DNA of 64,000 nucleotides from Octopus sinensis (taxonomy: Eukaryota), in the NCBI RefSeq assembly GCF_006345805.1, contig NC_043004.1, positions 36,208,001 through 36,272,000 on the forward strand, in the 5' to 3' direction. The notes beneath the pieces were generated by a model, which saw only the letters and a program-made list of their open reading frames with translations, had not been told where the DNA came from and made no database searches. The position numbers and the translations under genes are program-made. Positions within the stretch are counted from its first letter, which is position 1. Every line of letters begins with the position of its first letter. Positions 1 through 64,000 of this stretch are shown here, piece after piece.

Positions 1-739
1 TGTTTCTCTACTCCCTGGTTGACATCTTTTTCCCTCTTACATATATTTCACTTTCATTCGTTTGTAGCCGGGACAAATGTTTCCTTTTATCCATGTTCAT
101 CGATTTTATTTTTTATTCTTTTTATTGCCTTCATTGTTTATGTAACTTTTGGTTCATTGTTAACTGATCGATTGGATGTAGCTTGTGTTTCTTGTACTTA
201 TTGTTGTTACGCAAGGGATGACTGCGCTTGTACTTTTCTCGTGGCTGTGTTTTTGGTGTAATGTTTCCACAGGGACTTCTAAGATCTTCAGCATTTTGGA
301 TTTCAGTTCTTTTTGTATTCATTTATTATTTGTTGGATAGATTTTTTTCAATGGTGATAGAAGTGATGGTGGGCGAGCAGTGTTTCCCTTTCCTTTCCTT
401 TTTTTTTTTCAACTTTGTTACTAGCAGTTTACTTTCCATTTCTCTTTGTTACAAAGCCTTTGATTTACCGATAGATTGCTTTTTAGTTGTCGATTTGGAG
501 GACTGAAGATATGGTGTGCCTTCAGCCATCCTCTCACCTGTAATAAGTGATACGACCAGCAATTCCATTCAAACGAATTCTTTAAAATCTACTGCTCTAC
601 TACTCTCAGCTGTTTCCAAACAGAACACCCTCAAATGGCTCTTACTGCTGCAAGTGTAACAACTAGGAATCCTGTTTAACACAACCACAGAACTCTGCTA
701 TTTTTCAATATATTTCCCTTACTGCTGTTTCCCACACAT

Positions 740-1140
740 CTTGTGGTCAATTAGAGAAATAATGGTTCACAGAATTTAAATACAACTGAGGTCAACTTTG
801 CTTTCATCCTTCTGGGAGCAATAAAATAAAATAACAGTCAAGTACTAGGGTCAACGATATCGACTCACACCCTCCCCTCAAAGTTACTGGTCTTGCTCCT
901 AAAATAAAATTGATTATAGAGTGATGAGCTAGCAAAGACTTTAGAACTTGGGCAGAATGTTTTACAGCATTCGTTCCAGGTTCCTGCACTCTCAATTCTT
1001 TCCCCAGTCAAATTTGCCTTTTGTCCTTTGAGAGTCAATAAAAGAAAGTAGGAGTCAAATGCTGGAGAAATTCAATCGACAAATGCAAGACCTCCTCCCC
1101 CCCCACTCAGACTTTTGGCATTTCGTCTGTATTAGAAATA
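740..1140 (+). mobile_element. Two adjacent decayed copies of a tRNA-headed SINE with Meta/MESC-like core
   Basis: GAGGTCAACTTTGCTTTCATCCTT...AGTAC..GGGTCAA..ATCGAC and the CCCC...GGTCTTG..CCTA tail match the better-preserved copy at 50569-51368. Confidence 0.6.
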
Positions 1141-1149
1141 ATCACTATG

Positions 1150-2250
1150 ATCGCCTCCAACTTTTTATATTTTCTGGGTTATGTCATGTCACAACTCCTT
1201 CCCACAGCCTAGAGCGCAACACTTCCCTCTACATGTGCACCATTCCAAGTATGACCACCCACTGTCTACTTTCAGTGATGTTTCATATTTGCAACTTCTG
1301 ATGCCAGGTTTTTGTGTTCCTTGAAATGGATCTGAGTGCACTAATCCCGATTGGTGTCATATTCACTCTTGAGCATCTCTGAATAAGCTGCTCTTCAAAT
1401 GCCAGATTTTGAGACCATTTTGATTTACTCAATCTCTGTGTTCACAATCTTTGGATCTGCAGGTTACCATGTTAATAACAATCCATTCTTTGGACTCTTT
1501 CTATTAGAGAGTGATATTTGGTCCATTATATTGCTGATTTTTCAGTTTTCTGTCTGTGTGGATGTTCGTTCCCACTGAATTTCGCTTGATTATTCACTGT
1601 AGCTGGCAAGTGTTGGTGTATCACACTGTAGCTGGCAAGTGTTGCTTGTATCACATGACGGTACACTCAAGCCTGTACCTGCTCAGTCTATTTCCCAAGG
1701 TACCTACTGTGCAACTTTGTCATGGTGTTTTGCTGAATTCCTTTTGGGTTTGTTTTGCAGTGTACAATTTGAGTTCATTCATACACAAAAGATGTTTGAT
1801 TTGCTTTCTTTTAGCATGTAAATTAGACTGTAGTGATCTTTAAGATGTCTGTATTAGAGAGAAAATGGAATTGGGAGAGGGAATCACCTTGGAAAATTCC
1901 TTCTCTAGTGAAAGTAGATTTGCATTTATAATCTCTTGTTTGAAGCTGAAGAATAGTTTGCCATTTATTCATGATATTATGTCTCCCAATTGCTGGTGCT
2001 ACCCAACTCATGGCTAGTATTCTCAAGGTCAAATATCGGAATTACCATCAAAAATCCTTTTGTAATCAATCCATACTATGCACAGACCCTTCTTTCTCTT
2101 TCTGCAGTCAGTTATGGATTTGTTGATTGGCCATGTACTTTCCACTCTCTGTTCTGTTCTTCTGGAAACAAATTCTTTGTTTCTGGGAGTTTATGTCCTC
2201 TCCGCGATATTGTTGTAGTTATGGCATTGTTTTTAAGCTTTTTTCTGATT
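1150..2250 (-). mobile_element. Decayed R4/Dong-type (RLE) non-LTR retrotransposon, RT to endonuclease fragments
   Basis: Minus strand gives GIFQGDSLS (RT), IHTDRKL (resembling the WD..IHTD segment of RLE elements) and SKSKWSQNLAFE/PIGISAL (decayed EKxxKY...PIVIGALG); many stops and frameshifts. Confidence 0.8.
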
Positions 2251-2352
2251 ATGATTCTTCTGTTTGTTGCACAACATTTGTTGCTGATGTACGGGAGCCA
2301 GCCGTCCAAAATCATTGGACTGAGGTTGCACCTTCAATTGTCAAATGCCTGT

Positions 2353-2387
<35 letters not shown>

Positions 2388-2394
2388 TATTACA

Positions 2395-3420
2395 GATTTT
2401 GTTGGAACTCCTAGAGTCTTGCATGTGCAGTGGGCTTGCTACCTTCAGCCTACAGTACCATGCTATCAGTTCTTTTCAATTGTCTAATACTTTCCTGATC
2501 AATCTGGCCATGCCAAAGAGGCAAACTTTTTGTAACAGTTCTACTGGGCACTCTATTCCAAATTTTTGATATTCCTCTTGATGCCTTCTGATATTGTTCC
2601 CAAGGACCCCACAATAATGGACACTATCTTCACCGTCTTCATTTTCCATAGCCAGGCTATTTCATACTTAAGAGGGTTGTATTATCTATTTTTTCGCCTT
2701 CCTTCTTGACTATTCGCCGGTTAAAGGGTCATGCAACATCAATTGTATAGCATATGTGGAGCATCTTGTTATGTTCAAGCACTTGATCTATTTGGATTGG
2801 GAAATCCCAGAGGAGTTTGCTAGTCTCTGACTCCACCACTCTCTGACTCCGCCACTCTCTATGGTTTGTTCTCATACCATGTCTTGTCTCTCTCTAGCCC
2901 CCACTTTTCACACAGTTTCCAATGTAGAACTTTCGCTACCAGTGTAGCACTATCGCCACAACTTGTAGTGGTTTGGGGCAACTCTAGGGCATTCGTTTGT
3001 GATATGGGCAATGGTTTCATCCACTTTATTACAGATGCAGCACAGCAGAGACACTTGTTCATTCCTCACGTTGACCCTCCAGTTCATGGCCAAAGCTTGG
3101 TCTTGTGCTTCCTGTATAGTGCCCATGGTCTCATTTTTTAATGTTCCTTTTTTCAGCCAATCCCATCTATTCTTTCCAGCAACTTCTGTTGTGGATACAT
3201 GGAATTGATTGTGTAATTCCTTCTTGTGTAATTCTTCTTCATGACCTATTAGTACTTCTTCCGTCGTTTTCCCTTTTTACTCTGCTCTCAATACTCTCTC
3301 GTTCTTAACTCTTACTTATAAAGTTCCTTTATTTTGGGGTTAGGTATCTCATTAAGCTCTCGAGTTCGATACGTACACAAGCTTCCACACTTATTAGTCC
3401 TCTTCCTCCAATTGCTCTCT
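2395..3420 (-). mobile_element. Decayed R4/Dong-type LINE 3' portion ending in (TAA)n
   Basis: Minus strand gives a CCHC-like knuckle, VAKVLHWKLCEKWGL, VSIIVGSLG and GIECPVELLQKVCLFGMAR; abuts (ATT)n at 2353-2392; same family as 17730-19240. Confidence 0.85.
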
Positions 3421-3454
3421 TCATGTATAGGTGATCAGTGTCTGTACATGGATG

Positions 3455-3642
3455 ATGTAGCACCCACTACACTCTCAGAGTGGTTGGCGTTAGGAAGGGC
3501 ATCCAGCTGTAGAAACTCTGCCAGATCAAGATTGAAGCCTGGTGCAGCCATCTGGTTCGCCAGCCCTCAGTCAAATCGTTCAACCCATGCTAGCATGGAA
3601 AGTGGATGTTAAACGATGATGATGATGATAATGATGATGATT
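3455..3642 (+). mobile_element. SINE 3' part (Ceph/RTE-leader-like core) with (GAT)n tail
   Basis: GGTTGGCGTTAGGAAGGGCATCCAGCTGTAGAAAC...CATGCTAGCATGGAAAGTGGATGTTAAACGATGATGAT; other copies at 12205-12550 (-) and 52788-52930 (+). Confidence 0.65.
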
Positions 3643-5747
3643 AAAATTTCTTTAAAAATAATTAGCATTTTTTAAAAAAATGTTTTTAAAATTCATTGAA
3701 ATTTCAGAGATACCTCGCCTGCTTTTCTTGACTAGAACTGCTCTCTGAACTTATGATTATTTCTCCTAATGACAGGTGTAACATAAATGAATGGATATTT
3801 CTCAATTCACTGCAAACAATATGTTAGCACCAACCTAACAGTTTGTTTTTCATGCAGAACATGGCGGCCATGAATTTTTTTCCCAAGTTGAAATTATGTA
3901 ACAAGCTTGCACTGGGGTTAGTTCAATAAACCTACACTTTTGAAACCATTTACCAATGCTTGAAATCTTTATTATTTCTTTGATTTAGTTTCTCTCTTCC
4001 CTATGGCTGTCTCTTATCTCTACCTTTTTTTCTTTCTATTTACTCTTTACTTTCACTTTCTCTTCCCATCTTCACCATCTGCTTTTAGTTTTCTTTTTTT
4101 TTTTCTCCAGCTTCTTTTATTTGATTTTCTGTATCAATATTTAGCTTTGTACGATGGTGCATTATATAATTCTTCTGGCTTCTTCTAGGTGTATATGCTC
4201 TCATATGGTAGACACACCGCATCAAAATCTGTTCCAATGACTTCTATGTGACATCTCCATTTTAAGCAAAGCCACTCTGTGTAAGAATTGTCTCCTTACA
4301 TTCTTGGAATCTGAATGGGAATATCATCCATGTTTTCATGGATTCTTTCTTAGTTTTTATTTGTGTATTCCCAGCCATCTACACACTCTGCCCCACTCTC
4401 TCTCTCTCTTTCCTTATATAATTCCAGTCTATCTAGCTGTCTCTCTGCCTGTCACTTTCACCTCCATATCTTTGCTATAATCCCCTTATCTCTATCTGTA
4501 GCTGCATCAATATTGGTACAACTTACACTAGATAATCTGCTGACCTTAATCCTTTCTTTAAAACTTTACCATTTTATTGACTCTTAATTTTCTCTTCCCC
4601 CCTCCTCCCCCCTCTCTCTCTCACTTCCTCATTTCTGTCATGTTTTTTGTTCAATTTTAAATGTTTTTGTCCCTCACCAGTCATTCTCTCTCTCTCTTAA
4701 TTTCTCTTATGCTCTTTCTTTCTCTTTCTCTGTGTGTGTGTCTGTGTGTGTGTGTGTGTGTGTGTGTTATTTCCATGCTCTTTATTTCCTGCTCTCTATT
4801 TCCTAACAGTCTCATATCCCATTTCTCTAATCTTTTATATAACCACCCCACTTCCTACTTTTCTCACCATATTCTTTTATTCCATGTTCTTTCTCTGTTC
4901 TCGTCTCTCCTTTGCTCTTCTCTGTCCACATTCCCTTCATCTAATCATTCTCTTTATTCAACTCATTTTATTCTCTCTCTTTCCCTCTCTTTCTCTCTCT
5001 CTCTCTTTTCTCTTTAGTTATCTTTTGAATGTTTCTGTATTTGTATATTTGATATTTGTTTATGCTATCATGTCTGTTTTGCCATTCTTTGTCAACCAGA
5101 AATACAACAGTTCTTCATTTTCTATTATGTTTGCTCGAGATTTTCCCAAACATTCTCAAAACACTGTTTACACAAAAAAATCCAGAGGAATGAAAAAAAT
5201 ACAACAAAATAAAAAGAAGTATCAATAACTGACCATTCCTGTTTCCTTTACTGATTACTTCCATTGATATTCTACATTTTCACAGAATCATATTTGTTTT
5301 CTATTAATATTCCTTCAGTATATTATACAGCAATGTATGCAGCTTTATGCAATCTTAATATGGAAGAATAGAAAAATCTACAACTTGCTGCAAGGGAATC
5401 GAATTATTTCATTTTATTACGTACAACTAACAATTGAAAACTTACTATCATTTTAGACCCATCGTCGCTTATAATAGGGATAAATGGGGAATACAGAAGC
5501 ATGATGAACGTACCTAACAAGCAGATGTAGGTTCATGTTGTTTTAAACATCCTTACAATGTGGACATCGACTGTTCTGGATTCTATACGCTTACAATTAC
5601 TAACCAATATTTTTTCCTTTGAATTTCAAATGCCATTGCTTTTATATCTATGCATCTTCCTCTTGACTTCTCTTCCCTCGACTTTACTTCAGCTCTCCTT
5701 CCTTTTTCCTTCTCCTTGCCATCACCCACACCTATACCTACACTAAT

Positions 5748-5956
5748 CACACGTGATTGTTGGCGTTTTTTTCCCCTCCTTCTTGGACTTGACTGTTTTT
5801 CCTGTTTCTGAAGAAGAGCTATGCTCGAAACGTAAAACTACCACTCTTTTCCTTCTCTGAATGTCTTATCAATACATTGCTTGTGCTACGTCCTCACTTT
5901 TGTTTGCTTTTCTCTTTCTTTTCCTCTGTGATTTTGTGATTTTTTGAATTGATTAC
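5748..5956 (+). mobile_element. Penelope-like pLTR fragment, family B, carrying a minimal hammerhead
   Basis: Homologous to 12588-12790 (-) and 13080-13276 (+); contains an HHR core; ends next to (TA)n. Confidence 0.65.
5804..5838 (+). ncRNA. Minimal type I hammerhead ribozyme motif
   Basis: GTTT-CTGAAGA-A-GAGC tat GCTC-GAAA-CG-TA-AAAC: intact core, 4-bp stem II, palindromic 2-bp stem III (dimer-dependent type), GUA site, 4-bp stem I. Confidence 0.7.
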
Positions 5957-7392
5957 ACGCACATATATATATATATGTTAATTGTCGGTAGGGAGACCAT
6001 ATTTTGTTATGCAACCAAAATATACTATCAAGAATACTAAAGGCTTATATATAATGTTATATTATATTATATTATGTATTCACAGTATCTATGTATTCAC
6101 CAGATATCAAGTGCTGTTATACACTGCTGGTTATAATGCTCTTCCAATTCTGTCTCCATTGCACCATTTTTTCCATCTTAGCCGAAATCGCTTAAATAAA
6201 TCGTCTTCCAGTTGTCATGGAGGCCTCTCAGGTGGCATTTTCCAACCTCTTGGATACCACTCAGCTACTGCATAGGTCAGCAGAACCTGTACTTTTAGTA
6301 TTCAGCCACTACGCCGTTTAGTCTGCTTGAGTTATCACTAAATAAAGTGAGATAATTCTAAATATCATATATCATATATACATGTATGTGTGTGTGACTG
6401 CATGTGTGTATGTGTGAGTGCATGTGTGCACATGTGTGTGTGTATGTGTGTGTGTATTTAAATGTTTCATGATTGTACAATATTAAGTCCTTGTTGAAGT
6501 GATATAATTCATTGAACATGTGGTGTCTTATTGTATCTTGTCGGCGAGACTAGTTGTTGGGAATATGTAGAGATGGAAATGCAGATGAACTATCGAAATG
6601 AAGAGGAGGTAGTGATGCTTCCTATAAATATCAGCAATATATTTGAGAGGATATGTAATATAAGGAGTGAAAAGAATTGGATTAACTTAAATTACCCATG
6701 GAATTATTTGACAAGACCGTCTTCTACAGCTGTTTAAAACGCATAAATATTAAATAAACAAGGGTAATAAATCTTATCTTAATAGATAATCAAAATTTAT
6801 CATCGTCTTTGATGTAATCGTTGCTGTCTGCACAATCAACATCTTTGTCGTTGTTGAACTTGTCGTACCTTCCATCATTGTCACCATTGTCATCGTCATC
6901 GCCATCATCATCATCACCACCACCACCACCAACACCACCACCACTACCACCACCAACACGAACACCACCACCATCATGGGGCTACTATTTCTTGGAAGGC
7001 ATCTTGTTTAATTCCGCATTGACTGGTGTATCATAGAATCTATCTGAATGGAGGCTATTTTCTGCGTATCTGTTGGTTGCTTCTTCTAACATTTTCAGCA
7101 GGTCATGTGACTGCATACATACTTCTTTGTTGACTTGTATTTCTTTAGTTGAGGGAAGACGACCACCCTTAATTGGTTGAACAAATAAATTTCAATTAAT
7201 AAATTAATTTGCAGAGACAACCATCTCATTATAGTTAAGGCAAAGGGCTGACAACTCTGGAGTTTTAATTAATGAAAAATTGAATTACGCATGCAGAGAG
7301 AAGATGTAAATATTAGCTCCAAGAACAATATTAAGTTAATCTGTTCCTTGGCAAACATGGTAACATTTCTGTACATATTTAAGTGTTATTAG

Positions 7393-7525
7393 ATCTCCCA
7401 AACCAAAGCAGAGCAATCACCAATTCTCACTGCTGACTGAAGACGATATGTTTGCAAGAAATATAACTGAGTGGGTTTATGAGAAACTACCTTGGGACGC
7501 CATCTGTATGAAATACGATAGCTGG
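7393..7525 (+). CDS. Candidate internal exon of an unidentified host gene
   Basis: TTATTAG acceptor and TGG|GTGAGT donor flank a 133-nt non-repetitive open frame SPKPKQSNHQFSLLTEDDMFARNITEWVYEKLPWDAICMKYDSW; no partner exons identified. Confidence 0.3.
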
Positions 7526-10249
7526 GTGAGTGCTAAAATACTTTATGTACTGAGCGAAAACATATTTCATTTAATCTAAATTACCTTTGTAGAAGGACAC
7601 ATAGAATCTAATATCAATGAAATATAACCAAGAATAAGGGAAGAAAATTTAAGATCCTTTTTAGCCAAGAAAAAGGGAAGAAAATTTAAAATCGTTTTTG
7701 AATTAGGCATACAGTGAGGTAATGAGCAGCATCTCTGTTAACATTCCTTCATTTACTCTGTATATGTTAACCATATTTTTATCTTCTATATTTCAAGTTT
7801 TGGTAATGTAATTTCAAAGAATACAGACTGTACTCTTAATTATTTTCATATTCTGTTGCTATCATTGGACAACGTTCTTGCTGAACCATCTTCAAGTGTT
7901 CTAGTCGATCATAATGAAACCAGAATTTATTTTATCAATCTCACTTTGTCAGCACACTAATTCAACATATAGAATATCATGGCAAAACGTAAACACGGAC
8001 ACTCATACAAACACACTCACACATACACTCACATACATGTGTATGGATGTATATCTTACTTCTAAATAAGCTAATACCTTTTACTCTACTTTCTGTTTTA
8101 AAAGGTAATATTTCGTTATGTGAAGTTTTATATTTTGATCAAGATTGGATCAGTACTAGAAATTAATGAAATATGGATTATAAAATTGAGCTTTTTGCCT
8201 CCAGGTGGAAAGCAGACACCCCTGGCAGTACATAATATCGCTTAGGTGAACTATATGACTGACAGTTAAGTATGAGATAGGTTTGGTGGGATGCCACAAA
8301 TTTAGAAAGATAAACCAAATCAACATATACTTCAGCAATGAAGATTCAGTCAACAAAGCTTGTGATTGATTTAAATCTAAACTTCATAAATCAGTCAACT
8401 CTGTTGGAAATGTCATCAAATCTGAAGATTTCAAATCTGGTACATCTTCAAATTTACAAACCTTCAAACTAATACTGGTATATGTGTATGTATGTGTATA
8501 TACATGTGTATACACACACACATATACACACATACCCGCATATATATATGTATATATATATATACATGAAGATGTGTGATATAGACATGTGTATACATAC
8601 ATGCTTATATATATATATTATACTGAAAACACTATTCCATTTAGTCTTTTCCAAATATCGTGCATTTCCTTGTTTAATTTGGTACAGCAAAGTTCCTAAT
8701 ACCACCAACGTTTCTAGATTTTCTTGCTTTCATCTTCCAGATAAGGTAGTTTTTTTTTTATATTGCCATATTTTATCAGTGAGCAGCCAGAATCCTGGAA
8801 ATAATGATGTGACTTATAAATTCATTTTAACCTGATTTAAAATTTAATTGTTGAATCCAATGTATGCCTTGCAAATAAATTAATGTTTATAGTTTATTAC
8901 AAGGGTAGTATATTTGTAAGTTAATTCTTAGTGTGTGTTTTTCTATCAATAAAGTTTCCATTACAACTTAGAACATGCAACAAAATTAGATGGAAAAACA
9001 TTAGTTGATAAGCCAACTATTCTATATGGAATTCCTAAAAAAAAAAACTAGAACTTTGGCAATAAAAGCTTTATTTTTAGCAAAATACAACCAAAAATTA
9101 AATTAGATACAACTACAGAATCCTAGTAATAAATAAACTAGGCACTTCAGTAATAAACCAACTGCTGATTTCTGAATGTGACTGAGTTAAATACAAAAAT
9201 GTTCAATTGTGTGGTGAGTAATTTTAATTCCAAAGATCAGTGCCATCCAGTGAAATAATGTTTAAAAAGGAGTTACTAACAACCATGTCAGCCAGACTAA
9301 TGTAAGAAGAAACGTCTACACGGTCACTTGGCTTGGTTTAAGCTCTAACTAAATTTTCTTTAGTTAAATATATTGAATAGAGTAATTTAGCATGTATTTC
9401 AGAATAGAAGAGATGCTTATAGCTTCCGGGCTGGTCGAATGATGCAAGTTCGTCATACAAATTACACAGACCCTATAACAAATGTAATGAAATATTACAT
9501 ACAGTACATTGATACTACAAATGAAGTTAGTAAATTAACAAGAGACACCAAACAAGAAAGGCCGACTTTTAAAATATAAACCAGTCATAAGAAGCAAGAA
9601 GCACACAAACATAATAAATAAATGTATATACCTCACCATCCACCACACCAAGTGTTCCTTCAAGTTACGAACCCTACTAATAAAATTTAACACTCTCACA
9701 AACATCATTGTTGAAGAGACTTGAATATATTCAACACATCCTGACTTTCAAATAATACATATAGCACAAAGTATTATATGTACAACTGACATCAAGGCAC
9801 ACGTGTTAGCAAATCAAGCATAGCAACTGCTATGACTGTATGATATTTAGCATTTCAGTGATATGGAGCTCACATTTATATTTTCTGGCTTTAGCAATGA
9901 TGCTCCATGTTATGTGGGGATTGTTTACTCCTCTTTATAGAAATGTCGCATATCTTTTATTTTTCTCCCTAAATGATGCCAGGAACATCTGGTGGTTTTA
10001 TCCCCAAAAGCCAAGCCCATGGGAGATAATATCACAAAAGGTGTCATCCAAGATTAGTGTCCTTTGATTTATTGCTTCCTATACAAGACTTTTTGTGAAC
10101 TCCTGAGACATTTCACAAAACGTTTTGTATTTTCCTCCAAAATGGAGATGAACACCATTCCTCCATGTAATTGGCTTGAAAACTTTTTCTCATCATGAAA
10201 CCAATGATAGCTTTAAAAACACAAATAAAGAAATTTTATCCTCATTGTA

Positions 10250-10650
10250 CGGGGAGAGGCTGTGTGGTAAGAAGCTTGCTTCCCAACCACATGGTTCTGG
10301 ATTCAGTCCCACAGTGTGACACCTCAGGCAGGTGTCTTCTTCTATTGCCTAGAGCCAACCAAAGCCTTGTGAGTGGATTTGGTAGGCGGAAACTGAAAGC
10401 CTATTGTATATATATATATATATATATGTACTTATATACATGTATGTATGTATTTGTGTGTATGTGCTTGTCCCCGCACCATCGCTCAATGTTGGTGCGG
10501 TTACGCCCCTGTAACCCAGCGGCTTGGCAAAAGAGACTGATAGAATAAGTACTAAGCTTACAAAGAATATGTCCTAGGGCCGATTTGTTCGACTAAAGGG
10601 TGTGCTCCAGCATAGCTGCAGTCAAATGACTGAAGCAAATAAAAAAAAGT
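10250..10650 (+). mobile_element. tRNA-derived CORE-like SINE (octopus OR-type)
   Basis: A-box GGCTGTGTGGTAAG, B-box-like GGATTCAGTCCC, core GTGACACCTCAGGCAGGTG, internal (TA)n, tail GCAGTCAAATGACTGAAGCAAATAAAA. Confidence 0.75.
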
Positions 10651-10665
10651 ATCTATATATATATG

Positions 10666-10741
<76 letters not shown>

Positions 10742-10758
10742 CATACATATATATATAT

Positions 10759-10800
<42 letters not shown>

Positions 10801-10806
<6 letters not shown>

Positions 10807-11195
10807 GAAATTTACAGAAAAACAAAAGACGAAGACAGTTGTATAAACAGCAATCAGATTTATTAGTTTAGTTTGACATGCGGGAAAGTGAGAAAATCTT
10901 TTATGTTTCAAGCCTACGCTCTTCAACAGAAAGGAATCTGAGAAAATAAACACAGAGAGAATAAAAAACACTTGTGGATTTAGCGATCAATCATGGCGAC
11001 TGGTTGAGAAAGAATAAAAGGTTTGACAGGAGAGGTAGAAAGAAGGAGGAAATAATAAAGTATTGGTGATCCCAAAACAAAGGAACACATACATGTATCT
11101 GTATGTGAGAATGTGTGAGTGTGTGGATAGGGGCTAGTGATTTTGACATATGTGGATGTGTGCCTGTCTAAGTGTGTGCATGAGTGGATACATAT
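10801..11195 (-). mobile_element. Penelope-like pLTR family A, inverted copy
   Basis: Reverse complement of 11850-12200 (shared GGGATCACCAATACTTTATTAT, CTGTTGAAGAGC..GGCT.GAAAC, CTGTAAATTTCAA). Confidence 0.75.
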
Positions 11196-11301
11196 ATGGA
11201 TATATATATATATATATATAATAATAAATATTAGGGAATAAATCCAAATTTACAGGGAAAAAATCAGATTTAGGATTAAATCCAATTTTATAGTAAAATA
11301 T

Positions 11302-11453
11302 TATAAAATATTATTAGAGACAAAACCACTATTTTGCAAAACAAACAAGGAAATACTTAATCAATACATTATTTATTAAAATTTTATGTATTGATTAAGT
11401 CTTTCCTTGTTTGTTTTGCAAAATAGTGGTTTTGTCTCTAATAATATTTTATA
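11302..11453. repeat. Near-perfect inverted repeat (about 68-bp arms, 16-nt loop)
   Basis: TATAAAATATTATTAGAGACAAAACCACTATTTTGCAAAACAAACAAGGAAA.ACTTAATCAATACAT followed by its reverse complement; flanked by (TA)n. Confidence 0.9.
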
Positions 11454-11470
11454 TATATATATATATATAT

Positions 11471-12200
11471 CTTCACTATGAACAGGAATTAATCTTCTCT
11501 CTTTTCTCCTTTGTGCCACATGGGCTCAACTCTCCTTCCCTCTTCATCTGACTCCCCTCCACCCCGCTTTTCATCTGACACCTACTATCCTCACTTCTAC
11601 CCACCTCCTCCCTTCATCGTTATCCCCTCCATCCATACCCCACTACACGTCCCAAATACCCCACTCTTACCTCACATCCTCACCCCAAATCTACACCCCA
11701 CCCTCACTTCCCCACACATCAACACTGCCACACCACAGCACACACCACCACAATACATCACACTACACTGCACATACTAGCACTGACCACTTCCCAGCAC
11801 CCACACCATCATCCACACCACCGCACATTACAGATGCACACATACAAGTACACATCCACACATCAAAGTCACTAGCCCCTAACCACACACACACACTTAC
11901 ACACTCTCACATACACACATGCACGCACACCTTCATTTTGGGATCACCAATACTTTATTATCTCCCCTTGTTCCTAGCTCTCCTATCTAACTACCTTTAT
12001 CTAGCCAGACGTCATGATTGACCACTAACTCCAAAAGTTTTTTCTTCTCTCTCTATTTATTTCCTCATGTTCCTTTCTGTTGAAGAGCATAGGCTCAAAA
12101 CATAAAAGACTTTCTCACCTTCCTGAGCGTTAAACTAATACACCTGATTGTTCTTCATACACCTGTCTTTGTCTTTTGTTTTTCTGTAAATTTCAATTAT
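11471..12200 (+). mobile_element. 5'-truncated Penelope-like element: GIY-YIG C-terminus, 3' UTR and pLTR
   Basis: 11471-11551 translates LHYEQELIFSLFSFVPHGLNSPSLFI*, matching the PLE GIY-YIG end motif E..I..L....P.GLN; HHR-like motif at 12073-12108. Confidence 0.75.
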
Positions 12201-12204
12201 ATAT

Positions 12205-12550
12205 CATCATCATCATCATCATCATCATTGTTTAACGTCCACTTTCCATGCTAGTATGGGTTGGACGATTTGACTGACGGCTGGCTGCACCAGGCTCCAA
12301 TCTTGATTTGGCAGAGTTTCTACAGCTGGATGCCCTTCCGAATGCCAACCACTCCGAGAGTGTAGTGAGTACTTTTACGTGTCACCGGCATGGGGGCCAG
12401 TCAGGCGGTACTGGCTACGACCTCACTCGAATGTTTTTACACGTGCCAGTAAAGCTTAGCTGGTAACGATCACGTGTGAATGGTGCCTTTTACGTGCCAC
12501 CAGCACGGAAGCCAGTTAGCCACACTGGCAATGATCTCGCTCGGATAGTC
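12205..12550 (-). mobile_element. SINE (Ceph/RTE-leader-like core) with (GAT)n tail and internal tandem subrepeats
   Basis: Reverse complement of the 3455-3642 family; repeated TTTTACGTGCCAC/CTGGC.ACGATC blocks. Confidence 0.65.
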
Positions 12551-12587
12551 ATATATATATATATATACACATTTATATATATACATA

Positions 12588-12790
12588 TAGTTAATCCAAA
12601 CATGAAAACACAACAAGGCGAGGACGTGGAACAAATATAGTATTATTGGACGCTCAGGAAGGGAGGAAAGAAGGAGGGTTTAACATTTCGAGCAGAGCTC
12701 TTCGTCAGAAACCTAGGAAAAGGAAAGATCCAAAGAAGGGAAGACGAAGGAAAAGAATCGCCAATGGTACACATGCGGTCACATTTTGAA
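12588..12790 (-). mobile_element. Penelope-like pLTR family B with hammerhead motif (12677-12713)
   Basis: Minus strand GGTTT-CTGACGA-AGAGC tct GCTC-GAAATGTT-AAACC; homologous to 5748-5956. Confidence 0.65.
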
Positions 12791-13005
12791 TGTATATATA
12801 TATATTTTGAATGTGTATATATATATATATATATAGATAGATAGATATAGATATAGATATATATAGATACATATATTTCATTTTTGAAGAGGTTGTAAAA
12901 AGCAAAGAAAAGTTTAGAAAAAATAAATAAATGTGTGGAAATTAAACCAGTGAGTGTGTTAATTAATAATGTATTAAAAGACAATGACTCTCCCCAGACA
13001 CAATA

Positions 13006-13066
<61 letters not shown>

Positions 13067-13079
13067 TATATATATACTT

Positions 13080-13276
13080 CAAATGTGAATTTGTTGGCGA
13101 TTATTTCTCTCCATCTTCCTTTTCTCTGTCTCCTGCTTTTGAAGAAGAGCTTTGCTTGAAACATAAAATCACCTTTCTTTCCTTCCCTGAGCATTTGCTA
13201 ATACATTGCATGTACCATGTCCTCGCATTGTTTTTTCCTTGTGTTTGTTTTTTGTTTTTTTCTGTGATTTACTATA
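13080..13276 (+). mobile_element. Penelope-like pLTR family B with decayed hammerhead (13136-13168)
   Basis: TTTTGAAGAAGAGCTTTGCTTGAAACATAAAA; oriented divergently from the 12588-12790 copy. Confidence 0.6.
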
Positions 13277-13329
13277 TGCATACATACATATATACAGACA
13301 GACAGACATACATATATATATACATATAT

Positions 13330-13490
13330 ATGTATATAAATGACGGTCCTCCACTCAGTTTCCATTTACCAAACAGAAGTGCAAGGCATTAATCTGCCTA
13401 GTAATATAGTAGAAGAAACTTAGGTGCAGTACTGAGAGATTGAACCCCAAACCGCATGGTTTGGAAGCAAGTTTCTTAATGACACACCTA
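13330..13490 (-). mobile_element. CORE-like SINE 5' fragment
   Basis: CAGTTTCCATTTACCAAAC...GATTGAACCC..AACCGCATGGTTTGGAAGCAAG matches 58272-58667. Confidence 0.55.
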
Positions 13491-13722
13491 TATGTGTGTA
13501 TATACTGTTGATATATTAGAGAATTATGTTTTGCTCTCTCTTTCTCTCTCTCTCTTTTACTTTGTGTGTGTGTGTGTTGTCACAGTTATGATAAGTGTTT
13601 GTCTTTCTTTCTCACAATATTATCTTTAATACAAAGAATGAATGGAACACCTTCATCATTTCATCATTGCACAGCATTTCATGCGATTTATTTTTCTGAA
13701 TGAATCAAAGACAAACATATAT

Positions 13723-13776
<54 letters not shown>

Positions 13777-13863
13777 TAGCATCAGTCTCTTTCTATATAT
13801 GTTGCACTTCATACATGCCGATTCCTAAGTCTGTTATTTGTCGTCTACGGAAACACACAAATG

Positions 13864-13894
<31 letters not shown>

Positions 13895-13990
13895 GCATAT
13901 ACATATATGTATATATACATATACATATATATATGTACATATATATATATATATGTATATATATATGTATATATATATATATATAATATG

Positions 13991-14022
<32 letters not shown>

Positions 14023-16149
14023 ATATTATATATATATATATATGCATACACACACTCACACACACATACATAATTGTATGTATTGTATGTTTTGATATGC
14101 AGATCTAAAATAAGAAACTATTTAAATTCCTGAGAGCTAACCTTCTCTCAAAGAATGGAAGGATGCAACTCCAGTTGGCCATTATTCATAACAGAACATT
14201 CCAGTTATAAGAAATGATGTTGAAGTTATCTAACAAAGAATGAGGAAAAGTAAAACAAAAAGCAAAGAAAATAGTAGAGGGAGAATCAAAATAAAAGAAA
14301 GTAGAGAAAATATATAGGAAAACGGAATTGTAGTAAGAAAAGAAACAAAGATGTCGGAAAGACAGAAAAAGAGACAAAGAATAATATAGAGGTGGAAAAA
14401 GAAAGAAAAAGGAAAATAAAGAAATACAAGAGAAAATTAGGGAGTGAATAAGAGGCAAAGGAAATAAATGAAGAGAAAAAAAACGGGAAGAAAGTTAGTG
14501 AAAGATAAAAGAAGACTAGAAAATAAAAAGCAGACAAATAAGGAGAGAGTGAGAGAGAAAATGTAAAAGGATTAGAAGCAATGCTATATTAATAATATAT
14601 AATTGCTTATCTGTTTGTTTAGCCATGTCTCTAGAGTTTGTTGTTGTATTAGTTTATGCAGAGGCAGATGTAGCCTTTCGAGATGAGCTTTATTCAAAGA
14701 TTTGATGTCAGAAATAGATGGGTTTCACACATCTTCAAGACAATTCTTACTCATTCTTTTGCTTTCATTTTCTAATTATTTGCTGCTGTTCTTTCTTGTC
14801 TTTTCTTTTTTTTTAATTTTGCTTTGTTGTTTTTTTTTTTCACAAGGAAATACATAAAAATTTCTTATCTATCTCGCTTTATTTTCATTTTTGTTTGCCT
14901 GTTCAGAGTAGTTTTCTTTTCTGAAAGATTCTACAGAGAGAAGGAAGCACATTATAAAAGTAATAAGAAATCACCAAAACGAAATCACAGGAAAATAATT
15001 TCTACCAGTCTATTTCGCTTTTTTTTTTGTTTTTTTCTTAATCTTACTATTTTACTATTATTTTCCCATCAACTTTGCAATTGCTGATGTTAACAGGGCA
15101 TCCGATTGCCAAACGAAAGAGTCAGTGGCTTGTTACCCATTAGAGACATTATATGGTACCCAAAGCTAACAAACTTATCTCTAGGAACTATAATCAACTA
15201 ACTATAACCAAGGGTAGGTAGATAGAATGCGAAAAATTAATGATTGACGGCATAACTTCAAGACCAAGCATTTGAAATATTTAAAACTGAATTTGGCCGT
15301 GAGCATAATATTTCTTTATTTGATTCACCTGTATTTTGTTTATAAAAAATGTAAATGAATACACTAAGGTTAAGCTGACTTGGAACAATGATAAACGACA
15401 CTTGCTCAAGATGCCATGCTATGAGATTGACTCTGTGTCCTCATCATTGCACTTCTTGACCATTTAGCCATGCTGCATCCAAATAATTTTTAGCTATCAA
15501 ATTTCACTTACAAGGAATTTGTTAACTCGAGTCTATAGAAGAAACTTGCTCAAGGTGCCACACAGCGAAATTGAACCTAGGCTGTTATGTCTGCATTAAT
15601 ATATTCATTAAAATGATGTAACATAACTACTTATCTTATCATTTATTGGAAATTGATCCATTCGATTTTGATATCTGAATTTATCTCTTGCAATAAGTGT
15701 GCTGGAGCTTTATCAGTTGTTGCCAGTTATATACATACACATAGACATGTACGTGATTACAATATTGAAGATTAGGTGTAAGTGCTTCGATCAGATCTAC
15801 CAATAAAACCAGATTGACCAGGTAGGCATTAAAATTACTTATCATCATCAGCCAATCACTTCATCTAAACATTCACTTGCAGAACATATTTAAGAATTAA
15901 GCAGCACACACACCTATCTCATTCCATCAACACTGAATTATCCGAAGTTTGTATTCTGTCTTTTTTAAGGTGTTTAAAATGTGATACCAATTCCTTTCCT
16001 ATCTGTATTTCAATCTGAAATCTCTTGTGTATGTTGTATATGAGTCTAAGTAGAACTTTTTTGCTTTCCTTTTTTTTTTTTGTGAGTGACTGTGAATTTC
16101 TTTCCGTTCCGTAAAGAGGCTGCTTCCTCCTGACTTGATAATTGGCTCT

Positions 16150-17420
16150 TATTCATAAGATAGGAGTTTTCCTTCAGCAAACACTGTTTCCTCTTCAAAG
16201 AAAGCGTACCCCCACATACCACCTCACATTTTCATAGTTTCTTTGGATTAGGTCCACTGTGTCATTTGATTATCTTTATTGGCTACCATTCTCACCAGTG
16301 CTACACAGGGTACTTTCAGTTTGTTTACTGAGAGAATTTTCCTCCTTATTTCCACAGATTACAGTTGAAAGAAAGGGGTCCTTGAGTCTCATGGTTCCAA
16401 CAATCTGCTCTTCAGGTAATGAGGCCGGAACAATTGCATTTGCTGAATGCCAAGTTGTCTGCGGATCGACAACTGCAATAGTTTGTTGTTGTGATCTTTG
16501 TTCTCTTAAATTTTCTGTGCTGAAAATTTCTAAATAAATTTTACTACCACATGTGTAGCAGCTAGTTTGTCCATCTTGAATGCTGAACTATAAGTTCTTC
16601 TTGCAGGCCTTTTCTCTAGGACACAATTCTGAAATTGTTTTGTGGTTTTGCGGAGACATGAAAATTTGTATGCCCATGGTGACCCCTACCAATCACATAT
16701 TGCCAAAAGCTACACCTACATTGACCACTTGCTCATAGTGCACCACGACTGTGACTACTAGCCTAAAGTCTGCATCATTATCGATATCCCTGATGGAGAC
16801 CCCCTATATTTCTTTTTCCCAAACACTGCAAGGCCAACTCATGGATAGGTGTGTCAAGTACTATGTGGACTTTCTCTTTCGTCAGACATTGCATTTTTAA
16901 GATGGCATGTATAGTGCCATATGCTATTCCTCTTCCAGTCAGGAATATTTCTCTTAAAGTATTTGCTAAGACATCTAAACTTACATTGATAAAGCAAGGA
17001 AACCCCTGTACTTTTGGCAAGATAAAGTTTGTTACTTTCTTCCTCCAGGGATTCTATGAGATTCATTGTGGTATACTTGTACTTGTCCTGTGTTAAAAAT
17101 CTGTCCAGGTTTTCGACCTTCCTTCAAGATGTTCTATATCAAGGGTTTTTTTAAAGAAAAGGTTAGCTTTTCTGTTTCCATTTTAACGCATGATGTGGGT
17201 TATGAGCACATACTGCTGTTGTTGTTAAAACTGTTGCTCATTATGCTTATTTTTCTTATTGAATTGCTATTTTTTAATACTTTCTCAATTTGTTTTTCTG
17301 TTCCTTAATATATATCTTATTTGCTTATCTTCTTTTGACGGTTATTTGTTTTATTGCAATCCTTTTGAAAAATGGATCTAAGGAAAGAAACAGTCATTTT
17401 TTTTTCTTAACTGTAGCTTT
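16150..17420 (-). mobile_element. Decayed ORF1-like region of a non-LTR retrotransposon
   Basis: Frame ...HELALQCLGKRNIGG resembles ELALLPTYLGTRTSKIKIG of the knuckle-bearing ORF1 at 39350-40600; many stops. Confidence 0.35.
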
Positions 17421-17635
17421 AGCAGAATTAAATGAAAATAATTTCAAAACTATCCTTGTTGTCATGCCCTCTGTGATAGGTAGGGCTTTGGAAAGGTTTA
17501 CTGATGGTTCCTGTGAGAAAGGAAATCTGGAATGAAAGTTACATTCTCCTTCAGTTATACTTGAGCAAACAGAGTGCAAGTTACATTTTCACTTCAAAGT
17601 CTGCAATGTTACTATTACTGCTGCTGCTGCTGCTG

Positions 17636-17676
<41 letters not shown>

Positions 17677-17729
17677 GATGATGATGATGATGATGTGATG
17701 ATGATGATGATAAGAAGAAGAAGAAGAAT

Positions 17730-19240
17730 ACTCAATTACCTGCTATTTATGGGTAATTTGAAGTTGTACACAAAAAGTGAGGCAGGATTGGATAGTCTAG
17801 TCCATTCTATGCAGATTTTCTCGAATGATACCAATATGGCGTTTAGACTTTCAAAATGTGCTGATTGTGATGATACGATGAAGGTTTGTCTGGACAGAAT
17901 GTATATGCATGCCAAGTGATGAAATGCTGGAGGTAACTGAACCTGAATCCAGATATAAGCACATGAGAATATTTGAAACAGATGGAATGAAGTATGATGG
18001 TAGGAAAGAAGAGGCAGTGAAAGAGTATCTGTGGTGAGTGAGAAAAATATTGGATTCAAAGTTGAATGCCAAAAGCCATAATTTCAGCTATAAATTCACG
18101 TGCAGTCACAGTAGTTCGGTATGACACTAGAATACTGAAGTGGTGGAACGGATGTGTGAAAGGAGTTGGACAGGAAGAGAAGAATGCTCCTAACGATGCA
18201 TGGAGCCCATTATGCAGACACAGACTGCCTACGCATGAAGAGACCAAATGGAGGAAGGAAACTGCTAAGTGTGGAAGACTGTGCATATTGAACATAGGAT
18301 CTTGCTGAGATATCTAACTCAAAGTGAGGAAACCTTTCTAGTAGCAGTTAGAGTAGATATCATATTGAAAGCAGGAAAAAACAAACAAGATGTACCAGAA
18401 GGACATGAATAAGCACTATGCAATAAGGGACTATACAAACAATTCCATGTAGCCACAACTGATGTTGGAGAGCATTGGTGAGACTAGTTAAAGAAACGAG
18501 CACTTAAAAAGGAGACTGAGAACGCCGTGTTTACAGAGCAAGACTAAGTTTGGTCAAAAATTGGAGACTCGACCTTAGAAATGAGCCAGTGCCTCCATTG
18601 TGTCGAATTTGTAGTGGATTTGACGAAACTAATTTCAATATTGCAAATGAATGCCCCAAACATTACAAGTTGTGGCAATATGATGAGGTAGCAAAAGTAC
18701 TACATTAGAAAACTGTGTGAAAAGTGGAGGTTAGAGAGAGGCAAGACATGGTACAAACACAAACCACAGAGAGTGGCAACGTGGAAAACCTGTAAAATCC
18801 GGTGGGATTTCTCAATTGAAATGGACCTGGTGCTTCAGTAGAAAAAACCAGACCTATTAGTCGTAGAGAAGGTAAACCACATGTGCTCCATAATTGATGT
18901 TGCCTGTCCATGTGATCCACGAATAGTCAAGGAAGGTGAAAAATTAGACTTATAACATCCTCTTAAATATGAGATAATCCGACTTTGAAAGACAAAATGG
19001 ATTAAGATAGTGCCAATTATTGTTGTAGCCTTTGGGACAATATCAAAAGGTATTGAGAGGAAAGTAAAAGAATTGGGAATAAATTACCATGTAGAGCTGT
19101 TGCAAAATGATTTCATTCTTGGCACAGCCAGAATCATCAGGAAAGTATTAGATGAAGAGAACAAATAGTATGACATTGTAAGCTGCGGGTAGCAAACCCG
19201 CTACTCATGCAAGGCTCCAGGAGTTCTAACAAGACATGAG
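17730..19240 (+). mobile_element. Decayed R4/Dong-type RLE LINE, RT motif C to 3' end
   Basis: LNYLLFMGNLKLY (decayed LLFMDDLKLY), AINSRAVTVVRY, CRICSGFDETNFNIANEC knuckle, PIIVVAFG, ELLQ...LGTARIIRKVLD; starts inside a trinucleotide array. Confidence 0.85.
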
Positions 19241-19715
19241 TTGAAAGAAGAATTTCTTATTAAAATCGCAAAATGTGGAATCTCAAGGTGGTTAAAATAC
19301 CAATGATTGTAGGAGCACTTAGAGTGATCAAAAAAAGAACTGCGAATTACTTGAGAATGATCCCTGGCTTACCACCCATGCAAGAAGTATAAAAGATTGA
19401 TTCAACTGGTACATCACACGTATTAGGAGAATTATTCTAGTGAAATTTTCCCACTTTTTCTCTTTTTTCCTTTTTCTTTCTCTTTTCCCTCTTTTCTTTT
19501 TTTCTTTAGTTCTTTTTTCCATCACATAACTTGACACTTGTAAATGAATAATCTGAGGGGTTTATTTTAATAGCCTGCCAATGTATATAGTGAGTTTCTT
19601 TGCTCTAGGTGTCTGGAAAACACTCGGCAAGAAATGGAGACAGAATTGAAAGAAGAAGAAAATTACCATAATAGTAATGATGATGATGCAATGCTAGGCA
19701 GTGGCTTTCATGATA

Positions 19716-19835
19716 TGCCCTGATGCAGTACCAGGCAGAAGCTCTCATGGCTTCTCATTTTAACTGATTGGAAATGTTATCATTTACGGGTATAAAAGAT
19801 GGACGACAACAAATATTCTGCCCAATACCACAGAA
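19716..19835 (+). mobile_element. 5' fragment of the non-coding (TAA)n-associated repeat also seen at 54947-55470
   Basis: GGCTTCT...TTAACTGATTGGAAATGTTATCAT...GTATAAAAGATGG..CAAATATTCTGC is the reverse complement of about 55375-55470. Confidence 0.6.
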
Positions 19836-20129
19836 TATTTGGTGTAGTATATTGGCTACCCACAGATGAGTTCTATACTCGCAGCATCGGCTTTGCCTTT
19901 GTCAGAAAGTAAGAAAACAAGATTGTTGTTTTGGGCTATCATAAATATTAATACATATCCTATTTGATGGCATAAAAATCGCACCACGTATCAGATGCAC
20001 CTTAATTTCAGCAACACCTTATGAGGAAAAAAAATTATTCTGCAGACACCTTTAAAGGAAGGCAATTCTTTCTTGATATTAGTATTATATTATTTTATTT
20101 TATTATTATTATTGTTTTTTATTTAACTC

Positions 20130-20580
20130 AGGTTTGGTCTTATCTGGTACGATTTATGTGGGTAGCGGGTTTCTGCCTGTAACCTTAAGTATCCACAAGT
20201 TTTCAGTAGTCTTTCAAGTGCTAACTTGTCGATACTTCATTATTATTATCATTATCATCATCATTATTATTTGTCCACAGATTCTGCACTTATCACTTTC
20301 TGCTGTATTGTCTATTCTGTATTTTACGTAGTTTGTTCTTAGTACTTGCTCTTGGGCAGCACAGATTAGAGCCTCCGTTTCCGGTGTTAAATCACTTTTA
20401 GTCATCCACAGCCATCTGTCTTATCTTCAACATCCCTATGAAATTGACCAGGCATTCTTTTCTTTACCCACCTATTTTCAGTTTCATTCGTTTTCAGTTG
20501 CTTGTACAGTGCTTTATCTTTGCAATCTTCCATCCTTCACGAGCCTGACCTTCTTCTAATAATAGTGGTTCTATGGCATT
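20130..20580 (-). mobile_element. R4/Dong-type LINE fragments
   Basis: MTKSDLTPETEALICAAQEQVLRTNYVKYRIDNTAESDKCRICGQ is the typical pre-zinc-knuckle segment; 3' UTR matches 27675-27780. Confidence 0.8.
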
Positions 20581-20584
20581 CACA

Positions 20585-21468
20585 GCTTCTAACGCTGGAG
20601 ATGTACAGCAATGTCAGCTGTTCATTGCCAGTGAATTAAGATAATACTCGTTATCTTAAAGATGATACCAACATCATTTGGGCAATGCTGATGGAATATT
20701 TTCCACATGATGCAGATGATGTAGCGCTCACAGCGGCGTTGGAGGCAATAAAGCTTGAGCTTTTCTAGTTGACCCCAATAGTCAAGGCCAGTCATGCCAT
20801 CTATCCTTTTGTAATTGACCTTTGAGGTGCTATAGTTTTCATCATACTTTGTTTCGTTTGGGGGAACCACAGTGGACAACAGTATTCAAGGTGGGATCGG
20901 GCGAAAATGGAGAAGTGAAGGATAATGGTATGGAATCTCTCAAATGGAAAGTTCTGTGAATCCAGGAACACATTCTGCAGCCCATGTCAACTTTGCTGTT
21001 TATATGAGCGGCTCAGCTTATGTTGATGTCCACAATTACTCCCAAGTCTTTGATGTTATTGGATGCCATGGGAGCTTCACCTGAAGGAAGGAAATATGGG
21101 AGTTTCAGGGTATTCTTTTTGTCCGAAGTGGATAAACTTAAATGTTTCAACAGCAGCATATTTTTCTTTTCCACCCATTGGATGACAGCCAGTCGGTCTG
21201 ACATAAGGCATGTCCGGTCACCCACTTCATTGATGACCTGGAACTTGGAATGATCTGCAAAGATTCTTATGTTGCTGTGTTTAATGATGTCAGTAATGTC
21301 ATTGATATAGATGATGAAAAGAAGTGGGCCCAACACAGTACCTTGTAGAACACCACTACTGACTTTGGCTGGACTTGGTTTTACTCCTTCGACTACAACA
21401 TGTTGGGTTCTGCTTGTCAGAAAACTCTTGATCCATTGTAGTAACTTTCCAGAGATACCAGTGATGGA
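20585..21468 (-). mobile_element. CR1/L2-group LINE reverse transcriptase fragment
   Basis: [25 protein letters not shown]...[21 protein letters not shown]...IFADHSK...KDLGVIVD; later LDYWGQLEKLKLYCLQRRCER. Confidence 0.9.
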
Positions 21469-21671
21469 TAAATATATATATGCATACATATACATATATA
21501 TGCACATATATACAAACATATATATGCATACATATATATACACATATATATTTACATACATAAATATATATATATATATAATCATACATATATATATACA
21601 TATATATATATATATATGTGCATACATATATATATATGTGCATACATATACATATATATGCATACATATAC

Positions 21672-21714
<43 letters not shown>

Positions 21715-21849
21715 CATACATATATATATATATATGTATATACATACATACATATATAAATATATATATATATATGTATATACATGCATTCATATATAAA
21801 TATATATAATATATATATATATATGTATATATCCAAAATATTTTATAAT

Positions 21850-22212
21850 TATATATATAATTATAACAAGGGATCGGCTTTACACCTCACCACGCACTGC
21901 AAGAAATAGACACTAAAACCCCTATTACCACTTTAAAATCTTCGAGAATAACACAGCAAAAGAAAAATAATGAATCAACAAGATTCGGTTAACTGCGTAC
22001 AAGATAGTGTTTCAAGCTTAAAGTAAAAATATTTTACCTGCTGCTCTCATCAGCAACAGTACTCCATAGCATAAATTTACGAGTATCTCAAAATATGCAT
22101 GTAATCGACGACATCGCATGACCAATATCCATCCACACTCGTAAATATATGCTGCCAAGTAGAATTCGCATCTTTCGTTTATACCCACGTGTAGTGTGTT
22201 AAGATTTAGACT
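21850..22212 (-). mobile_element. Penelope-like 3' end (GIY-YIG tail plus hammerhead)
   Basis: Minus strand LNLNTLHVGINERCEF resembles L.TL.P.GIN; HHR at 21993-22059; abuts (TA)n. Confidence 0.6.
21993..22059 (-). ncRNA. Type I hammerhead ribozyme motif
   Basis: CTGTTG-CTGATGA-GAGC[agcaggtaaaatatttttactttaa]GCTT-GAAA-CA ctatct TG-TA-CGCAG; core intact, stem I has one bulge. Confidence 0.6.
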
Positions 22213-22214
22213 GC

Positions 22215-22470
22215 AGTAAATACAGTACCAGGACCTAGCCACTGAGTTACAGAGACTATGGAAAGTGCAGGTAAAATGTATTTCTGTAGTTATAGGTGCA
22301 TTAGGAACTATCCCTAAAGATTTGAACAGATAGATTAGGGAAATAGGCATAAAACCCAGTTTTGTAAAGCTCCAGAAAACAGTGTTATTAAGGGCTGCTA
22401 GGATACTTAGGAGGGTTCTTGGCATCTAAGGTTACTTGCTGAAGTTTGATGTTCGGAATTTTTCTTTTTT
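22215..22470 (+). mobile_element. R4/Dong-type LINE 3' end (RLE C-terminus)
   Basis: YQDLATELQRLWKVQVKCISVVIGALGTIPKDL...LQKTVLLRAARILRRVLGI*. Confidence 0.85.
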
Positions 22471-22762
22471 GACAGTCTAATCGGTTGAGCGTATATGAAA
22501 TATATATATACAACGACCTCGAACCCACAAGAGTAAACAAGAGAGACAGAGACAGGCAGAAACAAGGAAAAGCCATTTGTATTTGAACACTATACAAATA
22601 TTCTTAAAAAAAACTTTTCTTTTAATTTTTCCAAAATTTAATTATGTAATTGTTACAGTTGAAAAAGTCTCAATGACTGAAACCGGTACTGAAATGTTTT
22701 TTATAAAATTATTTTAGCATTTTCTATCTTGACTTTTTTTCCATATATATATATAGTAGTAA

Positions 22763-22800
<38 letters not shown>

Positions 22801-23661
22801 ATGATGATGATAATCTGAAATAAAAACAACTACTACTAATACATTAAATGTGATAAAAGTTACTGCAATGTCTCTGGACGGGAAACAATAATTTGTGTTG
22901 GGTAACCTGACCTTTGTTTCCAAAGGTGAATGATTTATCAGGTGAACGTGTGCAGGTTTTCACAAGATCTAACTGAAGTATTCAACGTGTTTTTTCTTCT
23001 TCCCCCAGTTATTATTTTAAATATCCATTTTTATTGTTGCTTCTGTTAAATGTAAGGTTAATCACTTCATGTCCAGAAATTTCTAAAGCTTGCGGCAACA
23101 ATCTACAGTTCACCTTAGAGCTATTTCATGAGAGAAGATCGTAACCAAAATTCTCCAACCTTTACATACTCATTTTTATTGTCTCATGCTATTAATTAGC
23201 TTTAAAACGAAGACAAGATATTAATACGCGAGGCGAGGACAAGGAAAAGAAGACGGCAGAAGAAGAGAAGAAGAAGAAGAAGAAGAAGAAGAATGCGATG
23301 GGGATGAAGTTGAGCAAGTAGAAAAAGATGGTGAGGATTATGATGATGTGGAAGAAGAAGAAGGAGGACAACAACAACAACAATAACAAGACAATTTTTC
23401 ATTATAACTTGCAGTTTTAAAACTCTTAGTATTCTTAAAATCTAGCGACAGCAATTTGCTTGTATTTTATTGCTATTTCTGTCCACATACAATTCCAATA
23501 GAAACTGATGCCGCAGAATGTCAAATTTATCACTTAGATGGAAGGGGAAAAAAAAAACGTACGAAAAAAGAAAAAAAAGCAAATAATTGATGATCATACA
23601 TATCTATATCAGATTTCACTCAATCTAACTTTCTAAAGCTAGCAACAAACAGCTCACTTTG

Positions 23662-23732
<71 letters not shown>

Positions 23733-24026
23733 ATTCTTTCCTTTCTCGCTCTATCTCATTCACGTTTACAATGTTTTCTTCGGCTTTTATGTTGTAAGGT
23801 GTACATATCCATACAGAAATACATACATTCATTCATACATACAGACACACACACACACACATATATATGCTATATATGTGTGTGTGTGTGTGTATTTGCA
23901 TTTATATATATATATATATATATGTTTATATATGTATATATATATATATGTCTGTATGTATGTGTCTAAGTATATTTTATGTATGTATATATATTATGTT
24001 TATTTACCTATACTTATGTATATATA

Positions 24027-24102
<76 letters not shown>

Positions 24103-25084
24103 GTGTGTGTATGTATGTATGTATACGTATATATATGTGTATATACATATATGTATACATATTTATATATATATATATACACACGTTTCTTAAATGTGTG
24201 TATATATGTCTGTATGAATGTACGCATGTATGTGTGTTAATGTATTATATGTGTATGTGTATGCATATATGCGTATTTGTGTGTGTGTGTGAGTGCATTT
24301 ACCTATACACACACATAGACACACATGCACACACATGTCATTGCCATCGTCACTCCGTCAGCACTACACTACTTGCAACTGTAGTTGTGTTTTCTCTGCA
24401 TCAATGGCTACTGAATAGTTTGAACGACGTCGTCTAATAAAGCAAGTATTTTTGCAGAAGTGTTTGATGGAGTGATTAAATTATTTCAAAGATGAATAAA
24501 ATATCCATGAGATTGATCCCTGGATTCACTCAAATTCAAAGGAAAGCTAACATGAAAGATGTATTCAGCACTGTTAATAGATAATTGCAAGTATTTCCCC
24601 GAAGAAAAGATCTTCTATTTAATGCCGTTTCCATGAATTTCATTTTTTTCCCCTTGCTTTTCATTTCTTTTCGATAGACTCTTCTTGATATTTCTGTTGA
24701 TATGTCAAGTGGCAGAGAGAAAAGATGCAAGTATTTCGGTCTATGATACAGTTTTGATTTTTCTTTGAAAGTCATTTCAATTCACTCAAGCTGCTAATAC
24801 TCTCGAGAGAGCATTGCCCGCCTTGAAATATAGTCAGAGTGTACTACACTGAGTGGTGATCCCCGGGTGGAGGTGGTAGACTTACATGGCACAGGCAAAA
24901 GCAAGAAACTACCGTAAAATCTCTCACCAAAAATAAAGCTGGTAACAAATTTCTCCTCGGTTAAACACTGCTCTTCTTTCTTACAACCTGTCTTTTAATC
25001 AGTTATGTGGACTGAGCTAAGTCAAGTTATCTTCTTTGTATGTGAGTACAGTGCAACATGGGCTTCATTATATTAGTAACGATG

Positions 25085-25290
25085 AAGAGTGAACTGGTAG
25101 ACTCGTTAATGCGTCGAACAAAATGCTTAGTGACATATCTTTGCTGTTTGCGTTCTAAGTTCCAGTTCCGCCGAGGTCGACTTTGTCTTTCATTTTTTCA
25201 AATTCGATAACTAAGTACCAGTGGAGCAGATGCAATCACAGCCCACTCCCACCAAATTGCAGGCCTTGTGCCTTTTCTTTTTAGAAAGAA
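25085..25290 (+). mobile_element. Meta/MESC-core SINE copy
   Basis: TTCCGCCGAGGTCGACTTTGTCTTTCAT...TAAGTACCAG...GGCCTTGTGCC. Confidence 0.7.
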
Positions 25291-27229
25291 ACAGTTATAT
25301 TTGTAAAGCTACCTCCCAATTCAAGCATAATAAATCAGTCATTTTGATGAAATATACAGTAATTCTCCCATTTTAGGGATGTTTTGATGACGGTTCAATC
25401 TCCCCGAAATATATGGAGTTAGCACTTTTGGCCAATGAAACACTTATCAATTGAACAGTTCTAACTATAGTTCACTTTTAGGGATATGTAGTCGGAACTA
25501 TCGAGAATTAATTATATTCGCCATAAGTATATTTCAAGAAACAAAACCTTGGATATCCTATCAAATTGTTTAGGATGTATTTTGGTGGAGTTTTTATTAT
25601 CATTCTGTTGCAACGTTTTCACTTCGTATTTTCAGAATTCTATTATTTATCGTATCAACCTAAATACAAAATCGACGCTAGAATTGCAAAATGACCCAGT
25701 TTATAATAACAGCCATAACATTAAATTTCCCGTTAAATGTTTCACTTCTGAATACATCTATGTGGCCCGATAACGTCGATACCACATCTACCAGTAACCT
25801 TCACGGCTATTTATGTAATAATTCACAAAAATAATAATGCTGCAGCAAAACTAAACAAACGAAACCACTTCGAGTTTTATCAACGAAATCTAATGAAGAT
25901 GTGATTTATTTTGTATTCAGATGGAAAGACTATGTTTCTGCAACCAAATTCACTGGAATGGTGTGAGGATCAGCTACATAAAATCTAAACTTATAATTCT
26001 GGTGACACTGATAGCTCGTTCAGAGGAAAGGAAACATGTTGGTTGATCATAATATGTACCGAAATCGTAATGAGGTCGTCCGTTTCAGTGTTCATATACG
26101 ACGGCGTCAAACCTTTAATTGTCAAACGTGTAATCTGCAGAAACTGTCAAGAAAGTCTTATATATTCAAGTGCAAGATCTTTGAAATAGATTTGGACTTG
26201 GTGAGAATATTGCCAAGGAACACGTACTTTTAATTTAGTGAAACTGGAGAAGCTGGCAAAAGTCGTCCATTCTTTTTATTTTCAGAGTTGCAAAGTGTTG
26301 GATCAGCCGGCATTTACAAACGTGTAAAGGTTTAATTCCATTCCAGACATTCTTTGCAACATCAGAAAGTAAGATCATGGAAGTTATTCTACAGCAAAAG
26401 TAAAGACATATCAATGTTCAGTCTATTTATGTATATGAACACGTCGAATTAGTGAACATATTTTTTTAAATGTGCAGAAGCAAGCACAAAATCTAAATTA
26501 CCAAATCAGGGGATTTACGAAGAAAATGAAGGTTTTGGGTGTTTTTTTTCTATTCATCTCAACCTTTGAGAAAAAAAAATTGGTCATCATTCGTCCGATA
26601 ATTTTATTTTAATAGTGGCATTACATGAAGATATTTCACTACTGTCCCTGCCACTTCAAAAGTAGATATTGAATACGTTGGACTTTTGATCAAAATCTTA
26701 ACCATAAAGTTAAAACTGTTCTCATTCCAGCAAAAGCTGACATTTGCCATCAAAGTTCTTTAGTTGTCAAAGTAATCCATCTACTTGGCGCCCAAGCACT
26801 TCACCTGATCTTTATGAAAACGAAGAAGGCATGCAGCTTATCAACAAGTATTATGATTCTTGGTGCTGTAATCTTACGCTTTCCCTAAAACAATGTTGGT
26901 AGTAAAACAGAAACGCATCAGATTACATATGAGACGAACATCATCAAATTCAACCCTTGTGGGATTCCAACTTAGAATGCCCAATGGTGTTATGTTACCT
27001 TTATATTCTAGTTTCAGACTTTATCATGCTTGTGTCTGGTTTTAATCTTCTCGAGGTTGACAAAATAAGTAACAGTTATGTATTGGGGTCGAGTTAATCT
27101 ACTAATTCCTTTCTCCAAAATTTGTGGCTTTATATTTAAATTCAATATCATCATCACCATCATCATTATCTGATGAAAACTTTCAGCCTGTTTTGCAGGG
27201 TATGATGGCATGTCAGCTGTCCACAGCCA

Positions 27230-28400
27230 GCAGACTAAGGTGACACTTGTTTACTGATCATGCAGAAAACTCTTGCAGTTCCAAGCAATGATGATTTTTC
27301 TAGGTGGTCTATCTTTACATTCGTACCAATCTTTTTCAGCCATGCTGGTAGTTTAGTGCTGATGCTTCCAAACGAGCCAGTTACTACTGGTATCACGTCC
27401 ACACACTTTATTGACCACAATTTGCGTATTTCCCACTTCATAATCGTTATAGATGTTCAGTTTTTCCTCTTCTTTCTTTTGGATTCTGCTGTCACCGAGA
27501 TATGCTATGTCGATTGTCATGCAAGTTTTTTCTTCTTCTTTGTTCACCAAAACAATGTCCAGTTTCCGATGTCTGATCTGATGTCACACTGAAACATTGC
27601 ATCTCACAAGATTTTGTATTTATTATAATTACTGTTATTATTATTATTATTATTGCTGTTGTTGTTGTTGTTGTTATTATTATTCGGTCTTATTCTTGGT
27701 AGGAATTATGTGGGTAGTGGGTTACGTCTAGTAACCTTAGGTATCCACAAGGTTTCAGCAGTCTTTCAAGTGCTTAGAACTCTCCTGATAATCCTTGCTG
27801 TTTCTAAGAGACTAACTTTCTGTAGGAGTTCTACCGGACATTCTATTTCAGTATCCACCAGCCATTTGTCTATATCTTTGCTTACTGATCCCAACGCACC
27901 AATTATTGTAGGCATGATCTTTACTGTTCTTATGCTCCAAATTCTTCCTGTTTCAAATTTTATGGGGGTTGTACATTTTGTTTTTCGTCCTCTTTCAGTA
28001 CGATCCTGGAATCAAACGGGCATAATGAGTCGATCAGCAAGCAACTTCGCTTTTCGTTATGTCCGGTCTATTATTTTCTAATTTCTTTTCTCTTTGAAAA
28101 AGAAAGTCCCACAAAATCTTACATTTCTCTGACTCCAGCACTCTTTCGACTCGGTGATTGTACCATGTGTTTCAGCTTCAAATCCCCATTTCTGGCGCAT
28201 TTTCCATTGTAAAAGTTTTACAACCTGGTCGTGCCTCTATTTCTTATATTCTTCCAGGGCGAACTTGGGGTATTCTTCCACAATGTGTGTCACTGTCTTG
28301 CTGCAAGTTCCATATGCTCTACGTATTTTTGACACATTCTCTCCATATATATTTTTCTTAAGTTGTTTATTTTTATCGCTACAATTAAGCTCTCTGTTTC
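27230..28400 (-). mobile_element. Cluster of R4/Dong-type LINE fragments separated by trinucleotide repeats
   Basis: KWEIRKLWSIKCVDVIPVVTGSFG...LEKSSLLGTAR (27235-27441), VELLQKVSLLETARIIRRVLST (about 27770-27840), VKLLQWKMRQKWG (about 28180-28230). Confidence 0.8.
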
Positions 28401-28484
<84 letters not shown>

Positions 28485-28486
<2 letters not shown>

Positions 28487-28682
28487 GGCGATGAGCTAGC
28501 ACAATTGTTAGCGGCATTTCGTCCGTCTTTACGTTCTGAATTCAAATTCTGCCGAGGTCGACCTTGCCTTTCATTCTTTCTGGGTTGATGAAATAAATAC
28601 CAGCTGAGCAATGGAGTCAATGTAATCGACTTACCTTCTCCCATGAAATTGCTCGCCTTGAGCTAAAATTTGAGACCATTAT
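28485..28682 (+). mobile_element. Meta/MESC-core SINE copy following (ATT)n
   Basis: GGCGATGAGCTAGC...TTCAAATTCTGCCGAGGTCGACCTTGCCTTTCATTCTTT. Confidence 0.7.
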
Positions 28683-29478
28683 TATTAATGATAATCAGAA
28701 TAGCTAATAATCCCTCCAGTTGTTCATTTTTAAACGACCGATATTTACGTTTGGGTGAAGATTTCTCATATTCACCGATAGAGCTTTCTCTTTAACTCTG
28801 TCTTCGATATCTTTTTCTAATCTGCTATATTGTATCACTAGCTTTTTAATAGAACAGATTTCAATTTAACTTTTTAAAAAAAATTTTTAGCCTTATTATT
28901 TGTAACAGTCCCATTAATTCTCTCTTATTTGTAACTTTCTGCTTAACTAATTCAATAAGCTGGTCATTTACAGGCTTTTTCTATTCTAGAAAAGATGCCT
29001 TCGTCTTCCAATAAATGACTTCCTGCCTAAATGGCGTCCTATTTCACTAATTAGATCTCAAATTCTTAAATCTATCATGAAATCCATGAAAATAGTAACT
29101 CCATGCAACAGATGCATTCATGTACGCACAGACGCATACAAACGAATAAAAGTATAAACTAAGGCATAGTCAACGAGGGCAGTTCTGTTTAGTTGTTTGA
29201 TTTACTAGAAAATGCAACCAAATCTCCTTCAAATCGCACCCTATCTAAATCAAAAAGAGACCAATCGGATAACATAAACAGATGCACCATGTCTTAAAAA
29301 TAGTATGCTTATGACTAGAACAGCCATATGTCGACTGAAGGGGCACCCAATGATAAGCAACCAGAACAGCAGATGGTTTCTTGTTCAAGTCGTCATTTAC
29401 ATATACAGAGAATGTACTTAACAGACGATTGGAATTGTCAAAACAGGCTTAAGATATTTTCTGGTTTCTAATCTAGAG

Positions 29479-29704
29479 CAGTGGTTCCCAAGCGGGGTCC
29501 ATATAAGATTTTGTTGTCTGCAATAGATTGGTTATACTTTTTCATTTCACAAAATATTTTGGTAAATTTTTTAATACAGTTCCCAAAAATATTTAATTAT
29601 AAAGATATCAGAAGATTCCTTAAACATGAAATGGCTTTGGAGGATCCACCCAAGTAAAATAGGGATCAAAGGAGTCCATAGGAAAAAATGGTTCAGAAAT
29701 ACCG
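29479..29704. mobile_element. Decayed hAT (Charlie-like) MITE
   Basis: Starts CAGTGGTTCCCAA after ATCTAGAG (NTCTAGAN target); decayed right end AATGGTTCAGAAATACCG; right TSD not recognisable. Confidence 0.45.
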
Positions 29705-32217
29705 ATTTTTTCAATTTCGCTTGATCTACCCTACCAAAAATTGATCTCAGAATCTAAATAAAGAAATCAAGTTCCTGTAGTTTAGTCTGCTAATCTTTTA
29801 TTGATGATGTTGTTAATGTTATTTACTTCGGGTCTGACTGAACAAAACTATGACCAACGACGCTCCACTCATGACCAGTTCATCTTAATAATGTAGAACA
29901 ATGTAGTAGCTCAAAATGCCTTATGTATACTTCTTTTTTTCCTATATAATTATATGCAGAGGAAGTTTTAACTGCTATTTCTTGTAAGTTGAGTGACCCT
30001 CTAGGGGAACCCTCGCTGATTCATGTTTTTTTTTATTGTTTTAGCTTATACTAATAATTTCTTACGAAGGTACAAGGACCCAAATTGTTAGTGGGGGCGG
30101 GTATAGTTAATTTAGTCGACCTTAATATTTAACTGATACTTAATCGATCCACCTCCAGAAAGTCGGAGTCGACAAATCTAAATCTAATACAGATGACCTC
30201 TCACTCTACTGTTCAAGTCAACAGTCAGAATACTTAGAAGCTGGTAACTTTTTCTATTCGTAATTTCCGAACTAATGTCAAAGCGGATGTCAGCGAGTGA
30301 TTAACTTAAAAATTTATCATTCTCTGAGCAACATCGTACAGACTTCAATACTTCTTTTCTAGCAGCGCTGAAAAGCCACCGTTTATTTATAAACTTATAA
30401 TAATGATAAGCCGTTGAAGATTTTCTTTGGCCCTGGGAATAATAATGATAATGATGATGATGGTGATGACGTCTGCACACATATTAAGTAGACTAATTTG
30501 AATACACCAGGAAATACAAAAGGAATACAAAACACAGAATAAACTTAAGGCACACAGATCTGTAGTGAAAGTAGGCACTGAAATTAAGATAACAGCAACA
30601 ACAACAACAAAAATAATAGAAATAATAACAACAACAACATCCGATTTAACACTTCACAAAATTAGAAGTAAAAAAATGATTTAATATTACTTTTGAAGTT
30701 TCTATCATATAAACTTCTTGGTGGCATAAATCTTGTTATCTCGATAATTTATAACTGTAAACTATATTTGTTCAATTCTTTTTTTCTTTTTTGAGGTTTC
30801 TCACTACATTTTAAAAACTTGCACATTACAGTAAGAATACAATTTAGTATGAAGAATGTAAAATAAAAGAAACTGTTTTGAAAATTACTCGAAGTTTGTC
30901 GCTTAAGGAAAATCAGTTTTATTGTTTTTAGAGAATCCCTATTAATGACAGTATTTTTCTTTCCAGAACATTGTTTATGTGCGTCTAATAACCAGAAGTT
31001 TCTGTTAAAATTGGATCAGAATATAATAGAGTTTATTTACTTCCAATGCCAAGAGATATGTGTGAAACATTTTGTTTTTTCGAGAGGGGATCTCAAAAAT
31101 TATTCTATATTTCAAATATTAGAACAACATTATCTCCCAAAGTTCAATTTTTGTATGGTCTTATTTTTTCCTTATCATAAAAACCTTCCCTTGCTACCAT
31201 ATTCCTAAAAGTGTATGTTGAAATTGCAACAGTTTCATCGTGAAAATGTTATGACAATCATTTAGGTGAAATAAACATCAGAGATGCTTTGCCTCACGCA
31301 GAAATTGCAAGAGATACTCAGATATTTCGCAGGCTCTTCTAAATCTATTGCAATCATCATCAGTAGGTATCTAAGGGTCACAAGCGTCTCACCCCTAAGC
31401 CTGTACGTTTCGACTGAGTTGAGTAACGAGGACTAAACAAGTCTCCACTTGCAGAATGGTTCCACTTGCGGTTTCTTATCAACCATTGCCTTTTTGAGCT
31501 CGTTTCAGCTGCCATGTTTATCTCTTTGATAGCTTTCTTCACTTGTATGAATTCCAGGCCTATGTTTTGCATCGACTCCATTTAATAAAAATGTAAATTC
31601 AATACTGATGCTTAGTAAAAATAAATAAGAATTTAAATCGTTGGTAAACTTCGAACATATGGATCCGAGCAATTTTTAAAGAAAGCATCATCAAATTGTT
31701 AGAAACGAAAACAGGAAGTTGAGAAGAGCAATTTATGTTAGTTTGGTGGATAATTGCTAAAGGAGGTAAACGATTGTATATTGTCTGCCATATATACATT
31801 AATAGTTTCAACTTTACCCCTAGAAATATAGTAGACTGCTTAAGTGCAGACACAGAAAACCATTCGCATTATATGTATGTATGTGTGCGAGCGTGCGTGT
31901 GTGTGCGTCTGCGCATGTGTGTGTTTGTGTGTAATGCCAATTATCTTTGCATTTTACTGCGGAGACGCTTTACATCGTATAGAGAAATGAGGAAGAGAGT
32001 GCAAAAGAGTGATAGAGAGAGAGAGAGGGAGAGTTGATATGAGAGGTCAGAATGAGTGCACATAAAAGGCTTGGTGGCAAGCAACGATAAACGGATGAAT
32101 TTTAAGATAGAGTCGATTTTAATTGTGTTAATAAAAGTTAGAAAACAAATAACGTATTTATTGCAAAGATAGAAATAAGAAATTTGTTTTACTAAATTTT
32201 ATTTTAGGTAATAAGTG

Positions 32218-32296
<79 letters not shown>

Positions 32297-32319
32297 ATAT
32301 CTATCTCTTCCTCTCTCTC

Positions 32320-32347
32320 TGTTATGGAGATAATAATAATAATAATA

Positions 32348-32382
<35 letters not shown>

Positions 32383-33174
32383 GAACACGTGACGAGTGGT
32401 CTGTGTTAGTCGTTACAAATACTGTGACGTAGGAAGACGAGTCGGCAAAGTCGTATCTTTACTTGTCTAGTTAACTCTACTGCTATACTGGAGTGGACGT
32501 TATAGCTTTCCGACGTTGGATTACAACAGTGGCGACGAGGAACAACAACAACAATTACTATTACAACAACAAATGATGCAATTAATGAGTAGTAAGTCGT
32601 CCAGAAATGCTGAAAAGATGTTCTCTATAGATTATGTTGCAAACTCAGTAATATAATTTAAGTATGAACCGGACGAAGAAGCTACCTTCGAGGCGTACTA
32701 GAGAAGATACGAAGAGATCTTCAATAAAGAGTGCAAAGACTGGAACGACAACATGAAAACGCGTCTAATTCTAAGAAAACTGGCAGCAGGAGAACATGAG
32801 CGTTACAATAATTGCTCCCGCAAAAACCTGATATAAACTTTATAAATACAAGAGACATTTTGTGTAGAATTTAGCGAGAAAAGCTGGTGAAATTGTAGTT
32901 GTTAGGGCATATAAAACAGAAAACAAAGTTGGAAAGACGGCGTGATTACCAACGCATAGGAAGAATGCTATACTTGGTAAAAGGAAGAAACTAGGCATAC
33001 ACGAGACATATAAATCAACTAAAAAAAGATTCGTTGAGAGCGATCCCAAGAAAATGGAAGAATCAATGGAATGGTTATATGATACTTTTTAAGTACCAAC
33101 GCCACTACAAATAATTGAATCCAGACGCACAAACGAAAAAAAAAAGAAAATGTACGGAGTTCCTGGAGAAAATA

Positions 33175-33227
<53 letters not shown>

Positions 33228-33543
33228 GAAAAAATATTAAGTTTGTAACTGTATGAAAAAATCTCAAAAAGGGTTGATGTAAATATTATTGTTAATAAAA
33301 AGAAATAAAATTACACTTCCTGAAAAAAACTTGGAAGGAGAGATATTACGGGGATAATAATAACAATAATAATAATAACGACGAAACACCACTACCACGT
33401 GACGAGTGGTATGTTCTAGTCGTTACAAATACTGTGACGTTAGAAGTCGAGAAGTCGGTCATAGATAATCGGGTTTTTAGTTGTCTAACTAACTATACTG
33501 CTATACCGAAGCGGACGTTATAGCAGCCCGACGTTGGATTACA
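32320..33543 (+). mobile_element. Internally deleted Gypsy (Mag-lineage-like) LTR retrotransposon
   Basis: 5' LTR 32320-32525 (TG...CA) and 3' LTR 33344-33543; PBS TGGCGACGAG at 32530; PPT GGAAGGAGAGA at 33333-33343; gag remnant FKYEPDEEATFEAY*RRYEEIF...RLILRKL...EHERY; integrase tail IGRMLYLV...RHINQLK. Confidence 0.9.
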
Positions 33544-33621
<78 letters not shown>

Positions 33622-33755
33622 CTGAATATTAAAAGGCTAATTCTTCAACAGAACAACACAGAAGTGCTCAATATATTGAGCAGTAATATCAAAATTCAAT
33701 AAAGGAAGACAGGTATCAAATTATTCCTGGTCCAAACCAACACATAATAAAGCTG

Positions 33756-33792
<37 letters not shown>

Positions 33793-34143
33793 ATATTATA
33801 TATATATATATATATATATTTCTTCATACTATTCCATTCGAAATCAAGGTTGGAAGACAGCGTGCTTACACATATACAGATGAATATATATACAATTAAA
33901 TTAAAAGTCACAAGCGGATAAGATGACAGTATTTTAAGAGAAAGTCCTCGAATGAATCTAATAAAGCGAAAAACAACTTACGGCCGCTTCAGGGGATGTG
34001 TGAAGAAGTAGATATATCTTTTCAGCTTCGGTAATCACATTTCGTTCATCAGACATTCTTAGTTATAAAAGCGTTTCAAATTTTAGGTTTCGAATTTTAA
34101 ACAGTGATGTGAAAATTATAAATAAATAGAAAATTTTCCAAAA

Positions 34144-34302
<159 letters not shown>

Positions 34303-34660
34303 GATTTATGCGTTGTGACCATATTTAAAGCAGTCATCGTATCATAGCTTCATTTTGTGAAGTGGAGTGGCAGTCTTTTCCTGGAACATGGTTTTCCAAA
34401 GAGGAGTCTCTTTTGAACACATCAATTCTTTTGCCTTCCATTCGAAGTAATTGGTTCCTTCTCTACAGTCTGTTGTAATAGGCATACACACACGCACACT
34501 CACATACACGCATACATGTATGTTTTATGTATGTGTGTGTATCCTTGCATTTCTGTGAGTAAGTAATGCGTGTACACGCACACACGCATACACATACATG
34601 CATATATATATATATATTATATATATATATATATATATACACACAGACACACACACACAC

Positions 34661-34715
<55 letters not shown>

Positions 34716-34740
34716 TGTATATATATATATATATATATAC

Positions 34741-34950
34741 AAATGATATAGGTGGCTCGTTACCAATTCAAACCCAAAAGTAAATTTAAGCAACGGTACA
34801 AAAATAGTACTAGCATTGCTAGAAACAAATAGCCACAAAAGCCTTTTGAGTCGTTTTGACTCTTGATTCTAGCAATGCTAGTACTATTTTTGTACCCCTG
34901 CTTAAATTTACCATTAGGTCTGAACTGTTAACGAGCCATCTATATTATTT
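34741..34950. repeat. Imperfect inverted repeat (about 84-bp arms) heading an HHR-containing element
   Basis: 34741-34824 is complementary to 34867-34950, including GTACAAAAATAGTACTAGCATTGCTAGAA. Confidence 0.85.
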
Positions 34951-35049
34951 ATACGATACACTTCCACCGTTTTGAATTTAGCGCTCAGTTTCAATGATTT
35001 TTTTCTCAAGTGTTCGACGAGGTAAAACTTTGACCCCATGCACAATAAG

Positions 35050-35112
35050 ATCCACTGACGAGAACTAAGACTAAATCAAATTAATCAGAATTTGAAATCA
35101 CGTGATATGGAT
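35050..35112 (+). ncRNA. Type I hammerhead ribozyme motif with weakened stem II
   Basis: ATCCA-CTGACGA-[GAACT...AGAATTT]-GAAA-TCACGTGA-TA-TGGAT: perfect stem I, palindromic stem III, AUA site. Confidence 0.65.
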
Positions 35113-35440
35113 ATATCTGTTACTTTATTCGCGAGTTTGATCTCCCTAAGGTAAGGTGCTTTTCTCGCTTCCTCTCATTCGTCAACTCATTTAGTTAGTG
35201 CTTTCTGTGGCTTTTTGAGTAGCTTTGACTTTTGTTTCTACACACACACCCACACACACATATACATATATGTACATATATATGCATCCACACGCAGAGA
35301 TATGTGCATGCATGTATATATATTTGTAGTGCACTTGTTAGCAAATGTCTAAACGATAACCAAGAAAAAGTTACTTTTCAAACAATGACCAGCTACCACG
35401 CACTTTACTGACACAATCTGTAAATTTACATGTTCGTACA

Positions 35441-35604
35441 TTCATCCATCCATACATCCATCCATAAATCCATCCATCCATCCATCCATCCATAAATCCA
35501 TCCATCCATCCATCCATCCATCCATCCATAAATCCATCCATCCATCCATCCATCCATCCATCCATCCATCCATCCATCCATTAATCCATACATACATACA
35601 TACA

Positions 35605-35633
<29 letters not shown>
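35441..35633. repeat. Compound (CATC)n/(CATA)n tetranucleotide microsatellite
   Basis: Directly visible in the sequence. Confidence 0.95.
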
Positions 35634-35635
<2 letters not shown>

Positions 35636-36863
35636 TGACGAATCAATGAACAGATATTTTCAAAAACTATACACACAGATACACTCACAGCGTGAGTTAT
35701 TAGAAGTAACCTAATTGTAACCAAGCCAAGAGAGAAACAATTAAAGAAATAAATATTAATGTTCTTGCCCGTGTGAAAACGCGCGTGCGCGTCACCGAAT
35801 GTTTGCGCGCGCGCGCGTGTGCATTAAAATATACATGTTTCATTATTGCGACAAGCACATGCGTATATCTGTGCACACACACACACACGATGATGTTCAT
35901 TAGCTGCAAATTTTCTCAAGTGACTCAGTGGGCCTAGATTTTTGAGCTGAAGACAACATTAATATAAGCGGGATTTAAATTCAAACTACCTTTAGTTTCA
36001 TGCTGTGGAAACACGAAGGTCAAGCTTGTATAGCACACCATGTGTTGTCAAGCAATGTTTCAGACTCAAATATACAACATGGCTGATCTATGATGGAAAA
36101 AAAATAACTTGTAAGGACGCTGGTCTTTGAGAGGTCTAGAGGAACATAAAAGAAAGGAGTGCAATGAATTAAAAAGAAGAAAGAAATTAAGAGTTGCGTC
36201 CCTCTGGTTTTGATATGGTTTCTGTAAATAAAATCAACGAGAGATGGTCAAATTTTGTGAGATTTCATGCTTAATCCGCAAACGGTGATACTTTCCAGTT
36301 CAATAAAAGAAACATGTTTTGATACTTACATTTAATAAAAGTTGCATACCTGGAATTTAGTTGGTCATCAACGTTGTTAGATCTAAAAAGGATATGAGAT
36401 CATTCGGTTAAAAAACTCGTACATTAATGTATGGCGTGAATTGTGCCACGATCCTCCACTTGATTGTATGTGGTGCGCTGTCGGCTTTGATGTCACAACT
36501 ATAACTTCGAGGCTTTCTCCTTATGTGGTAAAGAAGACTGGTGGTTGGCGTATATTTGATTTTTAAATCACTTTATTACATAACAATCTACCTTTTTCTT
36601 TGAGTTTCATTATTTTGGGGCACTTAGGTGACTTCAGCTTCATAAACCACTGAGGCAATCATTCAGGCCTGGTCGAGTGGACAAGTTTTGAGGTCTCGGT
36701 TGTTAGAATCTATATATGCATGTGTGTGTGTGTGTGTGAGGTCTCGATTGCTACAATTTATATAAGCATGTATGCCTGTGGTGTATGTGCTCGCGCGTGC
36801 GTATATGTGCACGTGCATGCATGTATGTATTTGTGTGCGTGCGTGTATATATATATTATATAT

Positions 36864-36919
<56 letters not shown>

Positions 36920-37429
36920 GTATGTATGTATGTATGATATAAGTAGCAAGTCTGAAATACATATAAGTTATATGATGTCCAACAACCGTGAAATTCTGAA
37001 TTGGAATACTAAGTAATCCCAACACGTCAATATATATATATATATGCGTACATACGCATATACATACAAATATAAATATGTATGTATATGTATATATATA
37101 TAATGTGTGTGTACTGTAGATGTCAAATGTCTACAAACCATTCTAAATTTGTTCTCCCTTTTTGCACAAGGCTGAATGCGAAGAAATGGACAAGAAGATT
37201 TACAAAATTTTAGACAACTCTATATCTTAAGGTTTTGTGTTTTTTAATAAAAATTACTTTACACTCTTCAGTAGAAGTATACCGACAATATATAAGTGAA
37301 AAACATATATACATATCCATAAATACTTGTGTATAGATACCAATATATACACACATTTCCCACGTATTCATTTTTACATTGTATATCGGTATAATTTTAC
37401 CGATATAGTGCTTTTTGCAGTGCTTTCCA

Positions 37430-37900
37430 TACCCACTGTCTTCGGCGCTTGATAGTTTTATAGAGAATCTATTTCTTGTCACCAGTCAATATTCGGTCCA
37501 AAAAAGGTTCATTCGTGAGACGTGACAGCAAAGAAAAGCACACACTCACTCCCTGCACGTGATTAGATTCGGAAAGTTTGTGAGGAACCCATTGACCCAA
37601 TTTGCTGACTTTTCCGATGGCAGGCAGGTGTTGATGAATGGTTGAATGACCAAATCCAAGCTTCTCTGCAAGTTTCTCAACAGTTACGATGGGATTTTGC
37701 TCTACCAGGGTTTGCAGGACGTTCTTCTCGAGCTCTGCACATCTTGCAGGACGAGGCTCGTCTGCTAGTCTGTAGTTTCCAGCTTGGAATTTCTGGAACC
37801 TCCGTTGACACGGGCAAAATATGCCGAATATACTCCTTTGTCATTTCCATTATATCTATACATCCCATTTTACGAAATTAACGGTGAAAATCTTCAACTA
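37430..37900 (-). mobile_element. Truncated mariner transposase pseudogene
   Basis: MEMTKEYIRHIL...LQTLVEQNPIVTVEKLAEKLGFGHSTIHQHLPAIGKVSKLGQWVPHKLSE...FLDRILTGDKK*ILY (HTH, WVPHEL motif, first catalytic D). Confidence 0.9.
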
Positions 37901-38519
37901 CGAAAAGCAAAAGAAGAAAACTATATAAGAATTCTACATCCGAAATTATACCGAAAATAGCTAACATTCCATAGAATAAACAATGGTAAAAAAAATATTT
38001 ATGACTTAAACTATAAGTCCGAAAAGAAACAGGAAATAAGTAATACTACCATTACCACATAAATAACAACTTCCTCTTTAAGAACACGTGTGTTTGAAAA
38101 GGTTAAACGAAAGCGCTCATACACTAGAAAAAAAAATTCTCCCTCAGAAAGGTTAGTAACATCCTGATAAAAGATTTCATGACATTTTTTACAAAAATAA
38201 TTTTTTTTTAAATCACCTTTAGCCTTTAAAACAGTATTAAGTATTTCTCATATACTCTCATATATACATACATATAAATGCATACATATCCACATACATC
38301 TGTCAATATCTATATATATATAACTGTACATAATATATATCATAATGATATTTAATTTCCGATTTTAAAGCGACAATTTTTAAATTTAAACAAATGACCG
38401 AAAAATGATGAGCTAACCTCAGGCTGAATCGAACCCACAAATCGTAGTTGTCATGGCTCCTTATTGGCCAAACGCTCACCCAACAATTTCAGTCAAATTT
38501 AGTTAATATATACTTTAAC

Positions 38520-38736
38520 TATAGCAACATAAGAATCTTTGCAAATGATTCCAAGCTTCAGAAGGTCATCAATGAAGTGGGTGGGGTGACCGGACATGCC
38601 TTCTGTCAGATCGATTGGCTGTCATCCAATAGGTGGAAAAGAAAAACATGCTGCTGTTGAACGAGGAAAAATTTAAGTTAATCCACTTCGAAAAAGAGGA
38701 TACCGTGAAACTCCCATATTTCCTTCCTTCAGGTGA
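38520..38736 (+). mobile_element. CR1-like RT fragment, same family as 20585-21468
   Basis: SNIRIFANDSKLQKVINEVG...[10 protein letters not shown], near-identical to the reverse complement of 21075-21280. Confidence 0.85.
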
Positions 38737-39349
38737 ATGTGCTCCTGGATTCTCTGAACTTTCCAGTCGAGAGATATCCACACCATTATCCTTCTCTTCT
38801 CCGCTTTTGCTCGACCCCATCTTGAATATTGTTATCCACTGTGGTCTTCCAACACGAAAAATGTATCATGAAAATTTTATGAATAAGACCGCAGTGCCCC
38901 ACCCACCTCTGGACTAGCATGAAGATACGTAGATCTCGTAGCCATCGAAGACGGGCAGGAATGCCTGCGGCCCGGTCAACCTGGTTTTGCTGGTGACTAT
39001 CACATCTAGGTTCCATGATCTGAAATCGTTTAGCCATGGACATTTATGCTGCTAAGCTTGAGCGAGTCCATGAGAGGAGAGGGAAGAAACGTTTACCTAC
39101 TTTTAAACTTCTGGGAGGGGTGTCGGTAAATCCTCCCTTCTCATGGTGGTTTGTGGGGCATGCTTCATTAAATCAAAGTGCAAATGTTTTGTGAAAGCCA
39201 GCTGAAGGGGTCTAACATCTCCAGAAATTTTCTTTTAATTCAATGTATAAATGATTATCTATGTAGATGAACTGGATGTAGTTGGGCATTTGGGGGTGTG
39301 AGATGGGTTTTTTTGAAATGGGGTGATGAGGGGATTTTTGCGCGTATGT

Positions 39350-40825
39350 TCAATTAAGGAAGTGTTGTTGGTATTGATGGCTGTGAGGTTGATGACCGTG
39401 TCTGGGGGTAGTGGTGCTGATGTTTGTGATTCTTGTGTATGCGTATGAGGTGTACGTGTAGGAGGATGTGATTCTGTGGTGAGGAGGAGTGTTGGGAAGT
39501 GTTTTTTCTTAGCAACTTCCCTCTATTCGAGATCAGTCGCGTCTGTGGTGTGGTGTTTTGTGGTAGTTTGTCCTTGGCTGTAATGTCACTGGTGGGATTT
39601 TGGTTTGTCGTTCTCTTCACTCCCTTGCTAGGGTCGTTCGTCTTTGCTGCTGGACCTGAGCCTGTAGTGTATTTAGTGGTCTCGCGTTTGTGAGGCATGG
39701 CTTTAGCCTGGCCTTTCGTAGTTGAAGATTCAGGCTGTGAATGATCGTTACGTGGAGGGGGACCCGTTGTTGATGGTTTCTGTGGTCATGTAGCCCTGAT
39801 GAGGCCCTTCAGCCCACATTTATGGCATCGGAGTCTAAGTCACTCCATCAAGACGCGTAGTTCTGTTTCAACAGGTAATTCAATCAGATCCGGTATGTAT
39901 TCCAGGTCTTGTTGGGTTGCTTGGATTAGGATTTCTAGACCTTGATCAGTTTTGTTGATGAAGCTTGGTGACTTGCAGAATAGATAGTTCTCTAGCTCCA
40001 ACAGGACAACTACTACGAGCCACACTACATCAATCTCTGTTGAGACCACCCCCTATTTTTATTTTTGAGGTTCTCGTGCCTAAGTAAGTGGGTAATAATG
40101 CCAGCTCTGATGATTTTAGGGGCACTGTGGAGTTTTTACTTGCTTCTTCTTCGGACGCAAACCTAGCTTTTACAGTGCTGTATTTTTCCTCTCACCACAT
40201 AGGTAGTGTTACTCCATATTGGTTGCAAGCATTTTTCAATGCTTTCCTTGGATGCGTGTTCAATTTTGTTAGTTTTTAAAAACAGAGCCTTGTATATAAT
40301 AGTTTTTTCTTTTTGTCATATGTATGATTTCACCGGGCGGGGTTAGATTCATGTTGGCGCTATCACGTTCTAAGAAACTTTTGTATTATTCAAGATCTGT
40401 TGGGTTAATGCTTATAACTTCATGATTCACAGTTGCTGCAGACGCAAAACCGCATATGTTGTTCTCCTCCTGTTCGCGCAGAGAAGGGCAGGGAACATTT
40501 CATGGTACAAATCATTAAGCAGGTTGTCGTATGCTTCGGCGTTGGGGGCGTTGTCTTCACTGTGGCTGGAAGCCATGATATAAAAATTAATTTTGTAAAC
40601 AATTTACACTAGCAAAAAGGTACAATTCGCCCCTTAAAAATAGGAATTCCTGGGTACGATACTACCTCTGCTAGGCAGATATAGAATCGAGAATGCACAA
40701 AGTTAGCAGTAGATGAACACAGATTCGGAAAAGTTAATAGCAACACTTACGAGTAGAGAAAAACATGTCTGATTGGCAAAAAATGCCGAACCCTCGTACG
40801 TCGTCTAACGATGGGAGAGTCCATC
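39350..40825 (-). mobile_element. 5' end of a non-LTR retrotransposon: leader and decayed gag-like ORF1
   Basis: RRM-like segment followed by RLRCHKCGLKGLIRAT*P (decayed CX2CX4HX4C) at about 39783-39838, then a low-complexity tail; begins at a (CA)n junction. Confidence 0.6.
40767..40822 (-). ncRNA. Degenerate HDV-like ribozyme at the element 5' end
   Basis: P1 GGACTCT/AGGGTTC, P2 GTTAGA/TCAGAC (one mismatch), GG, short P4 CA/TG, J4/2 CCAA; the P3-L3 segment CGACGTACG is 4 nt short. Confidence 0.45.
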
Positions 40826-42611
40826 ACACACACACACACATACGCACACGTGAAAGTGAATATGATGAAATGAGGAGGTAGAAAATAAACCGGGCCTGTC
40901 TTACGTAATTCGGTTACAATGTTCACTGAAGCACGTGTCAGATGGCGTAATTTGATAGCTTCAGAAAAAACTTTGTACTTCAGTCTCCAACACCGCAGTT
41001 CTTTTGCTCATCTTGTAAATGTTAAGTATTCACGTGGCAAATTAAATTCACACCTATGTTTTGACACACTTTAAAAGTCAATCTCTTTTCCTGGATCCCG
41101 TCTAATCCATAGCGAAAAGCACTGACATAATATATTTTTATTTTCATGCATTAGATCTTTTTTATATACAAAAAAGATCACGTGTTTGTATGAGGGACAG
41201 CAAAATTGAACTAGAATACAGAAAAATGAAATTGTCTACTAACAGCAAGAGAAGGGTTGAATAATGATATTAATGGCTTCCTCGAAAATGTTCACCCAAT
41301 GCATTGCATGTAATCAGTCCCCCCACAAAACTCTCTCTAGTTCTGCTTCTTCAGATTCAAATATTAAATATTTTCATTATAAAAATCTTCTTTTGGATAA
41401 GATACTGATGTAATCAGAATACTCCGGAACAACTAGTATTAATCTCCGACATGCAGGTGAACGGAAGGATACAGAAACGAGTGACTTATCAAATACTCTT
41501 GAATTGAGGATCTAGTTTTAAGGCTTAGAGTAATGAGCTTAGATGCTCGATATCCTTTCAATCGTTCGTTTCTCTTCACAAATTATTGTATTCTCGATTC
41601 CTCCCAAGCAAAATACAATAAATATAAACGGTTGAACCTCTCATCTTAAAGTATCTCGTTCGGTGTTCCTTATCAAAAATATATTGTTTCCGACGGATAA
41701 AAAAAAGAAATGTGGATTTAATCTCAGTTTACAGCTAATATTTTCTTGTAACTGAATTACGGTGAGAGTAAGTTTCTGATTTAAGTTGTAAACTTTGACC
41801 TATTGCTGGCACATTATTACTATGCGACTGGAACTTTAGTGTGAATTCTTCACCTCAAGACCGTATTTAATATTATGTAACTTTATTTCCGTTCGTTATA
41901 TTTTTTCTCTCAGCTGCTGAACGCTAATTTATTGGAAATCTACACAAGTTTAGCCAAGAAAGTATATTATTCACCATTGAAAGGCTGATTCTTTCACTTG
42001 CTAGTTATAAATTTCATTCCAGCCGAACATTGGTCAGAATTAAAACACAGAGGCGTAAAATATTGGTTGTAAATTATTATTTCCAAACCTCGGGTGGAAC
42101 TCATGTTCATTGAGTTGATCATAACTGATTTGCGTTTTTTAAAAAATGGGCTGTTGTCATTAGTTTAGAGCCTTTTTTTTAAATAGCTCAGAAAAATCTT
42201 TTATTGTTCCTGGTGAGTTCTAACAACACTGAATGACGGATTTCCTACTCCCTATAGTAACAAAGGAACGCTATTAAGCAAAAATAACGTGAATAATCAG
42301 TTTGTCTTTATAAACTGTAAAAAAAAAAAAGGTCGGCTGTATTTTTAGTTGTTTGATTCGTGATTTTTGCTTCAGATTCTACTTATGTTCTACGATGTAA
42401 CTTAATTCTGCTGGGTAAAAATAGAGAAGTACAGTAACATTTTTCGACGGTCTGAAATTAGATGTACAACGAAGTTAAGTGCAGTCACATTGAGTTCAAT
42501 CTTCAATTTTGTTCGTGGCATGCATAACACTCCTACAGTTTTCATGTCAGCTCGCTCACTCTTTTCCTTGTAATCTCTATTTCTCAATCTGTCTGTCTGT
42601 CTCTCTCTCTG

Positions 42612-42652
<41 letters not shown>

Positions 42653-42671
42653 ATATATATATATATTATAT

Positions 42672-42699
<28 letters not shown>

Positions 42700-42702
<3 letters not shown>

Positions 42703-43560
42703 GTTCAAAATAAGCAACAAGGATATCCAGAGGTAATGCAGTACGATCGTTTCATGCGACTCCATTTAATTGAACATTGCAAATATTACATCAATTTAAA
42801 ATGTAGAGCAATCTTCAGCTGCATAAAAATATAGAATTTAGTTAAATTCAAAGGATTCATTTGTATAGTTTTCTTATTATCTAAAATCACAAAGATGATA
42901 AGTAGATAAACAAAGAACATGTTTCATCAACAGCATCATAGTTGTAACTGAGATTTTTCCACAGGAAGGCACTGTTTATCATTGATTTTATTTTGTTATT
43001 CAGATTTACTAATGGGTTGGGGTGGTGGTTAGTTCTAATTTATAGACTAGTTTATCAGATCTAATAGAAACTAGAATCTATCTTTTATGGATAGGGTAAA
43101 AAGACAGTTTAAGTGGCAGAGTCATAAATCGAGATTTCTTTCAAGTAAAGCCATTTGGTTCAGTAAGAATATATTTCAGCCAAATTTGCAGGCTAAAGCT
43201 GATGGGGTAGGGAGAGTAAAACTTATAATACTTAACTATTTGACAACCATAAACCCAATGTTATCTATATATTCATAGGTACATTTTAGAGAATTGTTTC
43301 ACATACTGGTCATAATAAAGATTCCAAAAATTAATATTCTAGAGCCTATACAAATGTATTTACGGCACACAGTTTAGCCATCTCACTACAATTGTAAATT
43401 GTAAGACAAAACATTCACAACCACCACACGAACCTGAAAATTACATAATGCATGAAAGTATTAGTTCAATCAGAGTGGACATTTAATATTCTATCATTTC
43501 ATTATATTATATTATTATAAGATTGTAAATAAAACGTGTAAATCAAAGTTGGTATTTATT
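42700..43560 (-). mobile_element. Probable Penelope-like remnant between (TA)n arrays
   Basis: HHR near the 3' end; upstream AT-rich decayed coding-like sequence in which no RT motif can be read with certainty. Confidence 0.45.
42736..42824 (-). ncRNA. Type I hammerhead ribozyme motif with long stem II
   Basis: ATGCAG-CTGAAGA-TTGC...GCAT-GAAA-CGATCG-TA-CTGCAT: perfect 6-bp stem I, palindromic stem III, GUA site; first stem II pair is T:T. Confidence 0.7.
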
Positions 43561-43600
43561 TGAGTAATATATTCTTCTATACACAATCATATACACCTGA

Positions 43601-43637
<37 letters not shown>

Positions 43638-43714
43638 GGTTGTTCACGTATATACATGCACAGGCACACACGGTTACGCACATACACACACATACATATA
43701 TTCATGCACGCATA

Positions 43715-43885
43715 CATACTACACACATTTTTTTCTCTCGTTTTCTTTTCCGTGTTCCTTTCTGTAGAAGAGCATAGGCTCGAAACGTAAAAGACTTTTT
43801 TCTTTTCCTGAGCGTTATACTAATACATCTGTTTGTTTTGTACACCACCTGTCTTCGTCTTTTGTTTCTTTTGTGAACTCTCCCC

Positions 43886-43888
<3 letters not shown>
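43715..43888 (+). mobile_element. Penelope-like pLTR family A with variant hammerhead (43758-43793)
   Basis: CTTT-CTGTAGA-AGAGC atag GCTC-GAAA-CG-TA-AAAG; homologous to 12040-12200. Confidence 0.7.
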
Positions 43889-43919
<31 letters not shown>

Positions 43920-44332
43920 ATATATACATATGCACACGCATATATACACACGCACATGGACGTATGTATGTATTCGTGCATGAATGTATGTATATGTGTG
44001 TATGTGCGTAACCGTGTGTGCGTGTGTATGTATATACGTAAACAACCTGAAGATGTACCTTACAGACCATGTAGATCTGAAAAATCTACTTCAGACATTA
44101 CGCGGATTTAGCAGAGAAATGGAATATGGAATATGGATTATATGATGCACCAAGGTAACTTTGAAGAAAAGAATATTAATATTATGTTTGGTAAAGAAAC
44201 AAAGATATGAGAGTTACACCAAGCAGAAACTTTCAAATAATTAGGAATCAATGAACCGGACAGCACAATACATACAAATGAAAGAAAAAGAAGAGAATAT
44301 GATAAGCGTATTAGATCAATACGTACATCTAC

Positions 44333-44388
<56 letters not shown>

Positions 44389-44389
44389 C

Positions 44390-44605
44390 CATTCTAAAAT
44401 AAGAACAAGGTCTGAAATTTGGTGTGGTGGAGGGAATAGTAGATTACGTTGACCACAGTGCTCAAATGGTACTAATTTCATCGACTCCGAAAGAATGAAA
44501 GGCGAAGCCAACCACGGCGGAAGTTCAACTAGGAACGTAAAGACGGACGAAATGCCGCTAAGTATTTTGCCAGGCGCGATAAGGATTCTGTCAACAAGCC
44601 AGATT
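44390..44605 (-). mobile_element. Meta/MESC-core SINE copy
   Basis: TGGTACTAATTTCATCGACTCCGAAAGAATGAAAGGCGAAGCC..CCACGGCGGAAGTTCAACT is the reverse complement of the family consensus. Confidence 0.7.
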
Positions 44606-44778
44606 AATAATGATATATTATATTCTCTCTACGCAAGTATGTCACAGGCACTCATGATGTGTGCCACACGTCCCACATAACCTACACTTATTTGTTTCAT
44701 CAGGGTTATAATTATTCCTTATCAAGTTTGCGTTTAGTGCCTGATCCTGAGCAGCCACCAATAAACTTTTTCTGTCTC

Positions 44779-44827
<49 letters not shown>

Positions 44828-44829
44828 GA

Positions 44830-45300
44830 TCACTTTTTTGTCAACCAATTCCATGAGAATTTTGCTTTTACTTCTTTCGTTTGTCTTTGGGACCGACCAT
44901 GTTATTCCACACTTCGCCTCGTGTCCAGTTTCTCAGCCAACAGCCTCTGTTTGTAATTTTCTTTACTGTCAATAGTTTCAATGCATAAGCCTCTGCTTTT
45001 GTCAACATACTTTAAAAGTTCTTCTCTGCTGCTGAGCAAATACAAATCTAAACACCTCTATTCAATAAATACACATTTTTTCACATTCGTAAGTCCTCGT
45101 CCTCCAACGTTCCGCGGTGTATAAAGCCTTTTAACATTTCCCTTGCGGTGCAATGCAACCATTGTCAGCCATTTTATTTCGTGATGACTTATCTGATTAT
45201 CAATGCTTTATTGTTTTATTGAAATCACTCGCTGCCTCTTGTCTGCTATTTTCTTTTGTATTTTGTATTTGTATGGACACTTAAATCTTAAGTCTTCATC
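44830..45300 (-). mobile_element. Decayed R4/Dong-type LINE fragment
   Basis: Minus strand resembles LHRKGNVKRLYTPRNVGGRGL and ETEAVG.ETGH, typical of the thumb region. Confidence 0.6.
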
Positions 45301-48300
45301 GCCAACGAAATAGATCCTTATCATTACAGAAATTAAAATGATATATTTTCTTTCCATTTATGAAAAAAATACTAGAAAATTTAGCATTTCCATGACTTGG
45401 TACAGGCAGCAGACACAACTGCTACAGTTGTTTGTAACTTACTATTACTGCAGTGAGTTTGTAGCAATTGAAAAAAAAAATCATCATCGTCATCATCATC
45501 ATCATCATCATTATCAACATCATTATCATTATTGCTGTTATTATTATGTTATTGACATTATTATTATTTTAATATGATTATTATTGATATTGTTTTTGTT
45601 ACAGTCATTATTATTGTTGTTGCTGTTGTTTTTGCTATCATTATTATTATTATTATATTATTATTATTATTATTATTACCACAACTTACACGATGGCAAT
45701 TTTTTTTATTCCGGTTTCTAGCTTTTGTTTGCTTTCCATTTATTTATTTATTTATGCATTATCTTTTGCTTTTATTCCTATTTTCTTTTTTACGTTTTAA
45801 GTTATTTTTTCAATTCGTTTTTTTTTATACAAATTTTTTTTCCTGCCTATATTCTTCTGTTGTCGTTTAACAATAGTTAAAACTCAATTTAGACATCTAA
45901 TCATATCTTTGTAAGACACTCCCTGGTGCTAACAATACTATAACAATCGAGTCGCACCAAGAAAAAGAGCTTTTGTTGCTTTATTCTTCTATTTTTCAGA
46001 AAACTGATATTTTCTATATAAATATCGATCTAAGTGCTAATGAGAATGGAGAGAATCGGTGAGAGAAAGGGAGAGCCAGAGAGAGAGAGAGAGAGTGGGG
46101 GTGTAAGATGGAGGAGAACCTATAAGTCTTGGTGAAATGTTGTATTGCTATTTATGATGCAGTGAAGGTTAAATGAAGAAAGGGACAAATCAGGTTATGT
46201 CGTTGGAATATAGAAGTGTTGTGGGGTGAGGTGGGGGAGAATGGACAAATAAACAAATAAAAATGAAAGCCTAGAAAATCTCTCAGTAAACAATACATTT
46301 AATAATGTAGGAGAAGCGAAACAAATAATGAAAATAAGTTAATGAAAACAGCAGGTGGTAAGTTGTTACTTAATAAGATATGTATGTTTTTATTTGTTTA
46401 TATTTTTGTTACTTTACATTAAAGCAATACATTCATTTCTTTATTTCTTGTTTTTCAATCAATGCACGTCAAGGTATTTCGTATTTGGACGTACTGGTGA
46501 GGTGGACGAAGGTCAAACCGATTGATGAGAATGTGTGTGTGTAGAGAGAGAGAGGCGAGATAGGGAAGAGAGTATAGGGGGGAAAAAGAGAGAGTTAGGG
46601 TAGGAGAAAGAGATGAAGTGAGGAAGAAAAAGAAATGGTTGCAGCATATTTGATGAAAATCTTTCAAAACATTCTTACAAATGTCTTAGAGGTAAAATGA
46701 ACGATGTGTGTACATTGGATTCCCATTAATGAACGGTTGGTGATCAGTTAACATTCTCTGGCTGTGATATTTTGTTCAATTTGCCTGAATGTCAGAAGGT
46801 AATAAGTAGAATAACTCCTGGGAATATTGCCTATCGTAGACTGGTTTCCCTTTTAGTGAGGAGAGAGAAAGAGAGACACAGAGAGAGAAAGGGAAAGAGA
46901 GAAGGAAAGAGAGACAGAGAGAAAGAGAGAGAGAGAGGCGAAATTAAATATCAAATACTTTGCAGAAATCAGTCAAATTTAATCACCGGTTTCATGGATT
47001 CCCGCGGCAGATGTAAAAGGAGAAATATTAAGTTATGAGCGTTAGGAAGCTTTGAGAGCAAAGGTGCGATATTATACGTGTCTCAGCTTTCCTAGCCGCC
47101 AGGAATAGTGCTACGACTACGATAGATTAGCATTTTTATCCAAGGAATGGATCTATGAATACATGCAAAGGCTTTTAGAGGAAACACTTTAACTTCGGGG
47201 TGGTGCCTGTTTCTAATAAAATCCAAGAAGTTTTAACGAAATCACAGGAGCTGTTAAGTAATTGAGAAACAACTAACTGACCGGAGGCGATCCAATTATA
47301 CAGGCTTGGTCTGAACATTAATACAACACTAATTTCACAACTAATTACACTTGTTTTTAATGATCAACCGTATCACATGACATAATTACTGCTAGGTAGA
47401 GTTTGTACACTTAGGTTCTATAATATATATCTAGTTATTCTCTAATGGACGACCATGATCATGTATGTACACTCTCTCTCCTCACAGCAAACTGATATTT
47501 CCTTTATCCTTACCGGAAAGGATCCCCGCTAACTTTGACATTCCTTAATATACTGACTATATTAATAAGCGCTTAATATATTTACCAGAGACACAGTTAA
47601 GTGATGATTGCAGAATATGTAAGCCGTCAGCGTTTCGATGGAAGGTAATTTTATGTAATATTTCCTTCGTCAGCTTAGATTTCATCATCCATCAAAAAGA
47701 CAAGTGTGATCGAAAAAAAAAAAAAAAAGGAAATAAACCGGGACTGATGAACGCTTTTAATCTTTACTTGAAGATATTTCGTTTCTTTTACGGCGTTAAT
47801 GCTTTCAGGAAACTAATGAGTTCTGTTCGTTCTAGGTTCCCATTTAAATCTTAATATGGGAATAAATTTCTTTGTTATCTATTAAAAATGTATGTTTCGA
47901 TGTAGTGTCCGTTCGTACTGGTTATAGAATGCATCAAGGGTCAGTCAACTGCTTTTGGAAGTTACACTATCACGAAAACTTGACAACCACAGAGACCTCA
48001 ATTTATAATTAATAAACAATTGTAATAAACAATAAAACATCGATGTTAATGAGAAATAATCAAAAGTATTCATAAGAATATTTCGATGTAAGTTGTAAAT
48101 ATTTCGTGAATGATCCATACATACACCTCATGGGAAACATAAGTATTCTTACATATTTAATAGAGGGCAGGGGTTAGTGAAGAGTGGATTTTTAAAGAAA
48201 TGTTTTATTACAACTAATTAAAATTTGCTGTTACAGGTATTCAACTTCGTTTTCCTTTCCTCAGCTTTTACTATTCCATTTTTATAACTTCGAGTTTCGA

Positions 48301-49326
48301 TTATATATTGTCTCAAGTTAAATATCTATTCAGCTCTTCTTTAAGAAAGTTTTGTACGAGAACTAAACAAAAGTAAATTCATTCGGTATTTGGGTAGTGA
48401 AATGACTTCTGACTAAATGAAGTACAGTTTTTAGCTTGATCTTTTGAAGTTCTAAACTAGACAGCCATTTATCCTGTTCGAGGCACTAAAAAATATTCTC
48501 GCCTAATGTAATGGCGGTTGATCCACTCGAGTCTTTTGGAGGGAGGGGTCGACCATGTGCTTATGCATGGCATCGATAAGTATACAAGTAACGAAACTAA
48601 CGAAGACATTAGTCAACTCTTTGACATTTGCTATTGTTAAAGAGTTGACTCTCTTTGCAAATCGAGACCACGAAAGAACTTCCATCTAAGGTAGGGAGCA
48701 TTTTTTTTCACAATTCCCAACGTATTTACAGTTAATCTTCTATAATAATTGAGACTAAGATTTGCTGAAAAATGCCAGCGCTTGGCCGTTCCTCAAACAA
48801 TATAGATCCTATGTCCATAGTCAAAAGCAAACTAATATTTTTACGTAAGAAATTGTAGAAATGTGGTTGTGAAACTGCATTTACACTTTTCAAACCAGAA
48901 CCATTCAATTTTTATGTTTAATATATTTCTTTTCTTTTTCTTTTCTTGTTTTCTTTCTTTCTTTCTTTTTTTTTTTGTTCAGTTAAAAGCTCAATTGCAT
49001 TATATAGAAATGTGATTCAGTAGCATATTTCATGAATAAATAAAGCAGAAAGACAAATGGAAGAGAACAAATCATTTGGGGGGAAAATGCTGTTACAGGG
49101 TAAAATTGTAAATAATTGAGAAATAGAAGCAAAGTCCAGATAGCTTGAAATAACTTGCATGAAGCAGTGAGGAGATGTATTTTCGTGCTTTGGAACTAAT
49201 TGTTTCAATCACGCAATGGATTCTTTATCCGAGACATTACATACAAATTATATACACAAGCATACATAAAATAGCATGCACATACATACATACATACATA
49301 AATACGTACATACATACATACATACA

Positions 49327-49362
<36 letters not shown>

Positions 49363-49512
49363 CATGCTTGTAATGGTTATATAAGCACAACTAAAACGAA
49401 AAGACACCTGAAAATAAAATCAAGCTACATACTGGAATGAATACATATATTCTATATCAGTATATCTCTCCTTCCTCCATTACACCTTTCATCTTCCTCT
49501 CACTTCTCTCTC

Positions 49513-49553
<41 letters not shown>

Positions 49554-49612
49554 ATAATATATATATATAAATATGTGTGTGTGTGTGTGGTTGAGATCTG
49601 TGTGTGCATATG

Positions 49613-49669
<57 letters not shown>

Positions 49670-50568
49670 TGTAAGCACATACAAATACACGTACGTATAT
49701 TATAAAGAAAAACGAGTTAATAATAGGAAAATATAGATAGACGGTGGCGTAAAGTATTCTGCTGGAATTGCGACGAAAATCGTTTGTGCAGCTTAGTTAT
49801 ATAATAACTGACAGACAAAAATTCTCAAGGAATTTTTAAAAAATCTAAACAGTGTAAAGTCTGTGATATGTATTTAGTGTGGAAATGAATTCACGTATTC
49901 AAAATACAGTTAATGAAACCTAAGATTCAGAGGCTGAGTATGAATTTACTTCAGAGAACAAAATGTATGTCATTCGAAAAAGTATTCAAATCTTATAACA
50001 TTGAAGAAGGTGATTGTTTGTGAATTATTGCCAATGAATAGAGAGAAATAAAAGAAATTGAAGATGTGATTACAGTTAAAGCTGTTTGTTATTGTCAACA
50101 ATTTTTGAATTTTTCGAAGGGAAAAGAAATATGTTATATGCAACATAAGTGTTTAGAAATTCTGTTTAAGATTGAAGTAGGTATATGAGTGAATCATTGA
50201 AATTTTCTACACAGAAACAAATGAAATTGAAGATGTAATTATAGTTAAGATCATTTGTTATTGTTTGTAAGATGATTTTAAGTTTTCCAAAAATTGTTTA
50301 GGGAACAATTTATCGAGATTAATGAATATGTATGATTAAAGGTAAGAAAATGTAAAAAGTTAAAACATGCCAAGAAGAATAATCGATAAAGAATACAAAA
50401 TAGAATCAGTTTAGCATTTTAATGATAGACTTCTTAGAGTTGAGGGAGATAAACCGACAGCAGCTACTTCTATGTAAAATCAAATAAGGTGAACAGAAAA
50501 GAGGATAGAATAGTCTTAAAATGAAATTTATACGGATTTTAAAGTTATTATTATATTGTAGGGAAGAC

Positions 50569-51368
50569 GGCGAGCTGGCAGAAACGTTAGCACGCCGGGC
50601 GAAATGCGTAGCCGTATTTCGTCTGCCGTTACGTTCTGAGTTCAAATTCCGCCGAGGTCGACTTTGCCTTTCATCCTTTTGGGGTCGATTAAATAAGTAC
50701 CAGTTACGCACTGGGGTCGATGTAATCGACTTAATCCGTTTGTCTGTTCTTGTTTGTCTTCTCTGTGTTTAGCCCTTGTAGGTAGTAAAGAAATATGTAT
50801 TTCGTCTGCCGCTACGTTCTGAGTTCAAATTCCGCCGAAGTCGACTTTGCCTTACATCCTTTCGGGGTCGATAAATAAAGTACCAGTTATGCACTGGGGT
50901 CGAATTTAATCGACTTAATCCGTTTGTCTGTCCTTGTTTGTCCTCTCTGCGTTTAGCCCCTTGTGGGTAGTAAAGAAATAGGTATTTCGTCTACTGTTAC
51001 GTTCTGAGTTCAAACTCCGCCGAGGTCGACTTTGCCTTTCATCCTTTCGGGGCGATTAAATAAGTACCAGTTACGCTCAGGGGTCGATGTAATCGACTTA
51101 ATTCCTTTCTCTGTCCTTGTTTGTCCCCTCTATGTTTAGCCCCTTGTAGGCAATAAAGAAATAAGAAACATGAGCATGCTGGACGAAATGCTTAGCGGTA
51201 TTTCATCTGTCTTTACGTTCTGAGTTCAAATTCCGCTGAGGTCGACGTTGCCTTTTATCCTTTCGGGATCGATAAATTAAGTACCAGTTGCGTACTAAGG
51301 TTGATCTAGTCGAAAGGCCCCTTTCCCCAAAATTTCGGGCCTTGTGCCTAGAGTAGAAAAGAATATAT
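50569..51368 (+). mobile_element. Meta/MESC-core SINE with internal tandem amplification (four core copies, about 185-bp period)
   Basis: Head GGCGAGCTGGCAGAAACGTTAGC; repeated GTATTTCGTC...GAGTTCAAATTCCGCCGAGGTCGACTTTGCCTTTCATCCTTTCGGGGTCGATAAATAAGTACCAG at about 50614, 50797, 50982 and 51198. Confidence 0.9.
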
Positions 51369-51867
51369 TGTAGGAATTGTAAAATAAAGTTTATGCTTGT
51401 GAGTGAGGAATTAATATGCGATCAATGCTATAAATTAGAGAAAATATATCGAGGTATCGAAACATGTACCGGGCTATCTGTAAACTAAAGGTGCGAAGCT
51501 ATTTCAAAGAGGAACTTGTTTATCTAACGTTTGCATTGCTGATTAAATAAGTTGTAAAAATAATTTTAGAGTTTATTTTGTTTTTATGAAGAAATAATGT
51601 GGTTTACGATAAATCAAATTAAACAACTTATAAAGCAAGTATGATTAAGGGTTTTAAAATAATAATACGGAATGATAATAACATTATTAATTAATTGCAA
51701 ATGAATTAATCGAATTATATTGTGTTAATAAATTAATAAAATTTGTACAAATCATTAACAACTTCCGCAGGTCAGATGATTTAGGCAACTTGTGTCTAAT
51801 CTATTTATTTTAATAAGTCTCTGTTGTCGGTAAGCGACTGTGCCACTTTTTTGTATGTATATAACGA

Positions 51868-51898
<31 letters not shown>

Positions 51899-52787
51899 AC
51901 ACACACACACACACACACATACACACACACACTATCACTCTTCTAACTATGGTACTACTAAGGTGCTTGTTATAACCTAACAACAGAATCGGCACATGTT
52001 ATACTCCCTCTCCTTTCTGATCACATCCCTCCCTCCTCCTCCCCTCTACCCTATAACAAACTTCCATTTCTTACTATCATCCCTGCTCACACTATTTCTA
52101 CCAATTATCTCTTGTCTCTGCCTTCAGCCATTACTCTCTCCCATCTGTTATACTTCTTTCTTAATACCTCTCTTATTTGCAATCTTTCTCAATGCCCTCT
52201 TTCATCACGTCCCACTTACTATAGACTATTGTGAATCTCTACATCTCCTTCTCACTCGCTCCTACACCTTTCCTGTCGCTTGCCTATTTTCAGATCTATT
52301 CAACTGGAGCCTTTCTTATATCTTTCACTTTACCCCTCTTCATACCGTACTTCCACTCTTGTTCATCACTCACTTCATTCACCTGTACACCCGATCTAAT
52401 ACTCGCCCACCACTCTTATGAAAGTTACCACATTCTCCTCCCATCGCTTGACAAACTCTTCATATCCTTTCTTATACTCACCTTCATGTACCTTTGATAT
52501 TTTGCGCAGGCACTTCAATACTAACTTCCTTTATCTTCTCAACTACTCCCAACCGCAATTATATATAGTACAACGTACCCGTATATTTCCTCTTTATCAA
52601 GACACTGTTATAACAAGACAGCTGTGCATGTTCTGCTATCGTATTTTAGCCTTTCAACACCTGGTATAAAGCCACCTATCTCCAACTTCCCCTCTCAAAT
52701 ACTCCCCCCAATTAGTAGTAGGAATATTTTTTCTTGTTAGATTTTGCGTGTCCTTTTTCAATTTTGCAAGTTATTCAGCAACCTCAC

Positions 52788-52930
52788 TAGTGCCAATGGC
52801 ACAAAAAGGTACACAATACACTCTGTAAAGTGGCTGGCGTTAAGAAGCTGTAGAAATTTTGCCAAAGCTGACATTGGAACTTGACGTGGCCTTGCCGCTC
52901 GCCGGAACCTGTCAAAAGCTCCAACTCATG
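52788..52930 (+). mobile_element. Decayed Ceph/RTE-leader-like SINE
   Basis: ACACTCTGTAAAGTGGCTGGCGTTAAGAAG..GCTGTAGAAA matches 3455-3642. Confidence 0.5.
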
Positions 52931-54812
52931 GACAAATGCTGACATCGCCTTAGCCTCACGTAGCAGGGATATGGTGAAGACGTCGACAGCAGGATGTCGG
53001 ATAATCGACTAAGTGGAGGAGTCCTAGATCAACGGCTTGAAGGTTACTGCGGCCAAGCGGAAGATCTGTACTATTAGAAAACGGTTGGACCCCAATTAGC
53101 AGATGACCACGCTCGACCTTGCTCATTGCATTCTTGTACACTAATTGATATCTTGTGCGGAGAGCTGGAGAAACAGCCTCATGGTGGGTGGGGGAATGAT
53201 GCTAAGCGCTTTATTGAGCATTCAAGGTGTTTTGTTCTGAGATAATTACTGAATAGAAGTCAAGGGCTACCTACGACAAAAAACCGATGAGAATTACAGG
53301 AGCATGTGTGTGCACGTGTGCGCGCTTGTGTTTGTGTGAGTGTTTACATTTTATGAAGGAGCAGCAGTCGGTGGCTTACGTTTGGCACTTGCAGAGTTAA
53401 GTCTATGACGTCGGAAAATGCGATCGGGTTTTGGACAGATAGACCGCAAATGAAGTCACAAGTAAGGAGGCTAGCCTCACCTAGAAATTGGCCATGAGAA
53501 TTCCTGAAAGGTTGGGCTTAAATGACCAGTACCTTCATTAATTTCGTAATTTTACCGCTGTTCTCTCTTGCCTTGCCCCTGATCTCGTTTCACCAAATTG
53601 GATCGTGTGCTCTTCTTAATTCAATTGTTCAAGCTGTTCCACTCTCACATTAAACTCTTTTTCCAGTCTCCAAAGGTCATTCAAGAACCTCTTCCTTTCA
53701 CCTACATCAAGAATCACCTCTTTATATTTGATACTTCCAATTAACTCCTGAAATATATATTTATAGCTCATTATAAATGTATGGCATTGTCTAAAATAAT
53801 TAATTATATGTTCATACAATTTAACAATCACTTTACACTTAGCACTTCTTTTTCAATCACATTTCCTTTAATTCTTCTTTAACGATTGTTAGACCCTTTC
53901 TCTTTCTATTTTTTGTGATGTAATTCATGATTACTTCACAAAATTTCCCCATAAATATCATTTGATCTTTCTTTCCTGACATACATTAATGTCCCTTCTG
54001 AACAACTCTATATTCACTAAAACATCTTTTCCACTATGGTTCATTCTAATTACTACACTTTCCTGTACCGTATCTCATTTATTTCGTATATACTTACAGC
54101 TATTAAAAAATTGTTCGTGTCTGTTACAATGTTGGTGACAAAGTTATTGACGAACCTTCAGTTTGCACCTCTATTTGCAATTCTCGTTCTCTTCATGCCG
54201 CAATTTGTATCAGTTTCTTTAGACTTTTGCATTATTCTACAAATAAGATATTAGTGAACGTAAGAATGCAAAACCACCAGTATGTTTATCCTTCAGAAGA
54301 TTGTTGTCAAAACTAAAGAGCTACTCCTACGCATGGCACATCGTCATACCTCGTCCAAGGCGAAAGCGCAATTCTAGACTACGCGGATTGTTGTTGTTGT
54401 TAGTGAGAGAGCAGTGCATGTCATCAAAGTAACACTGGTGTAAATATACGAAGCCCAGTATACCCGAGATGGTCTATTGTTTTATCAAATGTGTCGCAGA
54501 ATCTGCATTTAGGGTTACAACCGTTTTGAAGAAGTTAGCCTGGTAGGTTCTGGTAAGCAAGCTTTGATCTTGTGCCGCCAATATAAAAGCTTCAGTCACT
54601 GCTGCTTTCTGTCCTGAACTTCTCAACCACTGATCGGTTGTGGCTTACTCTACATCAGTATTTCGACTTCCAAGTATAAACTCCTCCACTTCTCTGTTTG
54701 TTTCTGCCCGTTTTTTTCTGTGTTTTTTTTTTGCGGTCTGCTTGATCCATTTTCTTTGTTTGGTGGCAGTGTTTTAAGGCTCTTCATCTTATTCAAGGTT
54801 AATTCCGAGGTT

Positions 54813-54848
<36 letters not shown>

Positions 54849-54849
54849 A

Positions 54850-54891
<42 letters not shown>

Positions 54892-54946
54892 ACTACTACT
54901 ACTACTACTACTACTACTTACTACTACTACTGTTGTTATCATTATG

Positions 54947-55470
54947 ATTGAGTGAGAGAAAGTGCATGCCATCAAAGTAACACTAGGGTAAATTATATGC
55001 AGCCCTCTACACCCATCATTACTACTAGTTTGATAAGGGTACACCAGGCACATGCATCCTAGCCATATGCATGTGACATGGTGATCTCATATCAAGATAA
55101 ACAGCACATGACCTTGCAGGCGGGGCCCAGTTAGAATTTTCTTCTTGTCGAGTAACCCATCCCGCTCAAAAGGTCCCTGAATAAGGATTGTTTAAGGATG
55201 CTGAACGAACCGCCCATGTTTCCAGAGGTGAATTATCCAAACCTCCAATAATTCATTTCAATACACAGCTATGATGCTCCCCCACTACTTCTACTTGTGG
55301 TCAGAGGTGCACATATTGTCAGCCACTAAGAACATGCTCAACTGGTTAAGGTCAAACAACTGACAAGCAAATCTGTAGTATTGAGCAGAATATTTGCTGT
55401 AGCCCATCTTTTATACCGAGACAAAACAATGTACACGATAACACTTCCAATCAGTTAAGATCAGAAGCCT
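54947..55470 (-). mobile_element. Non-coding interspersed repeat inserted in (TAA)n, probably a non-autonomous partner of R4/Dong LINEs
   Basis: Terminus GAGTGAGAGAGCAGTGCATGCCATCAAAGT.ACACT recurs at about 54402 and 55803, always abutting a trinucleotide tract; orientation inferred from the (AAT)n tail. Confidence 0.6.
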
Positions 55471-55720
55471 ATTATTATTATTATTTTTTTTTTTTTTTCT
55501 TTCAAATTTGCTTCCATTTCTTGCCGAGTGTCTTCCCGACTCCTAGGGCAAAGAAACTCATAGTATACATCGGTAGGCCATTACACCAAACTCAATAGTT
55601 CGTTCATTTTTTTTTTTTTTTTTAAGTTAAATTAAAATACATGAGCAGCAACAATTCTCACATCGACAATGCTCTTCTCAATATATGTGATGTACCAGTT
55701 AAGACGATCTTTTGCACTTC

Positions 55721-55775
<55 letters not shown>

Positions 55776-55913
55776 TATTATTATATTATTATTATTATTA
55801 TTGAGTGAGAGAGCAGTTCATGCCATCAAAGTGACACTGGGGTAAAATATACGAAGCCCGTCTGATAAGGGCACACCAGGCACATGCATCACAACCATAT
55901 GTGCGCGACATGG

Positions 55914-55958
<45 letters not shown>

Positions 55959-55959
55959 G

Positions 55960-56122
55960 ATAGCGGCATTTCGTCCGTTTTTACGCTCTGACTTCAAATT
56001 CCGCTGAGGTCGACCATGCCTTTCATCCTTTCGGATAGGTACCAGTCATACCACTGAAGTTGATATTATCGTATTATTCCCTTCCTCAAAACTTCGGGCC
56101 TTGTGCGTATAGTAGAAAAAAC
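55960..56122 (+). mobile_element. Meta/MESC-core SINE, truncated
   Basis: TTCAAATTCCGCTGAGGTCGACCATGCCTTTCATCCTTTCGG...GGGCCTTGTGCG. Confidence 0.7.
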
Positions 56123-56130
56123 CCCATCAT

Positions 56131-56166
<36 letters not shown>

Positions 56167-56181
56167 TATTATTATTACTAC

Positions 56182-56237
<56 letters not shown>

Positions 56238-56949
56238 CCCGTGAGAGAATTTTTTTTATTTCATAAGTTTTGGGCGGTGCTAGCTAGTCTTACATATAAT
56301 TTTATGTTTTAAAAAATCTTAACCAATTACATTGAAGCTAATGTATGTGTTTGTGTGTATACGCGCACAGATAGACATATATGTATATGTGCATGTATCT
56401 ACACACATACACACACACGTACATACATATAAAATTCAGGAAATGCTTTGTCTGTTGCAGTTTCCTGTTGCTCATGCGCACTCTCGCTTTTACTTCTCCC
56501 TGCATCTCCCGCCCACTCCTTTTACCCCAACTGCCCACTCAGGCATTTCATATTTGATGAGCCAGCAATCACACATGAGCCAACACTTCAAAGCATTTCC
56601 TCACATACTTTGCAGATTTTAATGTTCTCCGTATTCGTCACATTCCACTTCACTATTATTGTTCTACGCTTTCAATACATTATTTCATCTTTTTCATGTA
56701 TTTCCCCACTTTGCATTCACAACCGCTCCTTATGGTTTCGCTCAGTTCTTCGTTGCTATATACACTCACATCTAACGGCTTCTTCAAAGTGATGAGACAT
56801 AATAAACAAAAAGAAGAAAAAAACACTAACATAGATGGCTCACAGTTTATATCTCATTATTATTATTATTATTTTAAAAAGTTGTAGCTTAAATGTTTTT
56901 AATCGTAATAATGAATACTTTGTGTACATTGTACATATATTATATATAT

Positions 56950-56995
<46 letters not shown>

Positions 56996-57057
56996 CCACA
57001 TCTTGACAGGATGTGCTATACACCATAAAATATAAATACAAACATACGTAAGTGCGC

Positions 57058-57090
<33 letters not shown>

Positions 57091-57184
57091 ATATATATAT
57101 GCGTATAGAATATTACAAGGAAAAGTTTGTTAGTGATTCGAAGTTTCGTTTTCTCACCTTTATTGTTTAATATATACATACATA

Positions 57185-57220
<36 letters not shown>

Positions 57221-57230
57221 TAATATATAT

Positions 57231-57267
<37 letters not shown>

Positions 57268-57275
57268 GCATATAT

Positions 57276-57925
57276 GGGTACAGGACGTCACCAACAATGA
57301 TGTGACTCTATACTGTTTTCCCTCCCTATCGTTTTCTCTCTCATCCTTTCTCTAATTCCTTTTCCTCCCCTTCACTGTTTTCTCTCTCTCTCCCCCTTTC
57401 TCCTTTACTCTCTCTCTCTCTCTCTCCCCTTTCTCCTTTACTCTCTCTCTCCCTCTCTCGTTGATCACACGTAACCATCGTCCATCTTTCTTTTCGTCAC
57501 GTGATCATCTTTTCTTTCAGGGCTGTCCTAAAGTCTGGACGTATCCTATCTCTCTCTTCTATCTTTACTCTTGTCAAAGAAAATATTTCTCCAGGTGATC
57601 GCTATTTTTCTCTCTTTCTCGTCTAACGATCCTCCATGTTTGATTTCGTTCGGTTTCCTTGTATGTCTCCACTGTCCTGGTTTGTTCCAAACTTCGACCC
57701 TCCATAAATCCCAAATTTTATTTTGGTACTTATGGGAGCAACTATCTTCGAGGACTCATATTGTCGTTCAATGCAATGTCCGGTAGATAGACAGCCGACA
57801 ACTGATGAAGGGTCGTTCTTTATGTTACTTGTCTTGTTTTCCATTTTTCTCTCTCATTATTTGCGTATTGAACTCATTTGTTTTCGTATTTCAGGTTGTT
57901 TACCGTTGGTGACGTCCTGAAGCTA
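57276..57925 (+). mobile_element. About 650-bp non-coding element with 15-bp terminal inverted repeats inside (TA)n
   Basis: CAGGACGTCACCAAC (57281-57295) and GTTGGTGACGTCCTG (57905-57919); internal HHR-like half core at 57695-57815. Confidence 0.65.
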
Positions 57926-57935
57926 TATATGCATA

Positions 57936-57986
<51 letters not shown>

Positions 57987-58086
57987 ATGTGTGTGTTATA
58001 TATATATATTATATATATATATAACATATATATATATATATAATATATATATAATATATATAATACAACATATATATATATATAAT

Positions 58087-58123
<37 letters not shown>

Positions 58124-58146
58124 ATAAAATATATATATATAATACA

Positions 58147-58181
<35 letters not shown>

Positions 58182-58223
58182 ATATATAATACAATATAAT
58201 ATATATATAATACAACATATATA

Positions 58224-58267
<44 letters not shown>

Positions 58268-58271
58268 TCTC

Positions 58272-58667
58272 TCTTTCACTTGTTTCAGTCATTTGACTGC
58301 GGCCATGCTGGAGCACCGCCTTTAATCGAGCAACTCGACCCCGGGACTTATTCTTTGTAAGCCCAGTACTTATCCTATCGGTCTCTTTTTGCCGAACCGC
58401 TAAGTGACGGGGACGTAAACACACCAGCATCGGTTGTCAAGCGATGCTAGGGGGACAAACACAGACACACAAACACACACATATATATATATATACATAT
58501 ATACGACAGGCTTCTTTCAGTTTCCGTCTACCAAATCCACTCACACGGCATTGGTCGGCCCGTGGCAATAGCAGAAGACACTTGCCCAAGATGCCACGCA
58601 GTGGGACTGAACCCGGAACCATGTGGTTGGTTAGTAAGCTACTTACCACACAGCCACTCCTGCGCCT
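58272..58667 (-). mobile_element. Full-length tRNA-derived CORE-like SINE (octopus OR-type)
   Basis: Minus strand GGCGCAGGAGTGGCTGTGTGGTAAG...GGTTCAGTCCCACTGCGTGGCATCTTGGGCAAGTG...GCAGTCAAATGACTGAAACAAGTGAAA; flanked by (TA)n. Confidence 0.85.
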
Positions 58668-58864
58668 ATATATATATATATAAAATACAAAAATGGGACA
58701 AGTACGGAAAACATCCAGACAGTTGATGCAAAAAAGAGCAACAGAGATGAGAAGGTGGAATTTATCGCAAGGAAGGGTTGGCGGGGAACGAGGAAATACA
58801 AGTTGTACTTTATGTCTTCGACGTCTGATCACTGTCTCTTCCCGTCTGTTTTTTTTTCTACCTA

Positions 58865-59135
58865 GACCATTCCCTCGGCGATGACAAGCCATCACTTTGA
58901 GCGGTCCTTGGCAATTGTCTCCTAGTTATTTAGGCCAATGGAGCAGCGGATGAGAATGGTCTTGAGTTGGTCTCAGAAACGAAATTCGGGAGCTCCGCGC
59001 GGTCTGGTGTCTGAGGCTAACTCTGCAAAGAGGAGTTGACGGGGGTGATGTGTTTGAGGCATACCTATGATGTGGACCGACAGTCTGTGGTAACTATCGC
59101 GGCATCTCGATTCTCAGTATCAATGGAAAGATTAA
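58865..59135 (-). mobile_element. RTE LINE 3' fragment
   Basis: HIIGMPQTHHPRQLLFAELASDTRPRGAPEFRF*DQLK...IAKDRSK is an RTE C-terminus. Confidence 0.8.
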
Positions 59136-59139
59136 TAGT

Positions 59140-59420
59140 TGTTGCTGAGGAACTTGATCCAGAGTCACCGCGCGGTTTCCTCCCAGACATGGTATCATAG
59201 ATATGGTCTTTTACACCCGCCTTCTCCAAGAAAAGATCCGAGAGAAGCCACTGCTTTTCATATTTTGGGACTTAGAAAAGGCTTTCAGCAGCGTACCGAG
59301 ATTTGCAATGTGGTCCATTCTGAAGTATTTCGGTTGTCCCGGCCACTTTACGTACCTCATTCAGCCCCTACGGGTCAAAATGTCTGGTCGAGTCATCACG
59401 AAAAACGCTCTCTCCGGTTC
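59140..59420 (+). mobile_element. RTE LINE RT fragment, inverted relative to the 3' part
   Basis: DMVFYTRLLQEKIREKPLLFIFWDLEKAFSSVPRFAMWSILKYFGCP. Confidence 0.85.
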
Positions 59421-59431
59421 CAAAATTATAC

Positions 59432-59527
59432 ATACGTGGTAAGAAGTTTGTTTCCTAACCACACGGATCCAGGTTCAAATTTATTGCGTGGCACCTTGAG
59501 CAAGCGTCCTTTATTACTACTACATAT

Positions 59528-59586
<59 letters not shown>

Positions 59587-59775
59587 AGTCTTTGTTTGCA
59601 CACCACCAACGTTTGACAGCCAGTGTTGGTGTGTTTGTATCCCCTTAATCTAGCGGTTCGGCGAAAGAGAAATATAGAATAAATATCAGGCTTTAAAACG
59701 TAAGTCCTGGGATCGATTCCTCAAGGTGGTGTCCTAGCGTGGCTGCAGTCTAATGACTGGAACAAGTAAAAGATA
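59432..59775 (+). mobile_element. CORE-like SINE copy with internal (TG)n
   Basis: GTGGTAAGAAGTTTGTTTCCTAACCAC...GGTTCAAAT...GCGTGGCACCTTGAGCAAG...GCAGTCTAATGACTGGAACAAGTAAAA. Confidence 0.7.
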
Positions 59776-60055
59776 ACAGATACGCACCGTGTTTATAATC
59801 TATATCTCTGTATATAGAGGGGGGTATTAACTCCGGATTGGTTTGGTGTGAGAAAAGACGGGACGGTCACGTCTGCAACGGTTCTCTTCATATTTCTGAT
59901 CGATCAAGTCTGACCCGCGGATAAAACTCATTCACTAGATTCAATGTATGCACAGATTCATGTAAGCTCACACACACACATACACTATACTCCTATATAT
60001 AAGCATACACTCATGCACACAAATTTCTTCTGTTATAGCTACTATTATTGACTCA

Positions 60056-60447
60056 TCTCTCTATATTATAAAGCTGAAGTTGTCTGTGTATGGCAGGTTT
60101 GGTAACCTTCAGCTAACCCTATCTCCTCCGAGACCCTGCGGCGCAAGTTGACCAAAATTGAGAGTATGATAGAAAAAGGCTTGCTCTTCATTCCGTAGAA
60201 GATAAAATTCAAATCGGACCATGTTAAGACCAAAAATTATTTACATCAAAAAGGTACTATTTTTCTATGAAAATCCCTATTTTTACGATTTTTTGACTGC
60301 TGTGTCGCCATTTTTCGGTGTATTTCAACCAGAAAAATGTTCACTTAAAGAGAATAACAAGCTACATAATGCAATGTTTTTACTTTTCAAAAATTCCAAT
60401 TCTAAAGGGTCGAAACAAACCCGAGCAACACCGGGCGATACTGCTAG
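60056..60447 (+). mobile_element. Non-autonomous Helitron
   Basis: A|TCTCTCTATATTATAAAG 5' end, subterminal GC hairpin CCCGAGCAACACCGGG, 3' CTAG|T; inserted at an AT site without TSD. Confidence 0.8.
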
Positions 60448-60835
60448 TTATCGATACGTGGATTCCATCTAATTAGTGTCCCATTCTTTTTATCTTAATC
60501 TTACTCTTAATACTAAGACACACATGTTCCATGTACGATGAATTATGAACATCCAGAAATGGATTCACTTTTCTAAAATATAGAGACATGCAGGTTTCCG
60601 TGTTGCTATGTACTCTCATCAGTGTAGCGTTTAAAATAAAGCTTGAATTACAAATTTAAATTGCCATAGCATGTTCGCTTTCTCTTTTGGAATATAAAAT
60701 GCCAGAAAGTTCGATGGCGGCGTTGAATCTTTTGTAGCAGAATTGTTTATTATGAAATTCAACATCAGAAAAAATACAAACTTCCCGTTGAAACTCTACT
60801 CTCTCTATCTTTATCTCTCTGACTCTCGCCTCTCT

Positions 60836-60895
<60 letters not shown>

Positions 60896-61406
60896 GTGTT
60901 GTGTTGTGTGTGTGTGTGTGTGTTGTGTGTGTGTGTGTGTGTGTGTATAAGCATACAGTTATACATGCTTGTATAAACATATACATAGAACACACACGCA
61001 TTTGCATTCACATAGGTTAAAAACTACAGGAAAAAATTGAGAACAATTGATAAGAAAATATTGGCAAGTTTATGAAAATATGCTGTCGGTTACAATTGTT
61101 TAATCCAACTTATTCATGCTAAAAGAGAAAGGAAAATGTATCAAAATAAATTGGGTTTCCTCTGATCCACATGAGGCTAGTCTTCTTGTGGACCAAGTAA
61201 CAACCTCGTCTGAACTTCCAAAATTGATATAATGAAAGATTAATTTTATTTCAACTGTTTTCCTTTCTCTTATTGACGTCTACAATTGAAACTGCTTACG
61301 TATTTTGGTTAGAACTTTTCTCAAGATAAAGGTTTCAAAGCATGTTATCCTTTTGTTTTGTTTTTTATATAAATTTACTCCAGTGAAACCTCTTAAATTT
61401 TAAGCT

Positions 61407-61437
<31 letters not shown>

Positions 61438-61507
61438 CACCTCTCTCTCTCTTTCTCCCTCTCTCTCTCTCATACACATATACATAGATACATACATACA
61501 TACATAC

Positions 61508-61543
<36 letters not shown>

Positions 61544-61605
61544 GTACACGCATATAAATATATATAGTCACATACACAAACATATACCACATACATATAT
61601 ATATG

Positions 61606-61797
61606 AAGAGTAGTTGGGGCGTGGGGGGCCACCGCTAAGGTCCACCTTCGCGCCCCATGATGCGTCCAGGATGCATGGAGGACGGTGGCTGAAAGAGAGC
61701 CCGATGACAGACGCAGGGAGCCGAAGTGTTCCAGTCAGCACCCCCTTCCCCGATTCGATCCCTTGCCGGCTTCGGACGCCGCTCGGGCTTTCTCCTA
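61606..61797. other. GC-rich, highly self-complementary island of unknown origin
   Basis: Stems GGGGCGTG/CGCGCCCC, AAGG/CCTT, ATGCGTCC/GGATGCAT, GAGAGCCCGA/TCGGGCTTTC and the crossing pair GCCACCG/CGGTGGC. Confidence 0.5.
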
Positions 61798-61942
61798 GGA
61801 GTGGGTGTGTGATAAGTAACTTGCTAACCAGCCACATGTTTCCGTGGCACCTTAGGAGAGTATCTTCTACTATAGCCTCGGACCGACCAAAACCTTGTGA
61901 GTGGATTTGGTAGACGGAAACTGAAAAAAAGCCCATCGTTTA
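61797..61942 (+). mobile_element. CORE-like SINE 5' half
   Basis: AGGAGTGGGTGTGTGATAAGTAACTTGCT...CCTTGTGAGTGGATTTGGTAGACGGAAACTGAAA. Confidence 0.75.
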
Positions 61943-61948
61943 TGTATG

Positions 61949-62006
<58 letters not shown>

Positions 62007-62223
62007 AATCAATTTAGGGTAGCAAAAAATTCAGTAAAAATTTATCGCTACCAGCGGCCTAATGAAAAGAGAAAATAGTCAAAGACTAAATATGTATAAA
62101 TATAACAATTTAGGAATGGCCTAGACAGGCCATTCGTCCACTAGAAAGAGCAGCCATAACTCCAACCGCCAAGTAGTGTAATTCGGAAATAAGGTGAAAA
62201 TTTAAAAAATTTACCCTAATTCA

Positions 62224-62324
62224 TCTTTTATACGATGCATCGTTTCAGTGTCTTTAATGATAGACCAGCTTAATTAAATTAAATTAAGCTAGTCTACCAT
62301 AGGTCACACTTCATCAGTAAAAGA
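62224..62324 (-). ncRNA. Intact type I hammerhead ribozyme
   Basis: TCTTTTA-CTGATGA-AGTGT[long hairpin]ACACT-GAAA-CGATGCATCG-TA-TAAAAGA: all core nucleotides and all three stems present; GUA cleavage site. Confidence 0.9.
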
Positions 62325-63085
62325 AACCTGGGAGAGACGGATATATACGAGGCGACTGTATCAATGCCTCGGGAATATCTGTCTTAAAATTTTCAAGACC
62401 AACGCATTCGCGCCAAACTTATCGGCAGCAAATATAAACTGCCGATTCAATCTCAGAATTAGTCAGAAAATATCAATTAATCAATTTAAGGGTAGCAAAA
62501 AATTCAGTAAAAATTTATCGCTACCAGCGGCCTAATGGAAAAGAGAAAATAGTCAAAGACAAATATTATAAATATAACAATTTAGGAATGGCCTAGACAG
62601 GCCATTCGTCCACTAGAAAGAGCAGCCATAACTCCAACCGCCAAGTAGTGTAATTCGGAAATAAGGTGAAAATTTAAAAAATTAAAAACATTTACCCTAA
62701 TTCAGGGTAAATGAATTAGGGTAAATGTTTTTAAATTTTCACCTTATTTCCGAATTACACTACTTGGCGGTTGGAGTTATGGCTGCTCTTTCTAGTGGAC
62801 GAATGGCCTGTCTAGGCCATTCCTAAATTGTTATATTTATACATATTTAGTCTTTGACTATTTTCTCTTTTCCATTAGGCCGCTGGTAGCGATAAATTTT
62901 TACTGAATTTTTTGCTACCCTAAATTGATTAATTGATAATTTTCTGACTAATTCTGAGATTGAATCGGCAGTTTATATTTGCTGCCGATAAGTTTGGCGC
63001 GAATGCGTTGGTCTTGAAAATTTTAAGACAGATATTCCCGAGGCATTGATACAGTCGCCTCGTACATATCCGTCTCTCCCAGGTT

Positions 63086-63187
63086 TCTTTTACTGATGAA
63101 GTGTGACCTATGGTAGACTAGCTTAATTTAATTTAATTAAGCTGGTCTATCATTAAAGACACTGAAAACGATGCATCGTATAAAAGA
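63086..63187 (+). ncRNA. Type I hammerhead ribozyme, second copy (one extra A in the GAAA run)
   Basis: Same fold as 62224-62324; predicted cleavage after 63180; GAAAA may be a real insertion or a homopolymer error. Confidence 0.8.
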
Positions 63188-63318
63188 TGAATTAGGGTAA
63201 ATGTTTTTAAATTTTCACCTTATTTCCGAATTACACTACTTGGCGGTTGGAGTTATGGCTGCTCTTTCTAGTGGACGAATGGCCTGTCTAGGCCATTCCT
63301 AAATTGTTATATATATAT

Positions 63319-63367
<49 letters not shown>

Positions 63368-64000
63368 GTGTGTGTGTTGTTGTTTGTTTGTGTGTCTGTT
63401 TGCCAAAATTCGAAACCAATATTACTGTATACTGTTACTGTTATATATATATATATATATATATCTATATATATATATATGTTACATGAGAAAATGCGAG
63501 CAAGAGAAATAATATTCTTATGATTATAAACCTATAAAAGCACAGGACAAGTTATTACACTTGGAAAAGTTCAGGATAAGTTATTACATCTGGTAAAGTA
63601 CAGAATAAGAACATTTTTACTGGACATATTGCAGATAAGGATAAAATCTGAATATTAAAAATTATGTGATTTTAATTTTCAAGGTAACATTATAATTAAA
63701 AGAAGTACCATCATTTTGTTAAAATATTGACAAACTAGAATAGTTGAAAAACGAGAGCCAGAAGTACCAGTATAACTAAAGTTCTATGCAAAGTAGAATA
63801 GTATATATATTCATTATATAAAAATATAATTATTGGGTCAAGAGTAGAAATGTGAAGATTTGGCAATTACTTTACTGTGAATTTGTTGTTATAGGTAGAT
63901 TTTACTGTAATATATTAATAATTTTTGTATTATTCTATTTATTGTACTAACTAATTATGTAACTACTATTATTTTTTATAACTTATTTTCAAATTTCTAA

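Follow-up and report, generated by a model that had tools for sequence, protein, structure and literature searches.

The window (the whole stretch of DNA analysed, 64,000 nucleotides from Octopus sinensis, contig NC_043004.1) lies in a microsatellite-rich genome of 2.7 Gb and contains, in a region with a GC content of 0.31 (62001-64000), two arms of a tandem unit bearing a hammerhead ribozyme motif, which are arranged head-to-head between two (TA)n tracts (Table 1). A sequence-only reading had described this palindrome as two arms of about 600 bp; the inverted pair is real, but the lengths are unequal, at 700 nt for the left arm and 607 nt for the right. Each arm amounts to 1.3-1.5 tandem units, and therefore itself passes one intact cut site of the predicted ribozyme. 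The palindrome is far beyond chance, and with one substitution in 816 comparisons between its arms the locus is among the youngest of its family. The duplication within the innermost left unit is absent from all other loci among the 165 compared and is either a synthesis slip or an assembly error. No open reading frame of at least 120 aa is found in the element, and thus none with the RT and GIY-YIG domains of an autonomous PLE; it behaves like a passenger of PLEs and is not one itself.

Table 1. Features of the head-to-head locus, in positions of the window
Feature	Position	Strand	Details
Left (TA)n/(TATG)n target tract	61941..62004	.	
Left arm	62005..62704	-	unit positions 2-476 + 1-222; 3' end = start site A2
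A2 end: second CCTAAATTG motif, running into (TA)n	62005..62018	-	~98 nt further 3' in the unit (PLE-type tail)
Type I hammerhead (predicted), intact core CUGAUGA/GAAAC, palindromic stem III	62224..62324	-	predicted cut after GUA, 62231/62230
8-nt duplication, innermost left unit	62681..62688	-	private to the locus
Junction spacer GGGTAA	62705..62710	.	templated insert, 14-nt tandem
Right arm	62711..63317	+	unit positions 1-476 + 1-131; 3' end = start site A1
Reference unit	62711..63186	+	476 nt including one extra A
Type I hammerhead copy (predicted), extra A in the GAAA core (GAAAAC)	63086..63187	+	predicted cut 63180/63181
A1 end: CCTAAATTG motif running into the (TA)n target	63298..63317	+	
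Right (TA)n/(TG)n target tract	63318..63399	.	

The predicted cut falls after CGUA, at unit position 470, and the head-to-head centre lies 7 and 6 nt beyond it. The first base of the right arm (62711, ATGAATT...) is at +7 from the predicted cut and the first base of the left arm (62704, minus strand, TGAATT...) at +8, and the tetranucleotide AATT stands at +10 beside the centre. The bases missing from the arms here are the 3' strand of stem I (UAAAAGA, whose partner is UCUUUUA). The spacer together with the next ATG is a copy of unit positions 9-17, and GGGTAAATG is found at both 62705 and 62719, so that the spacer is a re-copy of the neighbouring arm sequence. On all of these points, namely the divergence of the arms from 62704 and 62711, their distance from the cut, the missing strand of stem I and the origin of the spacer, the earlier description is borne out.

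The same reading had proposed the ribozyme itself, and this proposal is supported by sequence and covariation, with cleavage predicted. The motif is of type I, having a CUGANGA and GAAA core, an NUH triplet and three stems of which stem I is open. In folding calculations the hammerhead topology of the left copy has an energy of -36.6 kcal/mol, against -37.6 for the minimum free energy structure. Among 16 natural copies drawn from the window family and a sister family, 96% of cells are paired, two-sided changes occur at 8 pairs, including the stem I pair at the cut, the core is kept, and the cleavage triplet is GUA or GUC. The covariation exceeds that of 500 out of 500 shuffles, although these overstate its significance because the 16 copies are related. 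In 11 of the 16 the first pair of stem II is A-U or unpaired, as opposed to the usual G-C. A search of Rfam gave no hammerhead at gathering scores and, by E-value, only hairpin-type chance matches, so the assignment rests on motif, fold and covariation. In the accessible part of PMC4209133 a palindromic stem III is linked to dimeric cleavage, and minimal hammerhead pairs on opposite strands, 100-700 bp apart, are mentioned.

The element is a previously undescribed member of the non-LTR retrozymes that inserts in the manner of a PLE. Its short, low-GC tandem units with a type I hammerhead, without an ORF and dispersed in many copies, resemble those of the metazoan non-LTR retrozymes, which are described as non-coding AT-rich tandem units with a type I hammerhead at hundreds of loci, and for which a circRNA template and an RT borrowed from PLEs have been proposed (PMC7229834 and the bioRxiv preprint 10.64898/2026.07.22.740005, each available in part). 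The window unit differs in its length (~475 nt, against a range of 150-450 nt quoted in the text available) and in its long stem II, and the window family differs in being mostly two-armed and head-to-head, with two fixed 3' ends. The word 'inverted' is absent from the accessible main text of PMC7229834, and in that of the preprint it occurs within a reference only. Whereas the available part of the preprint invokes local amplification by unequal crossover, the data for the window family point to arrays made at insertion. The sources returned by our literature search, as far as their text was accessible, report no mapping of retrozyme junctions relative to the cut and no two-armed retrozyme insertions.

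The mode of insertion is shared with the EN+ PLEs (Neptune, Naiad and Poseidon), which likewise have head-to-head, inverted 5'-truncated copies, a tail at one end only and a bias to (TA)n targets (PMC11167929 and the accessible part of PMC8557442), and which also carry a type I hammerhead with a palindromic stem III (PMC4209133, in part). Unlike them, the window element has no ORF, its tail is ~98 nt long as compared with 30-40 nt, and it has up to 7 units per arm.

The wider family was surveyed at 152 loci gathered by DNA search and pattern searches, none of them chosen by its junction. Its full size is roughly 320 loci, as 888 exact 18-mer matches were found and there are ~2.8 per locus on C1. 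The window locus, four junction-selected loci (each fetched twice) and arms of 40 nt or less were dropped before counting, as were repeated junctions within one locus and, in the tally of 91 junctions, BLAST pieces below 84% identity; L002, L088 and L110 were corrected by hand. The head-to-head arrangement is present in 107 of the 152 loci, and 101 of these 107 (85/91 and 16/16) have exactly one A1 and one A2 end. These two fixed outer 3' ends each follow directly on a CCTAAATTG motif, at unit positions ~125 (A1) and ~223 (A2), with a spacing of ~98 nt. The target is (TA)n: (TA)5 or longer adjoins both outer ends in 77 of 91 loci, part of this sample having been found with a TA-ended pattern, while 39 best-hit loci found otherwise show the same bias.

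At least two sister retrozyme families, ~70-80% identical, are also present (L166-L211; e.g. L196:2422-2536, L166:1901-2015 and L118). They keep GGGTAAAYGTTT 11-15 nt past the cut and have compensatory changes in stems I-III, and most of their loci too have an A1 and an A2 end. Three young insertions, L018, L076 and L118, adjoin older sister-family insertions, and it seems that a (TA)n tract can serve as target more than once. At L027, L078 and L131 there are adjacent duplicates of complete or partial insertions.

Both arms of a locus carry one haplotype. Substitutions amount to 0.39% between units within an arm and 0.41% between the arms of one locus, against 2.98% between loci; seven locus-private alleles are fixed in every unit of both arms, and 86 are confined to one unit. 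In four loci, judged by eye, one unit in each of the two arms has the same private allele, the two units being in register when counted from the 3' end; for those four this suggests a multi-unit template rather than a monomer circle. Arm lengths are memoryless (exponential fit, KS p 0.37) and extend to 7 units, the longest arm being 3454 nt, and within loci they are correlated (rho 0.33). The longest arrays, among 40 scored of 1844 candidates, have ~9 units, so that a long master array may exist elsewhere. In the left arm of L019, and in that arm only, private variants recur at a 3-unit period, which may mean that three units were duplicated once the insertion was in place, or that the template was trimeric.

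The junctions between arms carry either short microhomologies, with overlaps of 2-5 nt at 46 of 91 against a background of ~9%, or templated inserts, which are present at junctions remote from the cut as well (L030, L070 and L081). Near-symmetric junctions are in excess overall (10 of 91, 2.1 expected). Arm ends are most clearly enriched at the stem III palindrome (unit 456-459; 9 vs 1.8), partly as a measuring effect, and over stem II (unit 396-445) they are mildly raised (29 vs 20; e.g. L073, L095, L005 and L112); the excess at these stems may reflect either RT pausing or palindrome annealing. L025 and L035, on different chromosomes and with different arm lengths, have an identical junction (unit 188/471) containing a TAAAA microhomology that begins at the cut, and the same 5-mer is used by L012.

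The sequence-only reading had gone further and taken the coincidence of centre and cut as a footprint of ribozyme cleavage and of the insertion mechanism. In an unselected set of 113 position-ordered loci, chosen without regard to their junctions, breakpoints span the whole unit, and the cut is crossed in 215 of 221 passages. None of 186 arm ends lies at -1..+2 (1.9 expected). The enrichment within about 10 nt that was to be looked for is likewise not seen in these unselected copies, 6 arm ends falling at +1..+10 against 4.7 expected (ratio 1.28, CI 0.47-2.78); the stop rate over all 186 ends is 1 per 462 nt, and at 0 of 91 unselected junctions do both arms begin within +1..+10. Taken over unselected loci, then, 5' ends ignore the cut, and their scatter together with the read-through argues that cleaved monomers are not the main template. 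What stands of the proposed insertion route is the head-to-head join of two 5' ends, but not a cleaved RNA as its normal intermediate. The 39 best-hit loci did have more near-cut ends than expected (6 vs 1.65), but this excess was set aside, since the query used for ranking begins at +7 and gives preference to arms that reach this point, which makes ends accumulate just 5' of it, and the pooled figure of 11 vs 5.4 suffers from the same bias.

Loci in which both arms start near the cut were then gathered by a genome-wide pattern, which gave 50: 11 of the window family, including the window locus, 26 of one sister family and 13 others. The same pattern design applied to control positions gave 6 loci at unit 70 (4 at 83% identity or more), 1 at unit 145 and 0 at unit 367, this last control covering one subfamily only (carried by 2 of the 11 test loci). 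The 10 near-symmetric junctions near the cut in other loci of the family thus compare with 4-6, 1 and 0, and the exposure-adjusted rate ratio is 2.2-3.9 (p 0.01-0.10; 0.03-0.10 against the unit-70 control alone). Of 34 scored loci in this selected set, 11 have an arm at -1..+2, against 7.0-8.8 expected (p 0.07-0.24), and the cut is crossed by 4, compared with 16-22 under the null models; L184, L210 and the 13 other-family loci were assessed by eye alone. An AATT palindrome underlies about half of the selected set, and small palindromes are also found at the control junctions, so that the null probably gives symmetry too little weight. Across the genome 8 arms start within 2 nt of the cut, against 2.6-6.4 expected depending on the numbers assumed; of the 23 matches in that search 14 are internal indels and one is ambiguous. 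One arm starts at +1/+2 in five near-cut loci of the family (L140, L142, L156, L184, this last by eye, and L185) and in the sister-family loci L176 and L177, and at L208 the two arms seem to meet bluntly, at +1/+1. An apparent 10-fold excess relative to independent arms was discarded once the control gave 6 near-symmetric junctions away from the cut. These observations are suggestive of a minority class of insertions, a few percent of the total, that is bounded by the cut, of which the window locus, at +7/+8, is no exact case. That its centre lies close to the cut does not clearly exceed chance expectation.

We consider that the locus is probably a non-autonomous retrozyme insertion into (TA)n, made by a PLE RT that primed on both target strands, with a centre that came to lie near the cut by chance. 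A GIY-YIG endonuclease would cut both strands of the (TA)n tract, after which one RT would start at A1 and another at A2, on a template that may be a circular or uncleaved multi-unit RNA; a circular template has been proposed for retrozymes (PMC7229834, available in part). The two primings would take place on one RNA, or on RNAs of one source. A purified PLE is known to cut and extend both strands at AT-rich DNA, and to start at two internal sites bounding the tail, ribozyme cleavage not being required (PMC11167929). Each RT would drop off at a rate of about 1 in 460 nt, and the two cDNA 3' ends would be joined by microhomology-mediated repair. At the window locus the left cDNA end may have primed at ...CCC, copied GGGTAAATG and re-annealed through the ATG. 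Near-symmetric junctions would arise preferentially at small palindromes, such as the AATT here, and the likely task of the ribozyme would lie upstream, in excising a unit RNA that is then circularised. In L1 twin priming both target strands prime on the RNA, and microhomology joins the cDNA 3' ends to give a 5'-5' junction; the internal position of the second primer varies, and the arms do not overlap. Here, by contrast, neither start varies, and one and the same sequence is copied several times over in the arms.

The strongest competitor retains the two RT starts on one retrozyme RNA and supposes that a few percent of templates are self-cleaved linear molecules, on which the two cDNAs ran off at a common 5'-OH end and were joined after losing 6-7 nt, so that the locus would be a germ-line footprint of the hammerhead. 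We regard this as doubtful. A common RNA end would explain why both arms stop together, 10 other family loci and ~39 sister-family loci have both arms near the cut, the excess over the controls is 2-4x, and the exact +1/+2 starts and the rarity of crossings among such loci point the same way. The unselected arm ends show no excess, however, the pile-up at -1..+2 in the selected set is non-significant, AATT underlies about half of that set and small palindromes recur at the controls, and the arms of the window locus do not start at +1. For an anole PLE, moreover, no RNA reads start or end at the hammerhead site (PMC11167929). The match of centre and cut is thus better put down to chance and a local palindrome, which is the probable explanation, than to cleavage.

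It is also conceivable, if distinctly improbable, that near-symmetric centres form after insertion, when the long inverted repeat extrudes, loses its unpaired centre and comes to end at a small palindrome. Inverted repeats are unstable, and the excess of symmetric junctions, frequently located at the palindromes of stem II and stem III or at AATT/CCGG, would fit such a process, but most junctions are still asymmetric, and the window locus is among the youngest and carries an insert rather than a deletion alone. The suggestion in the earlier reading that a single cDNA folded back, its own copy becoming the second arm, agrees with the common haplotype of the arms and with a spacer resembling snap-back synthesis. 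It is very unlikely and is largely refuted by arm-length nesting: the arms terminate at two different fixed sites, the A1 arm is the longer in 45 of 85 loci, and in 37 of 85 the lengths fit neither arm as a copy of the other. Least credible is an artefact of assembly or of read fold-back. The locus does have private indels, and the four public runs searched over 62560-62860 consist of assembled contigs only, none of those listed spanning the centre, which is uninformative either way. Against an artefact, the outer flanks are unrelated, which makes a fold-back unlikely, the arms stop at two family-specific ends, the same architecture recurs in 101 of the 107 inverted loci, and similar centres are found at L141 and L139.

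As to the enzyme that the favoured reading calls for, GIY-YIG matches are numerous in the genome (150 scored of 5029 candidates), and one ORF has RT and GIY-YIG domains with a CxxxxCxxC linker, a linker given for Neptune and Nematis in the available part of PMC8557442. In 30 of the 150 scored GIY-YIG loci, searched to 1.5 kb on either side, no sequence in common with the unit was found. High-copy RT and GIY-YIG elements, with several open frames of 780-883 aa and a Neptune-like linker, are represented by L238 and L239 together with GIY-YIG matches, and elements of this type are candidates for the source of the enzyme. L240 has two copies of another hammerhead-like motif, one on each strand, next to a GIY-YIG match. 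Elsewhere in the window, 21016-21789 (-) holds a reverse transcriptase fragment with a weak RVT_1 match below the Pfam cut-off, and 37472-37840 (-) a weak HTH_32 match that we take to belong to a mariner-type transposase fragment. A 183-nt unit in three tandem copies (50614-51163) is presumably SINE-like.

The origin of the tandem and inverted structures of PLEs and of their one-sided tail is named as an open question in PMC8557442, and the mobilisation of animal retrozymes in preprint 10.64898/2026.07.22.740005 (each as far as available). This young family constrains both at the population level, in that each start site yields one arm, each insertion carries one haplotype and the ribozyme site is read through, and it supplies a short RNA for a direct test in vitro. 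A centre that marks the cleavage site would at best be a property of a small subclass. Should it be true that a few percent of templates were self-cleaved while most are circles or uncleaved multimers, the insertions would record the PLE reaction in vivo, with an RT dimer that primes both target strands.
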